Part shown: positions 1 to 64,000 of the stretch, in pieces
Layout of the letters: each line of letters begins with the position of its first letter
Position numbering within the stretch: the stretch's first letter is position 1
IMG/VR virus record: IMGVR_UViG_3300046660_000239
Location: 3,155-67,154 of that record
From: a virus
Direction: 5' to 3' (one strand)
DNA: 64,000 bases
Translations under genes and position numbers: made by a program
Notes under the pieces: generated by a model
Told to the model about the DNA's origin: nothing
Database searches by the model: none
What the model saw: the letters and a program-made list of their open reading frames with translations, nothing else

Positions 1-398
1 TCGCCCCACTCGACATCGCCCTGAACATCGCCCTGGCCAAACGCGGCGGGTGAGCCCTTGTCGTTGCTGCCGATGGAATCCGCGCCGATGCGGGCGCAAG
101 TTTCGGCATTGATGATCGGCTCGAGGCCATCAAGGCTGTCGAAAATGACAGTCTTGAACTGGTGGTCTTCGGAAAGCAGCTCGCCAACCACATTCTTGAG
201 ATCTTCCCAGGTCTCGATGTCGCCAGGGGTTGGAAGTTCAACATCACTTGGCGGGCGCTCGCCTGCCGTGCTGATGTAGACGGCATCAGGGAATTCCGCC
301 GCAAGCGACGACTTGCCGACGCCGTCAACGCCGTAAAGCAGCGTGATCGGCGGGGTCAGTCTGGTTGTGCTCTTTAACGAGCTTAACGAAATTGCCAA
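1..398 (-). CDS. AAA-family ATPase (Sak4/AAA_24-like recombination ATPase), runs off the window edge
   Basis: Translated by hand from TTG at 398 behind AGGAAGGAG: MAISLSSLK...LLYGVDGVGKSSLAAEFP (Walker A)...TVIFDSLDGLE (Walker B). Confidence 0.8.
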   Translation of the reverse strand, partial: MAISLSSLKSTTRLTPPITLLYGVDGVGKSSLAAEFPDAVYISTAGERPPSDVELPTPGDIETWEDLKNVVGELLSEDHQFKTVIFDSLDGLEPIINAETCARIGADSIGSNDKGSPAAFGQGDVQGDVEWG

Positions 399-542
399 GT
401 GTCTTCTCCTTCCTAGAGGTAAAGCGCCGCGATGATGATGACCACGGCAAGGGCCACCGGCCACCAGCTAAACGGATCCGGCCAACCATCTGGCGGCCCG
501 CCGTGCAGGGTCGTGTGCGCTGGCGCGTCGGCGTACGGGGTG

Positions 543-848
543 TTATTCGCCATGGGTATCGATCGCCTTGATGAACTTGTCGGTTCCCCAGACGCAGCCG
601 CTGAGAACCATGATTGCGATCGCGGCGACGAACAAGAACGGCGCGAAGATGAAGGATGCGACGGCCACGCCGGCGACGATGGCTGCGATTGCGGCGCGGC
701 GGAGGGTTGGCGCCTTGAACTGGGTTGGCGTTGTGGGCGCGATGGTGGCGTTGATGGGCACGTAGTCGAGCGGCGTGCCTGTGATTGGCGGGAGGATGGT
801 TGGTGTGTCGGCGGTTGGGCTGGGCGCTAGCCAGGGGGATTTGGTCAT
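543..848 (-). CDS. Hypothetical membrane protein
   Basis: ORF coupled to neighbours; long hydrophobic C-terminal segment. Confidence 0.6.
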   Translation of the reverse strand: MTKSPWLAPSPTADTPTILPPITGTPLDYVPINATIAPTTPTQFKAPTLRRAAIAAIVAGVAVASFIFAPFLFVAAIAIMVLSGCVWGTDKFIKAIDTHGE

Positions 849-1237
849 GCTGCGGCTCGTTGGTCGGTGAGGATATTCGACGACAAGCGCTTCATCGTTT
901 CGACGAGCGGGTTGACGAACTCGACTTCGACGCCGCTCTTGCGACCAAGCTCGATCACGTCGGAAAGAGCCGTCATGAACTCTTTCATGCGCGCCTCCTC
1001 GGCTGTCGGCAGGGCGGCGATCAGCGCAACGGCGTTGTCGATTAGCTCGGCCGTAGTTTTGCCTTTGACGTAGTGAAACTCATCCGCCCAGTTTGAGTTG
1101 GGCTTCGCCCATCGAAGCACGATATTTGAGGCTGCATTTGCCTCGATACGGTACTCGGCGCCAGGCATCCGCTTGCCCTTGGCAAGCATAGCTGCAGGCA
1201 AGTCATCGATTCTCTTTTGGATTTCCTTGGTATCCAT
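845..1237 (-). CDS. Hypothetical protein, paralog of 13555..13959
   Basis: ATG at 1237 behind AGAGGAGAC; shares RMKEFMTALSDVIELGR...FVNPLV with 13555..13959. Confidence 0.85.
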   Translation of the reverse strand: MDTKEIQKRIDDLPAAMLAKGKRMPGAEYRIEANAASNIVLRWAKPNSNWADEFHYVKGKTTAELIDNAVALIAALPTAEEARMKEFMTALSDVIELGRKSGVEVEFVNPLVETMKRLSSNILTDQRAAA

Positions 1238-1301
1238 AACGTCTCCTCTTAGCCGTGCGGTTGGTGGCCGCACGGCGTTGCTGTGGTGGCAGTTGGTGGT
1301 G

Positions 1302-1838
1302 TTAGGCGGCGCGGTGATATTCGCCGAAATTCTGTTCCGCCGCCGCAACGTATGCGGCATGAGCGTCTTCAGGCGTTTTGAACCGACCGAGATATTTCTG
1401 TTCTCCGTCAATCCATATTGACGAGACCCAGACGAAACTTCCGTCTCGGTTTTTCCTCCTCCTGGCGCCCTTCAATCCGCTCAAATTGTCGGATCGGTTC
1501 TTTCGGTTCATGTTGTTTTGGGAACGCGTTACATCGCGGAGGTTGAAAATTTTGTTGTTTGTTTCGTCGCCGTCGATGTGGTCGATATGGCCATCTGGCC
1601 ACCTACCATTGTGAAGCGCCCATACGATTCGGTGAACGGCCAGCTTTTCGCCCTTGATATGAACGGCGGCGTACTTCTTTGAGCCACCCCTAATCGCCGT
1701 TCCAGCAGCGCCTCCGATTTTTACTCGGCTCTGTGAAGAAGTCGGTTCCTTCCAAAACAATTCGCCCGTATCGCGATATCCAAGGCAGCGTTCTACGAGC
1801 TCGAACGTTGCGCGCTCCTCCGCAGGAGTGCCCATCAC
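1302..1838 (-). CDS. HNH homing endonuclease with AP2-like C-terminal domain
   Basis: HRIVW...IDHIDGDETNNKIFNLR (HNH_3 pattern); KYLGRFKTPEDAHAAY (AP2-like). Confidence 0.9.
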   Translation of the reverse strand: MMGTPAEERATFELVERCLGYRDTGELFWKEPTSSQSRVKIGGAAGTAIRGGSKKYAAVHIKGEKLAVHRIVWALHNGRWPDGHIDHIDGDETNNKIFNLRDVTRSQNNMNRKNRSDNLSGLKGARRRKNRDGSFVWVSSIWIDGEQKYLGRFKTPEDAHAAYVAAAEQNFGEYHRAA

Positions 1839-2128
1839 GCTGCTCCTTCCGTTGGTGTGTTCCGCTTCAGCGGACGACGCTTGGTGAAGTCGACCGGGAT
1901 GACGTTGTCATCCACGGGCTGCTTGGTGGCGGTCGGCGGCGTAGGCACGTCGTCATCATCGATGAGGTCAAGCTCCCATTCGTGGAACTGCAGAACCTCC
2001 AACGAAGGCGACACCCGGACGAGGACGATGCTTCCCATGAAGCCGATGACGATGCCGAAGACGTTGGTGTTCATCTTGTGCTCGACGACGTCGCCGATGC
2101 CGATGCAGTCACAATCGGTGCAGCTCAT
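1835..2128 (-). CDS. Hypothetical protein
   Basis: Stop/start overlaps with both neighbours. Confidence 0.7.
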   Translation of the reverse strand: MSCTDCDCIGIGDVVEHKMNTNVFGIVIGFMGSIVLVRVSPSLEVLQFHEWELDLIDDDDVPTPPTATKQPVDDNVIPVDFTKRRPLKRNTPTEGAA

Positions 2129-2472
2129 GCCGCCACCTGCAATTCAAGGCCGGCGACCAGAAGTTCGCGCGCCGACGGCTCGACCTCCGCAACGTCAAGA
2201 GTGGGGATGCGTTTGACAGACACGGGAACGACGCCACTCCAAGTGGAGCAGCCACCGTTGTGCGGCGTCATCTGGGTGGTAACGTTGGGATTATTGTCGT
2301 TTGCCGCCGAGACGGATGGTTTTGGAAAGTGGCCTGGGCCGAACTCTCTCCGTAGGCGCTGGTAAACGGTAATCGGCTTGAGGCGATATCTGGTCGCAAT
2401 GCTGGCGTTGCTTTCGCCGCTCAGTCTGCGCGCATGCATATCGGCCAGCATCTCGCTGGTAATGATTGTCAT
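2125..2472 (-). CDS. Hypothetical HTH-like protein, first gene of the leftward early operon
   Basis: ATG 2472 behind CACCACAGAGGAGAC; SNASIATRYRLKPITVYQRLRR looks like an HTH. Confidence 0.7.
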   Translation of the reverse strand: MTIITSEMLADMHARRLSGESNASIATRYRLKPITVYQRLRREFGPGHFPKPSVSAANDNNPNVTTQMTPHNGGCSTWSGVVPVSVKRIPTLDVAEVEPSARELLVAGLELQVAA

Positions 2473-2542
2473 ATTGTCTCCTCTGTGGTGATGTCGGCAA
2501 AACGGTGAACTTGCCAACCGACTGTCATAGTGTTATCGATTT

Positions 2543-2555
2543 ACAAATTTGTCAA
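2543..2555 (-). promoter_or_regulatory. ACAAATTTGT palindrome overlapping TTGACA (-35) of a leftward promoter
   Basis: One of nine exact copies of the 10-mer. Confidence 0.7.
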
Positions 2556-2570
2556 AGTGTAGCGGTGAAT

Positions 2571-3179
2571 ATGGCCCCCTCTAAATCAAGATTCGCGCAG
2601 ATGCTTGCGAACGAACAGACCAAGCAGGGCCTGACCGATCGCGAAGTGGTTGCGAAATACGACTGGCTGCAGCAAACGTTCAGCCGGTGGAAGAGTGGTA
2701 GCTTGCCGCGGCAGCACATGTTCGCGTCCATCGGCCAGTTTCTTGGCGTCAGCACGGAAGCGGTTGCCGAGCTTGTCGAAGAGGCGTCCGCAAGCACTGG
2801 CAACACGAAGCTTGCCGCAGCTTACGGCGGCGTCAAGATTTACGGCAAGGTGACCGACCGCAAAGCCGGCAAGTATGTGTTCGAAGCGTTCAACCAAGGA
2901 CGTAAGCGCATCCCCGAAGGCCGGTATGCTATCCTCGTGGATACGAAGGTCATGGAGCCGGCGCTGTTGGTCGGTACGAAGGCATGGCTGGATCCAGCCG
3001 TCTGGCCGAAGCCTGGCAACGAGGTGATGGTCCACGCCAAGGGCGGCGTTGCCTGGCTGGGGCGGCTGGTGTCGTTGGCTGACGCGCTGGCAACCATTGA
3101 GGCTGGCGGAAAGGAGATGACAATTCGAGACGTTGAGGCTGTGCATGTCATTGTCCTTTCTGAGCGCGTAGCTAAATAA
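2571..3179 (+). CDS. XRE-HTH transcriptional regulator with degenerate S24-like C-terminal domain (repressor 1)
   Basis: GLTDREVVAKYDWLQQTFSRWKSG HTH; YAILVDTKVMEP...GNEVMV resembles the S24 fold, with the catalytic Ser apparently lost. Confidence 0.75.
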   Translation: MAPSKSRFAQMLANEQTKQGLTDREVVAKYDWLQQTFSRWKSGSLPRQHMFASIGQFLGVSTEAVAELVEEASASTGNTKLAAAYGGVKIYGKVTDRKAGKYVFEAFNQGRKRIPEGRYAILVDTKVMEPALLVGTKAWLDPAVWPKPGNEVMVHAKGGVAWLGRLVSLADALATIEAGGKEMTIRDVEAVHVIVLSERVAK

Positions 3180-3183
3180 TAGC

Positions 3184-3213
3184 TTGACAAATTTGTAGCA
3201 TGTTTGGTAGACA
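3184..3213 (+). promoter_or_regulatory. Rightward promoter (TTGACA 3184-3189) overlapped by ACAAATTTGT (3187-3196)
   Basis: CTTGACAAATTTGT; -10-like TAGACA at 3208; no convincing ORF downstream. Confidence 0.65.
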
Positions 3214-3215
3214 TG

Positions 3216-3418
3216 CGTCGTCACTGTGGTGGTGATATCGAAATCCGGGATTAACGGCGCGGCCTAGCCAAGTCTCCTCTCCCGAGATAGTAGGAACTGC
3301 TTCTGCGAGCCTTTACGGGTGGTGCCGGCCTTCGGGTTGGCTCGCGGAAGCAGCTTTAGTCATCCAGCAAGAACGACAAAAAAACGCCTGCAGGCCTTAG
3401 CCAGCGGCGTTATTTTTT
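3216..3418 (+). ncRNA. Candidate structured sRNA with anti-CACCAC and anti-Shine-Dalgarno loops
   Basis: Promoter upstream, hairpin plus T-run downstream; 15-bp stem 3297-3311/3339-3353; cUUCGg tetraloop; G-U wobbles favour the + strand. Confidence 0.6.
3378..3418. terminator. Bidirectional intrinsic terminator
   Basis: A-run, ACGCC...GGCGT stem, T-run. Confidence 0.65.
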
Positions 3419-3449
3419 ATGTCGGCTTGTCGTTGAATTCGTTTCTCAT
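3417..3449 (-). CDS. Putative 10-aa peptide MRNEFNDKPT
   Basis: GAGGAGGGG 5 nt before the ATG; terminator immediately after the stop. Confidence 0.35.
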   Translation of the reverse strand: MRNEFNDKPT

Positions 3450-3508
3450 TGTAACCCCTCCTCGAATTGGTGTTCCTATAAAAAGGGAAAGCCGCCTTGG
3501 CGGCGGCT

Positions 3509-3583
3509 TCATCTTTTTCTCGGCGGCCCTCGGCCTTTCGGTGCAACTCTTCTTCTGTCGTGGTCTTTCGCGTTATGCCGCAT
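3509..3583 (-). CDS. Putative 24-aa basic peptide MRHNAKDHDRRRVAPKGRGPPRKR
   Basis: GGAG 7 nt before the ATG; followed by hairpin AGCCGCC-GCCAA-GGCGGCT and a T-run. Confidence 0.4.
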   Translation of the reverse strand: MRHNAKDHDRRRVAPKGRGPPRKR

Positions 3584-3818
3584 GATCATTCTCCAAATTG
3601 GGGGTTGTCGAGAATTAGTACCCTGTGAAAATCTGAGGCTGACCGCCCCGGCTGAAACTCTGTACCGCTTTTATAATGCCGCCTAGCTGACCCGTTCGGC
3701 GCCTTGTCTCTGCTTACAGGATTAATTGCTATAGGTTATCGGTTTATAGGTCAAGAGGATTATCTTGCCAATGGACACATAAACTGATAACTAGTTGAAA
3801 AATTACGGGATAAATTTT

Positions 3819-4550
3819 ATGAGCAAACTTTCAGAGCGCCTTACTTCGCGAGCCGCCGAACTTAATATTTCACAGACTGACCTGGCCGCTCGTGTGGAGA
3901 TGTCACAGCCGAGCATCAGTGATTTGTTCGCTGGGCTGACCGCCTCCCCGAAGAAGTGGAAGGAGATCGCCAGGGAGCTGCAGATCGACGAAAAGGAGAT
4001 GCTGGCCCTTATACAGGACGCCATTGTCGAGGCTGGCAAAACACAACGCATACGCCGAACGATAACCGGAGCGCTGGCCGCCCTCGAGGATAGCCTTGAG
4101 CCAAACGGCACGATAGATCCCGCTCCGGTATCGGTATTATCAGGAAAACCAACGCGCATGCTCCCCGTCTTGGGCGAAGCGGTCGGTGGCGACGACGGAC
4201 AATATGCATTCAACGGCCAGATCCTCGACTATGTCGCCTGCCCGCCCTCGCTGACGAACGTGCCGAACGCCTATGCCGTCTGGATCGATGGCGAGTCGAT
4301 GTATCCGCGCTATAAGTCCGGCGAGCTTGTATATGTGCACCCAGGCAAGCCGCCGCGGCGCGGTGATGATGTGATCGTGCAGATAAGGCCCAGCGAGGAG
4401 TACATGCCGCCGCGTGGCTTCGTTAAAGAGCTCGTCGGCTATCTCGGCGATAAGCTGGTGCTGAAGCAATACAATCCTGACAGCCGAATCGAATTCCCGC
4501 GAGAAGACGTTATAAGCATCCATCCTATAATTTTTTCTGGAAAATATTGA
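3819..4550 (+). CDS. CI-like repressor (XRE HTH + S24 autopeptidase)
   Basis: ISQTDLAARVEMSQPSISDL HTH; AYAVWIDGESMYP (catalytic Ser) and FVKEL (catalytic Lys). Confidence 0.92.
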   Translation: MSKLSERLTSRAAELNISQTDLAARVEMSQPSISDLFAGLTASPKKWKEIARELQIDEKEMLALIQDAIVEAGKTQRIRRTITGALAALEDSLEPNGTIDPAPVSVLSGKPTRMLPVLGEAVGGDDGQYAFNGQILDYVACPPSLTNVPNAYAVWIDGESMYPRYKSGELVYVHPGKPPRRGDDVIVQIRPSEEYMPPRGFVKELVGYLGDKLVLKQYNPDSRIEFPREDVISIHPIIFSGKY

Positions 4551-4634
4551 TTTATAGGTTGACTCGCTGAACCTATAATCTTATACCTCTCCTCACAGCC
4601 GCACCATGGCTGGGCACCACTTGAGGAGACCGAC

Positions 4635-4832
4635 ATGCTCGGCAGAAGATTTATCGACCCGGAAGATCACGTACCGCTGGCTATCGCGGCTGGCAGCGCG
4701 GAGCCTTTCCGCAAGCCCGACCACAAAGCAAAACGCCACCCGAAGCCGCGCAACGTAGATTGCCGCGGCCGCTTTGCGTTGCGTCACCAGAAGCCCGGCC
4801 GCGTGCTGGCTGAGATGGGCGGTGATGAATGA
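4635..4832 (+). CDS. Hypothetical protein
   Basis: CACCACTTGAGGAGAC leader and ATG. Confidence 0.7.
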   Translation: MLGRRFIDPEDHVPLAIAAGSAEPFRKPDHKAKRHPKPRNVDCRGRFALRHQKPGRVLAEMGGDE

Positions 4833-5188
4833 GTGCCGTGTGGACGCCACCACTGCCGTATGAGCTCATCGATGCGACTGCGCACCACGGCCCGTACATC
4901 TGCACCTCGTATGGCACGACGGTCTGCGATTTCTACTTCATGACCGATCCAGCCGCGTTCTCAGTTCGCAACGGCGGCACGTCGCGCCCCATCTCGTTCA
5001 CTGATGCGGCAGAGCATGCGGCCTTCTTGGTGAAGGCCGCAAACGTCCACGACGAGTTGCTTGGGGCTCTCCGAGGCGCGCTTGAGTGGATGTCATGTGT
5101 CGAGCCGCATCTGCGCAACGGCCTGCCGTTCAAGCGGAACCTCCTTGCATATGAGCAGGCCATCGCAAAAGCGGAGGGCAGATCATGA
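4829..5188 (+). CDS. Hypothetical phage protein
   Basis: ATGA coupling; AAFLVKAANVHDELLGAL...AIAKAEG resembles a common phage motif. Confidence 0.75.
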   Translation: MSAVWTPPLPYELIDATAHHGPYICTSYGTTVCDFYFMTDPAAFSVRNGGTSRPISFTDAAEHAAFLVKAANVHDELLGALRGALEWMSCVEPHLRNGLPFKRNLLAYEQAIAKAEGRS

Positions 5189-5403
5189 CCAACCACATCG
5201 ACACCAGCAAGCTCGACGAGCCAATCCTCGACGATAGAGACCCCGTTTACGCCGACTTTTTGTATGTCGCCGACGGGAGGGTCATTCTAAGCGACTGGCA
5301 CGCCATCACGGTTCGCGAATTCAAGATCCGGATAAACGCCAAGGAGATTCGCCGCTGCGATATCTACGGACGGTCGGATCAGTTTTTCGGGAGGGCTGCA
5401 TGA
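5185..5403 (+). CDS. Hypothetical protein
   Basis: ATGA coupling. Confidence 0.7.
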   Translation: MTNHIDTSKLDEPILDDRDPVYADFLYVADGRVILSDWHAITVREFKIRINAKEIRRCDIYGRSDQFFGRAA

Positions 5404-5688
5404 TGAACCGCGCCGACCTCGACGACGACCGCATCACGCTCCGCAGCTTTCTTTATGACGCGCTCGCCGCCATATCTGCGGGTGGCTTCGTCGCCGCCGT
5501 TTCCATCTGGCTGCCGTACATCGTGCAGCATCAGTAATTGCCCAAGGGCAATAGAGCGCGGTCGGTGATGATGGCTGCAACTATTCGTTTTCGTGCCGCG
5601 CTCTAGCACATTCGCCCAAGCCGATTACGAATCCCGCATTCTCTCCGCTCTCGCCTAACCACCAACCACCACCACAAGAGGAGACACT

Positions 5689-5898
5689 ATGACCAACGAT
5701 ATCAGACCATATAACGGCACAGGCACCGAAGTCGTCGACAGCCTGACGCCAGCCACGGATATTCCCGCAGGCAGACTGGCCGCCGTTGCGGACTGGCATA
5801 GCCAGTCGAGCAAGCGAGCACGCCGTCACGCAACGATCGCCAGCAAGCTGCGCGAAGTCGCAAGGATGATCGCCAACGACAATCGTGTGCAGCCATGA
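5689..5898 (+). CDS. Hypothetical protein
   Basis: CACCACCACAAGAGGAGAC leader. Confidence 0.75.
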   Translation: MTNDIRPYNGTGTEVVDSLTPATDIPAGRLAAVADWHSQSSKRARRHATIASKLREVARMIANDNRVQP

Positions 5899-6101
5899 GC
5901 GGTCGCACTACTACCGGCTGCTCCACGCCAGGCCGCGTCATGACTGACGACAAATTCGCTCGAGGCATGTGCATCGGCTTGCCGGTCTGCCTCTTGCTGT
6001 GGGGGCTGATTGCCCTCGCTGCGGTCTCGTTGGCCGGCTGCCAGTCGTATCAGCCGCCGGCTGGGGGCTTGGAAGGTGGCGTTATGGAGGTGTTGCGGTG
6101 A
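5895..6101 (+). CDS. Small membrane protein or lipoprotein
   Basis: Hydrophobic stretch ending in a LAGC lipobox. Confidence 0.5.
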   Translation: MSGRTTTGCSTPGRVMTDDKFARGMCIGLPVCLLLWGLIALAAVSLAGCQSYQPPAGGLEGGVMEVLR

Positions 6102-6433
6102 CGGCCCACCAGCCAGCAAATGACAACGCCCCGCTCGGCAAGGTTTATACCCTTGCCGAGGCGGCAGATCACCTTAGGCTCACCAATCGTGGTGTCGCCA
6201 AGATTGCCAAGCAACACGGCTTCTGCATGGTGCGCGGCAGGGATATTCTGTTAACCGATAGCGATATCGAGTCTATAAAGGACATTCTTCGATGCCCCTC
6301 AAGCTCTACAAGCGCGGCAAGGTCTGGTGGATCTCCGGCACTGTCCACGGACAAAAAGTACGAGAAACTACTGGCTCTAACGACAAAGAAGTCGCCGAAG
6401 CCATCCGTATCAAAAAAGAAGCTGGCCTCGTAA
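6098..6433 (+). CDS. Excisionase-like HTH protein
   Basis: GTG start behind GGAGG; VYTLAEAADHLRLTNRGV winged-HTH pattern; directly before int. Confidence 0.7.
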   Translation: MTAHQPANDNAPLGKVYTLAEAADHLRLTNRGVAKIAKQHGFCMVRGRDILLTDSDIESIKDILRCPSSSTSAARSGGSPALSTDKKYEKLLALTTKKSPKPSVSKKKLAS

Positions 6434-7449
6434 GTGATCACGTCTACGGGCCGAAGGCGACGCGAGATTTTTCTGACGCTGTGACTTCCTACATCGAAGC
6501 CGGCGGAGAGCGCCGATACATCGGCACGCCTCACTCTGGTCTTCTTTGGCACTTCTATTCGACACCCCTAAAAGACATCCAGCAGGATGATCTAGACAAG
6601 GCGGCGCGCACCCTTTATCCGACCGCGCTGCCTGAGACGCGCAACAGGCAATGCTATACCCCGTTCATTGCGGTCTGGAACCACGCAGTAAAGAACGGCT
6701 GGGCCGACATGCGCCTGTGGTCGCGTCCTAAGAAGGCGAAGGGCACCAATGTCGTCCGCATTGCCAAGCGACGTGCAGGCACGTTCCCGGTCGACTACGA
6801 GCATGCAGCAAAGTTCATTGCGGCCATGTCTCCTGGCCCCGCCATGCTGATGACAACGCTTTTCTATACCGGCATGCGGCCGATCGAGATTTTCGCACTC
6901 GAGGCTGACGACGTGAACATTGCCGGTCGGTGGATCACGCTGACGAAGACGAAGACCGGCGAGCCGCGCGGCATACCGATCCACGAGTTCCTTGTGCCGA
7001 TCTTTGAATCGTTGCTCAAGCGGAATTCGCTTGCCGAAGATCCGCGCCTATTCAGGACGCCGAAGGGCGAGCCTTACGCCACCATCGTTACCGAAGTTGA
7101 GGGCGAGGGCGGCGGCGGACTGAAGACGGCAATCAACGGCGCGCGCAAGCGGTCGGGCATTAGGGATATCGCGCCATACACTGGCCGCCACTCTTGCTCG
7201 ACTGGATTGGTCGTGGCCGGCGTTCACCCGCATATCAAGGATCAGATCCTGGGCCACGCTGCGGATGACATGAGCCGCCATTACACCAATGTGCCGCAGG
7301 CACCGCTGATAGAGGCAATCAATAAACTGCCAGTGCCAGAGACGTGGGCGAAGTTACCATGGCACGACGACCCGTTGGCGTGGTCCGGCAAGTTCGCCGA
7401 GGGCATGGGCAAGCGGACTGATTTGGATAGGAAGCGCGATGCAGGATGA
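6292..7449 (+). CDS. int: Tyrosine integrase
   Basis: YTGMRPIE (R), KTKTG (K), YTGRH (HxxR variant), ILGH, RHYT (Y). Confidence 0.95.
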   Translation: MPLKLYKRGKVWWISGTVHGQKVRETTGSNDKEVAEAIRIKKEAGLVSDHVYGPKATRDFSDAVTSYIEAGGERRYIGTPHSGLLWHFYSTPLKDIQQDDLDKAARTLYPTALPETRNRQCYTPFIAVWNHAVKNGWADMRLWSRPKKAKGTNVVRIAKRRAGTFPVDYEHAAKFIAAMSPGPAMLMTTLFYTGMRPIEIFALEADDVNIAGRWITLTKTKTGEPRGIPIHEFLVPIFESLLKRNSLAEDPRLFRTPKGEPYATIVTEVEGEGGGGLKTAINGARKRSGIRDIAPYTGRHSCSTGLVVAGVHPHIKDQILGHAADDMSRHYTNVPQAPLIEAINKLPVPETWAKLPWHDDPLAWSGKFAEGMGKRTDLDRKRDAG

Positions 7450-8203
7450 GACGCTGACTAAGGTTTGCACGAAGTGCGGCGAGGCGAAGGAGCTAACAGC
7501 GTTTCACAAAGACCGCAGCGGAAGATTTGGTGTAACGACGAGGTGCAAGGCGTGCACAAAGCTGGCAGATGCAGAAAAATTTGCCAGAGCTGCGCATGGA
7601 GTAGCTGACCGAGTTGGGTGTAAAAATCCAACGGCATGTAAGGCAAAAGGGGCTAGCACATGCCCTCCTTGCACGAGAGCTAAGTTGTTTGCAGACCCTC
7701 ACTACGTAGCAAAGATGAATAATGCCCGCAACGCTGTGATGGCGACGGAGGAATATAAGATTGCAGCATCGAAACGCATGGCCGCCCTCTACGGGGATCC
7801 GGAGTTCGCCGAGGCAAATCGGCGGCGATCATCTGAGCGGCTAACGAGGCTTAACGAGAATCCAGAGTTTCGCAAAAAATCCAGCGATAGATTCAAGGCG
7901 CTTCACGCCGACGATAGATTCTCGGAGGGGCTAAAGGAGCGAGCGGCGCTTCAGATGAAGGCCCTTTGGGAAGACGTGGACTTCAGAAAATCCGTAGTCG
8001 AGCGAACCAGAGAGATGAACGCCGATACTGATTTTCAGAAAAGGCGAATAGCGGCAGTCAAGATCTACCACCAAAACCGCCGCGAAAATGAAGAGTTCGA
8101 TGCGTTCATGGAGCGCATGGAAGCCGAGGCCGCCGAATGGGAGGCCGCCAACCAAACCACCACAGAAGAAGGAGACTTAAATGGCACCAGTGATCCAAGA
8201 TAA
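7439..8203 (+). CDS. Zn-finger protein with NUMOD-like helical repeats; no nuclease domain seen
   Basis: CTKC...CKAC; repeats such as DPHY, DPEF, NPEFRKK, DVDFRK, DTDFQK. Confidence 0.7.
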   Translation: MQDETLTKVCTKCGEAKELTAFHKDRSGRFGVTTRCKACTKLADAEKFARAAHGVADRVGCKNPTACKAKGASTCPPCTRAKLFADPHYVAKMNNARNAVMATEEYKIAASKRMAALYGDPEFAEANRRRSSERLTRLNENPEFRKKSSDRFKALHADDRFSEGLKERAALQMKALWEDVDFRKSVVERTREMNADTDFQKRRIAAVKIYHQNRRENEEFDAFMERMEAEAAEWEAANQTTTEEGDLNGTSDPR

Positions 8204-8552
8204 CCACTTGGAAGGCATAGAGGCATACGAATTTCTTCGTAAGATTCCTATGCGAATCCACGTGACAGCACTGCATGGCGGCCACATCGCCGTAAGCGCA
8301 ACCCGGAAGGGAGATGGCGAAGACGAAACAACGCTGGCGGTTAACGCCTCCGGCAAGACGATTTCTTTGGCGTTGGTCGCGCTCAAAAGGGAAGCTCAGA
8401 GATTGCTTATCGATCTGTCAGTTTGTGCCGCCGTGGCGCGTGACAAGTCATTCGAGATAAGCAGGCCAGGGATCGATCGATTGATGTCTGGCGGCGATAT
8501 TGATTTGAGCAGCGATCAGGCCAAGGCCCTGGAAAAAGCTGGATACAATTGA
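8181..8552 (+). CDS. Hypothetical protein
   Basis: ACCACCACAGAAGAAGGAGAC leader. Confidence 0.75.
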   Translation: MAPVIQDNHLEGIEAYEFLRKIPMRIHVTALHGGHIAVSATRKGDGEDETTLAVNASGKTISLALVALKREAQRLLIDLSVCAAVARDKSFEISRPGIDRLMSGGDIDLSSDQAKALEKAGYN

Positions 8553-8556
8553 GGAG

Positions 8557-8889
8557 ATGAAAATGCTTGAAGAACTTATTTCAGAAATCACAGCCAATGG
8601 CATGACCATCAGGCTGGACGCGTCGTTTAACGGCACGCGCGGAGTTCGATACAACGCCACAATCAAGAATAAAACTCATTGGGATCGGTTCTTGGAGGCG
8701 CCATCAATTGAGTTCGAAGTCGGCGCATGGGATGTGCCGACCCTCAAGGCAAAGATCGATGAGAAAATGATACTCGTCGATTCGGTCATCAAGTTCACGA
8801 ACGATGAGCGCCGGGCGCGAAGTGTTCGCGTCGAACCAAACATGGATCCGAAGACGGCACTAGAACGGCCGGTAATAATAGTCGAGTAA
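8557..8889 (+). CDS. Hypothetical protein
   Basis: GAGGAG RBS; followed by a terminator. Confidence 0.7.
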   Translation: MKMLEELISEITANGMTIRLDASFNGTRGVRYNATIKNKTHWDRFLEAPSIEFEVGAWDVPTLKAKIDEKMILVDSVIKFTNDERRARSVRVEPNMDPKTALERPVIIVE

Positions 8890-8903
8890 CATCAAGCTCA
8901 GAT

Positions 8904-8928
8904 AACCCGCTCCGGCGGGTTTCTTTTT
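8904..8928 (+). terminator. Intrinsic terminator
   Basis: AACCCGC-TCCG-GCGGGTT followed by TCTTTTT. Confidence 0.8.
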
Positions 8929-9022
8929 GCCAAATAGGCCAATTTGTACAAAACTTGTACACGCCAATCCAGAGCACTGCCACAATCCCTATGGCATATA
9001 CACTTTTATACTTTAAACAATT

Positions 9023-9070
9023 CCCTTGGTAAGGGTGAGGTCGGTGGTTCAATCCCACTCGGCAGCACCA
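9023..9070 (+). other. attP core: 3' half of tRNA-Thr(GGT)
   Basis: CCCTTGGTAAGGGTGAGGTCGGTGGTTCAATCCCACTCGGCAGCACCA gives anticodon loop, T-arm and CCA; 5' half absent; arm-type repeats GTACAAAAnnTGTACA at about 8946 and 9175. Confidence 0.85.
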
Positions 9071-9367
9071 GTTTTCCTAAGTAATTACAACAAGATAGAA
9101 CAAGCACACTTTGAGCGAGGCGGCTTTTGTGTGCAGAACAAAGCATGAAATTGTACGTGAAATCAGCACGTAACGTACAAAATCTGTACAGCCTATTGGC
9201 TGCTTGTTCGTCACCCGTTCACGCCAATTCCCACTTCGAAACACACGTTAGACAATCATTAGCGAAATCTAACGCTCCTCAAAAGTTAGGATGTTGCATC
9301 CTACTCCTTTTGGGGTACTAGTTGAGTCGGGCGTGATAACCCTGACCATCACTAGGTTCGCACAAGG

Positions 9368-9838
9368 GTGCGGGCCGAACTAATGCGCAGTTTAGCGGCT
9401 GGCGCACTGCCTAGGCCATTTGCTTGGCCGGGGGCAATGCGTCGCGGGGGCACAGTGCTCCCGACCGTGCGTAGCGGCTTGCCGTTGCGCCTGATGTCCA
9501 AGGCCGTGCCTAAAGGCGCATTGGCTGGTCGTGATGGCCAGTTATCACCCCCCGGCTACGGTGCCGAGCGCCGTATTGCGTGGCGGGGAAACAGCGTGAT
9601 GCTGATGCAAGTGCATGACACGGGGTTCGATGTTGTTGAGGAGCCACAAAGAAGGAGTGTAGTCTATGAAGCAGAATGGAAGTTCAGAATTGGCCAAGCC
9701 GTTCGGCTGAGTGAACTTTCAGCAGTAGTGCTATCTCGAGATCGGAGCGCTTGTGGACGCGAGCTCTATGAAATTTGGGTAGCAGGGAAATGTTGTGGTA
9801 GGCCGTTCAGAATGGCGGCCGGTAGTGCATTAGCATAA
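9368..9838 (+). CDS. Hypothetical protein (true start probably near 9600)
   Basis: ORF ends at a bidirectional terminator; N-terminal half looks non-coding. Confidence 0.35.
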   Translation: MRAELMRSLAAGALPRPFAWPGAMRRGGTVLPTVRSGLPLRLMSKAVPKGALAGRDGQLSPPGYGAERRIAWRGNSVMLMQVHDTGFDVVEEPQRRSVVYEAEWKFRIGQAVRLSELSAVVLSRDRSACGRELYEIWVAGKCCGRPFRMAAGSALA

Positions 9839-9876
9839 TAAAAAAGGGGCGGAAACCAGATCCGCCCACTCTGTTT

Positions 9877-10074
9877 TTAGGGGTTGACCTCTATAGAGTC
9901 TATCCACCTCGTTAGGCTGCTCTTTCGCGCCGCTACTGTCCCGCCGAGCTTAAAGTGTGGTATGATGCCGTCATAAGCTAGCCGGTAAACTTGACGGCTT
10001 GACACACCTAGAAACTTGGCAATGGCGTTGGCGCCCATCAAGAGGTCGCCCTCGATGATTTTTACATCATGCAT
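9877..10074 (-). CDS. Small HTH (excisionase/AlpA-like) protein
   Basis: GANAIAKFLGVSSRQVYRLA...IPHFKLGG. Confidence 0.8.
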   Translation of the reverse strand: MHDVKIIEGDLLMGANAIAKFLGVSSRQVYRLAYDGIIPHFKLGGTVAARKSSLTRWIDSIEVNP

Positions 10075-10528
10075 CGGATGACTCCCCGGCTAGGTTGAAC
10101 CTAGCGGCCAGTTCGCGAACGAACGTTGCTGACTTCATCTTATGTTGGATTGGCGCAACTTTGCGCGGCCCCTCAAACTCAAAATCCAAGCTGGTATATC
10201 TAGTTATCCCGGTAGATCTTCTGGTCCATAAAAAGCGGCTCATCTCTTCGATAAACGATCCAACCTGCGCAGCAGACACCCTGAACCATTCGCCGTGGGA
10301 ATGTTCGCTCAGAAATTCCCTGTGGCATTCAGCCTCCACCTCGGATGCGTCGCCAGTGAATTTCCAAGTCGCGTGGATCATCAGTTCTATTGGGCTGCCC
10401 GCTTGCAGTTCCCTGCACCGTGCGGCTGGATTGCAACTTTTCCCGATCTTGACGGTATGATCCTGACCGTCTCCTATCAGCGGGCCGATGACATAAATGT
10501 ATCTGCTGGATGAACCTCTTGGTGACAA
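10067..10528 (-). CDS. GIY-YIG (T5orf172-type) domain protein
   Basis: YIYVIG...VKIGKSCNP..R..ELQAGSP...HGEWF. Confidence 0.85.
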   Translation of the reverse strand: MSPRGSSSRYIYVIGPLIGDGQDHTVKIGKSCNPAARCRELQAGSPIELMIHATWKFTGDASEVEAECHREFLSEHSHGEWFRVSAAQVGSFIEEMSRFLWTRRSTGITRYTSLDFEFEGPRKVAPIQHKMKSATFVRELAARFNLAGESSDA

Positions 10529-10576
10529 AGCAGTCTCCTCTTCGCGGTGATGGTGAAGAGGAGACTACTGTTTCCT

Positions 10577-10589
10577 ACAAATTTGTCAA
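10577..10589 (-). promoter_or_regulatory. ACAAATTTGT operator / TTGACA promoter
   Basis: Exact motif copy. Confidence 0.7.
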
Positions 10590-10592
10590 GAA

Positions 10593-10910
10593 CTATCCCT
10601 GACAAAGACCGGCCAACTCCTCACCGAGTTGCTCCGCATTCCGTAGAGCCGCGCGGTGCTCGCGGTGTTTCTCCCGGGCCGCGATAATGGGCTCGACAAG
10701 ATGAAGGCGTTGGCGGATGTCGCCCTCCACCTCTTCGAGAGTATGGCCGATTACGAAGAACTCGAATGATGGCCACGAGCCATGGATGAACAAACTGTCT
10801 GGCTTAACGTCACCGCGCCAACGGATGCGGCAATCACGCTTGCTGTAGCGGGCGGTGATTTCCACGTTAACGCCGCGCTTGTCTAGGCTGGCGACTAGGT
10901 CTTCAATCAT
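10593..10910 (-). CDS. Hypothetical protein
   Basis: CACATCACAAGAGGAGAC leader before ATG 10910. Confidence 0.7.
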   Translation of the reverse strand: MIEDLVASLDKRGVNVEITARYSKRDCRIRWRGDVKPDSLFIHGSWPSFEFFVIGHTLEEVEGDIRQRLHLVEPIIAAREKHREHRAALRNAEQLGEELAGLCQG

Positions 10911-11151
10911 ACTGGTCTCCTCTTGTGATGTGCGTTGGCATGCATGCGTGTTCGGTGATGATGTCGGCAGCATGCCAAATGCCGCCACCACTAAGTTCAA
11001 TCGTTCGGCAGATATCAGCGCAGCGCTGTCGCTCCGCGAGGATGGCGCCCTCGACTGCGGATACTATATCTGGCGAATCTATATATCCTCCCTCAAAACA
11101 CAGTGCCTTGCGAGCAGCGGCCATGATATCATCCGGAATCTCACCACCCAT
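10903..11151 (-). CDS. Hypothetical protein
   Basis: AILAERQRCADI resembles a common phage motif. Confidence 0.6.
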   Translation of the reverse strand: MGGEIPDDIMAAARKALCFEGGYIDSPDIVSAVEGAILAERQRCADICRTIELSGGGIWHAADIITEHACMPTHITRGDQYD

Positions 11152-11175
11152 ACCGCCGCAATGCCTCCTCGATCT

Positions 11176-11694
11176 TCACGCCGCCACCTTCAGTCTCTCA
11201 ATGGCCTCTCCCGCAGACGCACACACGGGCCTGTCGTCGACAAGCTTGCCGCTGGCCTGCGCATCTATCAGGATAGCCATGCAGGCACGGACGTGCGCCA
11301 GGTGCGACGAGCCGCTTTCCGGATCCACATCCTCTCCTGAGAACCATTGTAGCAGATGACGCATGGCCGCGCTGTAGTAGGTGGTCGCGTCGACCGGGTC
11401 TGCCTGCCAATTGAACGCGCCGTACTTGGACGCGCCGAGGGCCATGACGACGCTCTCCTCGATAATGGCGACAGGCGGGATGAACTGCGCCGACGGCTTG
11501 CGAACTCCGAAAGCGCGCTTCGGATTGGTTGAGGGCAGATTCGTTATCTCCATCACCCGATTGAACATGCTGCCGTCCGGAACGTTGTCATTAGCAGGCC
11601 TTTTGCCTATCGCCTTCGCCAGAGCTTCCACTTCGTGCGGCACCGCGGTGAGCTCTCCGGCGGGCGTCCAGGCTGGTACTTGGTTCTCGGTCAT
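11176..11694 (-). CDS. dATP/dGTP diphosphohydrolase domain protein (DUF5664-like)
   Basis: NPK..G..K...IPP...VMALGASKYGAFNW...YYSAAMRHL..W..GED.DPESG..HLAH. Confidence 0.85.
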   Translation of the reverse strand: MTENQVPAWTPAGELTAVPHEVEALAKAIGKRPANDNVPDGSMFNRVMEITNLPSTNPKRAFGVRKPSAQFIPPVAIIEESVVMALGASKYGAFNWQADPVDATTYYSAAMRHLLQWFSGEDVDPESGSSHLAHVRACMAILIDAQASGKLVDDRPVCASAGEAIERLKVAA

Positions 11695-12005
11695 GGTGTT
11701 TCCTCCTTGAGTGCTGCGTCTATCAGCGACTGCCAAACGTGCTTGGCCTTGTCGTAGTACTCCGGATAGGCGAGGTAGATATTGCCATCGCCGCATACGA
11801 AGTCGTCATAGCCGACGACAATCTCCTCGGCGGCGCGCCCCATCGCCTCCGTCGGCTCCCGCATCTCCCCAATCGCAGCCAGCGCCAGATCGCGGACGCT
11901 TTCCTTCGTTGCGTCTTGCGCCTTCGCCCACGGCAGCCGACCAGCGGCCGATGCTGCGTTCTTGGCGTAGATGGCTTGGGCTACTCGCTCGATCATTGTG
12001 GTCAT
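11691..12005 (-). CDS. Hypothetical phage protein
   Basis: MIERVAQAI...AAIGEMREPTEAM motif. Confidence 0.75.
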   Translation of the reverse strand: MTTMIERVAQAIYAKNAASAAGRLPWAKAQDATKESVRDLALAAIGEMREPTEAMGRAAEEIVVGYDDFVCGDGNIYLAYPEYYDKAKHVWQSLIDAALKEETP

Positions 12006-12346
12006 GCTGCCCTCCTCATATCCAAAACCGTTCGGCTGATGTCTTTGTCATGCAACTTCGCCAACTCACTTCGCAGGCTGCCGTTTTCTTCCATAAGGCT
12101 ATCGATCCGCGATTTGAGATGAGCCTCATTAAGGTCGTGGAATGACGTCTTGGTGAATTCCGGCGCTAAATGAACCGCCAAAGCGTAGTGATCCAAATCC
12201 TTTGGCGCATACCTGTCGAGTACGCGGAACTCGAATTGTTCCACATATTCAGCATCCCAGACGCCCGCCTTGTCGCGGATGCCGGTATAGCCCATGTGGC
12301 CGGGGCACTCGTAGAGGTCTCGCTTGAGCAGGACGTACTGGGTCAT
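12002..12346 (-). CDS. Hypothetical protein
   Basis: Coupled ORF in the operon. Confidence 0.7.
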   Translation of the reverse strand: MTQYVLLKRDLYECPGHMGYTGIRDKAGVWDAEYVEQFEFRVLDRYAPKDLDHYALAVHLAPEFTKTSFHDLNEAHLKSRIDSLMEENGSLRSELAKLHDKDISRTVLDMRRAA

Positions 12347-12525
12347 GTCGCGTCCTTCCATTCATCGAGCTTGGCGGAAAGGATCTCTTCGACCTTTTCC
12401 ATCGTCTCGGCTTCACATGAGAAATCAGGAAGCTTGTATTGCCATCCGTCGAGATAGCCACGGCAGGTGCCATTCTCCAGCCGCAAGCGCGCAGTGGTGT
12501 ATCGTGGTTGGTTGTCTTCGCTCAC
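12343..12525 (-). CDS. Hypothetical protein
   Basis: Coupled ORF in the operon. Confidence 0.6.
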   Translation of the reverse strand: MSEDNQPRYTTARLRLENGTCRGYLDGWQYKLPDFSCEAETMEKVEEILSAKLDEWKDAT

Positions 12526-13382
12526 GCCATCCCCCTCGCCCGATTATCCATCAGCATGTTGAACGTCGCCATGAACTCATCTTTGGCTTTCTCCGCCGAC
12601 CAATAGCGCAGCTCGACGCCAAGCTCCTCTCCTGCGTAGCGCGCGTGCCAGTCCATCGGCACGAGGTTGGCGAGCTCGTCGCCAATGATGCGATTGTCAG
12701 CATCATGCACAACCGCCGGCATTTCAGCCGCCAGGCCGAACCGCTCAGCGATGACATCCATGACCTTAGCCTCGGCTTCCTTGTAGCCCACAAGGAACCG
12801 CTTGAGCGGGCGCGGCACGTCGACGGTGTATGCTTCCGCCGCATCGTGCAGCAAGGCATACAGGGCCACGTCCACGCCTTCCCAGCGAAGCTTGCGGGCC
12901 ATCAGCACCGAATGCTCGGCGACGCTGTAGAAGCGCAGGCAGTGGCCGGCGTAGCGGCATTGCAGGCTCAGGGAGTGCGCGATGTCCTCGATGAAGACTT
13001 CTTCGGCGCGAGGATCGAGGGGCCAAAACTTGCGGCCGGTTGCTGTCTGCATGAAGTCGCCGGTTCGCGCCAGTTCGGCGAAGGCGGGCTGCAGGGCTGG
13101 CGGCACATCGAAGCCTCCGACCTGTCCGTCGTCCGAGGACAGGGGACGCCGGAGCCCGATGTACTGGCCATGCGGCTGAAGAGGCGCAGGCACTTCACAG
13201 CCAGGTCCGCCAACAAGGCCGCCGCTATGGTGGCGCTTGCCGCCCTCAACATTATCGTTGGCAGGCTCATATTTTGGAGGCACCACAGGCAACGCACCAA
13301 AGCCTTCGACCATGATCTGCCGATGTTGCTTGCCGATGTCGTTATAAGGTTTTGGCGAAAAGGTCATAACTGCTGGCATCAC
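12522..13382 (-). CDS. HD-domain phosphohydrolase (YfbR-like 5'-deoxynucleotidase)
   Basis: IEDIAHSLS..CRYAGH..FYSVAEHS...ALLHDAAEAY..D...PLK. Confidence 0.9.
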   Translation of the reverse strand: MMPAVMTFSPKPYNDIGKQHRQIMVEGFGALPVVPPKYEPANDNVEGGKRHHSGGLVGGPGCEVPAPLQPHGQYIGLRRPLSSDDGQVGGFDVPPALQPAFAELARTGDFMQTATGRKFWPLDPRAEEVFIEDIAHSLSLQCRYAGHCLRFYSVAEHSVLMARKLRWEGVDVALYALLHDAAEAYTVDVPRPLKRFLVGYKEAEAKVMDVIAERFGLAAEMPAVVHDADNRIIGDELANLVPMDWHARYAGEELGVELRYWSAEKAKDEFMATFNMLMDNRARGMA

Positions 13383-13558
13383 GCGGCCTCCTCTTTGTGT
13401 TCGATGAACCGGCAGTGCTTGGCGCCGCCGTTGTCGATCTCTCGCTGCGGGTAGCCGTCGCGAAGAAGCGTTTGCTCAAGTGTTTCGCCGGGCAACGGCG
13501 CGTAAACTTTGGGAAAGCCGTACTTCCAGCCGCTTGGCGGGTCGTAAAGTGTGGTCAT
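13379..13558 (-). CDS. Hypothetical 59-aa protein
   Basis: Translated by hand: MTTLYDPPSGWKYGFPK...EEAA; coupled at both ends. Confidence 0.7.
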   Translation of the reverse strand: MTTLYDPPSGWKYGFPKVYAPLPGETLEQTLLRDGYPQREIDNGGAKHCRFIEHKEEAA

Positions 13559-13959
13559 GCCGCCACCCGCTGGTCAGTGATGATGTTTTCGGAAAGGCGG
13601 CGCATCGTATCGACTAGCGGATTGACGAAATCCACTTCGATGCCGTTCTGTCGACCGAGCTCGATGACGTCGGAAAGCGCCGTCATGAACTCCTTCATGC
13701 GGGTTTCATCCGGCGACGGAAGCGCGGCTATGAACGCGTCCATCTTGCGCAGGATCTCGGCAGGCGTTTTGCCCTTCACCCACTCGTACTTGCTGCCGTA
13801 TAGAGCGCTCTTGTCTTTCCAAGACATATAGCCCTGCAGCTCCTCGTTGCCGCGGATATCGAATTCCGCTTTCGGTTCGCGCAGTCCTTTAGCCGACATG
13901 GACGCAGGCATGGCGTTAATGCGCTTCTGTACGTCTTCTATGGTGGTTGGCTTGGTCAT
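13555..13959 (-). CDS. Hypothetical protein, paralog of 845..1237
   Basis: Shared C-terminal half; ACCACCACAGAGGAGAC leader. Confidence 0.85.
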   Translation of the reverse strand: MTKPTTIEDVQKRINAMPASMSAKGLREPKAEFDIRGNEELQGYMSWKDKSALYGSKYEWVKGKTPAEILRKMDAFIAALPSPDETRMKEFMTALSDVIELGRQNGIEVDFVNPLVDTMRRLSENIITDQRVAA

Positions 13960-14020
13960 TTCAGTCTCCTCTGTGGTGGTAGTGGTTGCCGCCGATTGGT
14001 GGTCGGCGGCAGTGGCGTGG

Positions 14021-14215
14021 TTATTCTTCGACGCTGAGAACGGCGTGCGGTTCGCCGGTCGCTTGGCGGTAGAGGCTTTGAAGCCGCTGGCGCAGTCGCT
14101 CCCAAAGGTGCGGCGGCAGGTAGCCGTCCAACTGGCCGCGCGACGCCATGCCTAACTGGCAATCCTCAAGAACGCCTCGTAGATAGTCGTTTGAAGCGGT
14201 CTGCTTCTCGCTCAT
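14021..14215 (-). CDS. Hypothetical protein
   Basis: MSEKQ start coupled to the upstream stop. Confidence 0.55.
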   Translation of the reverse strand: MSEKQTASNDYLRGVLEDCQLGMASRGQLDGYLPPHLWERLRQRLQSLYRQATGEPHAVLSVEE

Positions 14216-14412
14216 TCCTCGAATTCCTCCCAGATCGCGACGACCGGCTGCACTTCCGATGCGCGATAAGCGAAGATTTCGCCCGTCGAGCAATAACCCT
14301 CCCCGCCGTATTCGCTCTTCAGGAAGAGGTCGTTGTCCAGAATGAAGAACCCCGGCCTGCATTCCGCGTATGAGCACGGCCAGCCTTCCGGTTGGATGGT
14401 CAGCCGCTTCAT
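14212..14412 (-). CDS. Hypothetical protein
   Basis: Coupled ORF. Confidence 0.65.
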   Translation of the reverse strand: MKRLTIQPEGWPCSYAECRPGFFILDNDLFLKSEYGGEGYCSTGEIFAYRASEVQPVVAIWEEFEE

Positions 14413-15665
14413 GCGGCGGCCCTCAGTGGCTCATTGTCGTTAGCGGCCAAGCGCATAACGCGTGCGGCCGACAGGATGACGCGACCGTCTTCACCAAAAT
14501 TCTTGTGGTAGGTGATGACTTTTGCCGATCGACCCGACAGCCAGTTGGATCCGTAGGCGTCCGGCGCTGCCAGCGTCTCATGCTGCTCCACCTTCATCAG
14601 GTCGGTTGTTCTCAGCTCGTCGGAATGCTTATGGCCCGTGTGCGCATAGCTCATCGCAGTGCGGCCGTAGACCTTGCGGAACTTGCCGACGAGAATGGAG
14701 TCGACATTCTTGACGCCGCGTCTGTGACCGTGATGATAGAACAGGGAAACGTCGCCGTGCTCGATTACGGAGTATGTGCCTGGATTGGTGTCGACCTTGA
14801 TCCTCGGCTCTTCATCGTAGAAGGCCGCCATCATTTCGCGGAGCCAGACTTCGCCAGCCGGGTCGTGGTTGGCGTCGCACATGATCACGTCAAGCTGCTC
14901 GTGCTTCTCCAGCAGCATGCGGATGACCTTGCGCACGATGCGGATAGCTGCTCGAACCATTTTGGGGTAACGCGAATCGCTGTCCAGCAGGTTGCCATGT
15001 TCCGGCGTGATGCTCTTGAACGAGTCGTAGTGGAGGAAATCGCCGAGCTGTGCAAACACGGCACGCTTTGCCGGCGGTGATTGGGCGATTGCCGCCGCAA
15101 ACCAATCGATGATCAGTTGCTCGCCGATGTGCAAATCATAATCGCCGCCGAGAGTCTCCTCATTCCATGCCAGCGCGCCCAGGTGATGATCCGTGATCGT
15201 GTATTGGTTCAGCAGGTCGGCCTCGGTATGGCTCGGCGCCGCCACTGGCTCCGCACGTGGCAACTCATCCTTGAACGCTTCGACGGCTGCCCGCATCACT
15301 GCAAGCTGCTGTTCTGCGTCGGCGGCCGTCTTGATCCACTTTGCGATTTCCCGCCCCTGGCCGTCAACTAGAGCGGAAACGCCCTTTACGATCTGGCCGG
15401 TAGGGAGCGTGAACACTTCTCCAGGCGCCTTCACCTGCTTCACCCACGCGCCGTCTTCGGTCTTGCTGGCGATGCTCTTGATTGCAAACCCCGGCAACAC
15501 CGGTTTAGTCCCACACATCCCACGCTCCGCCGCAATCTTCAGGCGGTCGTTAAAAGTGTTCCGCGGAATGCCGAGCAATAGCGCGGCCTCCGTCTTGTTG
15601 CGGAGCGCGTCGAACGCGTCGGCGGCTTCTTGGGCTAGTTCATCACTGAGTTTGGGGGTGGACAT
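14409..15665 (-). CDS. Calcineurin-like metallophosphoesterase with N-terminal HTH
   Basis: TDHHLG, LGDFLH, ANHD, HHGH and GHKH motifs. Confidence 0.88.
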   Translation of the reverse strand: MSTPKLSDELAQEAADAFDALRNKTEAALLLGIPRNTFNDRLKIAAERGMCGTKPVLPGFAIKSIASKTEDGAWVKQVKAPGEVFTLPTGQIVKGVSALVDGQGREIAKWIKTAADAEQQLAVMRAAVEAFKDELPRAEPVAAPSHTEADLLNQYTITDHHLGALAWNEETLGGDYDLHIGEQLIIDWFAAAIAQSPPAKRAVFAQLGDFLHYDSFKSITPEHGNLLDSDSRYPKMVRAAIRIVRKVIRMLLEKHEQLDVIMCDANHDPAGEVWLREMMAAFYDEEPRIKVDTNPGTYSVIEHGDVSLFYHHGHRRGVKNVDSILVGKFRKVYGRTAMSYAHTGHKHSDELRTTDLMKVEQHETLAAPDAYGSNWLSGRSAKVITYHKNFGEDGRVILSAARVMRLAANDNEPLRAAA

Positions 15666-15886
15666 TAGGATTCCTTTGTTCTGGCGGCGAGCATGGCGTC
15701 GGCGATGCGATAGGAGCGGTTGGCCAAGTAATGCTCGTCCTTGAACAGAGCGGCGTTCTTGTCCAGCATCGAGTGCATCACATTGATTGCGATCTCGTCG
15801 CGCAATGTCTTCACCGGCTCATTGTCCGGTATGCCGTCTTCAATAATTCCGTAATAGGCTCGTTGTGCGTCCATCCTACCCTCCAA
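15665..15886 (-). CDS. Hypothetical phage protein
   Basis: TLRDEIA...SYRIADAMLAAR, a common phage motif. Confidence 0.75.
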   Translation of the reverse strand: MEGRMDAQRAYYGIIEDGIPDNEPVKTLRDEIAINVMHSMLDKNAALFKDEHYLANRSYRIADAMLAARTKES

Positions 15887-16316
15887 TAATCGCTTGCGGC
15901 TCAGCCTGCTTCACTTCCGACCCGCCGTGCTGGCCCTCCTCGGCAAAGCCTGCCGCATCACCGTCCATTGTCAGACCTACGCCAGTGCCGTTAGCCTCCG
16001 CCGTATCCAGCGAGTTCTGCAACTCGCCTGCCTTCTGTGCGGAATACGGCAACTTGTAGAGGCGTGGCTCCGGCTGGCCGTCGAGCAAGACAAAGATCGC
16101 CTCGTCGACATCGATGCGGGCGCCGAGCACGGTGTAGTGGCCCTTGGCTGGCTGCCAGGGTGCGGCGCGGCCTAACGTGAGGAATGCGGCTGGTGCAGTC
16201 AGCGTGGCGATTAGTGCGAAAGCGACGGCCTGCCGCTTGGTGCCGAACCACGTTGTTATGGCGGTAGCTAGCACGAAGGCTAGCCATAGGGTGATGGCAG
16301 TGGTCATTACACCCAC
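15876..16316 (-). CDS. Membrane protein, probable third component of the MotA/ExbB-like module
   Basis: Two N-terminal TM segments, then a soluble domain with EPRLYKLPYS. Confidence 0.75.
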   Translation of the reverse strand: MGVMTTAITLWLAFVLATAITTWFGTKRQAVAFALIATLTAPAAFLTLGRAAPWQPAKGHYTVLGARIDVDEAIFVLLDGQPEPRLYKLPYSAQKAGELQNSLDTAEANGTGVGLTMDGDAAGFAEEGQHGGSEVKQAEPQAIIGG

Positions 16317-16612
16317 CCCAAAAACTGGACGCCATCGTTTTCGACTTCCGGCAACGTATCTGGCTGGTAGTCTTGCAAGCCCTTTACGGAATTCTCCACA
16401 ATCTTCCGCATCTCACATGCGTAGAACCACGCCCGCATGCCGCCTTTATAACCGTCTGGCATCGTAGGAGCGGTCTTTAACCACTCATCAATGTCACGTG
16501 GGTGCACGGACCAGAAACGATAGGCAAGTTCGTCTATATTCATGGATGCGGCTCCTTCTGCGTGGTTGGGTAAAATGGATGGTTGGCGCGAAGGCGAAAG
16601 GGATGGTGCCAT
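16307..16612 (-). CDS. Hypothetical protein (start probably at MNIDEL)
   Basis: ORF in the operon. Confidence 0.55.
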   Translation of the reverse strand: MAPSLSPSRQPSILPNHAEGAASMNIDELAYRFWSVHPRDIDEWLKTAPTMPDGYKGGMRAWFYACEMRKIVENSVKGLQDYQPDTLPEVENDGVQFLGWV

Positions 16613-16752
16613 GTGACCATGTCACTTGCCTTACGCTCTGCGAACCCAGCAGGAAGATGACGACCTACAATCTCTTCTGAATCCAACCAGTCCGGCATTG
16701 AGAACGGCGCGTCGATTAGCTGGCCGTATCCTGGCGGCGGCTTCGCCATCAC
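16540..16752 (-). CDS. Hypothetical protein
   Basis: Coupled ORF. Confidence 0.55.
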   Translation of the reverse strand: MMAKPPPGYGQLIDAPFSMPDWLDSEEIVGRHLPAGFAERKASDMVTWHHPFRLRANHPFYPTTQKEPHP

Positions 16753-17288
16753 GATTTCCTCTTCATCTGTTTGAAAACTTGGTTCGCGCTATCAGCGACC
16801 ACCTGCCCATCGGCCACGCGAAACCGGATCGCAGTGCGCTCCTGCCCGTTCTTCAAGATATCGACCTGCCCGCGCCACACGATGCCGCCGTCTGCCAGCC
16901 GAACTTCCACGGCAACTGGGACCGGTGCGGCAAGGCAGGCGTAGCAGCGGACGTTCACGGCGTACTCGCCATCCGGCAGGCCTCGAGAGAATGCCGATTC
17001 GAAATTCAAATCGGAAAGGTCGTTCTTCGTGCCGAGATCATCACGCAAAAGGCTCCACACAGTCGCCGACTTGTTGCTGTAACCCACCGCGAAGTCGTCG
17101 GCGTAGGAGACCCAGAGATCCACGTCCGTGTCGCCCGCTGGCCATGTGATGCTGGCGATGAGGTTGCCGGGTGGCGATAGCTGTTGTTCGGTGCTGGCGG
17201 GATTGACCTGTGCGAGCACGAGGACAACCAGTGCGACGAGGCCGAGCAGCATGTTGAGCAGTAGGTCGCGGGTGAGGATTGCGGTCAT
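16749..17288 (-). CDS. Single-pass membrane protein with a TM Asp (ExbD/MotB-like anchor) and a YfaP/DUF2135-like soluble domain
   Basis: RDLLLNMLLGLVALVVLVL TM; TW...TDVDLWV...DDLG...NFE...GEY.VNV..Y. Confidence 0.7.
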   Translation of the reverse strand: MTAILTRDLLLNMLLGLVALVVLVLAQVNPASTEQQLSPPGNLIASITWPAGDTDVDLWVSYADDFAVGYSNKSATVWSLLRDDLGTKNDLSDLNFESAFSRGLPDGEYAVNVRCYACLAAPVPVAVEVRLADGGIVWRGQVDILKNGQERTAIRFRVADGQVVADSANQVFKQMKRKS

Positions 17289-17575
17289 GTGGCGGCCTGC
17301 ACGGTAGCAGCGCTGCGAAGTTCGCCGATAAGGTCAAGGGCGTCACCAATCTCAGCCTTCATCTCGCGGATGATCATGTAGCGATATTGGGCTATCTTCT
17401 TCCAGCGCTCCACTTCTGAGGCTCCAAACACCGGCATCTCCAATTCCGCTGTTTCAGTTGCGCTAATCTGCGTGGGGTTTGAGAGGCGGTTAACGTAGCC
17501 GACCGGCACCATCTCTACGGTTTCCATCACACCACCTCCTTTGCGCCAACGACCCATGCGACCGTGGACACCCAC
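17285..17575 (-). CDS. Hypothetical protein (start probably near 17527)
   Basis: ORF between the two membrane genes. Confidence 0.55.
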   Translation of the reverse strand: MGVHGRMGRWRKGGGVMETVEMVPVGYVNRLSNPTQISATETAELEMPVFGASEVERWKKIAQYRYMIIREMKAEIGDALDLIGELRSAATVQAAT

Positions 17576-17973
17576 AGCGCCGCGACAGCGCCCACCAGCG
17601 TCGAACAGAAGGCAACGCCCATACCGGCAAGCAGACTTGCCGCAACGCGCTGGACGCCCTCGGCTGAGCCGAGCGAACCGGTATCGATGTGCTGCAAGGC
17701 AATGATGAAGCCGACGACGTTGCCGATGAGGCCGAGCGTAACCAGCCAGACTTCAAGCCGTTCCAGATGCGCGGTTCGCCCAAGGAATACGGCAAGCAAG
17801 CCGGCCGCCAAGAGCGCGGTAATGCCGTAGCTAATCCGTGACACATCATGCGTGAAAACGAATTGTGTATAGCCCATGATCGAGGACCAGACGACAAGCG
17901 CGGCCCAGCAGGTGTTGATGATGATGAGGCGGGCGGTGATTGAGGTGGCTACCGTAGACGCGATGTTGCTCAT
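17527..17973 (-). CDS. MotA/TolQ/ExbB proton-channel family protein
   Basis: LGLIGNVVGFIIAL...LLAGMGVAFCSTLVGAVAAL matches the two C-terminal helices of the family. Confidence 0.8.
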   Translation of the reverse strand: MSNIASTVATSITARLIIINTCWAALVVWSSIMGYTQFVFTHDVSRISYGITALLAAGLLAVFLGRTAHLERLEVWLVTLGLIGNVVGFIIALQHIDTGSLGSAEGVQRVAASLLAGMGVAFCSTLVGAVAALWVSTVAWVVGAKEVV

Positions 17974-18106
17974 TGGGCGGCCTCCCGCTTCATCATTTCC
18001 TTACCGAGCAGTTCTCCAAGGTACAGAGGCCACCCGACTGATTTCCAGAACTTGCCTGTTGCCTCGTGGAAGCCGCAAGCGACTCCTGCGTAGATCCAGT
18101 AAGCCA

Positions 18107-18820
18107 TCACACAGCCCTCCGAGCCAGAAGATCACAGACAACCGAAGCCGGAACCACAAAGCCGAAGCCAGTCATGGTCGGCGTGTAGGTATCAGCGCCT
18201 GCGGCATCCTTCCCAGACTTCAGCGGCGCTAGCGTTACGCCCACGTTGATGCCGACAATGCGGCCGTCGTTGGCGAATACGCCGCCCCCTGATTGCCCCA
18301 TGACTGTGGTCATGTCGGTAACGATGACGCGCTTCCAGTTGCCAAGTTCGCGGCCAGATCCGGCAACCCTGCCGAACGATGCAACAAACTCGATACCGAG
18401 CGGATTGCCGATCGCCTGCAACTGCTCGCCGAAGCGTGGCTCGCGGCAGTCAAGTTCGCTGGAGCCCGAGACGTTGCCGCCGGTATGGATCAGGGCGACG
18501 TCGAATTCTTTGTTGATCCAAAGCACATCAGCATCGCCTTCGATGCCAGCAAATGTCTTAATCTTGACCGTCTTGGCGTCGCCCACGACGTGGGCCGCCG
18601 TCAGAATGTTGCCGCTGCCGATATGGACGCCCGAACCCAGTCCGTCGCCAACGATGATTTTGACGGCCGAGTCTTCAGCCGTGGTCGGCGGCGCCTGGAT
18701 GATGGTGTTTGTGACCGTCACATATGTCGGCTGGCTTGGCATGGCATAGACGCCGCCGACGAGAAGGATGGCGAGCGCGACGATAGCGATTCCGAAATAT
18801 CTGTAAAATCTCATCATCAC
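18107..18820 (-). CDS. Trypsin-like serine protease with N-terminal signal/anchor
   Basis: GSG...ILTAAHVV (His), FDVAL (Asp), GNP, GQSGGG (Ser). Confidence 0.92.
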   Translation of the reverse strand: MMMRFYRYFGIAIVALAILLVGGVYAMPSQPTYVTVTNTIIQAPPTTAEDSAVKIIVGDGLGSGVHIGSGNILTAAHVVGDAKTVKIKTFAGIEGDADVLWINKEFDVALIHTGGNVSGSSELDCREPRFGEQLQAIGNPLGIEFVASFGRVAGSGRELGNWKRVIVTDMTTVMGQSGGGVFANDGRIVGINVGVTLAPLKSGKDAAGADTYTPTMTGFGFVVPASVVCDLLARRAV

Positions 18821-18977
18821 GCCTCCAGCAGTTTGGAGATGTGGCCAGCGGTTCCCGCTGTGGTCGGCGCATGGAAATATCTGCTCATCTTTGATCTCCT
18901 CTGCTGTGGTGGTGGTTTACCGACTGGAGCCGGCGGAACTAGTTGGTGGCTAGTGTTATTGACCTTGTTGTGGATTT

Positions 18978-18990
18978 ACAAATTTGTCAA
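18978..18990 (-). promoter_or_regulatory. ACAAATTTGT operator / TTGACA promoter of the accessory operon
   Basis: Exact motif copy just downstream of a terminator. Confidence 0.7.
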
Positions 18991-19002
18991 ACGCACAAAC
19001 GC

Positions 19003-19039
19003 AAAAAAGCCGCCTCCCCGGTTAAGGAGAGGCGGCTTT
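19003..19039. terminator. Intrinsic terminator ending the late operon
   Basis: AAAAAAGCCGCCTC...GAGGCGGCTTT. Confidence 0.8.
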
Positions 19040-19041
19040 GG

Positions 19042-21594
19042 TTATGTCGTCTGCGCCAATACAGGAGCAGTTTCGTTCGTCAGCGCGAAAGCGTTGGCGA
19101 GCAGCGCCGTACGGGCTGCGGGGTAGTTAGCCGCATCTTGGAACGTGCGATTGTTCTTGATCGCTTCAGCCGCCACTTGGCCAAGGCTTTGCCCGGCCTG
19201 CATCGCCGTAAACTCCATGCGCGTTGCACCGAAGGCGACGTGGGATGCGGAGAAAGCAAAGCCGACAAAGCCGTTATTGCACTCTGCTACCTTTGGTGTG
19301 GCTATCTCCAGCGGCAGTGGGAACATGCCGTCAGAGCCGCCGATATCGACTTCCATGCCGCCTTCGCCGGCCACGATCCACTGTCCCGCCGTCTTTTCGT
19401 AGGCGATGTATTGGATGGCGTGGCTATCCATGAAGTATGAAATCATGGATATTGTGTTGGTCGATATGGACGGCACGCCGCCGTCACCGCGCGTCAATTC
19501 CGTGCCCAGCAGCTTCGCCGTGCCGTCGAGCCTCACAGCCTCTCGGACATAAAGTTGCGGATTCATGTTGACCGCGTCGTTTTCGTGCGGCGAGAAGTAG
19601 TGGTCGGAGCAGAAGCCCCACTGCAGGCAGCTCGCCTGAAGTGCTGCCGGGATGCGTGGATCCGTACCGTACTGCAAGGTATACAGCAAGCCCATGAACC
19701 AATTATGGGTTGCCTTCCAGATCGCCTCACGAACAGACCGCTCGGCAAGCGGGTAATCCCAATTCTTGCCGATGAAGTCGGAGGATGGAGCGGCCGGGCC
19801 GGCGCGGTTGTTCACGTCGTATTTGCCCGGCGTGCCCTGGGTGAAGTTGTCTGCCTTGAAGTAATCAGTGAAGCTGACAAGCGACGGGTTGGCCGCAGCG
19901 AAACGCAAAATGATTTCGTAGTCGGCAACGTCATAGCCTGGCGGAGGTGTGGATGGCGCCGACCGCTTCCAGATCGGCGACGTCGTCATCGTTGTCCGGA
20001 AGTTATACGCCTGAGTCTTTGCATCAGTCGTGCCCGCCGCAGCCAGGGTATTATATCCTGGCGAAAAGGTAGAGCGGGAAGCCTGAATCATATTGATGAA
20101 GCCGCTGCTCGGATCGCCAGGTGTTTTGCAAGGGTCGACGCCAACGTACTCGTTGAAGGATGCGCGAACACCGTTGTTTGCTTCTGCGCCAGAACCGGCG
20201 GCCTCACGGCCGAGGATATAGGAGCAGCCAGCCGCGCGCGCGAAGTCCATCTCATAGGAGCCATCGAACCAGCCCTTGATCGTAAAGGTGCGCCCGTCGA
20301 CCGTAGTGAACGAGGTGACCTTTGCGCCGGTCTTCTGGACTGCCAAAACGCCGTTCGTCTGGTAGATCGGGATCGAGTATCCGCCGTTCTTCTCTGACGT
20401 AAGCAGTTCCCTAACAGCCCACTGCATATAGCGGGGATCGAAATAATACTGCTCTGTCGGCTTGCTGCCGATCGTCTGGACGCGCTTGGTGAGGTATTTC
20501 ACCAGCCCGCCGAACGCCGCGGTATTTTCCACATCGCCAAAACCAAGGCCGCCGGAAGTCATGCCGCCGAAGTTGAAGCGATCACGCCAGCCGCCGACGA
20601 GAGCAACCGTCAAGCCATTGCGCGCCGCCTGTAGGCAAGCGAGAGCCGACTGGACGGTAAACCCGTAGGCGATGAAATCAGCCGTGATGTTTGCCGTGCC
20701 AACGCCGACTTCTTCGAGGTAGGCATCACCGTAGCCGACCGCCTCGAGGTACTCGCCAGCGATGGCAGTAAGCTCGATCTCCTGAGCGTTTGTCAGACCT
20801 TTGCCAACGTATGCGAAAGCCAGCCGGCGGGGCGAGAACGAAGACACCGCGCCGTTGGCGTTGTGCGCAAGCAAGTAGATGTTCAGGTTGGGCAGCGCCA
20901 CCGATGCGGCCGCGACCGTGTTCTTGGCAACACCGTTATGCGAGCCCGATAGGTTGACTGCGTCGAAGCGGCTGCCGCCCGTAAGGCCGTAGCCGTCCGT
21001 GTCACCGTCGGCCGAGATAGTCGTCACCGCAGCGGAAGCCAACCGAATCGTTTGGTTGTCGTTTGTCGCGCGGCGAGCGCAGATGTTGATGCCCTGCGAC
21101 GAGGCGTTTATGGCGCCCATGTCGCTGTTTGCACTGCCTGTCGGGTTTGACGTGCAGTAGACATATGCCCCGAGGTCGTTCTGGTCTAATTCATTGGCGT
21201 TGAGGTTGGTGTTGATCGCCTGCCCGTTTGTCGTAGCCGTCCAGCCGAAGGAGGCATTGAAGCCAGGCGTGCTGATTTTTACACCAGTTCTTGTAGGGTC
21301 CGTCCACCAGCGCAGGGCAGCATTCTCGTCTGCGCCAACCGCCATGATCATCTTGGCCTTAGCCCAGATGCCTGATGTCTTCAGGCGCTTGATCGCGCGA
21401 TTGATTGTCCGCTTACGGTTTGCCGTGGGCGGCGTCGAAAATGCCGCCGCTAGTGTGTTGGTCTCGGTTTCATAGGAGTATAATTGGAATACAGGAGATG
21501 AGCCACCACCCCCCGTGGGGATACCTCGCGCTCCCAAGGCGATCAGGGCGCCAAGCGACACCCCGCGCCTCAAACTCGTTTTGAGCCCCGCCAT
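19042..21594 (-). CDS. Putative virion appendage: beta-sandwich/LamG-like N-terminus fused to an FAD-dependent oxidoreductase (FAD_oxidored family) domain
   Basis: QAARNG.TV.L...GGMTSGGLG, QAYNFR, YVREA.R, SYFMDSH, SASHVAFG..RME...GQ. Confidence 0.7.
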   Translation of the reverse strand: MAGLKTSLRRGVSLGALIALGARGIPTGGGGSSPVFQLYSYETETNTLAAAFSTPPTANRKRTINRAIKRLKTSGIWAKAKMIMAVGADENAALRWWTDPTRTGVKISTPGFNASFGWTATTNGQAINTNLNANELDQNDLGAYVYCTSNPTGSANSDMGAINASSQGINICARRATNDNQTIRLASAAVTTISADGDTDGYGLTGGSRFDAVNLSGSHNGVAKNTVAAASVALPNLNIYLLAHNANGAVSSFSPRRLAFAYVGKGLTNAQEIELTAIAGEYLEAVGYGDAYLEEVGVGTANITADFIAYGFTVQSALACLQAARNGLTVALVGGWRDRFNFGGMTSGGLGFGDVENTAAFGGLVKYLTKRVQTIGSKPTEQYYFDPRYMQWAVRELLTSEKNGGYSIPIYQTNGVLAVQKTGAKVTSFTTVDGRTFTIKGWFDGSYEMDFARAAGCSYILGREAAGSGAEANNGVRASFNEYVGVDPCKTPGDPSSGFINMIQASRSTFSPGYNTLAAAGTTDAKTQAYNFRTTMTTSPIWKRSAPSTPPPGYDVADYEIILRFAAANPSLVSFTDYFKADNFTQGTPGKYDVNNRAGPAAPSSDFIGKNWDYPLAERSVREAIWKATHNWFMGLLYTLQYGTDPRIPAALQASCLQWGFCSDHYFSPHENDAVNMNPQLYVREAVRLDGTAKLLGTELTRGDGGVPSISTNTISMISYFMDSHAIQYIAYEKTAGQWIVAGEGGMEVDIGGSDGMFPLPLEIATPKVAECNNGFVGFAFSASHVAFGATRMEFTAMQAGQSLGQVAAEAIKNNRTFQDAANYPAARTALLANAFALTNETAPVLAQTT

Positions 21595-21595
21595 G

Positions 21596-21910
21596 TTACG
21601 CGGCAATCCACTGGAATTTATCGTTCGGCTCGGCGTAGACGTCGTAGTCTGTTGCGGCCGGGACGAGGAATCGCTTGCCGCTTGTTGCGTCTGGAGCCGG
21701 GCCTACCGATACCCAGGAGTCAGCTGCGGCGCGAATGCGGAACATCGGCTGGCCGGAGCCGTCGCTGCCGTTCGGTGCGAAATTGGTGGACGTAACGCCG
21801 GTCGACGGCGCTTCGGTCCACGCAATCTTGCCGAGGATCGCCTGCGACTTGTCGCGCGCAAAAAGGGAGCCTGCGAAACCGCAAACGACGTGAAGGCCTG
21901 CAAATGCCAT
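21596..21910 (-). CDS. Small beta-rich protein, possible adaptor for the downstream appendage
   Basis: CACCAC-rich leader with GGAGAC; adjacent to 19042..21594. Confidence 0.7.
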   Translation of the reverse strand: MAFAGLHVVCGFAGSLFARDKSQAILGKIAWTEAPSTGVTSTNFAPNGSDGSGQPMFRIRAAADSWVSVGPAPDATSGKRFLVPAATDYDVYAEPNDKFQWIAA

Positions 21911-21968
21911 AGTGGTCTCCTTCGCGCTGGGTGCGCGTTGTGTGGTGGTGTTTTGGTGGTGGTGTCGG

Positions 21969-22310
21969 CTAAGCGCGCGTGGTTGGCCGCTTGACCTGAT
22001 TTTCGACGATGCGATCGACGCGGGCCGTCATGTGATCCACGGCAGTCTTAACGCCATGGATCGCTTCCATAATCTGGTCGGTAGTCTCACGAAGTCCCTG
22101 CTTGGAGACATACTGCTCGGCAACGTGCAGGCGGTGCGCGGCAAGGTCAGACCTTACCGATGCCGCCTCAACAGCGGCCTCTGTGGCCTTCTGGACGGCC
22201 TCGGCCTTGGCTCGGTCCACTCGTCCCTCGATGCGCCACCAGACGCCCCAGAGGGCGCCGGAGATCGCCATGAAGAACATGACAACGGCCATTAATTCGG
22301 TGCCTGTCAC
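21969..22310 (-). CDS. Membrane-anchored coiled-coil protein in the lysis cassette
   Basis: N-terminal TM helix then coiled coil. Confidence 0.75.
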   Translation of the reverse strand: MTGTELMAVVMFFMAISGALWGVWWRIEGRVDRAKAEAVQKATEAAVEAASVRSDLAAHRLHVAEQYVSKQGLRETTDQIMEAIHGVKTAVDHMTARVDRIVENQVKRPTTRA

Positions 22311-22618
22311 TTCTGCACCGCCTTGCCCTCAAGGCCAGCATCACGGTCAGCATAGAAATCCCGCAGCGCCATGTGGCGCCTGGCACAAGACAGCAGTCGC
22401 TCGCGGTCGGTAATCCACAAGTGCTCAAGCTGCGCCTGCGTCAGCGGCTTGTCGCCGAGGTCGACCGGGCCAAGACACTTCGTCGTCAGCGCGCTGTCCG
22501 CCTTCCGCAACACTGGCGGAGGCGGCACCACAACAAGCCTATCGGACCTTGTTAATGCGCTGCACGCTGGGAGCACCGATAGCAGTGCGGCCAGCATCAG
22601 GATCTTCGCTGGCTTCAC
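22307..22618 (-). CDS. o-spanin (Rz1-like lipoprotein)
   Basis: LPAC lipobox, Pro-rich, overlaps the i-spanin. Confidence 0.75.
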   Translation of the reverse strand: MKPAKILMLAALLSVLPACSALTRSDRLVVVPPPPVLRKADSALTTKCLGPVDLGDKPLTQAQLEHLWITDRERLLSCARRHMALRDFYADRDAGLEGKAVQK

Positions 22619-22934
22619 GCTGCAGCTCCTCGATTTGTATTGTTAGTTGGTCGGCCTCGGCCTGCATCGCGGCGATGCGCTCCGCCTCACGCGCCTTGGC
22701 TTCGTTCTGGCGCGCAGCCTGGCGCTCGACTTCGGCGTTGCGTGCCGTAACGGCGGCGGCGTGCTCGGCTGCGATCTGCGCCTCATATTTTACGGATGCA
22801 GCCTGATAGCCGCTGTCGTAGATCGTGCTGTGGATCCACCAGCCGCCGAGGCCGATAGCGGCAAGAAGCGCCAGCACAGCAACAGCGCCGACGATCCACT
22901 TGTCGATGCCCAAGATTTTCGCGATCCACATCAT
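22539..22934 (-). CDS. i-spanin (Rz-like)
   Basis: N-terminal TM plus coiled coil, follows the endolysin. Confidence 0.75.
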   Translation of the reverse strand: MMWIAKILGIDKWIVGAVAVLALLAAIGLGGWWIHSTIYDSGYQAASVKYEAQIAAEHAAAVTARNAEVERQAARQNEAKAREAERIAAMQAEADQLTIQIEELQREASEDPDAGRTAIGAPSVQRINKVR

Positions 22935-23416
22935 GCGACACCCTTCAGGCAGAGCGCCCTTTCATCCACGCGGCGCTTTGTCAGGCCGGGGATCTTGCGA
23001 CCCTTCGCCTTATCCCACATGAGGAAGGCATCGCATGCGCCGCGAATATCTCCGGCATTGAGTTTGCGCGCGACAGTCGAGCCGCAGAAGCCGCCGGGAC
23101 CGATGTTGTAGGTCAGCGACACGCCGGCGATATAAGTCTGGATCGGCAGGGCGTCAGGCGCCTTGAGGCAACTGCGCATCCCGGCCTCGTGCTCAACCAA
23201 GCTGTCGATCAGCATGTTGTCGCAGTCGGCTTTCGAGAATTTCATGCCGGGCTTGATGCCCTTGGTTTCGCCGTAACAAGCTGTCCAAATGCCAACGACA
23301 TCGCGGTAGGCGTAAAGCTTGAGCCCTTCGAAGCCGCCGACAGTCTGCACAGCCATAGCGCCGGCCAACGTGATGGCGGCAAGTCCGCCGCCGGTCTTTC
23401 TAAGCCTTGTCGCCAT
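22931..23416 (-). CDS. Endolysin, GH24 phage lysozyme (possible SAR N-terminus)
   Basis: FEGLKLYAYRDVVGIWTACYGET (E-D-T triad), YNIG, GLTKRR..E..LC. Confidence 0.93.
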   Translation of the reverse strand: MATRLRKTGGGLAAITLAGAMAVQTVGGFEGLKLYAYRDVVGIWTACYGETKGIKPGMKFSKADCDNMLIDSLVEHEAGMRSCLKAPDALPIQTYIAGVSLTYNIGPGGFCGSTVARKLNAGDIRGACDAFLMWDKAKGRKIPGLTKRRVDERALCLKGVA

Positions 23417-23654
23417 TGGCGGCCTCCTTCTTCTGGATAAGCAGGCGGGCGACATACGCGCCGCCAAGCAGCACGAGCGTCAGCCACCACGGCAGCCAGT
23501 CAGAAACGACCGGCACGACGTTGAGGATGATGTCGAATACGGCCGCGAGCTCGATCAGTCGGAGCGACCAAGCTTTCTTCACCGTAGCGGCAGCATCGGG
23601 GATCAGCACGCGCGCGACAGCGTCACGCGCGCCCGAGAAAAGCGTGCGAAGCAT
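23400..23654 (-). CDS. Putative holin
   Basis: Small protein with about two TM segments, AWSLRL...ARLLIQ, directly before the endolysin. Confidence 0.65.
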   Translation of the reverse strand: MLRTLFSGARDAVARVLIPDAAATVKKAWSLRLIELAAVFDIILNVVPVVSDWLPWWLTLVLLGGAYVARLLIQKKEAANGDKA

Positions 23655-23743
23655 GGTAGGCTCCGGTTTGTTTGGGGGTGGAAATGAAAAGGCCCGCCTG
23701 AGCGAGCCAGATTCAGCGCGTCTTCGTCAAGAAGTGAGCGCCG

Positions 23744-24739
23744 TCACAGGCGCTTCTTGAGAGCCTTGATCAGATTTCGTGCTAGCGCATATCGTTGGTA
23801 GGAGAAGTTCAGTAAGTGCATTTTTGCGATATACAATTTATTGCGAGCAAAGCCGAAGACGGTACGATGCGGATAGATGTAGCGCGCAACAGGATAGTAA
23901 TATCGTCCGAATGGGAATTCTTCCCATTGGCTCTTGAAAAGAACTTCCCAATTCGCCTTCCATTCTGGCACGGTCGCAAAGGCTTGGGCGTAATGGTCAT
24001 AAAGCCGTGATAGCCCGAAACCCACCCGCCGCCATTTAGTCTTATCCTGGACCTTGATCTTGGCGGCGTAATAGTCGAGTTGAACCATGATATCGTTCGG
24101 GTCCAACGACTTGAGAAAATTTCCACTATGAGTTCGGATGGCGCAGGTTTCTATGTCTATGCCGTGCACGAGGTAATCTCGCGATATTCTGCGCCAGAGG
24201 TCTGTGTCTTCAAACCTAGTTTGAGCTGTATCGAACGCTCCGGCCGCGCGGATGATGTCCGCGCGGACCATAACCGTTGGTAGAGCTATTGTTACAGGGC
24301 GGAAGAAGGCCACCTTATAATAGATATCTCCAGAGGCGGTCGCATCGTAGCGGCCCGGCAACGGAACTCCGTCGCCATCAATATGGGTCGCCGCGGTATA
24401 GATCATCGCTACTTTCGGGTTCTCTCGCAGATACTTGACCTGCATCTCCAGCTTACCTGGCAGATATAGATCGTCACTATCGTTGAACGCGATAAACTCT
24501 CCAGTGGCGAAAGCTAAGGCCATGTTTCGCGATTTTGACCGCCCACTGTTCGTGCTTGGGTAAACTCTGAGCCGCCTATCATTGATTGTCGACAGCCTAG
24601 CAAGGGTGTCATCTGCCGAGCCATCATCAACAACCAGCACTTCTATATCTTCAAACGATTGATTAAGCACACTTGCGACTGCATCAACAATGAAATCCGC
24701 ACGGTTGTACGTTGGAATGATGACACTGACTGCTGGCAT
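23744..24739 (-). CDS. Glycosyltransferase family 2
   Basis: VSVIIPTYNRA...VVDDGSAD...SRN...IAFNDSDD...FEDTDLW. Confidence 0.92.
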   Translation of the reverse strand: MPAVSVIIPTYNRADFIVDAVASVLNQSFEDIEVLVVDDGSADDTLARLSTINDRRLRVYPSTNSGRSKSRNMALAFATGEFIAFNDSDDLYLPGKLEMQVKYLRENPKVAMIYTAATHIDGDGVPLPGRYDATASGDIYYKVAFFRPVTIALPTVMVRADIIRAAGAFDTAQTRFEDTDLWRRISRDYLVHGIDIETCAIRTHSGNFLKSLDPNDIMVQLDYYAAKIKVQDKTKWRRVGFGLSRLYDHYAQAFATVPEWKANWEVLFKSQWEEFPFGRYYYPVARYIYPHRTVFGFARNKLYIAKMHLLNFSYQRYALARNLIKALKKRL

Positions 24740-24822
24740 TTAGCTCCTCACGATGCTTTCCCAGCGGATACCGATAAACGATTGCATGCCGTGGTCAATG
24801 ACCTTACGGGAAGACAACAACC

Positions 24823-25860
24823 CTAGATCACAATATTGAACGACGTGCGATTGGCGTCGGCGCCTGCGCTACCAGAAGTGTCGGCCATGCCCGCAAGAGC
24901 ATAGGCAACGACGTAATTGTCTGCCGACAGGCAGCGCTTGGTCGTGCCGTTTAGAACGATGCCGTAGTTCGACCCGGTGACACCACCACCATCACCACCG
25001 TTGATCGTATTTTTCTCGATGTGGCAGTTGTAGCAGTTGAAGACGGTCAACTGTGACTGAACGCGCCCGCTCAAGAAGTTACCGATATAGGCGGGGTGTT
25101 CCATCCAGTTGCGCTGCAGAATGGCCTGCCCGTGGCCATCGAGCAGAATCTGACCACCAAGCGCCGTGAAGTTGTTGTCCTCGATGACCGTTTGCCGAGC
25201 GCCGGCCGAGATGCTGGAAAGATCGAGCGCGATGCCGGGGCCATTATTCACAACATTCTTCAAGAACTTGTTGCTATCGCCGATCTTATCACCGTGGATT
25301 CCGGCCCAAGAACCGGGCGACAACTGGCAACCTTCTAGCAAGCCAGTGGCGAATCCCGGCCCCTCAACGGTGTTGTCGAGATAGATGGCAGACGTGCCGA
25401 AGCGATGGATTCCGACGAGGTCATTGAACACATTGAAAATGTGCCATTTCCCGAAATAGCCGGATGGACCGGTAATCTCGACGTGAATACCATGCGTGCC
25501 ACCATTGTTTGTCTGATGGTTGAGAGTAAAGTTTCCAATCACTGTCCCGAAATTGGTGTCGTCAACCTTGATGTGAATTCCCGCACCAGCAGACGTGGAG
25601 GTTAAGCGTGTATTGATGCCGCTACCGACAAGGTAAACCTGACCTGTGTACTCGACGAGATCGATCGTGTAGCTCTTAGCCGGGATCAATACCGGAGCCC
25701 CAGCGGCCGCAGTGAGCGCCGCGACCAGTGCCGCCGCATTGACGGAACCAGACGCTGCCGTATCGAAGCCGTAGCTCTCCGGGTTGATGAAGCCGCTGCT
25801 ACCCGCCCCGCCGCCACCACCGCCCACGAGAAGCGCATTCGGAATCTTTGTCGTGGTCAT
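24823..25860 (-). CDS. Tailspike-like right-handed beta-helix protein
   Basis: INPESYG...AAALVAAL...IPA..Y...L.GSG pectate-lyase-like start; Asn/Gly-rich repeats. Confidence 0.7.
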   Translation of the reverse strand: MTTTKIPNALLVGGGGGGAGSSGFINPESYGFDTAASGSVNAAALVAALTAAAGAPVLIPAKSYTIDLVEYTGQVYLVGSGINTRLTSTSAGAGIHIKVDDTNFGTVIGNFTLNHQTNNGGTHGIHVEITGPSGYFGKWHIFNVFNDLVGIHRFGTSAIYLDNTVEGPGFATGLLEGCQLSPGSWAGIHGDKIGDSNKFLKNVVNNGPGIALDLSSISAGARQTVIEDNNFTALGGQILLDGHGQAILQRNWMEHPAYIGNFLSGRVQSQLTVFNCYNCHIEKNTINGGDGGGVTGSNYGIVLNGTTKRCLSADNYVVAYALAGMADTSGSAGADANRTSFNIVI

Positions 25861-25864
25861 GGTG

Positions 25865-27364
25865 CTAAGCCTTTATTTCTTCAACAACGAGGGTAGCCGC
25901 ATAAACGCCGCCGAACAGACGCGCCGAGGCGCTTCCGTTCATTCTGAAGGTTGTTCCGGTTCCGCCGACACGGACTGAGATCGTCTGGGCCGAGGTGCCG
26001 CCGGGTGTGTACTCGCACTCGCCGGCCATCGTCATCGGGTGCCCGGACGCTTCTGGTGTTGCGTGGCCGGCCTTAATGGCATTTGTGTTGCCATTGAAGA
26101 TCGCGAATATCGCAGTTGCCACGCCACTAGTGGACGTCACCGTTCCGCTGAACCGAATGCGGAGTTTGCTGGTGGCGCTTGTCGGTGTGATGTTCACCGT
26201 AAGGATCTGCGTCCCTTCGCCGATCTGCGGAATCGTGTCATCCGCAGGGATCGTGGCCGTGATGTCGGCATTCGTGGCGTACGGTGTCGCGGCGACGCTC
26301 TGAATGACCGAACCGACAGGAAAGAACAGATCGCGAAGCTCAGCCGCGCTGATCTCCTCCGGGTCACCCGCGCCTGCCGTTTTGCGGCCAATCAGGCGAA
26401 GTGTCGCACTGATGTTCTGAATTTTGGCGTAGGTGACAGCATCGCCGGCCAGCTTGACCGTCGTGATAGATCCGTCGGCCGGCGTGCCAACAGCGATCCG
26501 GAAGCCCATCTCCGCTTCAAAAGCCACGCCGTTCGGTGGCGCCTCACTGAAGCGAAGCGTCGGCACGGTGCTAACATAGACCAGCGAGTAAGATGAATGC
26601 AGCTGGGCCGCGCCGCTCATATTCACTCGAATATTGTTGGCGCTGCCTGGATCTACCGTCAGGGGGAAATCGGTATCCACGCCGTTGCCGGTGAATGGGT
26701 CAACTACGACATCATTGCGGGCCAACGCAGCATAACCTGCCGCTTCCGCAGCAGCGGCCTCGGCAGCTGCCTGAATTGCCGCGCTCGCCTGATCGCTGAT
26801 CAGGCGAAACGTGGAGCCAGACTTGATGCCAGCAACAATGGCGCCAGCAGGCATGCCGCCATCTTCTGGATCATTGCCACCATTAGTTTTGACCGTTAGG
26901 GGCGTCTCGCCGTTGAACGATACTGTGACCGCGCCAGGACCGTTCGCCTCGAAAACCGGAAACCAGATCAGCGCGGACTCTGAGACAGGTATGCTCGTGG
27001 TCGCTTGGATTGCGTTAGGCGTGCCTGCGCCGACATCACTCGCGATGATGAACGAATACGGCAGATCGCCGACGCGCGTCCATGAACCAGAGCCGCCTGG
27101 GCCATTCTTCTGGTAAATGCCGTTATATGCCGATGTCGGGTCGGAAATAACCCACGCCATCGAGTTTGCCGGCTTTGTTAGATCAGCAAACAGCAACGCG
27201 CGGGTCTGAAAAATCAGACCGCCGGTTGTCCCGATCGCATTGAGAAGGCTCTCGATCCATGCCCCCCAAGCCCTGATCTCTGATTTCTTGGGCTTCTTTT
27301 TGCCGGAGGAGGGAACCCCGGTAGTAACGAAGTCACCCCAAATATTTGCGGCTGTATCCGGCAT
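25865..27364 (-). CDS. Tail fibre / receptor-binding protein
   Basis: Position after the tail tip gene; DGSITTVKLAGDAVTYAKI fibre repeat. Confidence 0.75.
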   Translation of the reverse strand: MPDTAANIWGDFVTTGVPSSGKKKPKKSEIRAWGAWIESLLNAIGTTGGLIFQTRALLFADLTKPANSMAWVISDPTSAYNGIYQKNGPGGSGSWTRVGDLPYSFIIASDVGAGTPNAIQATTSIPVSESALIWFPVFEANGPGAVTVSFNGETPLTVKTNGGNDPEDGGMPAGAIVAGIKSGSTFRLISDQASAAIQAAAEAAAAEAAGYAALARNDVVVDPFTGNGVDTDFPLTVDPGSANNIRVNMSGAAQLHSSYSLVYVSTVPTLRFSEAPPNGVAFEAEMGFRIAVGTPADGSITTVKLAGDAVTYAKIQNISATLRLIGRKTAGAGDPEEISAAELRDLFFPVGSVIQSVAATPYATNADITATIPADDTIPQIGEGTQILTVNITPTSATSKLRIRFSGTVTSTSGVATAIFAIFNGNTNAIKAGHATPEASGHPMTMAGECEYTPGGTSAQTISVRVGGTGTTFRMNGSASARLFGGVYAATLVVEEIKA

Positions 27365-27430
27365 AGTTTCTCCAGAATGGAAAAGCCCTCACGAGGAGGG
27401 CTGCATTGAGTTGGCTTGGACTTGGTGCCG

Positions 27431-29476
27431 CTACGTCACCGTGAACGAACCAGTGGCCACGTTGGCTGCTGGCGTGCCAGACACGTTGAAGGCGACGACG
27501 AAACCGTATTTGGTGCCTGCGGTTAGGCCCGTTACGACGCGTCCATCAGCGATGTTTGGTGGACCATATTCGGTGGCCACCAGCGTCGATCCAGCAAAGG
27601 TATTAACGGTGTTGATATAGATTCGAACGCCTGCGTAGTTGACGCTGTTCGGTGCTGTCCAAGAGAAGCCGCCCTGCCCTGCACCGCCAGTCACACCGGC
27701 TCCGGTAACGACGCCTGGTGGCGTCGGATCGGCCGTCGCGGTTCTGATTTCGTAGGAGGTGAAGTCGGACTTCCTGCCGTTGGACCACGTCCGCAGACGG
27801 AAATGATACTGTACGCCGTCAGACAGGTAGTTCGATCGAACTGTGTCCTCCCCTGACTTAGACAGCGCCGACCTTGCCGGCTCCGTTAGTGCAGTTGGCT
27901 CCCACTCCAGTTCATAGGTCAGAGAATCCGACAAATGATCCCACGAGGCCTCTGCGTATGCGGCAGTCTGGCCGCCGGTTAGCGTCTCCGTCTTAATGAC
28001 AACATCGAAGCCGGTAGGAGTGGGTACGGCACTCGGCGGCAACGGTGTCACGCTTGCCCCTGGTGCGCCCTCCTCCGTGGAGGCATTGAAACTGTAGAGG
28101 TCTGCCGGAACGACAATCCCCGAGAAGCTGACCGTCATGTCACTGAGCGAAATTGAGACTTTCGACGTAATCTCAACGACAGCATTCGTCAGCTTTGGAG
28201 CGTACTGAACGCGGACAAAGCGATGATACGAGATGTCCATGTCTGGATCGTAATGCGCCGTGATGCTGACTTTGGCAGCGTTGCGCCTGATGTATGCCAA
28301 CTTCTGCAGCCGCTGCATGTGGTTGTGCGTCTGCACAGCCACATTATCGACAGTCATGGTCCGCTCTGTGTCTTCGCCGACGTAAGGGTTGCCATAGATG
28401 GCCGCGTCATTGGTGTTGTATAGGTCGGCGGGATCCGTAAATCGGCCACGCACAGCAAGAACAGTCGTCGCTGGGTCAACGTTGGCATTCAAGCCGAAAG
28501 AAATGATGTTGTCCCGCGTCAACGTAACGGACGGCTCGACATATTCTCCGGCATGGACACCCACCTTACCGTCTGGACGCTCATAGACGACCAACTCGGC
28601 CGCCTGATCGATTATCCGGCCAAGTTCGATCTGATCGCTATTGGCTCTAAACCAAAGGCCGCCGTGATAGCGACTTTCCGCAGTGCCGCCTCGGTTTGTG
28701 ATGGGTTCGTCGCAGACGTCAGCAGCGTGCTGCCAGTCTGGCAAATACATATCATCAATCGACATCTTGCCGCCGTAGGGGCTGGTCAAGTGCCAAAGGC
28801 GCATGAGTGCCAGATTTGTCGTGAATGCGGTTGTGTCCGTGCGTGGATCGTACAACGGCATGCCGTCGCCAACCGCCGAGTGTTCCGGCATTTGGTTGGG
28901 AAACGCATCGAGGTAATCCTCTTGCGCGACAGTAACGGCAGTCATCCTGATGCTGGCGAGGCCGTCGCCGCGATGATTAGCTGTATATAGCTCTGGAAAT
29001 GTGGTGATGACGTCAGAATATGGAAGCTCGGCAGGCAGACCAACTCTTGTGTCGATGCTTACCTTTGGATTCCCTTTGATGACGAAGTGTGCCGGAAGAG
29101 AAACGTAACCGCTGTCTAGCGTTACGGCCTCATCATGCAGATAATGCTGCACAAATCCGTTGATGCGGTGACCGGCCCAAACGATGATGTGGAAGGCAAC
29201 GCCATTTCTCTCCTCGAGAAACACATAGTCGCCAGCCTTTTTTACCCGCCCCAGAACAATTGGGAGGGACGGCACAGATTGCTTTAGATTATATGTGCCG
29301 TCTTCTGGCTTCGGGACTGACGGCTTTGGCGTTAGCGCCTTGGAAAGAAGAATTCCGCCGTAGGCAAGGCCACCGTAGGCCAACGCCAAAGTTCCAAGAT
29401 ATAGCGCGTTTGCAGCCACCACTGTTGTTGCGAATGACGACACGATCAATGCGCCAAGGCTGATAATGTCTGGCAT
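27431..29476 (-). CDS. Tail tip / central fibre protein with FN3-like C-terminal domains
   Basis: PIVLGRVK.AG, YDPR...NLAL, YHFRLRTWS (FN3-like). Confidence 0.8.
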   Translation of the reverse strand: MPDIISLGALIVSSFATTVVAANALYLGTLALAYGGLAYGGILLSKALTPKPSVPKPEDGTYNLKQSVPSLPIVLGRVKKAGDYVFLEERNGVAFHIIVWAGHRINGFVQHYLHDEAVTLDSGYVSLPAHFVIKGNPKVSIDTRVGLPAELPYSDVITTFPELYTANHRGDGLASIRMTAVTVAQEDYLDAFPNQMPEHSAVGDGMPLYDPRTDTTAFTTNLALMRLWHLTSPYGGKMSIDDMYLPDWQHAADVCDEPITNRGGTAESRYHGGLWFRANSDQIELGRIIDQAAELVVYERPDGKVGVHAGEYVEPSVTLTRDNIISFGLNANVDPATTVLAVRGRFTDPADLYNTNDAAIYGNPYVGEDTERTMTVDNVAVQTHNHMQRLQKLAYIRRNAAKVSITAHYDPDMDISYHRFVRVQYAPKLTNAVVEITSKVSISLSDMTVSFSGIVVPADLYSFNASTEEGAPGASVTPLPPSAVPTPTGFDVVIKTETLTGGQTAAYAEASWDHLSDSLTYELEWEPTALTEPARSALSKSGEDTVRSNYLSDGVQYHFRLRTWSNGRKSDFTSYEIRTATADPTPPGVVTGAGVTGGAGQGGFSWTAPNSVNYAGVRIYINTVNTFAGSTLVATEYGPPNIADGRVVTGLTAGTKYGFVVAFNVSGTPAANVATGSFTVT

Positions 29477-29480
29477 GTAA

Positions 29481-29888
29481 TTAGATTTCCCAGATTGCTA
29501 GCGGGGCGGCAGAGATTGGACAAACGCCACTGCGGGTGCGAACTAGCCAGTTCGTCCCATCGAAAATGGCGCCCCATTGGCGGTTGATGTTCCCGGCAGA
29601 TCCGATGACACCAACAGCGCCTTGCGTGGCGGCGCTGAGAGGCTTGCCGCCAATGTTGGCGACACACCCTGTAACGACCGGAACAACGCCACGATGCTTC
29701 TCTATGATGCTGCGGAAGCCTTCATCGGTGTCATAGGTGCCGCGAAGATGTGAGGCCGGATCGGGATAACCAAGCCACATCGCCCAATCCGCCAGAAAAA
29801 GGCAGCAATCCACTTGGCCCGGTTGCCATGGGCGGCAATTGTGGGCAGCAAGAAACAGCGCGAGCTGGTCTCCTACCAATTTGGCCAT
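29481..29888 (-). CDS. Tail-associated NlpC/P60-like protein (DUF6950-like)
   Basis: PWQPGQVDCCLFLADW...G.PDPA..LRGTY. Confidence 0.75.
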   Translation of the reverse strand: MAKLVGDQLALFLAAHNCRPWQPGQVDCCLFLADWAMWLGYPDPASHLRGTYDTDEGFRSIIEKHRGVVPVVTGCVANIGGKPLSAATQGAVGVIGSAGNINRQWGAIFDGTNWLVRTRSGVCPISAAPLAIWEI

Positions 29889-30439
29889 CTGATCGTCTTG
29901 TCTTTCAGGCCAGGGATTCGCTCACAGAACCTGTCGTCGGCCGCCAATGGGTTGCTGACTTTTGCGCGCGCTCGTTGGTCGACATCAGATAGAACCGCGC
30001 CGTTGGTGACGGATCGCAGCGTAAAACGATTTGCTATGTCCACTTGAATTGTGGACCTAATGTTGTCGCCGCTCGCCTGATCAACGAAGTTAAGGTTGGC
30101 GACAGTCCCTGTGAACCTGATGATCGGCGAGCCGGTCGGCTGGTCCGTGGAGTCGCATTTTTGCAGAAGAACCCGGAATGGTGATCCAACGATATTTCCC
30201 GCCTGGTAGTCAGCCCAGACTTTGTTGGATGTGTCCTCGTCTACGCCGGAAAGAACCAATGTGAGCGTGAATGCTTCAGCATTGATTGCGGCCTCGATCT
30301 GCGCCAACGCATCCTCCGTGAGGGTGCACGATCGATATACATCTCCATCTGGATCGATAAACGCGCCGCCGGACCCGTCCCAAAAACGTAGCGTGCCAGA
30401 TGGCAGATCCACCTGACATAAAATACGAAGACTGGCCAA
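29873..30439 (-). CDS. Minor tail protein (hub-like)
   Basis: Position; DQRAR...DRFCE...W C-terminus. Confidence 0.7.
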   Translation of the reverse strand: MASLRILCQVDLPSGTLRFWDGSGGAFIDPDGDVYRSCTLTEDALAQIEAAINAEAFTLTLVLSGVDEDTSNKVWADYQAGNIVGSPFRVLLQKCDSTDQPTGSPIIRFTGTVANLNFVDQASGDNIRSTIQVDIANRFTLRSVTNGAVLSDVDQRARAKVSNPLAADDRFCERIPGLKDKTIRWPNW

Positions 30440-30458
30440 AGCCTGCCCTCCTTATGTT

Positions 30459-31181
30459 TTATAGAAGACCGAGAGCTAACTGGTTCCAGTAATCCGTCGC
30501 CTCGACAAACGAGACGTTCGGCCTCGTGCCCTTGGTTATGGCGTCTTGAGACACATCCATTCCCCGATCCTCCGCAAGATGGCAGAGGCAAGTAGGTCGA
30601 TCGAATTCAAGATCGGATCCAGATGGGATGGTGTCTCGCACCGTCGGCGAGATTGGAACAGTCCAGACGTCACCATCGATAGTGATGACCGGGCCGACCT
30701 CGTAGAGCGCGTGGTTATAGGAGAAGCGAGTGCCGACTAGATTGGCTGCGGCATTAATAATGCGCAGCCTTATCGTGGTTGCGCCGATGGGCGTTGTACT
30801 GTCGGCGACCACAGATATTGCGTTCTGCAGATATTCCGTGTCGTCGTCAAAGGGCGCGTCATCGCTGTGAGGCTCTTCCCCTATTGGCTCGAACCGCCCG
30901 CTCACATAGGGAGCCGAAAGCGAAGACGGTACACGCACAGCAATAAGCCCCGACCGGCCGCCTAGTTTCTGCCTGATCGCCTGCCACGTTTGCCACTGAT
31001 CGCGATATCGATTTTGGATGACGATGCCGGCATAATCGATGGCCCAATATCCGAGATCGGTACGAGTAACAGGCTCGACGCCGCCCAGCGACCTGCCGCC
31101 GGACCTTGTAAAAGGCACAAGGCACGGGGCAACTTGCGACGGCGTGAGTGTGCAGAACGGCCATTCGATGATATCGACCAT
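30459..31181 (-). CDS. Distal tail protein
   Basis: Directly after the tape measure gene. Confidence 0.7.
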   Translation of the reverse strand: MVDIIEWPFCTLTPSQVAPCLVPFTRSGGRSLGGVEPVTRTDLGYWAIDYAGIVIQNRYRDQWQTWQAIRQKLGGRSGLIAVRVPSSLSAPYVSGRFEPIGEEPHSDDAPFDDDTEYLQNAISVVADSTTPIGATTIRLRIINAAANLVGTRFSYNHALYEVGPVITIDGDVWTVPISPTVRDTIPSGSDLEFDRPTCLCHLAEDRGMDVSQDAITKGTRPNVSFVEATDYWNQLALGLL

Positions 31182-31186
31182 ATGCC

Positions 31187-33775
31187 CTACCCGTTCCTGT
31201 AATCGCCGCCGGCGGTGTTGTTTTGATATTTGGCCATTGTTGGGACTACCTGCTGCGAAGCGGCCGACACAATGCGCGGGCTGGCCGCGGCGACTGTGTC
31301 GTTGCTGACCGACTTCACGTAGGCCCGTAGGCCGCCAGTGTCGTCGACGGACACGCCAACTTGGATGTCGGTCTTGCCGCCACCACCCATCTTCGTGCCA
31401 CGAGGCAAAACAACCTCGCCGCGCTGAAGAATGGCCGGAACCTCGCCAGGCACTAGGCCGGCGACGCCGCCTTTGTGGTAGCGCTTGGCGCCCGCAAAAG
31501 ACTTCGGCGAGACTGAGCGCCCATGGCCGTAGCCATCGGCACCAGCCACACCGCCGCTATGCAGGATGCCTGGAATGATCATTCCGCCGAGAAGGCCGCC
31601 TGCCCCACCACCACCGCCGCCGAAGAGTCCGCCGAGACCGCCACCGCTAAACACAGCGTTGAGGCCAACATCGATCAACTTGTCGACGACCTTGTTGAGG
31701 GCATTAGCCAAAGCTTCAGCCGCAGACTTGCCGCTGCGCAGGTCGGAGATAAACCCGCCGACAGCATCACGACCGAGATCGCGGAACTCTTCGGCAGATT
31801 TCTTGATCCGCTCTTGCGATGCCTTCAATTGGTCGCCGGCAGACGAAGCCTTCGCGTAATTGGTCGACAGCGCATCAATGCTTGCGGCAAGTTCTGGAGT
31901 TACCGAAACACCGGCCTTTTGGGCCTCTGACAGCAATTCCTGCTGGATCCTGGCCTTTTCGACCGCAAAACCGTAGTCATTTACAAGCGGGTTTAGCTTG
32001 GCTTGCGCGGCATACTGAGCGTTCAGCATGTCGATGCGCTTCTGCACGTCGGCAACGTCGCCTTGGAACAACTGATCCGGCGACTTCTTGTTGCCAAGGC
32101 CGGCGTCATTCATCGAGATGCCGGTGCCAGAAAGGTAGGTTTGCGCCTCTTCCTTGCGTCTGCCAGGGTTTGACGTCAGCGCGGCAATAGCCTTCGCCAC
32201 CTTCTCCGGCCCGCCGCCCTCCTTGATCGCGTTCACGATCGCATCAGGCAGAGACCCGTAGTTGTAGGCGATAGACGTCAGTGCGGCCTGCTGGCCTTCG
32301 GACAGGCTCTTCCACGTCTCAATGCCGATCGCATTCTGGATCCCGTTCTGGAACTCCATGATGCGCCTGGACAGATCGCGTTGCGCATCATCAAGTGTGA
32401 CGATGGTATCCTTGGTCACCTTCTCGATTTGGCCATTGGCACGAGTGGCCGTATCGCTGCCAAAACCTACGCGAAAAGCGTTGGTGTCCCACTTGGCGTT
32501 CGTAATAAAGCCTTCGAAGCCGCGAATAAGCTTTGCCGCGGCCGACTTGCCGACCTCATCGAGGTTGGACTGATTCTGGTCGTATGCCTGCGCCTGCTCG
32601 CCGTTCATGAACTGGCCGCCGCCCGAATACAGCGGAGAAAGCGTGCCAAGTGGCGACTTGTTGATCTGCGTCTGCAGATCATTCAGGTTCTTGGCGTACT
32701 CGCCGACCTGCGTGAGCGCCTTGCCCATCGCCGGAATGAGTTCAGTCTTGATCTTGCTGGCAATGTCGCTGATTGCGCCGCCGCCGTTTATGCCAAGGCC
32801 AATGGCCGAAGAAGTCAGGGTCGCGAATGCGTCCTTGGCCTGCTCGCCGGTAAGGTAAAGCGTATTCAGGCGCTTGTTTGTGCCCTCTATGGCTTCCTGC
32901 AGGGGAATGGACTCGTTCGCCGACAATCGAAGCTGTTTTGCCAGTTCCCTGATGTTGTCAGGAATGCCCTTCATGCCCTCGATCTGCGCCATCTCAAGCG
33001 AGAATTCGCGAAAATCTGGGATATCCTTATTCAGGGATCCAAGGGCGTGTTGGAAATCGATAACGGTCTGTGTGGCACCGCCAAACTCGCTGACCGGCAC
33101 ACTCAGAACATCAGATTTTAGATCCTTGCCGGCGGCTTCGATGGCCTTTTGCAGGCTGCCGAACTCGTCGCGCAGCTTCTGCAGTTCGATCTTCTTGACC
33201 GAGTCCGAATATCCCTCGACGCCCTTCTTGGCGATGCCCCAGGCGTCATCGAACGATTTGATCAGCTCGGCATGAGCCTTCAGCAGTTTTTCGGCGTCCG
33301 GAACGTCAGACTTTAGGGTCGTCAGGTATTGAACGGCAGCGCCGGCCAGGCCGATCAAGGCAAACGATGCCAGCGATACCGGATTGACCATCTGCGCGAA
33401 CGCGCCGCCAAGGGTTTTAACGGCGCCAACAAGGCCGCCGCCCGAGCCGTTGAAGACCTGCGCAACCTGGCTGCCCTGCTGGGCCATAACCTGAAACGGT
33501 GACGCGCCGCCGGCCAGCGATGTCGCGATATCGTTCAACTGGAACGACAGGTTCTGCACCGCGGCGCGTTGAGCGCCTAGAGACTGCTCGACCTTGCGGC
33601 CGGAATTCACAAAGCTGCTGGCAGCGTTGTCGTTGGCGCGCTTAAACTTGTTCTCGATTCCGCTGGCCGTGTCTCCGGCCGACTTCGCAATGCCGGAGAG
33701 CTGCTTTTCGAATTTCTTAGTCGTAGCCTCGATGGAGACTAGAAGGCGGGCGGTGTCGTCTGCTGTCGCGGCCAT
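31187..33775 (-). CDS. Tape measure protein with an internal lysozyme-like domain
   Basis: NLSFQLNDIATSLAGGASPFQV.AQQG (lambda-type TMP N-terminus); IRGFEGF...VGFG...ALTSIAYNYG...RRKEEA. Confidence 0.92.
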   Translation of the reverse strand: MAATADDTARLLVSIEATTKKFEKQLSGIAKSAGDTASGIENKFKRANDNAASSFVNSGRKVEQSLGAQRAAVQNLSFQLNDIATSLAGGASPFQVMAQQGSQVAQVFNGSGGGLVGAVKTLGGAFAQMVNPVSLASFALIGLAGAAVQYLTTLKSDVPDAEKLLKAHAELIKSFDDAWGIAKKGVEGYSDSVKKIELQKLRDEFGSLQKAIEAAGKDLKSDVLSVPVSEFGGATQTVIDFQHALGSLNKDIPDFREFSLEMAQIEGMKGIPDNIRELAKQLRLSANESIPLQEAIEGTNKRLNTLYLTGEQAKDAFATLTSSAIGLGINGGGAISDIASKIKTELIPAMGKALTQVGEYAKNLNDLQTQINKSPLGTLSPLYSGGGQFMNGEQAQAYDQNQSNLDEVGKSAAAKLIRGFEGFITNAKWDTNAFRVGFGSDTATRANGQIEKVTKDTIVTLDDAQRDLSRRIMEFQNGIQNAIGIETWKSLSEGQQAALTSIAYNYGSLPDAIVNAIKEGGGPEKVAKAIAALTSNPGRRKEEAQTYLSGTGISMNDAGLGNKKSPDQLFQGDVADVQKRIDMLNAQYAAQAKLNPLVNDYGFAVEKARIQQELLSEAQKAGVSVTPELAASIDALSTNYAKASSAGDQLKASQERIKKSAEEFRDLGRDAVGGFISDLRSGKSAAEALANALNKVVDKLIDVGLNAVFSGGGLGGLFGGGGGGAGGLLGGMIIPGILHSGGVAGADGYGHGRSVSPKSFAGAKRYHKGGVAGLVPGEVPAILQRGEVVLPRGTKMGGGGKTDIQVGVSVDDTGGLRAYVKSVSNDTVAAASPRIVSAASQQVVPTMAKYQNNTAGGDYRNG

Positions 33776-34042
33776 TTAGAACCCTACAATTCCGAGATCT
33801 GCCAGCTCATCATCGCCCATTGGCGGAGGTGGCGGTTCTTCACTGGCGTGGGCTTTTCTATAGCCCTCCGAGCAGCACGCGAATTCCCAGAGCGTCATGT
33901 CATCGACATCGCGAGGCGAGTATCCAATAACAGCGCCAGCGGCGAGATAGCTTGACCAGCGTGTCTTGCCGTTTGGCAGCGGGTCTAGCTTTCCTTCGCT
34001 ATCCCCGCCTGGGGCTCCCCCGGCTGGTCGTCGGTCTCCCAC
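33776..34042 (-). CDS. Tail assembly chaperone extension (gpT-like, -1 frame)
   Basis: GYSPRDVDDMTLWEF; overlaps the chaperone gene end in the -1 frame. Confidence 0.65.
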   Translation of the reverse strand: MGDRRPAGGAPGGDSEGKLDPLPNGKTRWSSYLAAGAVIGYSPRDVDDMTLWEFACCSEGYRKAHASEEPPPPPMGDDELADLGIVGF

Positions 34043-34335
34043 ATGATGAATCTTCGGAGGATTTCTGCCGAAGTGACCGCAAGGGCATATGGGCTAGCAA
34101 CATCGAGGGCGGCCTCAACGGCCTTTTGGGCAATCCGCTCTTCCATGCCGCCGCCGATCAAGCCAAGGCGGATCGGCCCTATCACGTCGTCAATTTTCCA
34201 TTGCGAGGAAAGCAGGCGCATCATGACAACGGCGCAACCGGCATCGCACTTCTGTTCGACAGCCCTAAGCTCGCCGATGCCCAGGCGGAAAGAATGCTCT
34301 CCGCCTGGCCACGTTATCTCCTCTGACCCCCGCAT
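33985..34335 (-). CDS. Tail assembly chaperone (GTA-gp10-like)
   Basis: WPGGEHSFRLGIGEL...IRLGLIGGGM. Confidence 0.8.
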   Translation of the reverse strand: MRGSEEITWPGGEHSFRLGIGELRAVEQKCDAGCAVVMMRLLSSQWKIDDVIGPIRLGLIGGGMEERIAQKAVEAALDVASPYALAVTSAEILRRFIMWETDDQPGEPQAGIAKES

Positions 34336-34784
34336 TAGGAGATCCGCGGGGTGCGCGTCGGGATGCCGTCGAACTGAATGTCGAGCTCGGCGGTGACCTT
34401 CGTGCCGCGCTCAGCAGCGTTGTTGATCGATGCCAGGTAGGCCGCTCCGGATTCGTACTCCGTATCACCGATCGCCGCATTGACGTGGTGAATACGGATG
34501 TTCTTCGGCTGGCCGGCGCCCCACCAATCAAGCAGAAGCTCGTGCGACTGCGAAGCCCATACGCCAGAGGCGGAAACGGTCACTTCAGACGACTGAACGG
34601 CGCGCTCAACCTGTGCAGGCAAAGATTCGTCGTCGCACGATGGAACTTCGGAGGTCTGCATGTTGTGCTGGCGGTTAACGCCTCTGGAAGTCAGGCCACA
34701 GATCTTGCTGTAAACGCCGCTACCTGCGGTCACCTCGACCTCAAGCACCATCTGATGAAAATTAGCTGTACTCGCATACGCCAT
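34335..34784 (-). CDS. Major tail tube protein
   Basis: KICGLTS...VPSCDD...SGV; position. Confidence 0.85.
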   Translation of the reverse strand: MAYASTANFHQMVLEVEVTAGSGVYSKICGLTSRGVNRQHNMQTSEVPSCDDESLPAQVERAVQSSEVTVSASGVWASQSHELLLDWWGAGQPKNIRIHHVNAAIGDTEYESGAAYLASINNAAERGTKVTAELDIQFDGIPTRTPRIS

Positions 34785-34843
34785 TTGGTTTTCCTTTCAT
34801 GGCAAAGAAAACCGCCGGCGAAGCGGCGGTTGGTCTTGGGGCA

Positions 34844-35047
34844 TTAGCCCTTTATTTCTTGTGATTTCCGCCCTGGAGGCGGGACTTTGGTTGCGCGCGC
34901 CACAGAGACGGCGTATTCCACGAAATCTCGAGGCCACGATTGCGGCTCCGCTTTCGGCTTAGCGTTGAAACTAAACTTCGATCGAGGCCTAGACCAATTC
35001 ACCTCTTGATGAACCATCATCCACGCCATGTTTTCACCTGTCGTCAT
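34844..35047 (-). CDS. Hypothetical structural-region protein
   Basis: Coupled ORF. Confidence 0.55.
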   Translation of the reverse strand: MTTGENMAWMMVHQEVNWSRPRSKFSFNAKPKAEPQSWPRDFVEYAVSVARATKVPPPGRKSQEIKG

Positions 35048-35457
35048 TCTGGCTCTTCGATGCTGGCCGTTACGCTCACGACGCCATGCGTTGTGAGCCC
35101 GTCGGAATCGGTAAAGACGCGGCGAAAATCCACTCGGATTTCTGCCAAGGCATTCACCGACAACACCAACTCAGCTTCGTGAAGCGTGCGATAAATCAGG
35201 TCGACGATGTTTTTCGCCTCGACCTGGCCAACGGCTTTGCTCCACACGTCCACTTGGAACGAGTGGGTGCCGCTGACAGAGCAATCGGCGCTATCATCAA
35301 CCACATCGGACGGGCCGAAGCTAACATAGGCGTTCTTGCCATTATAAGGGTCAGCCGGCACTCGGTCATAAACGCCTCCGACCAGCGCCATAATGGCGGT
35401 CGTGGCGCGCAGCGTGTCGTAAAGGAGCTTTTGCAGATCCGCCTGTGCGCCCATCAA
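35044..35457 (-). CDS. Tail terminator (DUF3168-like)
   Basis: LQK..Y..L...VYDRVP...YVSFG...QVDVWS...DG.T.HGV. Confidence 0.85.
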   Translation of the reverse strand: MMGAQADLQKLLYDTLRATTAIMALVGGVYDRVPADPYNGKNAYVSFGPSDVVDDSADCSVSGTHSFQVDVWSKAVGQVEAKNIVDLIYRTLHEAELVLSVNALAEIRVDFRRVFTDSDGLTTHGVVSVTASIEEPE

Positions 35458-35945
35458 TCAGCCTCACCTTGCGTAACCGGCCCAACGAACTTGATCGCCT
35501 TTTTCATCTCGCGCTTGATGCGCGACTGAATGCGTTTCTTGAGGGCTCGGTAGGATGGGAAGAAAAACGGATGCGCTCTGGTGCCTGGATGGCCGTGAGC
35601 CACGCCCGTGAAGCTCTTGTTGCCGCCGCCGGTCGCAACGTTGTGTGGCGCCGTACCGAATTCCACGAAGGACGCGTAGTAGGCCTTGGCGTTGCCAGCG
35701 TAGACGGTAATGCGGATGCCGCGCTCATTGGGGTCACTTTGAGCGATAACAGCGGATCCTGCTGGTGCATTGCCCCATGTCCAGCCGATGCTGTCACGAA
35801 GGTCTCCGTCATCGACTGGCGCTAGGCGCTTCATCATCTTGACGAGCTCTTCGGCGCCGGCCTCCATTGCTGGTCTGGCCGCCGCCTCGACGCGTTTTGG
35901 CAACGCGGCGACAGCCTTCTTGAGATCAGAGATACCTTGAACCAC
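35454..35945 (-). CDS. HK97 gp10-like neck protein
   Basis: APVDDGDLRDSI...YASFVEFGT...AHPFFFPS. Confidence 0.9.
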   Translation of the reverse strand: MVQGISDLKKAVAALPKRVEAAARPAMEAGAEELVKMMKRLAPVDDGDLRDSIGWTWGNAPAGSAVIAQSDPNERGIRITVYAGNAKAYYASFVEFGTAPHNVATGGGNKSFTGVAHGHPGTRAHPFFFPSYRALKKRIQSRIKREMKKAIKFVGPVTQGEAD

Positions 35946-35962
35946 TACGTCCGCCTTTTGCC

Positions 35963-36298
35963 TTACGGCAGGACGCCGCGTTCGCAGAGAAGATCAATCC
36001 ACTTGTTATCGGTGGATGCCGTGACGTCACGGATCGCGTATTCGACCATGGTGCGGGTATCCGTGACTCGCCAATCGGCAGTCACGCGACGCGTTGCCAC
36101 GTGCGATCGAACGCGGATAACTTGCGGATGACGATTTTCTAGGCGAGCCGCTATTACGGACTCGCCTCCGCGGAGATGAACGTATTCCGCCGCATCCTGA
36201 AACTGTTCGATCCAGTCTGCGACGGTGTTGCCAAACCCGTCGTCCTGCTCGTTTCTGACAGCAAAGGAGACGCGTTCTTTTAGCGCCCCCGCCGCCAT
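35963..36298 (-). CDS. Head closure / head-tail adaptor
   Basis: AGALKERVSF...DDGFGN...W...GGE. Confidence 0.85.
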   Translation of the reverse strand: MAAGALKERVSFAVRNEQDDGFGNTVADWIEQFQDAAEYVHLRGGESVIAARLENRHPQVIRVRSHVATRRVTADWRVTDTRTMVEYAIRDVTASTDNKWIDLLCERGVLP

Positions 36299-36723
36299 TA
36301 GGCGCTGGCCACGCCAGAATATTGAACGTCAATATTCAATACGGAAGTCGAAGCCGCCTGGCCCATCAGCGTGATGTAGTCGCCGCCGACGTCGTCGGCG
36401 AAGGGGCAAAGCTTCCCAGGTGTGTCCGAAAGATAGTACGCGGTGCCGGCCGTGAGCACGGCGCCGAGCGTTACCGGTCCAGAGACCTGCACGACAACCG
36501 GCTGGTTGAGCGCTGCGGTGTTCAGCGCGACGCCGATATTGCTTGTCTGGCCGCGAGCTTCGGCGGTAGCGGCATCGCTGTCAGCGAGCTGCCATTTGCC
36601 GGTCGTGGTAGAGTCGAGATAGACGATGTCGCCGGCTGCGATAGCCGCGCCAGCAACGCCTGTTTTTGTCTGCGCGCTTGCGCCTGCGACGACCGCGCTT
36701 GCGGTCACACTAATATCTGCCAT
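36298..36723 (-). CDS. Putative capsid decoration / structural protein
   Basis: AGAAIAAGDIVY...YYLSDTPG.L. Confidence 0.65.
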   Translation of the reverse strand: MADISVTASAVVAGASAQTKTGVAGAAIAAGDIVYLDSTTTGKWQLADSDAATAEARGQTSNIGVALNTAALNQPVVVQVSGPVTLGAVLTAGTAYYLSDTPGKLCPFADDVGGDYITLMGQAASTSVLNIDVQYSGVASA

Positions 36724-36734
36724 TGTTGGTTCCC

Positions 36735-37670
36735 TTACGAAGAATGGGCCGCCATCAGCGGCAATTGTGGAAAGTTGACATATGCACCAGCACCAACTTG
36801 TGCCAGTATGGCTTCATCGTAGGCGCGGGCCGCATCTTCGGCATTCATGAAGTATCCAACGTGCTTGTTCTTGCCGTTAACGTGAATGCGCGCGACAAAT
36901 TTCCCACGTGAATTGTCTAAGAATACGCCCTTATATCCAGACTTATTATTTGACTGGCGACCATTTGCCCGCCTTGAGAGAGAGGCCCTCTCAACTATCG
37001 ATGGGTCATTGTCATACGTAGCGCGCATTATGATGCCGTGCTCTTCTCGAGCACCATCAATATTGAACCGCTGCTTGGTTGCCTCAGCGTAACGCTGACG
37101 CTCAGCCTGATCATCAAAGCGTAGTATCGTGTTTACTCTTTGCCGCTCAACCGCTGCCGGATCCTCGTATCGCCGCAGATGAGACGAACTCATTTTTGCA
37201 CGCTGCTCATCTGGTATTGTTCGGCCGCGCTTCGATTCTGCCATCCTTGCGATATGCTCTGGAGACTTAATCCTCCCCTTAAGGGCGGCGCTCTTCTTGG
37301 CGCGGGCTTCTGCGCTCTGCACTTGGCCTTTGACGCCATCGCCACCATCAGTAAGGTTCATCAATGATGCGCCGTTGGCACGATACTCAGCGATGAGCGC
37401 TACCTCCATCATCATGGAGGCATCCTGCGTCATTCCAGATGCCAAAACACACATCAAGACTTCGGCGCCGGCGTCGACGACTGATCCAATCCATCGCGAC
37501 TTCTTCCACCCCTCCTTTGAGGCTTGGCTCAAATGCATAGAAAGCCTGGAATACGGATTATTGGTGATGCCAATGTAGCGGATTTCAACTGGCGCGCGGC
37601 TATCGACTAAGCCGTAAACAAACCACGAATCAGCGCGCCTAGGCGCATTGCGCCTGTCGTAAATTTCCAT
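36735..37670 (-). CDS. GIY-YIG homing endonuclease with NUMOD3 and AP2 domains
   Basis: VYGLVD...IRYIGIT...R...H; NLTDGGDG; SAEARAKKSAALKG; SGYKGV...HVGYF..AEDAARAYD. Confidence 0.88.
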   Translation of the reverse strand: MEIYDRRNAPRRADSWFVYGLVDSRAPVEIRYIGITNNPYSRLSMHLSQASKEGWKKSRWIGSVVDAGAEVLMCVLASGMTQDASMMMEVALIAEYRANGASLMNLTDGGDGVKGQVQSAEARAKKSAALKGRIKSPEHIARMAESKRGRTIPDEQRAKMSSSHLRRYEDPAAVERQRVNTILRFDDQAERQRYAEATKQRFNIDGAREEHGIIMRATYDNDPSIVERASLSRRANGRQSNNKSGYKGVFLDNSRGKFVARIHVNGKNKHVGYFMNAEDAARAYDEAILAQVGAGAYVNFPQLPLMAAHSS

Positions 37671-37694
37671 GCAAGGTGTCCAATCTCGCGTCCA

Positions 37695-37760
37695 GTTGTT
37701 GTATTCGGCAGGCGCCTGGACAGACGCTTTTCGGGAGCTACCCTAGCCGAACAACACAAC
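37695..37760 (-). ncRNA. Structured RNA upstream of the homing endonuclease, resembling c4-type phage antisense RNA motifs
   Basis: Outer stem GTTCGGC/GCCGAAT enclosing TAGGGTAGCTCCCGAAAAG and hairpin GCGTC-TGTCCA-GGCGC; the loop is complementary to two downstream TGGAC sites. Confidence 0.55.
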
Positions 37761-37792
37761 ATAGGGTTTTACGCCTATATTATCCAGTTATT

Positions 37793-38227
37793 TCACTGCG
37801 GAGGGTTGGCGGTCGGCCCAGTTGCCGGATAGCCGAGAATAGCAACGCCAGAGATGAAGATGTTGCCGGAGTCGTTGCCAGACGGCGTGACCGTAACCCG
37901 CACATACCTGCGCGTGCCAATGTAGCCGATCTTGCGGCACTCGACGTCATCATCGAACTGGAAGCTTGCCTGCGCCAGGGTGCCGACCAGCTGGCTTGCG
38001 GCAACCGCAGCAGCGTCAGACAGGTTGGCAACGTCGCCGGCGTCAACCGTTACGGCGAAAGTGGCATTCGTGTCGGTATTCGTGCCCGTGATGATAACGA
38101 ACTCAGCGGCATTATAGCCAGCAAGGTCGATGATGCTGGAGACGATGGCCGTGTTGTCAGTGCGGGCTGCGATCGGAGCGATCAGCGGCACGACGTGCAG
38201 AGTGTTGTGAATTTCGCGATTAGGCAT
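37793..38227 (-). CDS. Putative capsid cement / decoration protein
   Basis: IIDLAGY...IGYIGTRRYVRV. Confidence 0.7.
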   Translation of the reverse strand: MPNREIHNTLHVVPLIAPIAARTDNTAIVSSIIDLAGYNAAEFVIITGTNTDTNATFAVTVDAGDVANLSDAAAVAASQLVGTLAQASFQFDDDVECRKIGYIGTRRYVRVTVTPSGNDSGNIFISGVAILGYPATGPTANPPQ

Positions 38228-38244
38228 GGTGTTTTTCCTTTCGG

Positions 38245-38820
38245 TCAGGCGAAGCGGCCGACCCGATATCTTTCGAGAATAGATGCGACGCCCATAGGCA
38301 GATCTACGGCCTTGAGGTCAGTAGTGACGGCCTCGCGGTTCTGGTAAAAGTGACCGACAAGGAGAAGGATTGCCCACCGCAGATCTTGCGGTAGCGTTGC
38401 GTAGCCGCATACGAACGTGATTTTCACGACGCCTGGCTCGCAATAGGTTTCGGGCCACGCAGTATCGCGCGCAGGCCAGATGCGGAGCGGACTTGAATCA
38501 AGATCCAGCCGCAGCCCAGACACAGTTGCAGGCGAGCCGTTGGCGTCACTATACGCAACCGAAGTTACCGCGGTGACCGGGCCAAGTGGGACGATGATCT
38601 CGCAAGGGAAATGATCGAGAGACAGCCGCCACGTCTGCGGCGACAGTGCGATACCAATTCCGTACGGGCCTTCGATCGCAGCCTCAGCGGCCGCAACCAT
38701 AGCCGTGATGTCGGCATTGTCATCATCATGCAAAACGCGCAGATGCCGTTTGGCCTCAGCGAGAGACACAACCGGCGAGGCTGGCGGAACCGTCCTTACC
38801 AGTCGCGTCCATTCGTTCAT
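38245..38820 (-). CDS. Head-tail connector (HK97 gp6 / phiE125 gp8-like)
   Basis: VSLAEAKRHLRV...AILLLVGHFYQNREA. Confidence 0.9.
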   Translation of the reverse strand: MNEWTRLVRTVPPASPVVSLAEAKRHLRVLHDDDNADITAMVAAAEAAIEGPYGIGIALSPQTWRLSLDHFPCEIIVPLGPVTAVTSVAYSDANGSPATVSGLRLDLDSSPLRIWPARDTAWPETYCEPGVVKITFVCGYATLPQDLRWAILLLVGHFYQNREAVTTDLKAVDLPMGVASILERYRVGRFA

Positions 38821-39107
38821 TTACGACGACCTCGGCGTGCTGGTGCAGCATCAGCAGTTTCAACTACCGGATCAGCAACCGCCGCATCTTCCGGCGCAGC
38901 CGCTACTGCGGTCTCCGCTGGAGCTTCTTCGACGGACTTTTCCACAACAGGTTCGACAACCGGCTCGGCAACAGGTTCGCACAGCGAATCCCAGCCGTTG
39001 CCTACGAGGGCGGCGAAAACGTCCTGCTCAACCTCTTCCCCGAAACGAAACGAGAAATCAGCGCCGGCCAGACTTGTATTTATCTTGACGAGCATGCTGC
39101 CCTCCAA
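38817..39107 (-). CDS. Small structural-region protein after the capsid gene
   Basis: Position; acidic linker with basic tail. Confidence 0.7.
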   Translation of the reverse strand: MEGSMLVKINTSLAGADFSFRFGEEVEQDVFAALVGNGWDSLCEPVAEPVVEPVVEKSVEEAPAETAVAAAPEDAAVADPVVETADAAPARRGRRK

Positions 39108-39144
39108 TTGTTGGGCGCCGCCATTTCTGACGGCGCCTCAATGA

Positions 39145-40383
39145 TTACGGATGCAGCAGGGTCTTGACAGCGGCGCTATCGAGCAGTTCGCCGTCGAGGC
39201 GAGTGAAGCCGATGAGGCCGACCTGCCCGTAATCCGCATAACGCTCAACGAGACGCTTGATTGCGAATTCCTTGACCATGCGGACGATGTACTTGTTCAT
39301 CGCGCCGAAGACGACCGACTTTGCGCCGGTACCGATGTCGGCAACCGCCTGGTTGATGACGTAGCCGTAGGTCAGGATCGTCGCAGGAGCGCCGCCCTTA
39401 ACGTCGGCAGGCTGCCAGATATACGCGCCGTTCAGATCCTTGAGCTTGCGTGCTGCCTTCAGCGTGTTGTCGTTGAACATCCACTTGATGGACGGGTCCG
39501 AACGATACGCCGGGTCAACGGAGTGCTCGAGGTTGATGAAGTCGTCGAAGGTGATGGCAGCAGCGCCGGCAGCGGCGGTCGTGCCGGCTGCAGTCACGAT
39601 ACCATTCGGCTTCGAAGCGCCGTCACCGGTCGTCAGGTGCGTGTTGGCGATGCGGCCGATACGTTCGCCCATGGCATCACGAACCAGAGCCTCGACGTCC
39701 ATGACGGAGTCCTGAAGCAGTTCGTCGGAAACCAGAACAACGCCCGAGGTGTACTTGTAGGCGTCGATCGACTTGGTGCCGAACGCGATTTCCGAAACGG
39801 AAACCTGCTGGTTTTCACCGATGAGCGCGCCGACGTTTGCAGTGTCGTTCATGGTCGGCATCGTGATCGTGGCGCCGGTCGACGTCTGCAGCATGCGGGT
39901 GACGCCCGGATCGAGCATCGGACCCCAAGCCTTCAGCGACTTGATGAGTTCGGCCTGGAAGATGCCGGGAACGAGGTAACCGCCCTGCGTCTGCGTGCCG
40001 ACGGACTGGCCGCGCTCTTCAACGGTCTTGATGATGGCGCGCTGTTCAACCGACAGGCTGGAAACGCCGCCGCGGAGGAAGCTGCGGAAAGCATCAGCAT
40101 ACTTTTCGTCGGCAGTCTTTTCGACTTCGCCGGCGCCGGCACGCGTGTCAGCGTTCGGGCGGCGAACATCAGCTTCGTTCAGCTTGCGCTCGCGGGCTTC
40201 GGCTTCTTCTTCGCGCTTGATGCGGGCCTCGAGCTTGTCGAATTCCGCCATTGCGGCGTCGTGCTGCGTTTCGAGTTCGGAGACGCGCGCTTCTGCGGTG
40301 TCGTCCTTGATGTCGGCAAGCAGGGCGCGGGCGTCAGCGACAAGCTTCTGCTGCTTTTCGCGCATTTCAAGAATGGTGGGCAT
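39145..40383 (-). CDS. Major capsid protein (HK97 fold with delta domain)
   Basis: GGYLVP...VSDELLQDS...GDG..KPNGI...G..RLDG. Confidence 0.95.
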   Translation of the reverse strand: MPTILEMREKQQKLVADARALLADIKDDTAEARVSELETQHDAAMAEFDKLEARIKREEEAEARERKLNEADVRRPNADTRAGAGEVEKTADEKYADAFRSFLRGGVSSLSVEQRAIIKTVEERGQSVGTQTQGGYLVPGIFQAELIKSLKAWGPMLDPGVTRMLQTSTGATITMPTMNDTANVGALIGENQQVSVSEIAFGTKSIDAYKYTSGVVLVSDELLQDSVMDVEALVRDAMGERIGRIANTHLTTGDGASKPNGIVTAAGTTAAAGAAAITFDDFINLEHSVDPAYRSDPSIKWMFNDNTLKAARKLKDLNGAYIWQPADVKGGAPATILTYGYVINQAVADIGTGAKSVVFGAMNKYIVRMVKEFAIKRLVERYADYGQVGLIGFTRLDGELLDSAAVKTLLHP

Positions 40384-40457
40384 GTGGTCTCCAAAATGGA
40401 AAGAGCCCGCCGGTGGCGAGCTCAGTGTGGTGGTTTTTGGTGGGTGACAGCGCTTGG

Positions 40458-41090
40458 TCAGCGCATGCTGCGGACCTTAAGTTCTAGGTCCATCTTCAGG
40501 CGCGCACGGTGCGCAGCCTTGCTTACCGGCGCTGCCGCCGGATCGGTAATTTCTTCTGCAGGCACGACTGGCTCGGCCGGGTTGGCCGACCGCCACTCTT
40601 CAAGCGAGCGGACGCCGATGGTGGTGTCATCGTAGGCGGGCCAAGCCACCGCGGAGACTTCCATCAACTCAAGAGCCTGAATGGTCCGAACCGGAATATC
40701 GCCGGTTTCGTCCCATAGTTCCTTGGTGACGCGGAAACCGAACGACATGCCGCTGATATCGCCGCGCTCGACGAGAACCCACAGGTCGTTTCCGTCCGTG
40801 GTGTTCGGGACATCGATTTCTACACGAAGGCCGACACCGTCCTCGGAAAGACGCAGCGTGCCGCTCTTGGTGCGTCCGACGACGCGGCCGGGGTCATGAT
40901 CGACCAGGGCGCGGATATCGCCGCCGATGGCCTCAGTGAAGGCGCCTGGCGCAATCTGCTCTTTGAAGTAGCCGCCGATATTGGCAAGACGCTCGAAAAC
41001 AGCAGCGTAGCCAACAAGCACGCGCTTGTCGTTCTCTGCTCGATGCTCGACGCCGCCAGCGTGGGTGCGCTTCTCAATGTTCGTCTTCAT
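40458..41090 (-). CDS. HK97-family prohead protease
   Basis: GYAAVF...F.E.IAPGAF...LVDHD...GMSFGF...EVSAVAWPAY. Confidence 0.95.
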   Translation of the reverse strand: MKTNIEKRTHAGGVEHRAENDKRVLVGYAAVFERLANIGGYFKEQIAPGAFTEAIGGDIRALVDHDPGRVVGRTKSGTLRLSEDGVGLRVEIDVPNTTDGNDLWVLVERGDISGMSFGFRVTKELWDETGDIPVRTIQALELMEVSAVAWPAYDDTTIGVRSLEEWRSANPAEPVVPAEEITDPAAAPVSKAAHRARLKMDLELKVRSMR

Positions 41091-42361
41091 GCGGCCTGCG
41101 TCCCGTCGTTCTGTTTGTTGTCATTCGCAGGAGCGGCGGTTGGCGCCGGCGTCATCTGCATACCCAGTGGCACCGTGGCGCCCTGGATGTGAAGTTTGTC
41201 GGCGTCCTCGCCCTTCTTCGGCCAGTTCTCCATCGCGCGCACCTCGTCGGGTGTGTTGATGGCGTTCTGAATTGCCGTGGCGTAGCCTGCCATGCGCGTT
41301 GCGAAGTCGCCCCTAAGGAGCCCGTCGAGATTGAACTCAACAAACTTGGTGCGATTGCGCGCAGAAAAGAGCTTCAGGTTAAGTTCCTGCTCCCAAGCCT
41401 TCACCCACTGGGCGATAAGGTGCTTGACCAAGTTCAGATCCTGCTGCTCGGTATTCGAAAATGTGCCGTGCGTCAGATCCTGCAGAAAAACCGGAGGAAT
41501 GCCGAATATCCTGGCAATTTCCTCAATCTGCATACGGCGGGCTTCCACCATCTGCGATTTCTGAGGATCAATGCCGATCGGCTTAAGTTCATGCCCTGTC
41601 GGCATGATCAAGACGTTTCGACGCTCGGCGTTTGCGTCTCGGATCGCCTGATTGACGTCTGTGGCTGCCCTTGATGCAGCTGCAGGCGACGGCACTGAGC
41701 CGTATAGCGCCAAAGGAGGAACGCCGCCGTTCGCAAAGAACTTGCGTGCGTATTCTTCAAGCGCCAGAGACAGTCCGACGGCTCCCCTCAGCTTAGTCAC
41801 CGGGTCGACATGAGACACGCCGTCTGGCTTGAGCATGAAGGTCAGGTCGATGACTTCGCTGGCCGAGTAGGTTACCTTCCGCCCGCCGTCGTCGTAGTGG
41901 TAAAGCTTGCGACCGTTCTTGCGCTCGATCGTCAACTTGTCCGTGTCGAGCGGCCAGATGTTCATGACCCGGCCGGCCTTGTTCCGCTCGATGAACGAAA
42001 CGCCTCGACCGCGGAGCAAAACATTGATCATCATGCCCTTACGCCACATGAATGACGTGAGTTCGTCATTCGGGGCATCGTGCATGATGGCGTAAAGCGG
42101 ATCCTTATCGGCCGTATCTCGGCCATCGCCGCTTTTCTGGAACACCTGAAGTGGGAGGCTGGCGATTGTGTTTGCGATAAAGTTGACGGCACACCATACA
42201 GCCGGCACCTCAAGCGCCGTCTCGTGCGTCACAACCACGCCGGCGACGCCGTGCCATTCGCCCATCAGTGTCCGCCATGCGCCAACATCGGAAAGCGGGA
42301 CGGACGGACTTTCTAGAGTGGCGCGCGTCTCCACGGCCACCCTCTCCTTAAAAGGCCACAT
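41087..42361 (-). CDS. HK97-family portal protein
   Basis: AVWCAVNFIANTIASLPL...EIARIFGIPP...TFSNTEQQ...TPDEVR. Confidence 0.95.
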   Translation of the reverse strand: MWPFKERVAVETRATLESPSVPLSDVGAWRTLMGEWHGVAGVVVTHETALEVPAVWCAVNFIANTIASLPLQVFQKSGDGRDTADKDPLYAIMHDAPNDELTSFMWRKGMMINVLLRGRGVSFIERNKAGRVMNIWPLDTDKLTIERKNGRKLYHYDDGGRKVTYSASEVIDLTFMLKPDGVSHVDPVTKLRGAVGLSLALEEYARKFFANGGVPPLALYGSVPSPAAASRAATDVNQAIRDANAERRNVLIMPTGHELKPIGIDPQKSQMVEARRMQIEEIARIFGIPPVFLQDLTHGTFSNTEQQDLNLVKHLIAQWVKAWEQELNLKLFSARNRTKFVEFNLDGLLRGDFATRMAGYATAIQNAINTPDEVRAMENWPKKGEDADKLHIQGATVPLGMQMTPAPTAAPANDNKQNDGTQAA

Positions 42362-42379
42362 GCAATTTCCTTGCCGCCG

Positions 42380-44296
42380 TCATACGACGGCAATTTTGAA
42401 TTCTGGATCTTCCCAGGGGGAAACGGCTGGCTTGATCTCGACGAAACCATCAACAGCAGCGCCCACCGCCATGCAGAGGGCGATTGCCGCATCTATCTTT
42501 TGCGTCGACTTTTTCTTGACGAGGAACTGATTCCCCATCTCCGGCTCGGTTTCGACGTGCGCGGCCATGATGGCACCAAGGATCACCGGGCTTTTTCTAA
42601 TACGAATGCGCTCTTCGAGAATTAACGTCTCAAGCGCAGCCATGCTTCCCGGCATCCACAATCCTAGTGGCGGCTCTTCTCCGGCTGCCTTGGCAGCTTC
42701 AACCTTGGCGGGATCTGGCTTTGCGCGCCTCTTCCCGCCCTGCGGGTGCATCACGCACGGAAAGTCCAGACCGTATGCATCAATCTCGTTCTGAAACTCG
42801 TCGAATCGATATCGGTCATACGCCAAAACGTCGATGCCGTGATTGTCGTGTATCTTAGCAAACAGGGCCGCAACATGGTCTTGGCGTATCGACGTTCCTT
42901 CTGGCGCGCGGATGTGATTGTCGTTGAACCACTGACGATAAGGCAGACTTGAAGCCTTTGCCCGCTCATCCATGGTGTCGCGCGGCGTCCATGCCTCAAT
43001 CCACGCATCATAGGTCGGAAGAATGACTTCTTCGCCATCCGCCCTTCTTACCAACTTGCCTTCCGTCTCAACAACGAACGCGGCTGCTGTTAAGTCGATC
43101 TTTCCAGACAAGTCGAGGCCGGCCGCCTTGATGCGTCTGCCCTTGTGTAGCTCATACGGATCAAACTCCGCCATGACGCGCTCAACAAGCGGACGAGGAA
43201 TCCATGTCGTCTCGGATTCGGTCCAAACGCAAAAGTGAAGTCGCAGGATGTTGCCGCGCTTGGATGGAATGTCACGCGCCTGAGCGACGTTCTTCTCCAT
43301 GTAATCGTGCGTCAGGATGACGCCCAAAAGCGGGTTTGCCTTTATCCAACAAGTCGGGTCGGTGAATGGGTCGTCGTCCTTGTCGAGGGCGCAGACGTAC
43401 GAGAACGACGTGTCGTCGATTACCTCGCCGACATAAGTCGCATCTTCATCGAGCAATTCCTTGGGGACGCCAGCGGCTACCGACACGGCGTGCTGGTGTT
43501 CATCCCAGCAAACCGACGTGCGGTCAAAGCCAGAGTTCGTAATCATCACCAGTAGCGGCTGCCGGCGGGCCTTAAAGCCACGCTCCAGCATTTCAATGAC
43601 AGCACTGTTCGGATGTTCATGCAGTTCGTCGCAAAGCGCGACCGTGGGCCGAGGCCCAGACGATGCACCCTCACGAGAAATCACCCGGAAGAACGATCCA
43701 GTCTTCAGATAAGCGAGGTTCTCGACAAAGGCGCCGGTGCCCCCACTGGGGACAAGATTCGCGGTCAGCAAAGGAGACTGCCTCACCATCGAGACGGCAT
43801 CTCGAAACAGAACAAACGCCTGCCCCTTATCCTTGCCTGCCGCGTAAATCTCCGCTCCTGCCTCCCCATCGGCCACTAGCCCGTACAATCCAATGGCCGC
43901 AGCCATCGGGGACTTGCCGTTGCCTTTTCCTATCTCGATGTATGCGCGGCGAAAGCGGCGAAAGCCGTCGGCCTTCTTCCACCCATACAGCGACCCCAGA
44001 ATGAATTCCTGCGACTCGTGCGGGTTGAATGGTTTCCCATCAAACTGGCCGTCTTTTAGCTTGCACACGACACGGCAAAACCTCAGAATGTCGTGCGCGG
44101 CTTCTAGGTCGAAATACAGCCCACGCTCATGCCCGCTCTTCATGTCGTCAAGGTGCCGTTGGCAAGCGTTTCGCACATGCGGTCCCGCGACCACCTCGCC
44201 AGACAAAACTCGATTTGCGTAAGCCGTCACAGGATCGTGAAGCGGCGCACTTCTACCTCTCGAAGAACTCTTCGCCTGGCTCTTTTTCATCGCCAT
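42380..44296 (-). CDS. terL: Terminase large subunit
   Basis: RRFRRAYIEIGKGNGKS (Walker A), CDELHEH (Walker B), GLDLS, KIDAAIA. Confidence 0.95.
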   Translation of the reverse strand: MAMKKSQAKSSSRGRSAPLHDPVTAYANRVLSGEVVAGPHVRNACQRHLDDMKSGHERGLYFDLEAAHDILRFCRVVCKLKDGQFDGKPFNPHESQEFILGSLYGWKKADGFRRFRRAYIEIGKGNGKSPMAAAIGLYGLVADGEAGAEIYAAGKDKGQAFVLFRDAVSMVRQSPLLTANLVPSGGTGAFVENLAYLKTGSFFRVISREGASSGPRPTVALCDELHEHPNSAVIEMLERGFKARRQPLLVMITNSGFDRTSVCWDEHQHAVSVAAGVPKELLDEDATYVGEVIDDTSFSYVCALDKDDDPFTDPTCWIKANPLLGVILTHDYMEKNVAQARDIPSKRGNILRLHFCVWTESETTWIPRPLVERVMAEFDPYELHKGRRIKAAGLDLSGKIDLTAAAFVVETEGKLVRRADGEEVILPTYDAWIEAWTPRDTMDERAKASSLPYRQWFNDNHIRAPEGTSIRQDHVAALFAKIHDNHGIDVLAYDRYRFDEFQNEIDAYGLDFPCVMHPQGGKRRAKPDPAKVEAAKAAGEEPPLGLWMPGSMAALETLILEERIRIRKSPVILGAIMAAHVETEPEMGNQFLVKKKSTQKIDAAIALCMAVGAAVDGFVEIKPAVSPWEDPEFKIAVV

Positions 44297-44654
44297 CAGC
44301 GGTTAACCCAATCTTTGTAGAGTCGGCCGGAGTTGCCCCCATTTTACCAAGCGTCACCTGATAAAGGTTCATCCCCTGAATGCCGAGATCCGTCTCCCCG
44401 TTGGATGAATCCCCCATCATTCGACCGCGCAGTTTTGCGGCAATCGACAATAGGCCGCGATGGCTCTTATTGAGCCATGGGATTTCCGATACGATTTCAA
44501 CCCAAGCCAGCTTTGCGTTATCCGACAACCACGAGAATGGTTCGCCCACTCCATCCTTAACAACAGGCGCATTGCGACCCTCGAAGCGTGCTTTTCTTTT
44601 TACATCAGCACCCAGCGCTTTCGCCTTGCCGGGCGGCAATCTTGGCCTGGCCAT
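44253..44654 (-). CDS. terS: Terminase small subunit
   Basis: MARPR...KMGATPAD; directly before terL. Confidence 0.8.
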   Translation of the reverse strand: MARPRLPPGKAKALGADVKRKARFEGRNAPVVKDGVGEPFSWLSDNAKLAWVEIVSEIPWLNKSHRGLLSIAAKLRGRMMGDSSNGETDLGIQGMNLYQVTLGKMGATPADSTKIGLTADGDEKEPGEEFFER

Positions 44655-44666
44655 GCAAAATCTCCA

Positions 44667-44682
44667 TTGACAAATTTGTCAA
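44667..44682. promoter_or_regulatory. Perfect 16-bp palindrome TTGACAAATTTGTCAA just upstream of the terS RBS
   Basis: Fully symmetric version of the operator motif. Confidence 0.75.
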
Positions 44683-44789
44683 ACAATATATGATTTCTCA
44701 ATCGACCGTCGAGCATCGCTCCGGAGAACTTGCGAGTTCAATCGAGACTTCAGACCCTCATATTTTCAATTGGATTTATGTGCGCTGTT

Positions 44790-44860
44790 GCCCAACGCCG
44801 GTACCCAGGGCGGCAGGCCCTAGAGATCCGACCCACCCCTCCCCAGGGCAACCCTCTATC
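44790..44860. other. Probable cos region
   Basis: Non-coding gap between HNH and terS with a G-rich tract (GGGGAGGGGTGGGTC on the minus strand), as in HK97-like cos phages; cut site not determinable. Confidence 0.35.
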
Positions 44861-44937
44861 ATATCGTTCTTCGATGCGATCGTCAAGCATTAAATCCAAT
44901 AAAATCATCTATTTATCGAACTATTTTCATCTATTTT

Positions 44938-45222
44938 CTAAAGCGGCCATCCATCCGCGCCATATCGGATCACGTTCTGTCCTTTGTCGATGCGCTGCTT
45001 AGCTCCATCGTGATGCGCTTTGCATAGCGACTGGAAGGGACCGGACCAGAACAGTTCCACGTTCCCCTTGTGAGGGGTTATGTGGTCGCATATGGTCGCC
45101 GCTGTTACGTCCTCAGCCTCTAGGCAGTAGCGACACAGCGGCTCGGCACTGAGCTGCGCCTCACGCAGGCGCTTCCATGCTGCCGTCTGGTAGAGGTGGT
45201 GCCATGCACTCTTATTGGCCAT
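44938..45222 (-). CDS. Packaging-associated HNH endonuclease (HK97 gp74-like)
   Basis: W..LR...L...PLC..C...DHI.PHKG...QSLCK.HH; upstream of terS. Confidence 0.9.
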   Translation of the reverse strand: MANKSAWHHLYQTAAWKRLREAQLSAEPLCRYCLEAEDVTAATICDHITPHKGNVELFWSGPFQSLCKAHHDGAKQRIDKGQNVIRYGADGWPL

Positions 45223-45721
45223 GCATCACCATAGAAAACGAAAGCGCCAGGGAGCCTTATTACAAGGCTCAACCTGGCGCAGGATTACCGCGTCGCGAGA
45301 GGAGGCGCGCTGCGGTAATTGGTATGCCCAACGGAACGCCGCGTCCAAGCCGCAAGCATCTAGCCGTGAGTGGGCAATAAGTGAGTATGGCCAACAGTCC
45401 GCTACGTGGGGCGTTAGCGCTGTTGGTCCATCCCCAGCGAACCCGCATAACGGGTCGCCAATTAAGTTGCATCCAGCCACGGCGCGTCCGCAGTGCCCTC
45501 CTGTTGCTTCAGGATGTTAGGCATGTAGCCAACAGCGCCACGGTACAATGCCCGGTGCGATGCCAGCCACAGAGGACTAGGATGCTCATCAGAAAAGTTA
45601 CCCAAGGCTCAGAGACGGCACTAAATGCCGCATGGCGATGGGTCCGGGACTTCGCCGGAAGAGTTTGGGCTCATTTGCGAACCCTTCGCTCTATTCCCCA
45701 TGAGAACGGCATTTTCTCCGA

Positions 45722-46669
45722 TTATGCCGAAACTTTATTTATTGCGGCCATGAGATCGTCGTTTGCGGCTATCAACTTAGCCTTACCAACTGCCCAAGCC
45801 TGGCTTCCGCGCTTGCCGTGCAACATGCCGATCGCGGCGGTATTCTGAGCCGTCTCCAGCGCGGCGATCGTCGCCCTGCTTTCTGGCTTCAGCGCATCGA
45901 TTGACTTGGCCCATACTTCTCGTTCGGTGATATGTCCGACGATGTCCTGCCACGCCACTGACCCGCTTTCTCCCTTGGTTGTCTTGACCATTCCGAGGAA
46001 TAGTTCAGTCGAGTTGCTCGGCTTCCACGGCATGGCCTTGTGGGCGCGCGTCCAGCTAACCTTCGCTGGGTCCGTGTTGGCCATCGCCTCGGCAAGCATC
46101 TTTCGCGATTCTTCAACCGTATAGTTCTTGTCTTTGGTTTTATCGCGCTCGCGCTTTGGCATCGAACGTGACCGCTTTGAGCCAAGCCACGACACAATGC
46201 GGGCGCACATGGCGTTTCGCTCAGATGTGTCGTCATCACCACCGAGCATGCGCTCTTGCTTCTCAGTCGCGCCAAGCATGGCGCCCAGTGGCATCCTGGC
46301 ATCGAACTGCGTTAGCTTGCCGTCTAGACCGTATGTGTATGCCTTTTCCGTATGCGTACCATTGCTGAACCGCACGTTTCCGATCCGGAGGATTGGACCA
46401 GGGATCATGCGGCCGAAGTGATCACTGTATACGTCTGGGCCGCGAACAACATCGGCTCCGAGGGTTTCATCAACAATGTCCGTGTCAGTGGGCCTGATAC
46501 GCAGTCTTCGCTCGACGCTCATTCCCATAATTTCTTCAGGGCTGTTGTCATTTGCCTCCACAGCGGACCAGTTGGTTTTCAACGTATCGATGGGTGCGTC
46601 TATTTCGGGCCTCTGCGAGTAAGCCTTCAATGCGCCGAGTTGCTCTGCGAGTGATGCGTGCCGTGCCAC
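45722..46669 (-). CDS. Hypothetical protein at the late-regulator position
   Basis: GTG start behind AGGAGAC; last gene before the late-operon leader. Confidence 0.75.
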   Translation of the reverse strand: MARHASLAEQLGALKAYSQRPEIDAPIDTLKTNWSAVEANDNSPEEIMGMSVERRLRIRPTDTDIVDETLGADVVRGPDVYSDHFGRMIPGPILRIGNVRFSNGTHTEKAYTYGLDGKLTQFDARMPLGAMLGATEKQERMLGGDDDTSERNAMCARIVSWLGSKRSRSMPKRERDKTKDKNYTVEESRKMLAEAMANTDPAKVSWTRAHKAMPWKPSNSTELFLGMVKTTKGESGSVAWQDIVGHITEREVWAKSIDALKPESRATIAALETAQNTAAIGMLHGKRGSQAWAVGKAKLIAANDDLMAAINKVSA

Positions 46670-46733
46670 TTCCGTCTCCTGCAATCGTGGTGGTTGGTGA
46701 TTGCAGGATATATGATGCTCACGGCGGAAAATA

Positions 46734-46746
46734 ACAAATTTGTCAA
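46734..46746 (-). promoter_or_regulatory. ACAAATTTGT operator / TTGACA promoter
   Basis: Exact motif copy. Confidence 0.7.
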
Positions 46747-46750
46747 CCAA

Positions 46751-46981
46751 CTACACCGAAGTGCGGCAAACCTTCTTCGTCTGCTGCTGGACGGTGCGCA
46801 GATAGACGCGCAGACCGTTCTTGAGCGGCGCAGAGACGTTGTTGCGTTCGGCGTCGTCCACGGCCTGCCATGCGTAGGCTTCGATGAAGCGCGACAGGGC
46901 GCAGTCAGACGAAACTACGGCTTGGGCGTTGGCGGTGGTTGCTGTGGCTATGATGGCTGCTGCGATAAGGATGCGGGTCAT
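46751..46981 (-). CDS. Small exported protein
   Basis: Signal peptide ending ANA-QA; CACCACACAGAGGAGAC leader. Confidence 0.7.
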   Translation of the reverse strand: MTRILIAAAIIATATTANAQAVVSSDCALSRFIEAYAWQAVDDAERNNVSAPLKNGLRVYLRTVQQQTKKVCRTSV

Positions 46982-47062
46982 GTTGGTCTCCTCTGTGTGG
47001 TGGGCCGCTAGGCGGCCGGTGTGGTCGTGTTGATGTGGTTAGCGCGAAAATGAGAACGTATT

Positions 47063-47332
47063 TCATGTTTCGCCCCCGCAGCTTTTTGCCGCCCTTAGAA
47101 GCAAATCGTTCTCCAGCAGCAGTATGCCGCATTTCATTTCTTGAACGTGCGCTTGCTCCTCCGTGCTCTCATAGAGCTCTTGAATTGAGGACAGGGCTTC
47201 GAAGATCGCTTGCGCGTGGTGATTAGCCATTTCGCAATTCGCCTTGCTCATGCTTGAGGCGCGCGCAATGCTGTAGAGAAATTCTGCCGCATTGTGGATT
47301 GGTGTAAAATACTCTTCCATTCTGTCTGACAT
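47063..47332 (-). CDS. Hypothetical protein
   Basis: AAGGAG RBS. Confidence 0.6.
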   Translation of the reverse strand: MSDRMEEYFTPIHNAAEFLYSIARASSMSKANCEMANHHAQAIFEALSSIQELYESTEEQAHVQEMKCGILLLENDLLLRAAKSCGGET

Positions 47333-47344
47333 GGGATACTCCTT

Positions 47345-47521
47345 TTACGCCGCTAGGTCTGCAAGGCATTCATCTACTTCCTCGCGCAACTCCGGACGGT
47401 TCGTAATGATGAAAAGCGCCAACTCAAGCCGCTCGCCTCCTGCACAATCAAGAACGCGGAATACGTCAGACTTGCGAAGTTTGCTAACGTCGTCTGCTGC
47501 AATCTTAATAAGTTCGCTCAT
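47345..47521 (-). CDS. Hypothetical 58-aa protein ending DLAA
   Basis: Translated by hand: MSELIKIAADD...ECLADLAA; GAGGAGAC RBS. Confidence 0.65.
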   Translation of the reverse strand: MSELIKIAADDVSKLRKSDVFRVLDCAGGERLELALFIITNRPELREEVDECLADLAA

Positions 47522-47572
47522 CTTCTGTCTCCTCGGTTTGGTGCGCTTCGGTAATTATGGTTTTACAGCATT

Positions 47573-48442
47573 CTACAAATTTGTCAAGCGGTCGGCGGCG
47601 ATAAGTTCGTTGTCGTTTGCTGCCTTATGCTCATCTGGAAAATTCAGATAGACATCGTACCCATAGTATTTAATTGCCCCAAAGTCGTACGCCCTTCCTG
47701 CGTCTTTCGGGCTTGGATGGCGACCGAGATGCTTGTTTCGTCCTTCGACCTCGATTTGCGCCAACCATTTTCCGCTTGACAGATCAAATGACACACCTTT
47801 GTACCCAGACTTATTAGCTTTGTTAGGCGGCCTCTTTAATGTCAGCGACCTGTGTCTTGACCTTCTCTTAACGTTTCCGTCCCACGATTCCTTCAGGGCA
47901 AGAGACACACTCGCGATGTGATTTTCGCTTTTTGGCTTGCCGCGGAGGGATTCTGCAGTTTTTTCCCTCTCGGCAGGATCTTCGTAACGCTTCACTAGAG
48001 CAGCAGATGTCTTAACTCGCATCTCTGGATTTTCCTGATATCGCCTGACAATTAGGTCGCTCATCTTCGATCTGTTGTCGGGATCTTCGTAGTGCAATCG
48101 AAGGGATTTGCTTACGCGGGATTTTCTTTGATCGGTAGCTATTGCTCCGCTGGAACCCTCGCCACCATCTGTTAGGTTAGCCAATAACCCAGTCTTCTTA
48201 TTTATCCTGCCTCGCGCTGATATCTCATCACGCTCAAGTTTGAATGCTTCCGCCTCTGTAAGGTTTTCGTGTATCCGATTTATGGATGGCTCCAACCCTG
48301 ACGATTTAAGCTTTGCGACAATGCTTATAAAAATCGGATTGTGAACCTTTGGTATCGCATCGCGATTGCCGCGTCCCTTGCCGACGTAAAAAACGTTACC
48401 AGTGTCTGGCCGCGTCCAAGTGTATACGTAGAAATCGTCCAT
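47573..48442 (-). CDS. GIY-YIG homing endonuclease with AP2 domain
   Basis: FYVY...FYVGKG...R; NLTDGGEG; SGYKGV...HLGRH...AGRAYD. Confidence 0.88.
   Translation of the reverse strand: MDDFYVYTWTRPDTGNVFYVGKGRGNRDAIPKVHNPIFISIVAKLKSSGLEPSINRIHENLTEAEAFKLERDEISARGRINKKTGLLANLTDGGEGSSGAIATDQRKSRVSKSLRLHYEDPDNRSKMSDLIVRRYQENPEMRVKTSAALVKRYEDPAEREKTAESLRGKPKSENHIASVSLALKESWDGNVKRRSRHRSLTLKRPPNKANKSGYKGVSFDLSSGKWLAQIEVEGRNKHLGRHPSPKDAGRAYDFGAIKYYGYDVYLNFPDEHKAANDNELIAADRLTNL
47575..47587 (-). promoter_or_regulatory. ACAAATTTGT operator / TTGACA promoter
   Basis: Exact motif copy at the end of the GIY-YIG gene. Confidence 0.65.
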
Positions 48443-48648
48443 CACTTCCCCTTTGGCCAATTTGCTGGCCTGTAGCCTTCGGCATAGGCGGTCAACAACA
48501 AGGCAAGCAGGCTGGGCACCGCGCGCGGATTTGTGTGCCGTTCGTAGCTAGATATCTGAAGCGCCTTGGCGTAACCAAGAACGCCAGCAAGCTCGACCTG
48601 TGTAAGGCCGAGCTGCTCACGGATTGATTTGAATTCGTCGTTGGTCAT
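48442..48648 (-). CDS. Small XRE-family HTH protein
   Basis: FKSIREQLGLTQVELAGVLG...ISSYE. Confidence 0.85.
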   Translation of the reverse strand: MTNDEFKSIREQLGLTQVELAGVLGYAKALQISSYERHTNPRAVPSLLALLLTAYAEGYRPANWPKGK

Positions 48649-48821
48649 GCCGACTTATGGCCCTTGAGCCAGTATTTTTCGGCAGTTGAGGTTGCGTAGT
48701 ATGGGCAGTCATTTACGGACACGCCATTGACCGCAGCGTTCCATCCCTGAACCAGATAATCTTTGTTGGTGTTCTGCTTGCCGTTTTCTTTTGGCGGGAG
48801 AGGTTTGTTCATGAAGGTCAT
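48645..48821 (-). CDS. Small Rmf-like protein
   Basis: QGWNAA..G....CPY......YWLKG resembles the ribosome modulation factor pattern. Confidence 0.6.
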   Translation of the reverse strand: MTFMNKPLPPKENGKQNTNKDYLVQGWNAAVNGVSVNDCPYYATSTAEKYWLKGHKSA

Positions 48822-48901
48822 TTGCTCGTTTCCTTGTTGATGAATTATATATATGGCAAATGGCATACTGTTGCAAGCGGAATATATGGCAAATGAGATA
48901 A

Positions 48902-49369
48902 TTATTTTTGGAGCCAGCCCCTAACCAGATCCACACACATCGAAGCTGCATCGTTCTGGTTGTCGGCCTTCACGACTGCCTGGCGCGTGAAGCCGAGGCG
49001 CATAAGGTCTGCATGCCGCGCCTTCTGCTCGACGCTCAGCCGTCCCTCCTTGCCCTTCATCTCGATGAGACCGAGCTGGCCGCCGTCCATGTAAATCCGA
49101 AGATCGAAGGCGCCAGGGGTTATGCCAGTTGCCTTCGCCTTGACGCTCTCCTGCGCACTACGGCGAGCCGCGTTGAAATCGCCCTCCAGGTCGAATGTCT
49201 TACCGTACTCAGGCAGTTTCTTCAGGGCTGCTACTGCAGACGATTGCAACAGCCACTCCTCGACCGGCGCCGCGCTAACCTTCACGCTCGTGCCGGTCGC
49301 CGTGACGCGGGTGACGATGCGAACACGCTTGCCGTTCATGCGGGTGGTCTGTGTGGTGGTCTTGGCCAT
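48902..49369 (-). CDS. VRR-NUC-like nuclease
   Basis: E..LQ...G.TPGAFDL...IEMKGKEGRLS.EQK. Confidence 0.85.
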   Translation of the reverse strand: MAKTTTQTTRMNGKRVRIVTRVTATGTSVKVSAAPVEEWLLQSSAVAALKKLPEYGKTFDLEGDFNAARRSAQESVKAKATGITPGAFDLRIYMDGGQLGLIEMKGKEGRLSVEQKARHADLMRLGFTRQAVVKADNQNDAASMCVDLVRGWLQK

Positions 49370-49413
49370 GTCGGTCTCCTGTGGTGGTGAGTGGTTGGTT
49401 GGTGGGTGGAAGT

Positions 49414-49660
49414 GAATTTGTCCTTTTCACCCCCCTATATTCTATCCCTACGGAACATAGTAAGAACATCACTTACTTATACTATACGATAAGAAAAAAG
49501 ATCTATTCATATATATAGTATATAACCCCTTGATTTCATTACACTTTTTTGCATCCGATTTTGTCTTTTTCGCTTAGGATAAATTCAGGACAAATTCAGC
49601 GCCTCCGATTTTGTCCTAAGATCTGTCCTAGCGAAAAAGACACAAGAAAAGACAAATTCA
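49414..49660. repeat. AT-rich repeat region, candidate replication origin
   Basis: CCGATTTTGTC x2, GA(T/C)AAATTCA x3, inverted TGTCTTTTTCGCT/AGCGAAAAAGACA; directly downstream of the primase gene. Confidence 0.55.
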
Positions 49661-52033
49661 CGCACCTAATTCGAGCCAAACATAGCGCCTCGTAGGGCGG
49701 CCTCTTTTGTTGTCATTGGCGGGCACGATGACACGATTTGCCTTCAGCAAATCCTTCAGAATGTCCTCACGCTGCCACGCCTCGATGGCCTTGCATTTGT
49801 CCAGCAACTTGCCTTCCGTGATGCCATTAACGCCACCTTTTCGGATCAGGCCGGCGATCTTCTTGTAGTTCGCCTCTCGCTGATTGTCGGCCAGCCTCTC
49901 AGTCACTTCGGAAAGCATATCAGCGGCGCACGACCAGGCCACAGCAGTCGCCCAATCGAATGTGGCCTCCGATATAACCGGCTCGTTCGGATCGATGCCG
50001 ACGGCCACGATAAGCGCCAGCTTGATGGCGTTCTCGATGATGCGTCGCACGAACGGCTTGCCTTCGGCCGCCACAAGCCGCTCCTGCTCTTCCACGGCCA
50101 CCTTGATAGATCGGAACAGCGTGAGTGCGTCCGGCGTCCACGGCACGATGTGAGGCTTGTTCTCCTGCCACGCAGCCACAGCGGGCAACTTGGTGGCCGA
50201 TCTTCGCTTCACCACGTCTATACCAGCCACGGCCGCCATCTTCTCCAACAACAGCGTGGGCACATCCCGCACGTCTCTGCGCGGCTTCACGGCCGTCGGC
50301 TTGTCGCCCTTGACGTGAAACAGGATCAGGCGAGGCAGTAGGCCGTCCTCGGCGCTGGCCGATGATAGGGCGGTCCAGAACTGTTCCGGAGTCGACGTTC
50401 CATGCAAGCAGAGGTTCGGATTGTAGATGCGCTTCGGCGGCGTCCCGCGGTAGGCTGCGCCCTCGAAATACGTTGTGCTGGCGCTGTAGTAGTCGCGCAG
50501 GTCGGTGGAGATGGCCCGTTGATGGCTCCCCGCCTTTCGATCGGTTATTTCCCGCACGAAGCCGCCGAACTCGTCGATCTGGCAGTTGACGCTGGAGTGG
50601 CGTTCGAGGACTTCACGCAGCGCAGAGGCCGACATGATGCGGGCCGGGCCTGAGAAGTCATCGAATACGCCCTGGCTGGACATGAGCAGCCGCTTGATCT
50701 GACTGCGCGCGTGCTCCTTGCCGAAACCGGATTCCGCCAGCGCCACCGTGTATAGGTTGGGGCGTGTGTCCTTGCTGCCGGTGCTATACCGCGAGCCTGC
50801 AAGGGTAGCCACCAACGGCAAGACCGCAGCGAGTGCAAGCGGCCTGCTTGGTTGCTCGGCGCTCGATGTGATCCAGTCGATCAGGTCTTCGACCAGCCCG
50901 CCAGGGTACGTGAGGCTTTCAAGGTCGGCCACCGTTGCCAGCGTGTAGTCCGCGGCTTCTTCGTCTGGGTCTGCGGTTGGTTCTGGTGATGGCGGCTGTG
51001 GGGCGGACTCGGTAACGGCTGCGGCTTCACGTGCGGCTTTTTTTCGTATGCTGTTCTCTACCAGCGCACGATAGTCGACGTTGCCCCAGCCTGCCATATC
51101 GTCCTGCTGTTGCTGTGGGATTTCGCGCGGCTGCTTCATGCCTGCGTCAAGGCCACGGCGGATCTTGGCGCGGATTTCCCGCTCGCCGTCTTTCGCTACT
51201 ACGCCGTTTGCATAGGCCGCATCGAATAGGCCGGCCTCAGCTTCCGATCGCGATAAGACGTTAGCGCCGACCAGTGTTCCTAACGAGAACGCACTGCGGT
51301 TCACGGCCTCGCCACGCCCTCCCTGTGAGGCGCCAGCCAGTTCGCGCAATTCCGCCTCCACCGCGCGCTCAACGTAAGCCGTGTTCTCGCCTGCGTTGTG
51401 CGTGTAGTCGCCAGCGGCGGTCTCCGCCTTTTGGGGCGGCAGCACAAGATCCAGTAGCCATGCCGGCGCATCAGGCAGCGGCGGAAGGCCATCCCCATCC
51501 CAATCAAGCCAATGGTAGCCTTTCCCATCAGCCAATACACTGCCGGGCATTACGACATACCCACCCGCCCCCCTGATATCAAGGCCAGCACCGAGGCCGC
51601 CGCGATTGCGAACGCCAGGCGCGTAGCGGAAGTAATGATGCTCGCCACCACCAGCGGTTTTGGCTACTGCCGAGCGCGGTAGTGGGCCATGCTTATCCTC
51701 GAGGGCCGCAATAGTCTCATAGCCGTTGATCACTTTGCCATCGTCGTCCTTGTGAACGTCGATATCCAAAACCCACGCGCCCATTTGTTCGCCGGTCGGC
51801 GCCCCAACCATCGATGTTGGGTGGCGCTCGCCGAAGAGGATATTGATAATGCGCTCCGTCTTCGTGGCACCCTTGAACCCATTACTCAGGAGCGGTGTCT
51901 TTGCTTTCAGCACCTCGAATTCGCCAGTTCCGGCGTCGTATCTGTCAGTAACCTCGTCATCGGAGCGGCATGGGAATACAGGCACCCCGGCGGTTGCGTA
52001 AGAGAGAGCTAGGTCTTTGGGTGATTTTGTCAT
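49658..52033 (-). CDS. Bifunctional primase/polymerase fused to a DUF3987-like helicase domain
   Basis: PVFPC...GFKGAT...VLDID...TAGGGEHHYF...DIRGAGGYVV; AESGFGKE and QIDEFG. Confidence 0.9.
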   Translation of the reverse strand: MTKSPKDLALSYATAGVPVFPCRSDDEVTDRYDAGTGEFEVLKAKTPLLSNGFKGATKTERIINILFGERHPTSMVGAPTGEQMGAWVLDIDVHKDDDGKVINGYETIAALEDKHGPLPRSAVAKTAGGGEHHYFRYAPGVRNRGGLGAGLDIRGAGGYVVMPGSVLADGKGYHWLDWDGDGLPPLPDAPAWLLDLVLPPQKAETAAGDYTHNAGENTAYVERAVEAELRELAGASQGGRGEAVNRSAFSLGTLVGANVLSRSEAEAGLFDAAYANGVVAKDGEREIRAKIRRGLDAGMKQPREIPQQQQDDMAGWGNVDYRALVENSIRKKAAREAAAVTESAPQPPSPEPTADPDEEAADYTLATVADLESLTYPGGLVEDLIDWITSSAEQPSRPLALAAVLPLVATLAGSRYSTGSKDTRPNLYTVALAESGFGKEHARSQIKRLLMSSQGVFDDFSGPARIMSASALREVLERHSSVNCQIDEFGGFVREITDRKAGSHQRAISTDLRDYYSASTTYFEGAAYRGTPPKRIYNPNLCLHGTSTPEQFWTALSSASAEDGLLPRLILFHVKGDKPTAVKPRRDVRDVPTLLLEKMAAVAGIDVVKRRSATKLPAVAAWQENKPHIVPWTPDALTLFRSIKVAVEEQERLVAAEGKPFVRRIIENAIKLALIVAVGIDPNEPVISEATFDWATAVAWSCAADMLSEVTERLADNQREANYKKIAGLIRKGGVNGITEGKLLDKCKAIEAWQREDILKDLLKANRVIVPANDNKRGRPTRRYVWLELGA

Positions 52034-52551
52034 GCTGCGCTCCTATAATTATAGCCGCTCTCCTTTGCCCACCGCTGAATCCACGCATCTCTCGTGGAAT
52101 ACAGTGAGCACTTGGCAATTTGATCCAACGTGAATATTTTCACGTCCGTCGGCCGGCCATCCATCCATGAGAAAAGTTGGATGGAATATGCGTCATCGCC
52201 GACCTTGCCAATGATTTCGAACTGCCAGTTTATGGTGCCGTCGTCATCTCTGGTGTGGCCGAACAGCCCAACTAGACCAGCATCGTTCCTTACGCGCGCC
52301 GACGGTGCTCTGTTCACGTTTTTTGCTCCTTTCCCGAAGTTGCAATCCTCGCAGGCAGTTACAAGGTTTTCTTTGTCGTCGCTGCCGCCTTTCGAGTGCG
52401 CCAACTTGTGGTCACAATGCAGCGTCACTTCCGGCGATCCTCGACCGCAATATACGCATGTGAAATTGTCGCGCCTGAACACGTCAAAGCGGACACCTTG
52501 CGGTATCCGCTCGCGCTTTCTCGTTTTTGCTAGCTCAACCGGCTGCATCAA
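52030..52551 (-). CDS. HNH endonuclease
   Basis: RFDVFRRDNFTCVYCG...DH....GG....NLVTACEDCNFGK. Confidence 0.9.
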   Translation of the reverse strand: MMQPVELAKTRKRERIPQGVRFDVFRRDNFTCVYCGRGSPEVTLHCDHKLAHSKGGSDDKENLVTACEDCNFGKGAKNVNRAPSARVRNDAGLVGLFGHTRDDDGTINWQFEIIGKVGDDAYSIQLFSWMDGRPTDVKIFTLDQIAKCSLYSTRDAWIQRWAKESGYNYRSAA

Positions 52552-52566
52552 TCATTTCCTCATTTC

Positions 52567-52579
52567 TTGACAAATTTGT
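52567..52579 (+). promoter_or_regulatory. TTGACA promoter / ACAAATTTGT operator for a lone rightward gene
   Basis: Exact motif copy; a second TTGACA at about 52583. Confidence 0.65.
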
Positions 52580-52639
52580 ATATTGACAGTGGCGCGTTTA
52601 CGGTCTACAACGACATCACCAACCAAGGAGACCGCCACG

Positions 52640-52903
52640 ATGAACGCCAACGAAGCCATTGCAGCAGACACCGAAGCATTTCTTCAGCGCATGCTGGCTC
52701 GCCCAATGACGCATGAGGTTGTCACGAAGTTCGCCGATGGCAAGGAGCGCCGCTTCAAGGTGCAAAGCCTCGGCGCTGCGAACAATCATGCCGTCGGCGA
52801 ACGCCGCAAGGTGGGCCGCGACTTGGTGAGTCACGGCGACAACCTTGGCCATAAGGCTGGCGACATCGTACGTGTCGTTTCCGTCGAAGTTATTGCTCTC
52901 TAA
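52640..52903 (+). CDS. Hypothetical protein, opposite in orientation to the surrounding operon
   Basis: CACCAACCAAGGAGAC leader. Confidence 0.7.
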   Translation: MNANEAIAADTEAFLQRMLARPMTHEVVTKFADGKERRFKVQSLGAANNHAVGERRKVGRDLVSHGDNLGHKAGDIVRVVSVEVIAL

Positions 52904-52907
52904 CTTT

Positions 52908-54146
52908 TCAAGCCGCACTTTTTTCATTCCGTTTTTCATCACGCACCCCGTCGTTGTCATTATTATTGGCAGCGGCGGGTTTTTCGTTTTGGGTGATAGC
53001 CGCAAGGGCTCGCTCCACCCTTATAATGGCTCGGCCGATGGCTTCGGGGATTTGCGGGCAGACCGCGTCTCCGAACGCTTCGACGATGAGGGATGCCGCA
53101 ACAGTCCCTTTAGGACCGCCGACTGCAATGCGCGACTGAGCCACCCAGGAGGATAACCCATCATCCACCCGTAGGTGATGGGCAAGGCCGCCGTTCCAGT
53201 CAGCCCATGGCTCTGCAACAGCGCCGCAATCCGTCGAGCTGCCGCCCATTTCTGATCGCGCAAGTATGTCGGAACGTTCTGCGACTTCTGTCGTCCGTTG
53301 CTGGTCACTCCCAGAGAACCCTTGCTGTCGCTCTTCAGGGGCGTGGGCGCCATCCCCGCATGCTTCGACGCATAGCCCTTCAACTGAGACAGCACATCCC
53401 CTCTCCCGCCCCGGTCGGCATCCGTCTTCCGTGGTGTGGCCAGCATCGCCTCGACGATAGTCGGCACTCTGCCCTCCAGAAATGTTCCGGACCTGGGCGC
53501 TGATTGCTTTGTTGGCGTCCCGAGAATCATTCTGAACGGGTATGTCGAACCCGCTCCGCCGCCCCGACCGTCCGTCTTGCCGTCCGATGCCATCGGCGTC
53601 GGCAATACGGAACCCAATAAGCCAGCTTCGCTTTCGCTCGTGATTAGCCCCGACGTCTCCAGCACTAACCACGAATGGCCAGCAGGTGTAGCCGATTGCC
53701 GCCAGTGCATCGATGACCCGGTCTGCGCCTCGAGTTCTGAGATTAGCGCTATTCTCAAAAGCGAACCAACGAGGTCTGCATTCGTCGACGAGGCGGATGG
53801 CTTCGAAGTAGAGGCCAGACCGTTCACCGTCGACGCCTTTGCCTTTGGTGTTGGCGCTGCTGATGTCCTGGCACGGCGGCGATCCGACAACGATGTCGGG
53901 AAGTCCAACGCCGTCCCGAATAAGTCTCTCTGCGGTAAGGGTGGTGACATCGTCATAAATAGGGACTCCAGGATTGTTTTCTGAGTAAAGCGCGCGTCGC
54001 CAATCTATGACTTCGCAAGCGGCTATCGTGGTGAAGCCAGCGCGATGCATGCCGAGTGACCAACCACCAGCTGCAGCGCTGAATAGGTCTAGGACGCGGA
54101 TGTGGCTGTCCTCTGGGAACACGTGATTAACGACATGTTCCATCAA
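52908..54146 (-). CDS. C5-cytosine DNA methyltransferase (alpha-like polypeptide)
   Basis: Motif I DLFSAAAGG, IV GSPPCQ, VI FENS, VIII HERKRSW, X FGDAVCPQ. Confidence 0.9.
   Translation of the reverse strand: MMEHVVNHVFPEDSHIRVLDLFSAAAGGWSLGMHRAGFTTIAACEVIDWRRALYSENNPGVPIYDDVTTLTAERLIRDGVGLPDIVVGSPPCQDISSANTKGKGVDGERSGLYFEAIRLVDECRPRWFAFENSANLRTRGADRVIDALAAIGYTCWPFVVSAGDVGANHERKRSWLIGFRIADADGIGRQDGRSGRRSGFDIPVQNDSRDANKAISAQVRNISGGQSADYRRGDAGHTTEDGCRPGRERGCAVSVEGLCVEACGDGAHAPEERQQGFSGSDQQRTTEVAERSDILARSEMGGSSTDCGAVAEPWADWNGGLAHHLRVDDGLSSWVAQSRIAVGGPKGTVAASLIVEAFGDAVCPQIPEAIGRAIIRVERALAAITQNEKPAAANNNDNDGVRDEKRNEKSAA
53021..53956 (-). CDS. Nested alternative-frame ORF, candidate beta subunit of the C5 methyltransferase
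   Basis: 311 codons open; four xxTP repeats (LPTPMASDGK, LGTPTKQ, LATPRKTDADRG, APTPLKSDSKG) and WMMGYPPGW (motif IX-like). Confidence 0.65.
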   Translation of the reverse strand: MTMSPPLPQRDLFGTALDFPTSLSDRRRARTSAAPTPKAKASTVNGLASTSKPSASSTNADLVGSLLRIALISELEAQTGSSMHWRQSATPAGHSWLVLETSGLITSESEAGLLGSVLPTPMASDGKTDGRGGGAGSTYPFRMILGTPTKQSAPRSGTFLEGRVPTIVEAMLATPRKTDADRGGRGDVLSQLKGYASKHAGMAPTPLKSDSKGSLGVTSNGRQKSQNVPTYLRDQKWAAARRIAALLQSHGLTGTAALPITYGWMMGYPPGWLSRALQSAVLKGLLRHPSSSKRSETRSARKSPKPSAEPL

Positions 54147-54520
54147 AACGGCGCCTCCTTAAGCGCAGCCCTTAATCCCCGCGCGCACCCTTCCCACGCC
54201 GCCTTGACCAGCATTCGCTGCGCGAGCTCATCAAAATGAGCCAGGTCCGTCACCCCGCCGTTTTCAGCGATCCATTCCCCAACCGCGTCAACGCCAGCGT
54301 CGAGCGCAACCAACTCGAATTCGTCGAGCCGCCTGATTTTCTTGTAATCGTCGATCGCCACGATGCACCTCCTGCACAAGTATTGCGGGTCGCCCTTCTG
54401 GTGGTTTGCACCCAGCGCCACGGCACGCATGCCGCAGCAGAAACAGGCGGTCGGATCGCCGGCTGCGTCGACAGTCGGCGTGAAGGGCGTAGCGGACTTC
54501 ATTCCTGGGATCGCGGCCAT
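54143..54520 (-). CDS. Hypothetical protein with CxxC motifs
   Basis: CFCCG...CRRC; coupled ORF. Confidence 0.75.
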   Translation of the reverse strand: MAAIPGMKSATPFTPTVDAAGDPTACFCCGMRAVALGANHQKGDPQYLCRRCIVAIDDYKKIRRLDEFELVALDAGVDAVGEWIAENGGVTDLAHFDELAQRMLVKAAWEGCARGLRAALKEAPF

Positions 54521-63273: not shown

Positions 63274-63298
63274 GGTTGTCTCCTCTTGTGGTGGTCGG

Positions 63299-63658
63299 TT
63301 AGGCGGTGGCGTCTAATTGGTAGCGACCGTCAACAACGGCCCAAATCTTACGAACGGCGGCCGGCACCAGAACAGCTCGCTCCTTCGGCATGTGCATCAT
63401 GTGGCAGTCAGTCTCAGGCCAGCCTGTAGCCCATGACAAGGCTTGGTATGCCTCGCCCCTGCCAAGCCGGCCCGATTGCCAAAGCTGATCGAAGACGCGG
63501 TGCGCCTCCTTCCTGGCGGCATGCGTCTCGGCGTCAGCCAGCGGCTTGTTCCCCCAAGACCAGAGGCCGCAATGGTCATGCCGACGGCCGAAGCGAGTCT
63601 CGGAGCGATCGGCACGCTCGCCGCATACAGGGCATATCGGGCGCGGCTTCCTGCTCAT
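63299..63658 (-). CDS. Zn-finger-containing protein (DUF3268-like)
   Basis: CPVCG...PLAD...ARKEAHRVFD.LW...R.EAY...CH. Confidence 0.75.
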   Translation of the reverse strand: MSRKPRPICPVCGERADRSETRFGRRHDHCGLWSWGNKPLADAETHAARKEAHRVFDQLWQSGRLGRGEAYQALSWATGWPETDCHMMHMPKERAVLVPAAVRKIWAVVDGRYQLDATA

Positions 63659-64000
63659 TGCGTCGCGCCGTCGACAAAAAGTGTGCCGTCTGGACGGCGG
63701 TAGGTGATTTCTTCGCGCTCCTCGTCGACGTCCACTTGCTCAAACGGCACCATGGCTGGAATGAACAGCATCGCCGGACATGCGGCCTTTTGCTCGTTGA
63801 ACGAGATCGGCTTCGAAAACCTGGCGCAGCTCCAGTGCCCATCACCGCCCATCTCGGCAGTCGCATGGATGCACACACGGCAAGTAACGCGCGGGAAGTA
63901 TTCGCCGTGGCAGATGCCTTTATGCTTGCACATGCGGCAGCCAAAGAAGTCCGGATTTTCGGATATGCGTGACGGCGGCTCCGCCATGTTGATGATCCGC
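63655..64000 (-). CDS. C-terminal part of a Cas4-like/PD-(D/E)XK exonuclease
   Basis: CRMC....IC...CRVC.H....W.C cysteine cluster; N-terminus lies outside the window. Confidence 0.65.
   Translation of the reverse strand, partial: RIINMAEPPSRISENPDFFGCRMCKHKGICHGEYFPRVTCRVCIHATAEMGGDGHWSCARFSKPISFNEQKAACPAMLFIPAMVPFEQVDVDEEREEITYRRPDGTLFVDGATQ

Follow-up and report, generated by a model that had tools for sequence, protein, structure and literature searches.

The c4 RNA of phage P1 and the CI RNA of P4 are encoded in the leader of their own target operon and are released from it by processing. The OOP RNA of lambda and the sar RNA of P22 are cis-antisense RNAs, each fully complementary to the one target that it overlaps. 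To our knowledge, the phage antisense RNAs known so far each act on one neighbouring target. Many messages at a time are reached by the T4 protein RegA, a translational repressor that recognises the initiation sites of numerous early mRNAs and shuts all of them down, and by the rhizobial trans-sRNAs NfeR1/alpha-r14 and AbcR1/2, which carry anti-Shine-Dalgarno (anti-SD) loop motifs and target the ribosome sites of many mRNAs. The immunity system of rhizobiophage 16-3 (immC, immX and avirT) has long been studied. A literature search found no paper combining this phage with antisense RNA, and the titles and abstract openings retrieved on rhizobiophage small RNAs held nothing relevant. A paper on AP-16-3 (PMC10460002), searched by term, makes no mention of sRNA, ncRNA, non-coding or antisense, and a 2025 review of phage sRNAs (PMC12197685), searched likewise, makes none of Rhizobium, Sinorhizobium or Agrobacterium.

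The candidate RNA described here resembles c4 and CI as an immunity-region RNA whose short, looped seeds would pair around a ribosome-binding site. According to the same review (PMC12197685), the seed sequence sets immunity specificity in P1/P7 c4. Unlike c4 and CI, the candidate is not encoded in a target leader but has its own conserved promoter and terminator, and its roughly 13 predicted targets are dispersed on both strands, the nearest lying on the opposite strand 730 nt off. It also differs in fold from the C4 antisense RNA family and has no Rfam match. The likeness to c4 and CI drawn in a preliminary description of this DNA, made from the letters alone, thus extends to the mode of working and not to family membership. 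With OOP and sar, both cited in that review, the candidate shares its place as a small phage RNA in the lysis-lysogeny control region, whereas its predicted targets are dispersed and its seeds short. With NfeR1/alpha-r14 and AbcR1/2 it shares a C/U-rich unpaired anti-SD seed and alphaproteobacterial hosts; however, it is phage-encoded, matches neither the alpha-r14 nor the AbcR Rfam models, would act on the phage's own genes, and has two extra GUGGUG loops that would read a second, phage-private box. The logic is that of T4 RegA, with an RNA as the candidate reader and base pairing as the means of recognition. Features generally sought in a trans-sRNA occur together at the locus, namely its own promoter and intrinsic terminator, a covarying structure and conserved unpaired seeds.

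The locus and its family

The window, that is, the whole 64,000-nucleotide stretch of DNA that was analysed, accounts for the greater part of a virus record 67,154 bp long that carries terminal repeats. Among deposited genomes it comes closest to Rhizobium phage RHph_TM3_3_14B and to phages of the 16-3 group. The candidate RNA gene lies in the following neighbourhood.

2128-2472, minus strand: cro-like gene, the first of the leftward early operon
2571-3179, plus strand: helix-turn-helix (HTH) gene; homologues annotated as XRE or S24-type repressor, and as 16-3 p070
2840-3214, minus strand: antisense ORF overlapping the repressor gene
3184-3189, plus strand: -35 element TTGACA, read directly
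3187-3196: 10-bp palindrome ACAAATTTGT, overlapping the -35 element
3205-3213, plus strand: extended -10 element TGGTAGACA, the promoter spanning 3184-3213
3220-3418, plus strand: candidate RNA gene, 3' of the HTH gene
3378-3418, both strands: bidirectional intrinsic terminator (A-run, GC hairpin, T-run) that folds as a hairpin
3819-4547, plus strand: C-type repressor with HTH_3 and Peptidase_S24 domains

The HTH gene at 2571-3179 has no match in Pfam or PHROG. Terminators and tiny minus-strand ORFs fill the interval between the candidate RNA and the C-type repressor. Phages 16-3, NV1.1.1 and RHph_X2_25 each have the same RNA element 3' of their p070 homologue, and members of the family always lie just downstream of a p070-type HTH gene (p070 being the 16-3 name). 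In the 16-3 record the stretch bearing the RNA carries no annotation; the annotated Pr promoter of the C repressor faces it from the other side, across the bidirectional terminator. The core of the RNA (3221-3350) is about 96% identical to that of RHph_TM3_3_14B. Divergence is far greater in the promoter spacer, the 3' tail and the adjoining repressor gene, with identity of about 75% in the flanks and that gene, as over the match as a whole. The preliminary description had found no convincing ORF between promoter and terminator, and this reading stands. A small-ORF interpretation was rejected, as the 13-codon GTG frame of the window is absent from 16-3 and the frames are not conserved.

Relatives were collected by pattern and by covariance model. 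An exact 19-mer of the core found no stretch among viral contigs, and gapped patterns were used instead. A pattern of three invariant motifs gave 32 viral and 8 genome stretches. The covariance model R1 has exactly one strong match (E <= 2e-21) in each of the 39 first-round member sources and none in five chance pattern matches in coding DNA; the window holds a single copy. A looser pattern on the P3 cap (see below) gave 107 viral stretches, and 22 of the 54 new loci that were searched proved to be members by R1. The model also matches all three whole host genomes of pattern hits; within one bacterial family, 151 genomes were sampled and 6 contain the RNA, five of them in diverged versions.

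An Rfam search was among the checks called for in the preliminary description. At gathering score the whole window matches only int-alpA, elsewhere in the window, and seven diverse member loci match nothing. At E <= 10, the region 3100-3800 returns chance-level miRNA, snoRNA and leader families only, and no C4. ARAGORN found no tRNA or tmRNA. Judged by comparative sequence analysis, the RNA family is real, and it is undescribed in the literature examined.

Structure and transcription of the candidate RNA

The predicted structure consists of three helices, the last bearing two cap hairpins, with the putative seeds displayed in loops or between helical arms. In the window, all on the plus strand, its elements are as follows.

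3220-3236: P1 hairpin; its 7-nt loop UGUGGUG (3225-3231) is seed 1
3243-3250 with 3280-3288: P2, a long-range stem enclosing a variable hairpin (3261-3269) and seed 2
3270-3279: seed 2, AAGUCUCCUC, unpaired inside P2
3289-3296: conserved single-stranded linker (U)AGUAGGAA
3297-3311 with 3339-3353: P3, a long stem with 15-nt arms
3316-3327: P3a, cap hairpin CGG-GUGGUG-CCG; its loop is seed 3
3328-3337: P3b, cap hairpin GCC-UUCG-GGU, with cTTCGg at 3330-3335

Family members share the order, from 5' to 3', of P1 (5-7 bp), a UAUSGAA linker, P2, an AGUASGAA linker and P3 (8-16 bp). P2 is long-range throughout, formed around a variable hairpin and an unpaired GUCUCCUC, and on top of P3 stand two small hairpins, with GUGGUG displayed by one of them. 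All 28 sequences aligned have an unchanged P1 loop, and all 28 likewise have GTCTCCT in seed 2; the second linker is invariant as AGTA-G in alignment A4.

Covariation across related phages, a check called for by the preliminary description, supports all three helices. Two alignments were used: a MAFFT alignment unfitted to any structure, and a second, of 35 distinct sequences, fitted to the covariance model. In the MAFFT alignment 80.4% of cells are paired, compared with 35.6-52.4% when the partners are slid by 1-3 columns, and the covariation score of 0.416 (at most 0.163 in the slid controls) is reached by none of 500 shuffles. In the model-fitted alignment, changes on both sides occur in 3 of 5 pairs of P1, 6 of 8 pairs of P2 and all 15 pairs of P3. 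The share of paired cells is 94-96% in P1, 69-72% in P2 and 87% in P3. Furthermore, the closing pair of P3a changes from G-C to A-U in 6 of 35 rows, and the P3b tetraloop is UUCG or GAAA depending on the member. RNAalifold recovers only P1 and P3a from the MAFFT alignment because the variable stems are misaligned; pairs were then counted on the supplied structure.

Direct reading of the window places every sequence feature of the preliminary description where it had been reported, including the TCAC/TGTGGTG/GTGA hairpin at 3221-3235 and AGTCTCCTCTCCC at 3271-3283. Two of the helices drawn there are not conserved. The GTCGT/ACGAC closing helix lies partly upstream of the inferred start, and the CCTA/TAGG stem gives way to the covarying stem 3243-3250/3280-3288. 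In the fold of the window's own RNA, CUCCUC of seed 2 has a probability of being unpaired of about 1. In the full-length fold the P1 loop pairs partly with the 3' tail (mean probability of being unpaired 0.37), and the corresponding value for the P3a loop is 0.39.

The promoter elements are conserved together with the RNA. The -35 element TTGACAAATTTG and TGGTA of the extended -10 are invariant in five of five aligned phages, while the spacer sequence differs, and both elements also stand 5' of most family members. By distance from these elements, the start is predicted near 3220, the first base of P1. The palindrome ACAAATTTGT occurs nine times in the window, where 1.3 copies are expected; four copies (2543, 18978, 46734 and 58873) lie 40-70 nt upstream of the first genes marked by the box described below. 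All five phages also have it in the switch region that separates the cro-like gene from the p070-like one. In one subgroup the palindrome sits between the -35 and -10 elements of the RNA promoter, and this separability from the -35 suggests that it is an operator. Since the RNA promoter and several target-operon promoters share TTGACA/ACAAATTTGT, the RNA is expected to be expressed alongside its targets and is probably co-regulated with them.

Termination at 3418 would give an RNA of about 199 nt. The terminator hairpin is retained with other bases in RHph_TM3_3_14B, and many family members have an A-rich tail with a GC hairpin. Folding energy by itself cannot assign the strand, since both strands fold better than shuffled sequence (z -3.68 on plus, -3.60 on minus). 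Other evidence favours a plus-strand RNA with displayed seeds, antisense to the leader motif as the preliminary description had it. In addition to the conserved promoter, G.U cells outnumber A.C cells by 133 to 48 in an alignment that was fitted on the plus strand and so somewhat favours G.U. Moreover, an Agrobacterium-type subgroup (L009/L044) has a U-run directly 3' of P3, on the plus strand only, so that P3 itself serves as the plus-strand terminator there.

Contigs about 95% identical to the locus are present in four rhizosphere metatranscriptome runs of one study, all unstranded, and span 3159-3913, 3225-3489, 3226-3527 and 3244-3570. Two of them begin at 3225 and 3226, within six bases of the inferred start. 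All overrun the terminator, to 3489-3913, and one begins 5' of the promoter, at 3159. These contigs are a weak hint of expression that may include DNA or a convergent transcript; parts of the locus that they leave uncovered carry no meaning, and their depth cannot rank genes.

A signature at the ribosome sites of dispersed genes

The invariant, unpaired seeds UGUGGUG, GUCUCCU and GUGGUG are complementary to a signature of the form CACCAC-N0-10-GAGGAGAC-start codon. Sites were counted as CACCAC, 0-10 bases, GGAG(A/G), 3-12 bases and a start codon. The window has 13 distinct places of this kind, each in sense orientation before an ORF, compared with a mean of 0.24 and a maximum of 3 in 200 dinucleotide-preserving shuffles; hexamers matched in composition, used as controls, yield 0-2 places. 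The predicted targets are listed below.

2470-2490, minus strand: box, SD and ATG of the cro-like first early gene; exact CACCACAGAGGAGAC
4615-4637, plus strand: 65-aa ORF
5667-5691, plus strand: 69-aa ORF
8158-8183, plus strand: 123-aa ORF
13957-13978, minus strand: 134-aa ORF; exact CACCACAGAGGAGAC
18886-18914, minus strand: 23-aa ORF, a doubtful gene, 3' of the promoter motif at 18978
46667-46692, minus strand: 315-aa product, phrog_36072, 3' of the promoter motif at 46734
46979-47002, minus strand: 76-aa ORF
49367-49390, minus strand: 155-aa product, phrog_824/resolvase-like; 12/12 pairing with the P1 loop plus its 3' arm
55822-55843, minus strand: DNA methyltransferase gene
58282-58310, minus strand: HNH endonuclease gene
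58803-58825, minus strand: 5'-3' deoxyribonucleotidase gene, 3' of the promoter motif at 58873
63271-63293, minus strand: phage sigma-factor gene

No signature place lies between about 19 and 46 kb of the window. In 16-3 there are 16 places, nearly all of them at annotated start codons; the marked genes include p072, p077, p078, p079, the sigma factor p086, p089, p096, p103, p106 and the gene for the major head protein. Around the RNA genes themselves, 22 of 28 distinct member loci have a boxed site on the opposite strand at -716 to -819, and this site is conserved in alignment A3.

The individual pairings proposed in the preliminary description were found again and exceed expectation. The 12/12 complementarity at 49379-49390 is one of three matches with at most one mismatch (0.12 expected), and the 10/10 pairings at 10532, 13963 and 58289 are among five exact matches, which include the RNA's own locus and 10557+ (0.06 expected). 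Complementarity to a Shine-Dalgarno sequence is generic, and no further complementarity to targets comes from the sequences flanking the P3a loop. A profile of 8-mer complements is high at the P1 loop and at seed 2; since GC-rich 8-mers in other places reach equally high values and the control is noisy, the profile was discounted as evidence. Duplex energy separates boxed from unboxed starts weakly: among 64 crude gene starts ranked with duplexfold, boxed starts average -35.3 and unboxed starts -31.8 kcal/mol (one-sided p 0.03), energies that are unrealistic because intramolecular structure is ignored.

The signature is phage-private, being nearly confined to the RNA-carrying prophage in three host genomes. 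In a 5.3-Mb host genome (G001), 11 of 13 signature rows fall within 46 kb adjoining the RNA gene, and in one of 7.6 Mb (G003) all 16 lie inside a 60-kb prophage around it; in G002, two of five are beside the RNA gene. Read backwards as a control on host genomes, the pattern gives no match. The background is 0-6 scattered rows per genome across 150 genomes of the family other than G001, a set that includes the unpublished G081 (one match). In the RNA-positive genome G150, four of the five rows cluster around the RNA gene.

Natural variation in the P1 loop provides the key argument for base pairing with dispersed targets. In two complete proviruses the end of this loop reads GGUA(A)G where the canonical loop reads GGUGG; these phages have 8 and 12 TACCA-box rows and 5 CACCAC rows each, as compared with single TACCA-box rows (1, 1, 1) and 17, 15 and 19 CACCAC rows in three phages with the canonical loop. 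The G-to-A change in the loop is thus matched by C-to-U at the first box position in about ten dispersed genes. Similarly, a diverged member (G023) has the P1 loop GGUUGGUAG, and CACCAA or ACCAACC is found at five of its six sites. Loop and box thereby give strong comparative support to pairing, although independent compensatory events number only about three and the phages are relatives of one another. The dispersed targets suggested in the preliminary description are supported by this co-variation in other lineages, as by the 13 marked gene starts and their phage specificity.

The record of seed 2 is mixed, with compensation in one lineage and its absence in two. Wherever seed 2 is GUCUCC, AC dominates after GGAG and is kept at most boxed sites genome-wide. 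In G023 the seed is GUAGCUCCUC, and four of its five boxed GAGGAG sites have CU or UU directly after GGAG, AC being found at none. By comparison, one of nine boxed sites can pair in G130/L106 (seed GA-CUCC) and none of six in L110 (seed GC-CUCC), and the AC preference is lost in both. Extended pairing by seed 2 is therefore not universal, although the six-base core CUCCUC:GAGGAG and the loop/box pairing remain in all lineages.

Proposed mode of action and its alternatives

The RNA is proposed to be a trans-acting, base-pairing sRNA of about 135-200 nt belonging to the immunity module of 16-3-like rhizobiophages. Its P1 loop (UGUGGUG), P2 strand (GUCUCCUC) and P3a loop (GUGGUG) would pair with the box and the extended Shine-Dalgarno sequence GAGGAGAC of some 13 genes, among them the first early gene and genes for a sigma factor, nucleases, a methyltransferase and a nucleotidase. 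Since such pairing covers the Shine-Dalgarno sequence, it would keep 30S subunits from binding and reduce translation across the set in concert, possibly with mRNA decay or polarity added, making the RNA the counterpart of a global translational repressor. It is probable, from sequence comparison, that the RNA is a trans-acting antisense RNA that occludes the boxed ribosome sites, with repression of translation as the predicted consequence. Production together with its targets might yield delayed negative feedback or a threshold. Equally compatible is an RNA layer of superinfection immunity, should the RNA also be made in lysogens. More speculatively, read-through from Pr in 16-3 would yield an RNA antisense to the sRNA and might serve as an unlocking device.

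Several other accounts of the locus have been considered. A role for the RNA without pairing to the sites, in which the GUGGUG loops bind or sequester a protein or the RNA is the antisense partner of Pr read-through, would fit with two near-identical loops that recall protein-sponge RNAs, with the position of Pr in 16-3 facing the element across the bidirectional terminator, and with the uncompensated seed 2 of two lineages; it seems rather unlikely, as a sponge predicts neither loop-box complementarity, nor phage-specific co-occurrence, nor matched changes. Purely local action is unlikely as well. By this account the leader of the cro-like operon, about 750 nt away, is the only true target and the other boxes are a matter of lineage style, and the site at -716 to -819 is indeed the most constant neighbour (22/28 loci; alignment A3) of an RNA that is always linked to the p070-like/cro-like module. 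However, where the P1 loop changes, the box is altered with it at some ten sites scattered over that genome and not just at the neighbouring one, and the AC after GGAG, which 16S pairing does not need, is kept at most boxed sites genome-wide.

A function of the minus strand or of the DNA itself has been weighed in the form of a decayed leader left by a lost minus-strand gene, a signal for antitermination or processing carried by the Pr transcript, or a DNA site bound by protein. The minus strand does fold almost equally well (z -3.60), and 3217-3231 resembles the leader with three mismatches; these points are opposed by the G.U count of 133 to 48 (helped by an alignment fitted on the plus strand), by a conserved -35/extended -10 that faces plus, by the plus-only U-run after P3 in L009/L044, and by the overlap of the antisense ORF (2840-3214) with the repressor gene, making any such function very improbable. 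Chance resemblance without function can be given almost no weight: it has nothing in its favour beyond the generic nature of SD complementarity, and it runs against covariation across 35 distinct sequences and a core about 96% identical to RHph_TM3_3_14B between flanks and a repressor gene at about 75%.

Within the preferred reading of trans-acting pairing, a broader scheme may be put forward tentatively. Phages like 16-3 might tag some 13-19 of the genes they carry with a code of box plus extended Shine-Dalgarno sequence that is private to them and that a single RNA reads. The matched loop/box classes GUGGUG/CACCAC, GUGGUA/UACCAC and UUGGUA/CACCAA could then represent immunity or timing specificities, by which the RNA would time the early programme and silence only those incoming relatives that belong to the same class.

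Comparison among relatives points to a single phage RNA that fits a sequence code shared by twelve or more scattered ribosome sites. The covariance model can be used to annotate this RNA family in rhizobial prophages, and the natural loop/box variants suggest compensatory mutants in a classical laboratory phage-host pair. If the proposed mechanism is true, the early programme of a temperate phage would be under global, RNA-based translational control, and a new layer would be added to the immunity system of 16-3.

The RNA locus and its surroundings

Across the whole window, the sole Rfam match at gathering score is the int-alpA RNA (RF02996), found on the minus strand at 37689-37753, where it scores 35.9 bits and the cut-off is 35.8. 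The locus of the predicted antisense small RNA carries no annotation in the record of phage 16-3 (2990-3334). That record also lists an ORF, p071 (2364-2942, minus strand), that lies antisense to the HTH gene p070 along its full length and is probably spurious.

Beyond the RNA, a ten-codon minus-strand ORF (MRNEFNDKPT; 3417-3449) with a GAGGAGG ribosome binding site terminates inside the bidirectional terminator that it shares with the RNA, and its start is kept in the related Rhizobium phage RHph_TM3_3_14B. A further bidirectional terminator-like hairpin lies at 3489-3509 (region 3486-3510). Farther downstream, the segment 5' of the C-type repressor gene (3690-3818) is nearly identical to that of RHph_TM3_3_14B, although its surroundings have diverged. 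It contains TTATC/GATAA-like repeats and probably comprises the C repressor's operators and promoters.

Two sites possibly linked to the RNA

The boxed genes, in which CACCAC precedes an extended SD and start codon as the predicted target site of the RNA, include a phage sigma-factor gene:

62779-63273, minus strand: phage sigma-factor gene (phrog_1740; Sigma70_r2 slightly below the Pfam cut-off)

A perfect 12-bp inverted repeat at 10530-10566 pairs a copy of the RNA seed-2 sequence (the unpaired P2 strand) with the TIR-like GAAGAGGAGACT and adjoins the promoter motif at 10577. On the minus strand, it is followed by the box CACCATCACC, an SD, and a TTG start, and the repeat may form a cis anti-SD hairpin.

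A recurrent palindrome

The window contains 9 exact copies of the 10-bp palindrome ACAAATTTGT, most usually as TTGACAAATTTGT, where 1.3 would be expected with up to 1 mismatch.

Exact copies of the palindrome in the window
2543
3187
10577
18978
44670
46734
47575
52570
58873

Phage 16-3 has 7 exact copies, oriented in the same direction as the genes downstream. The palindrome looks like a phage promoter/operator class, and the suspected binder is either the p070-like HTH protein or the cro-like protein of the divergent early operon.
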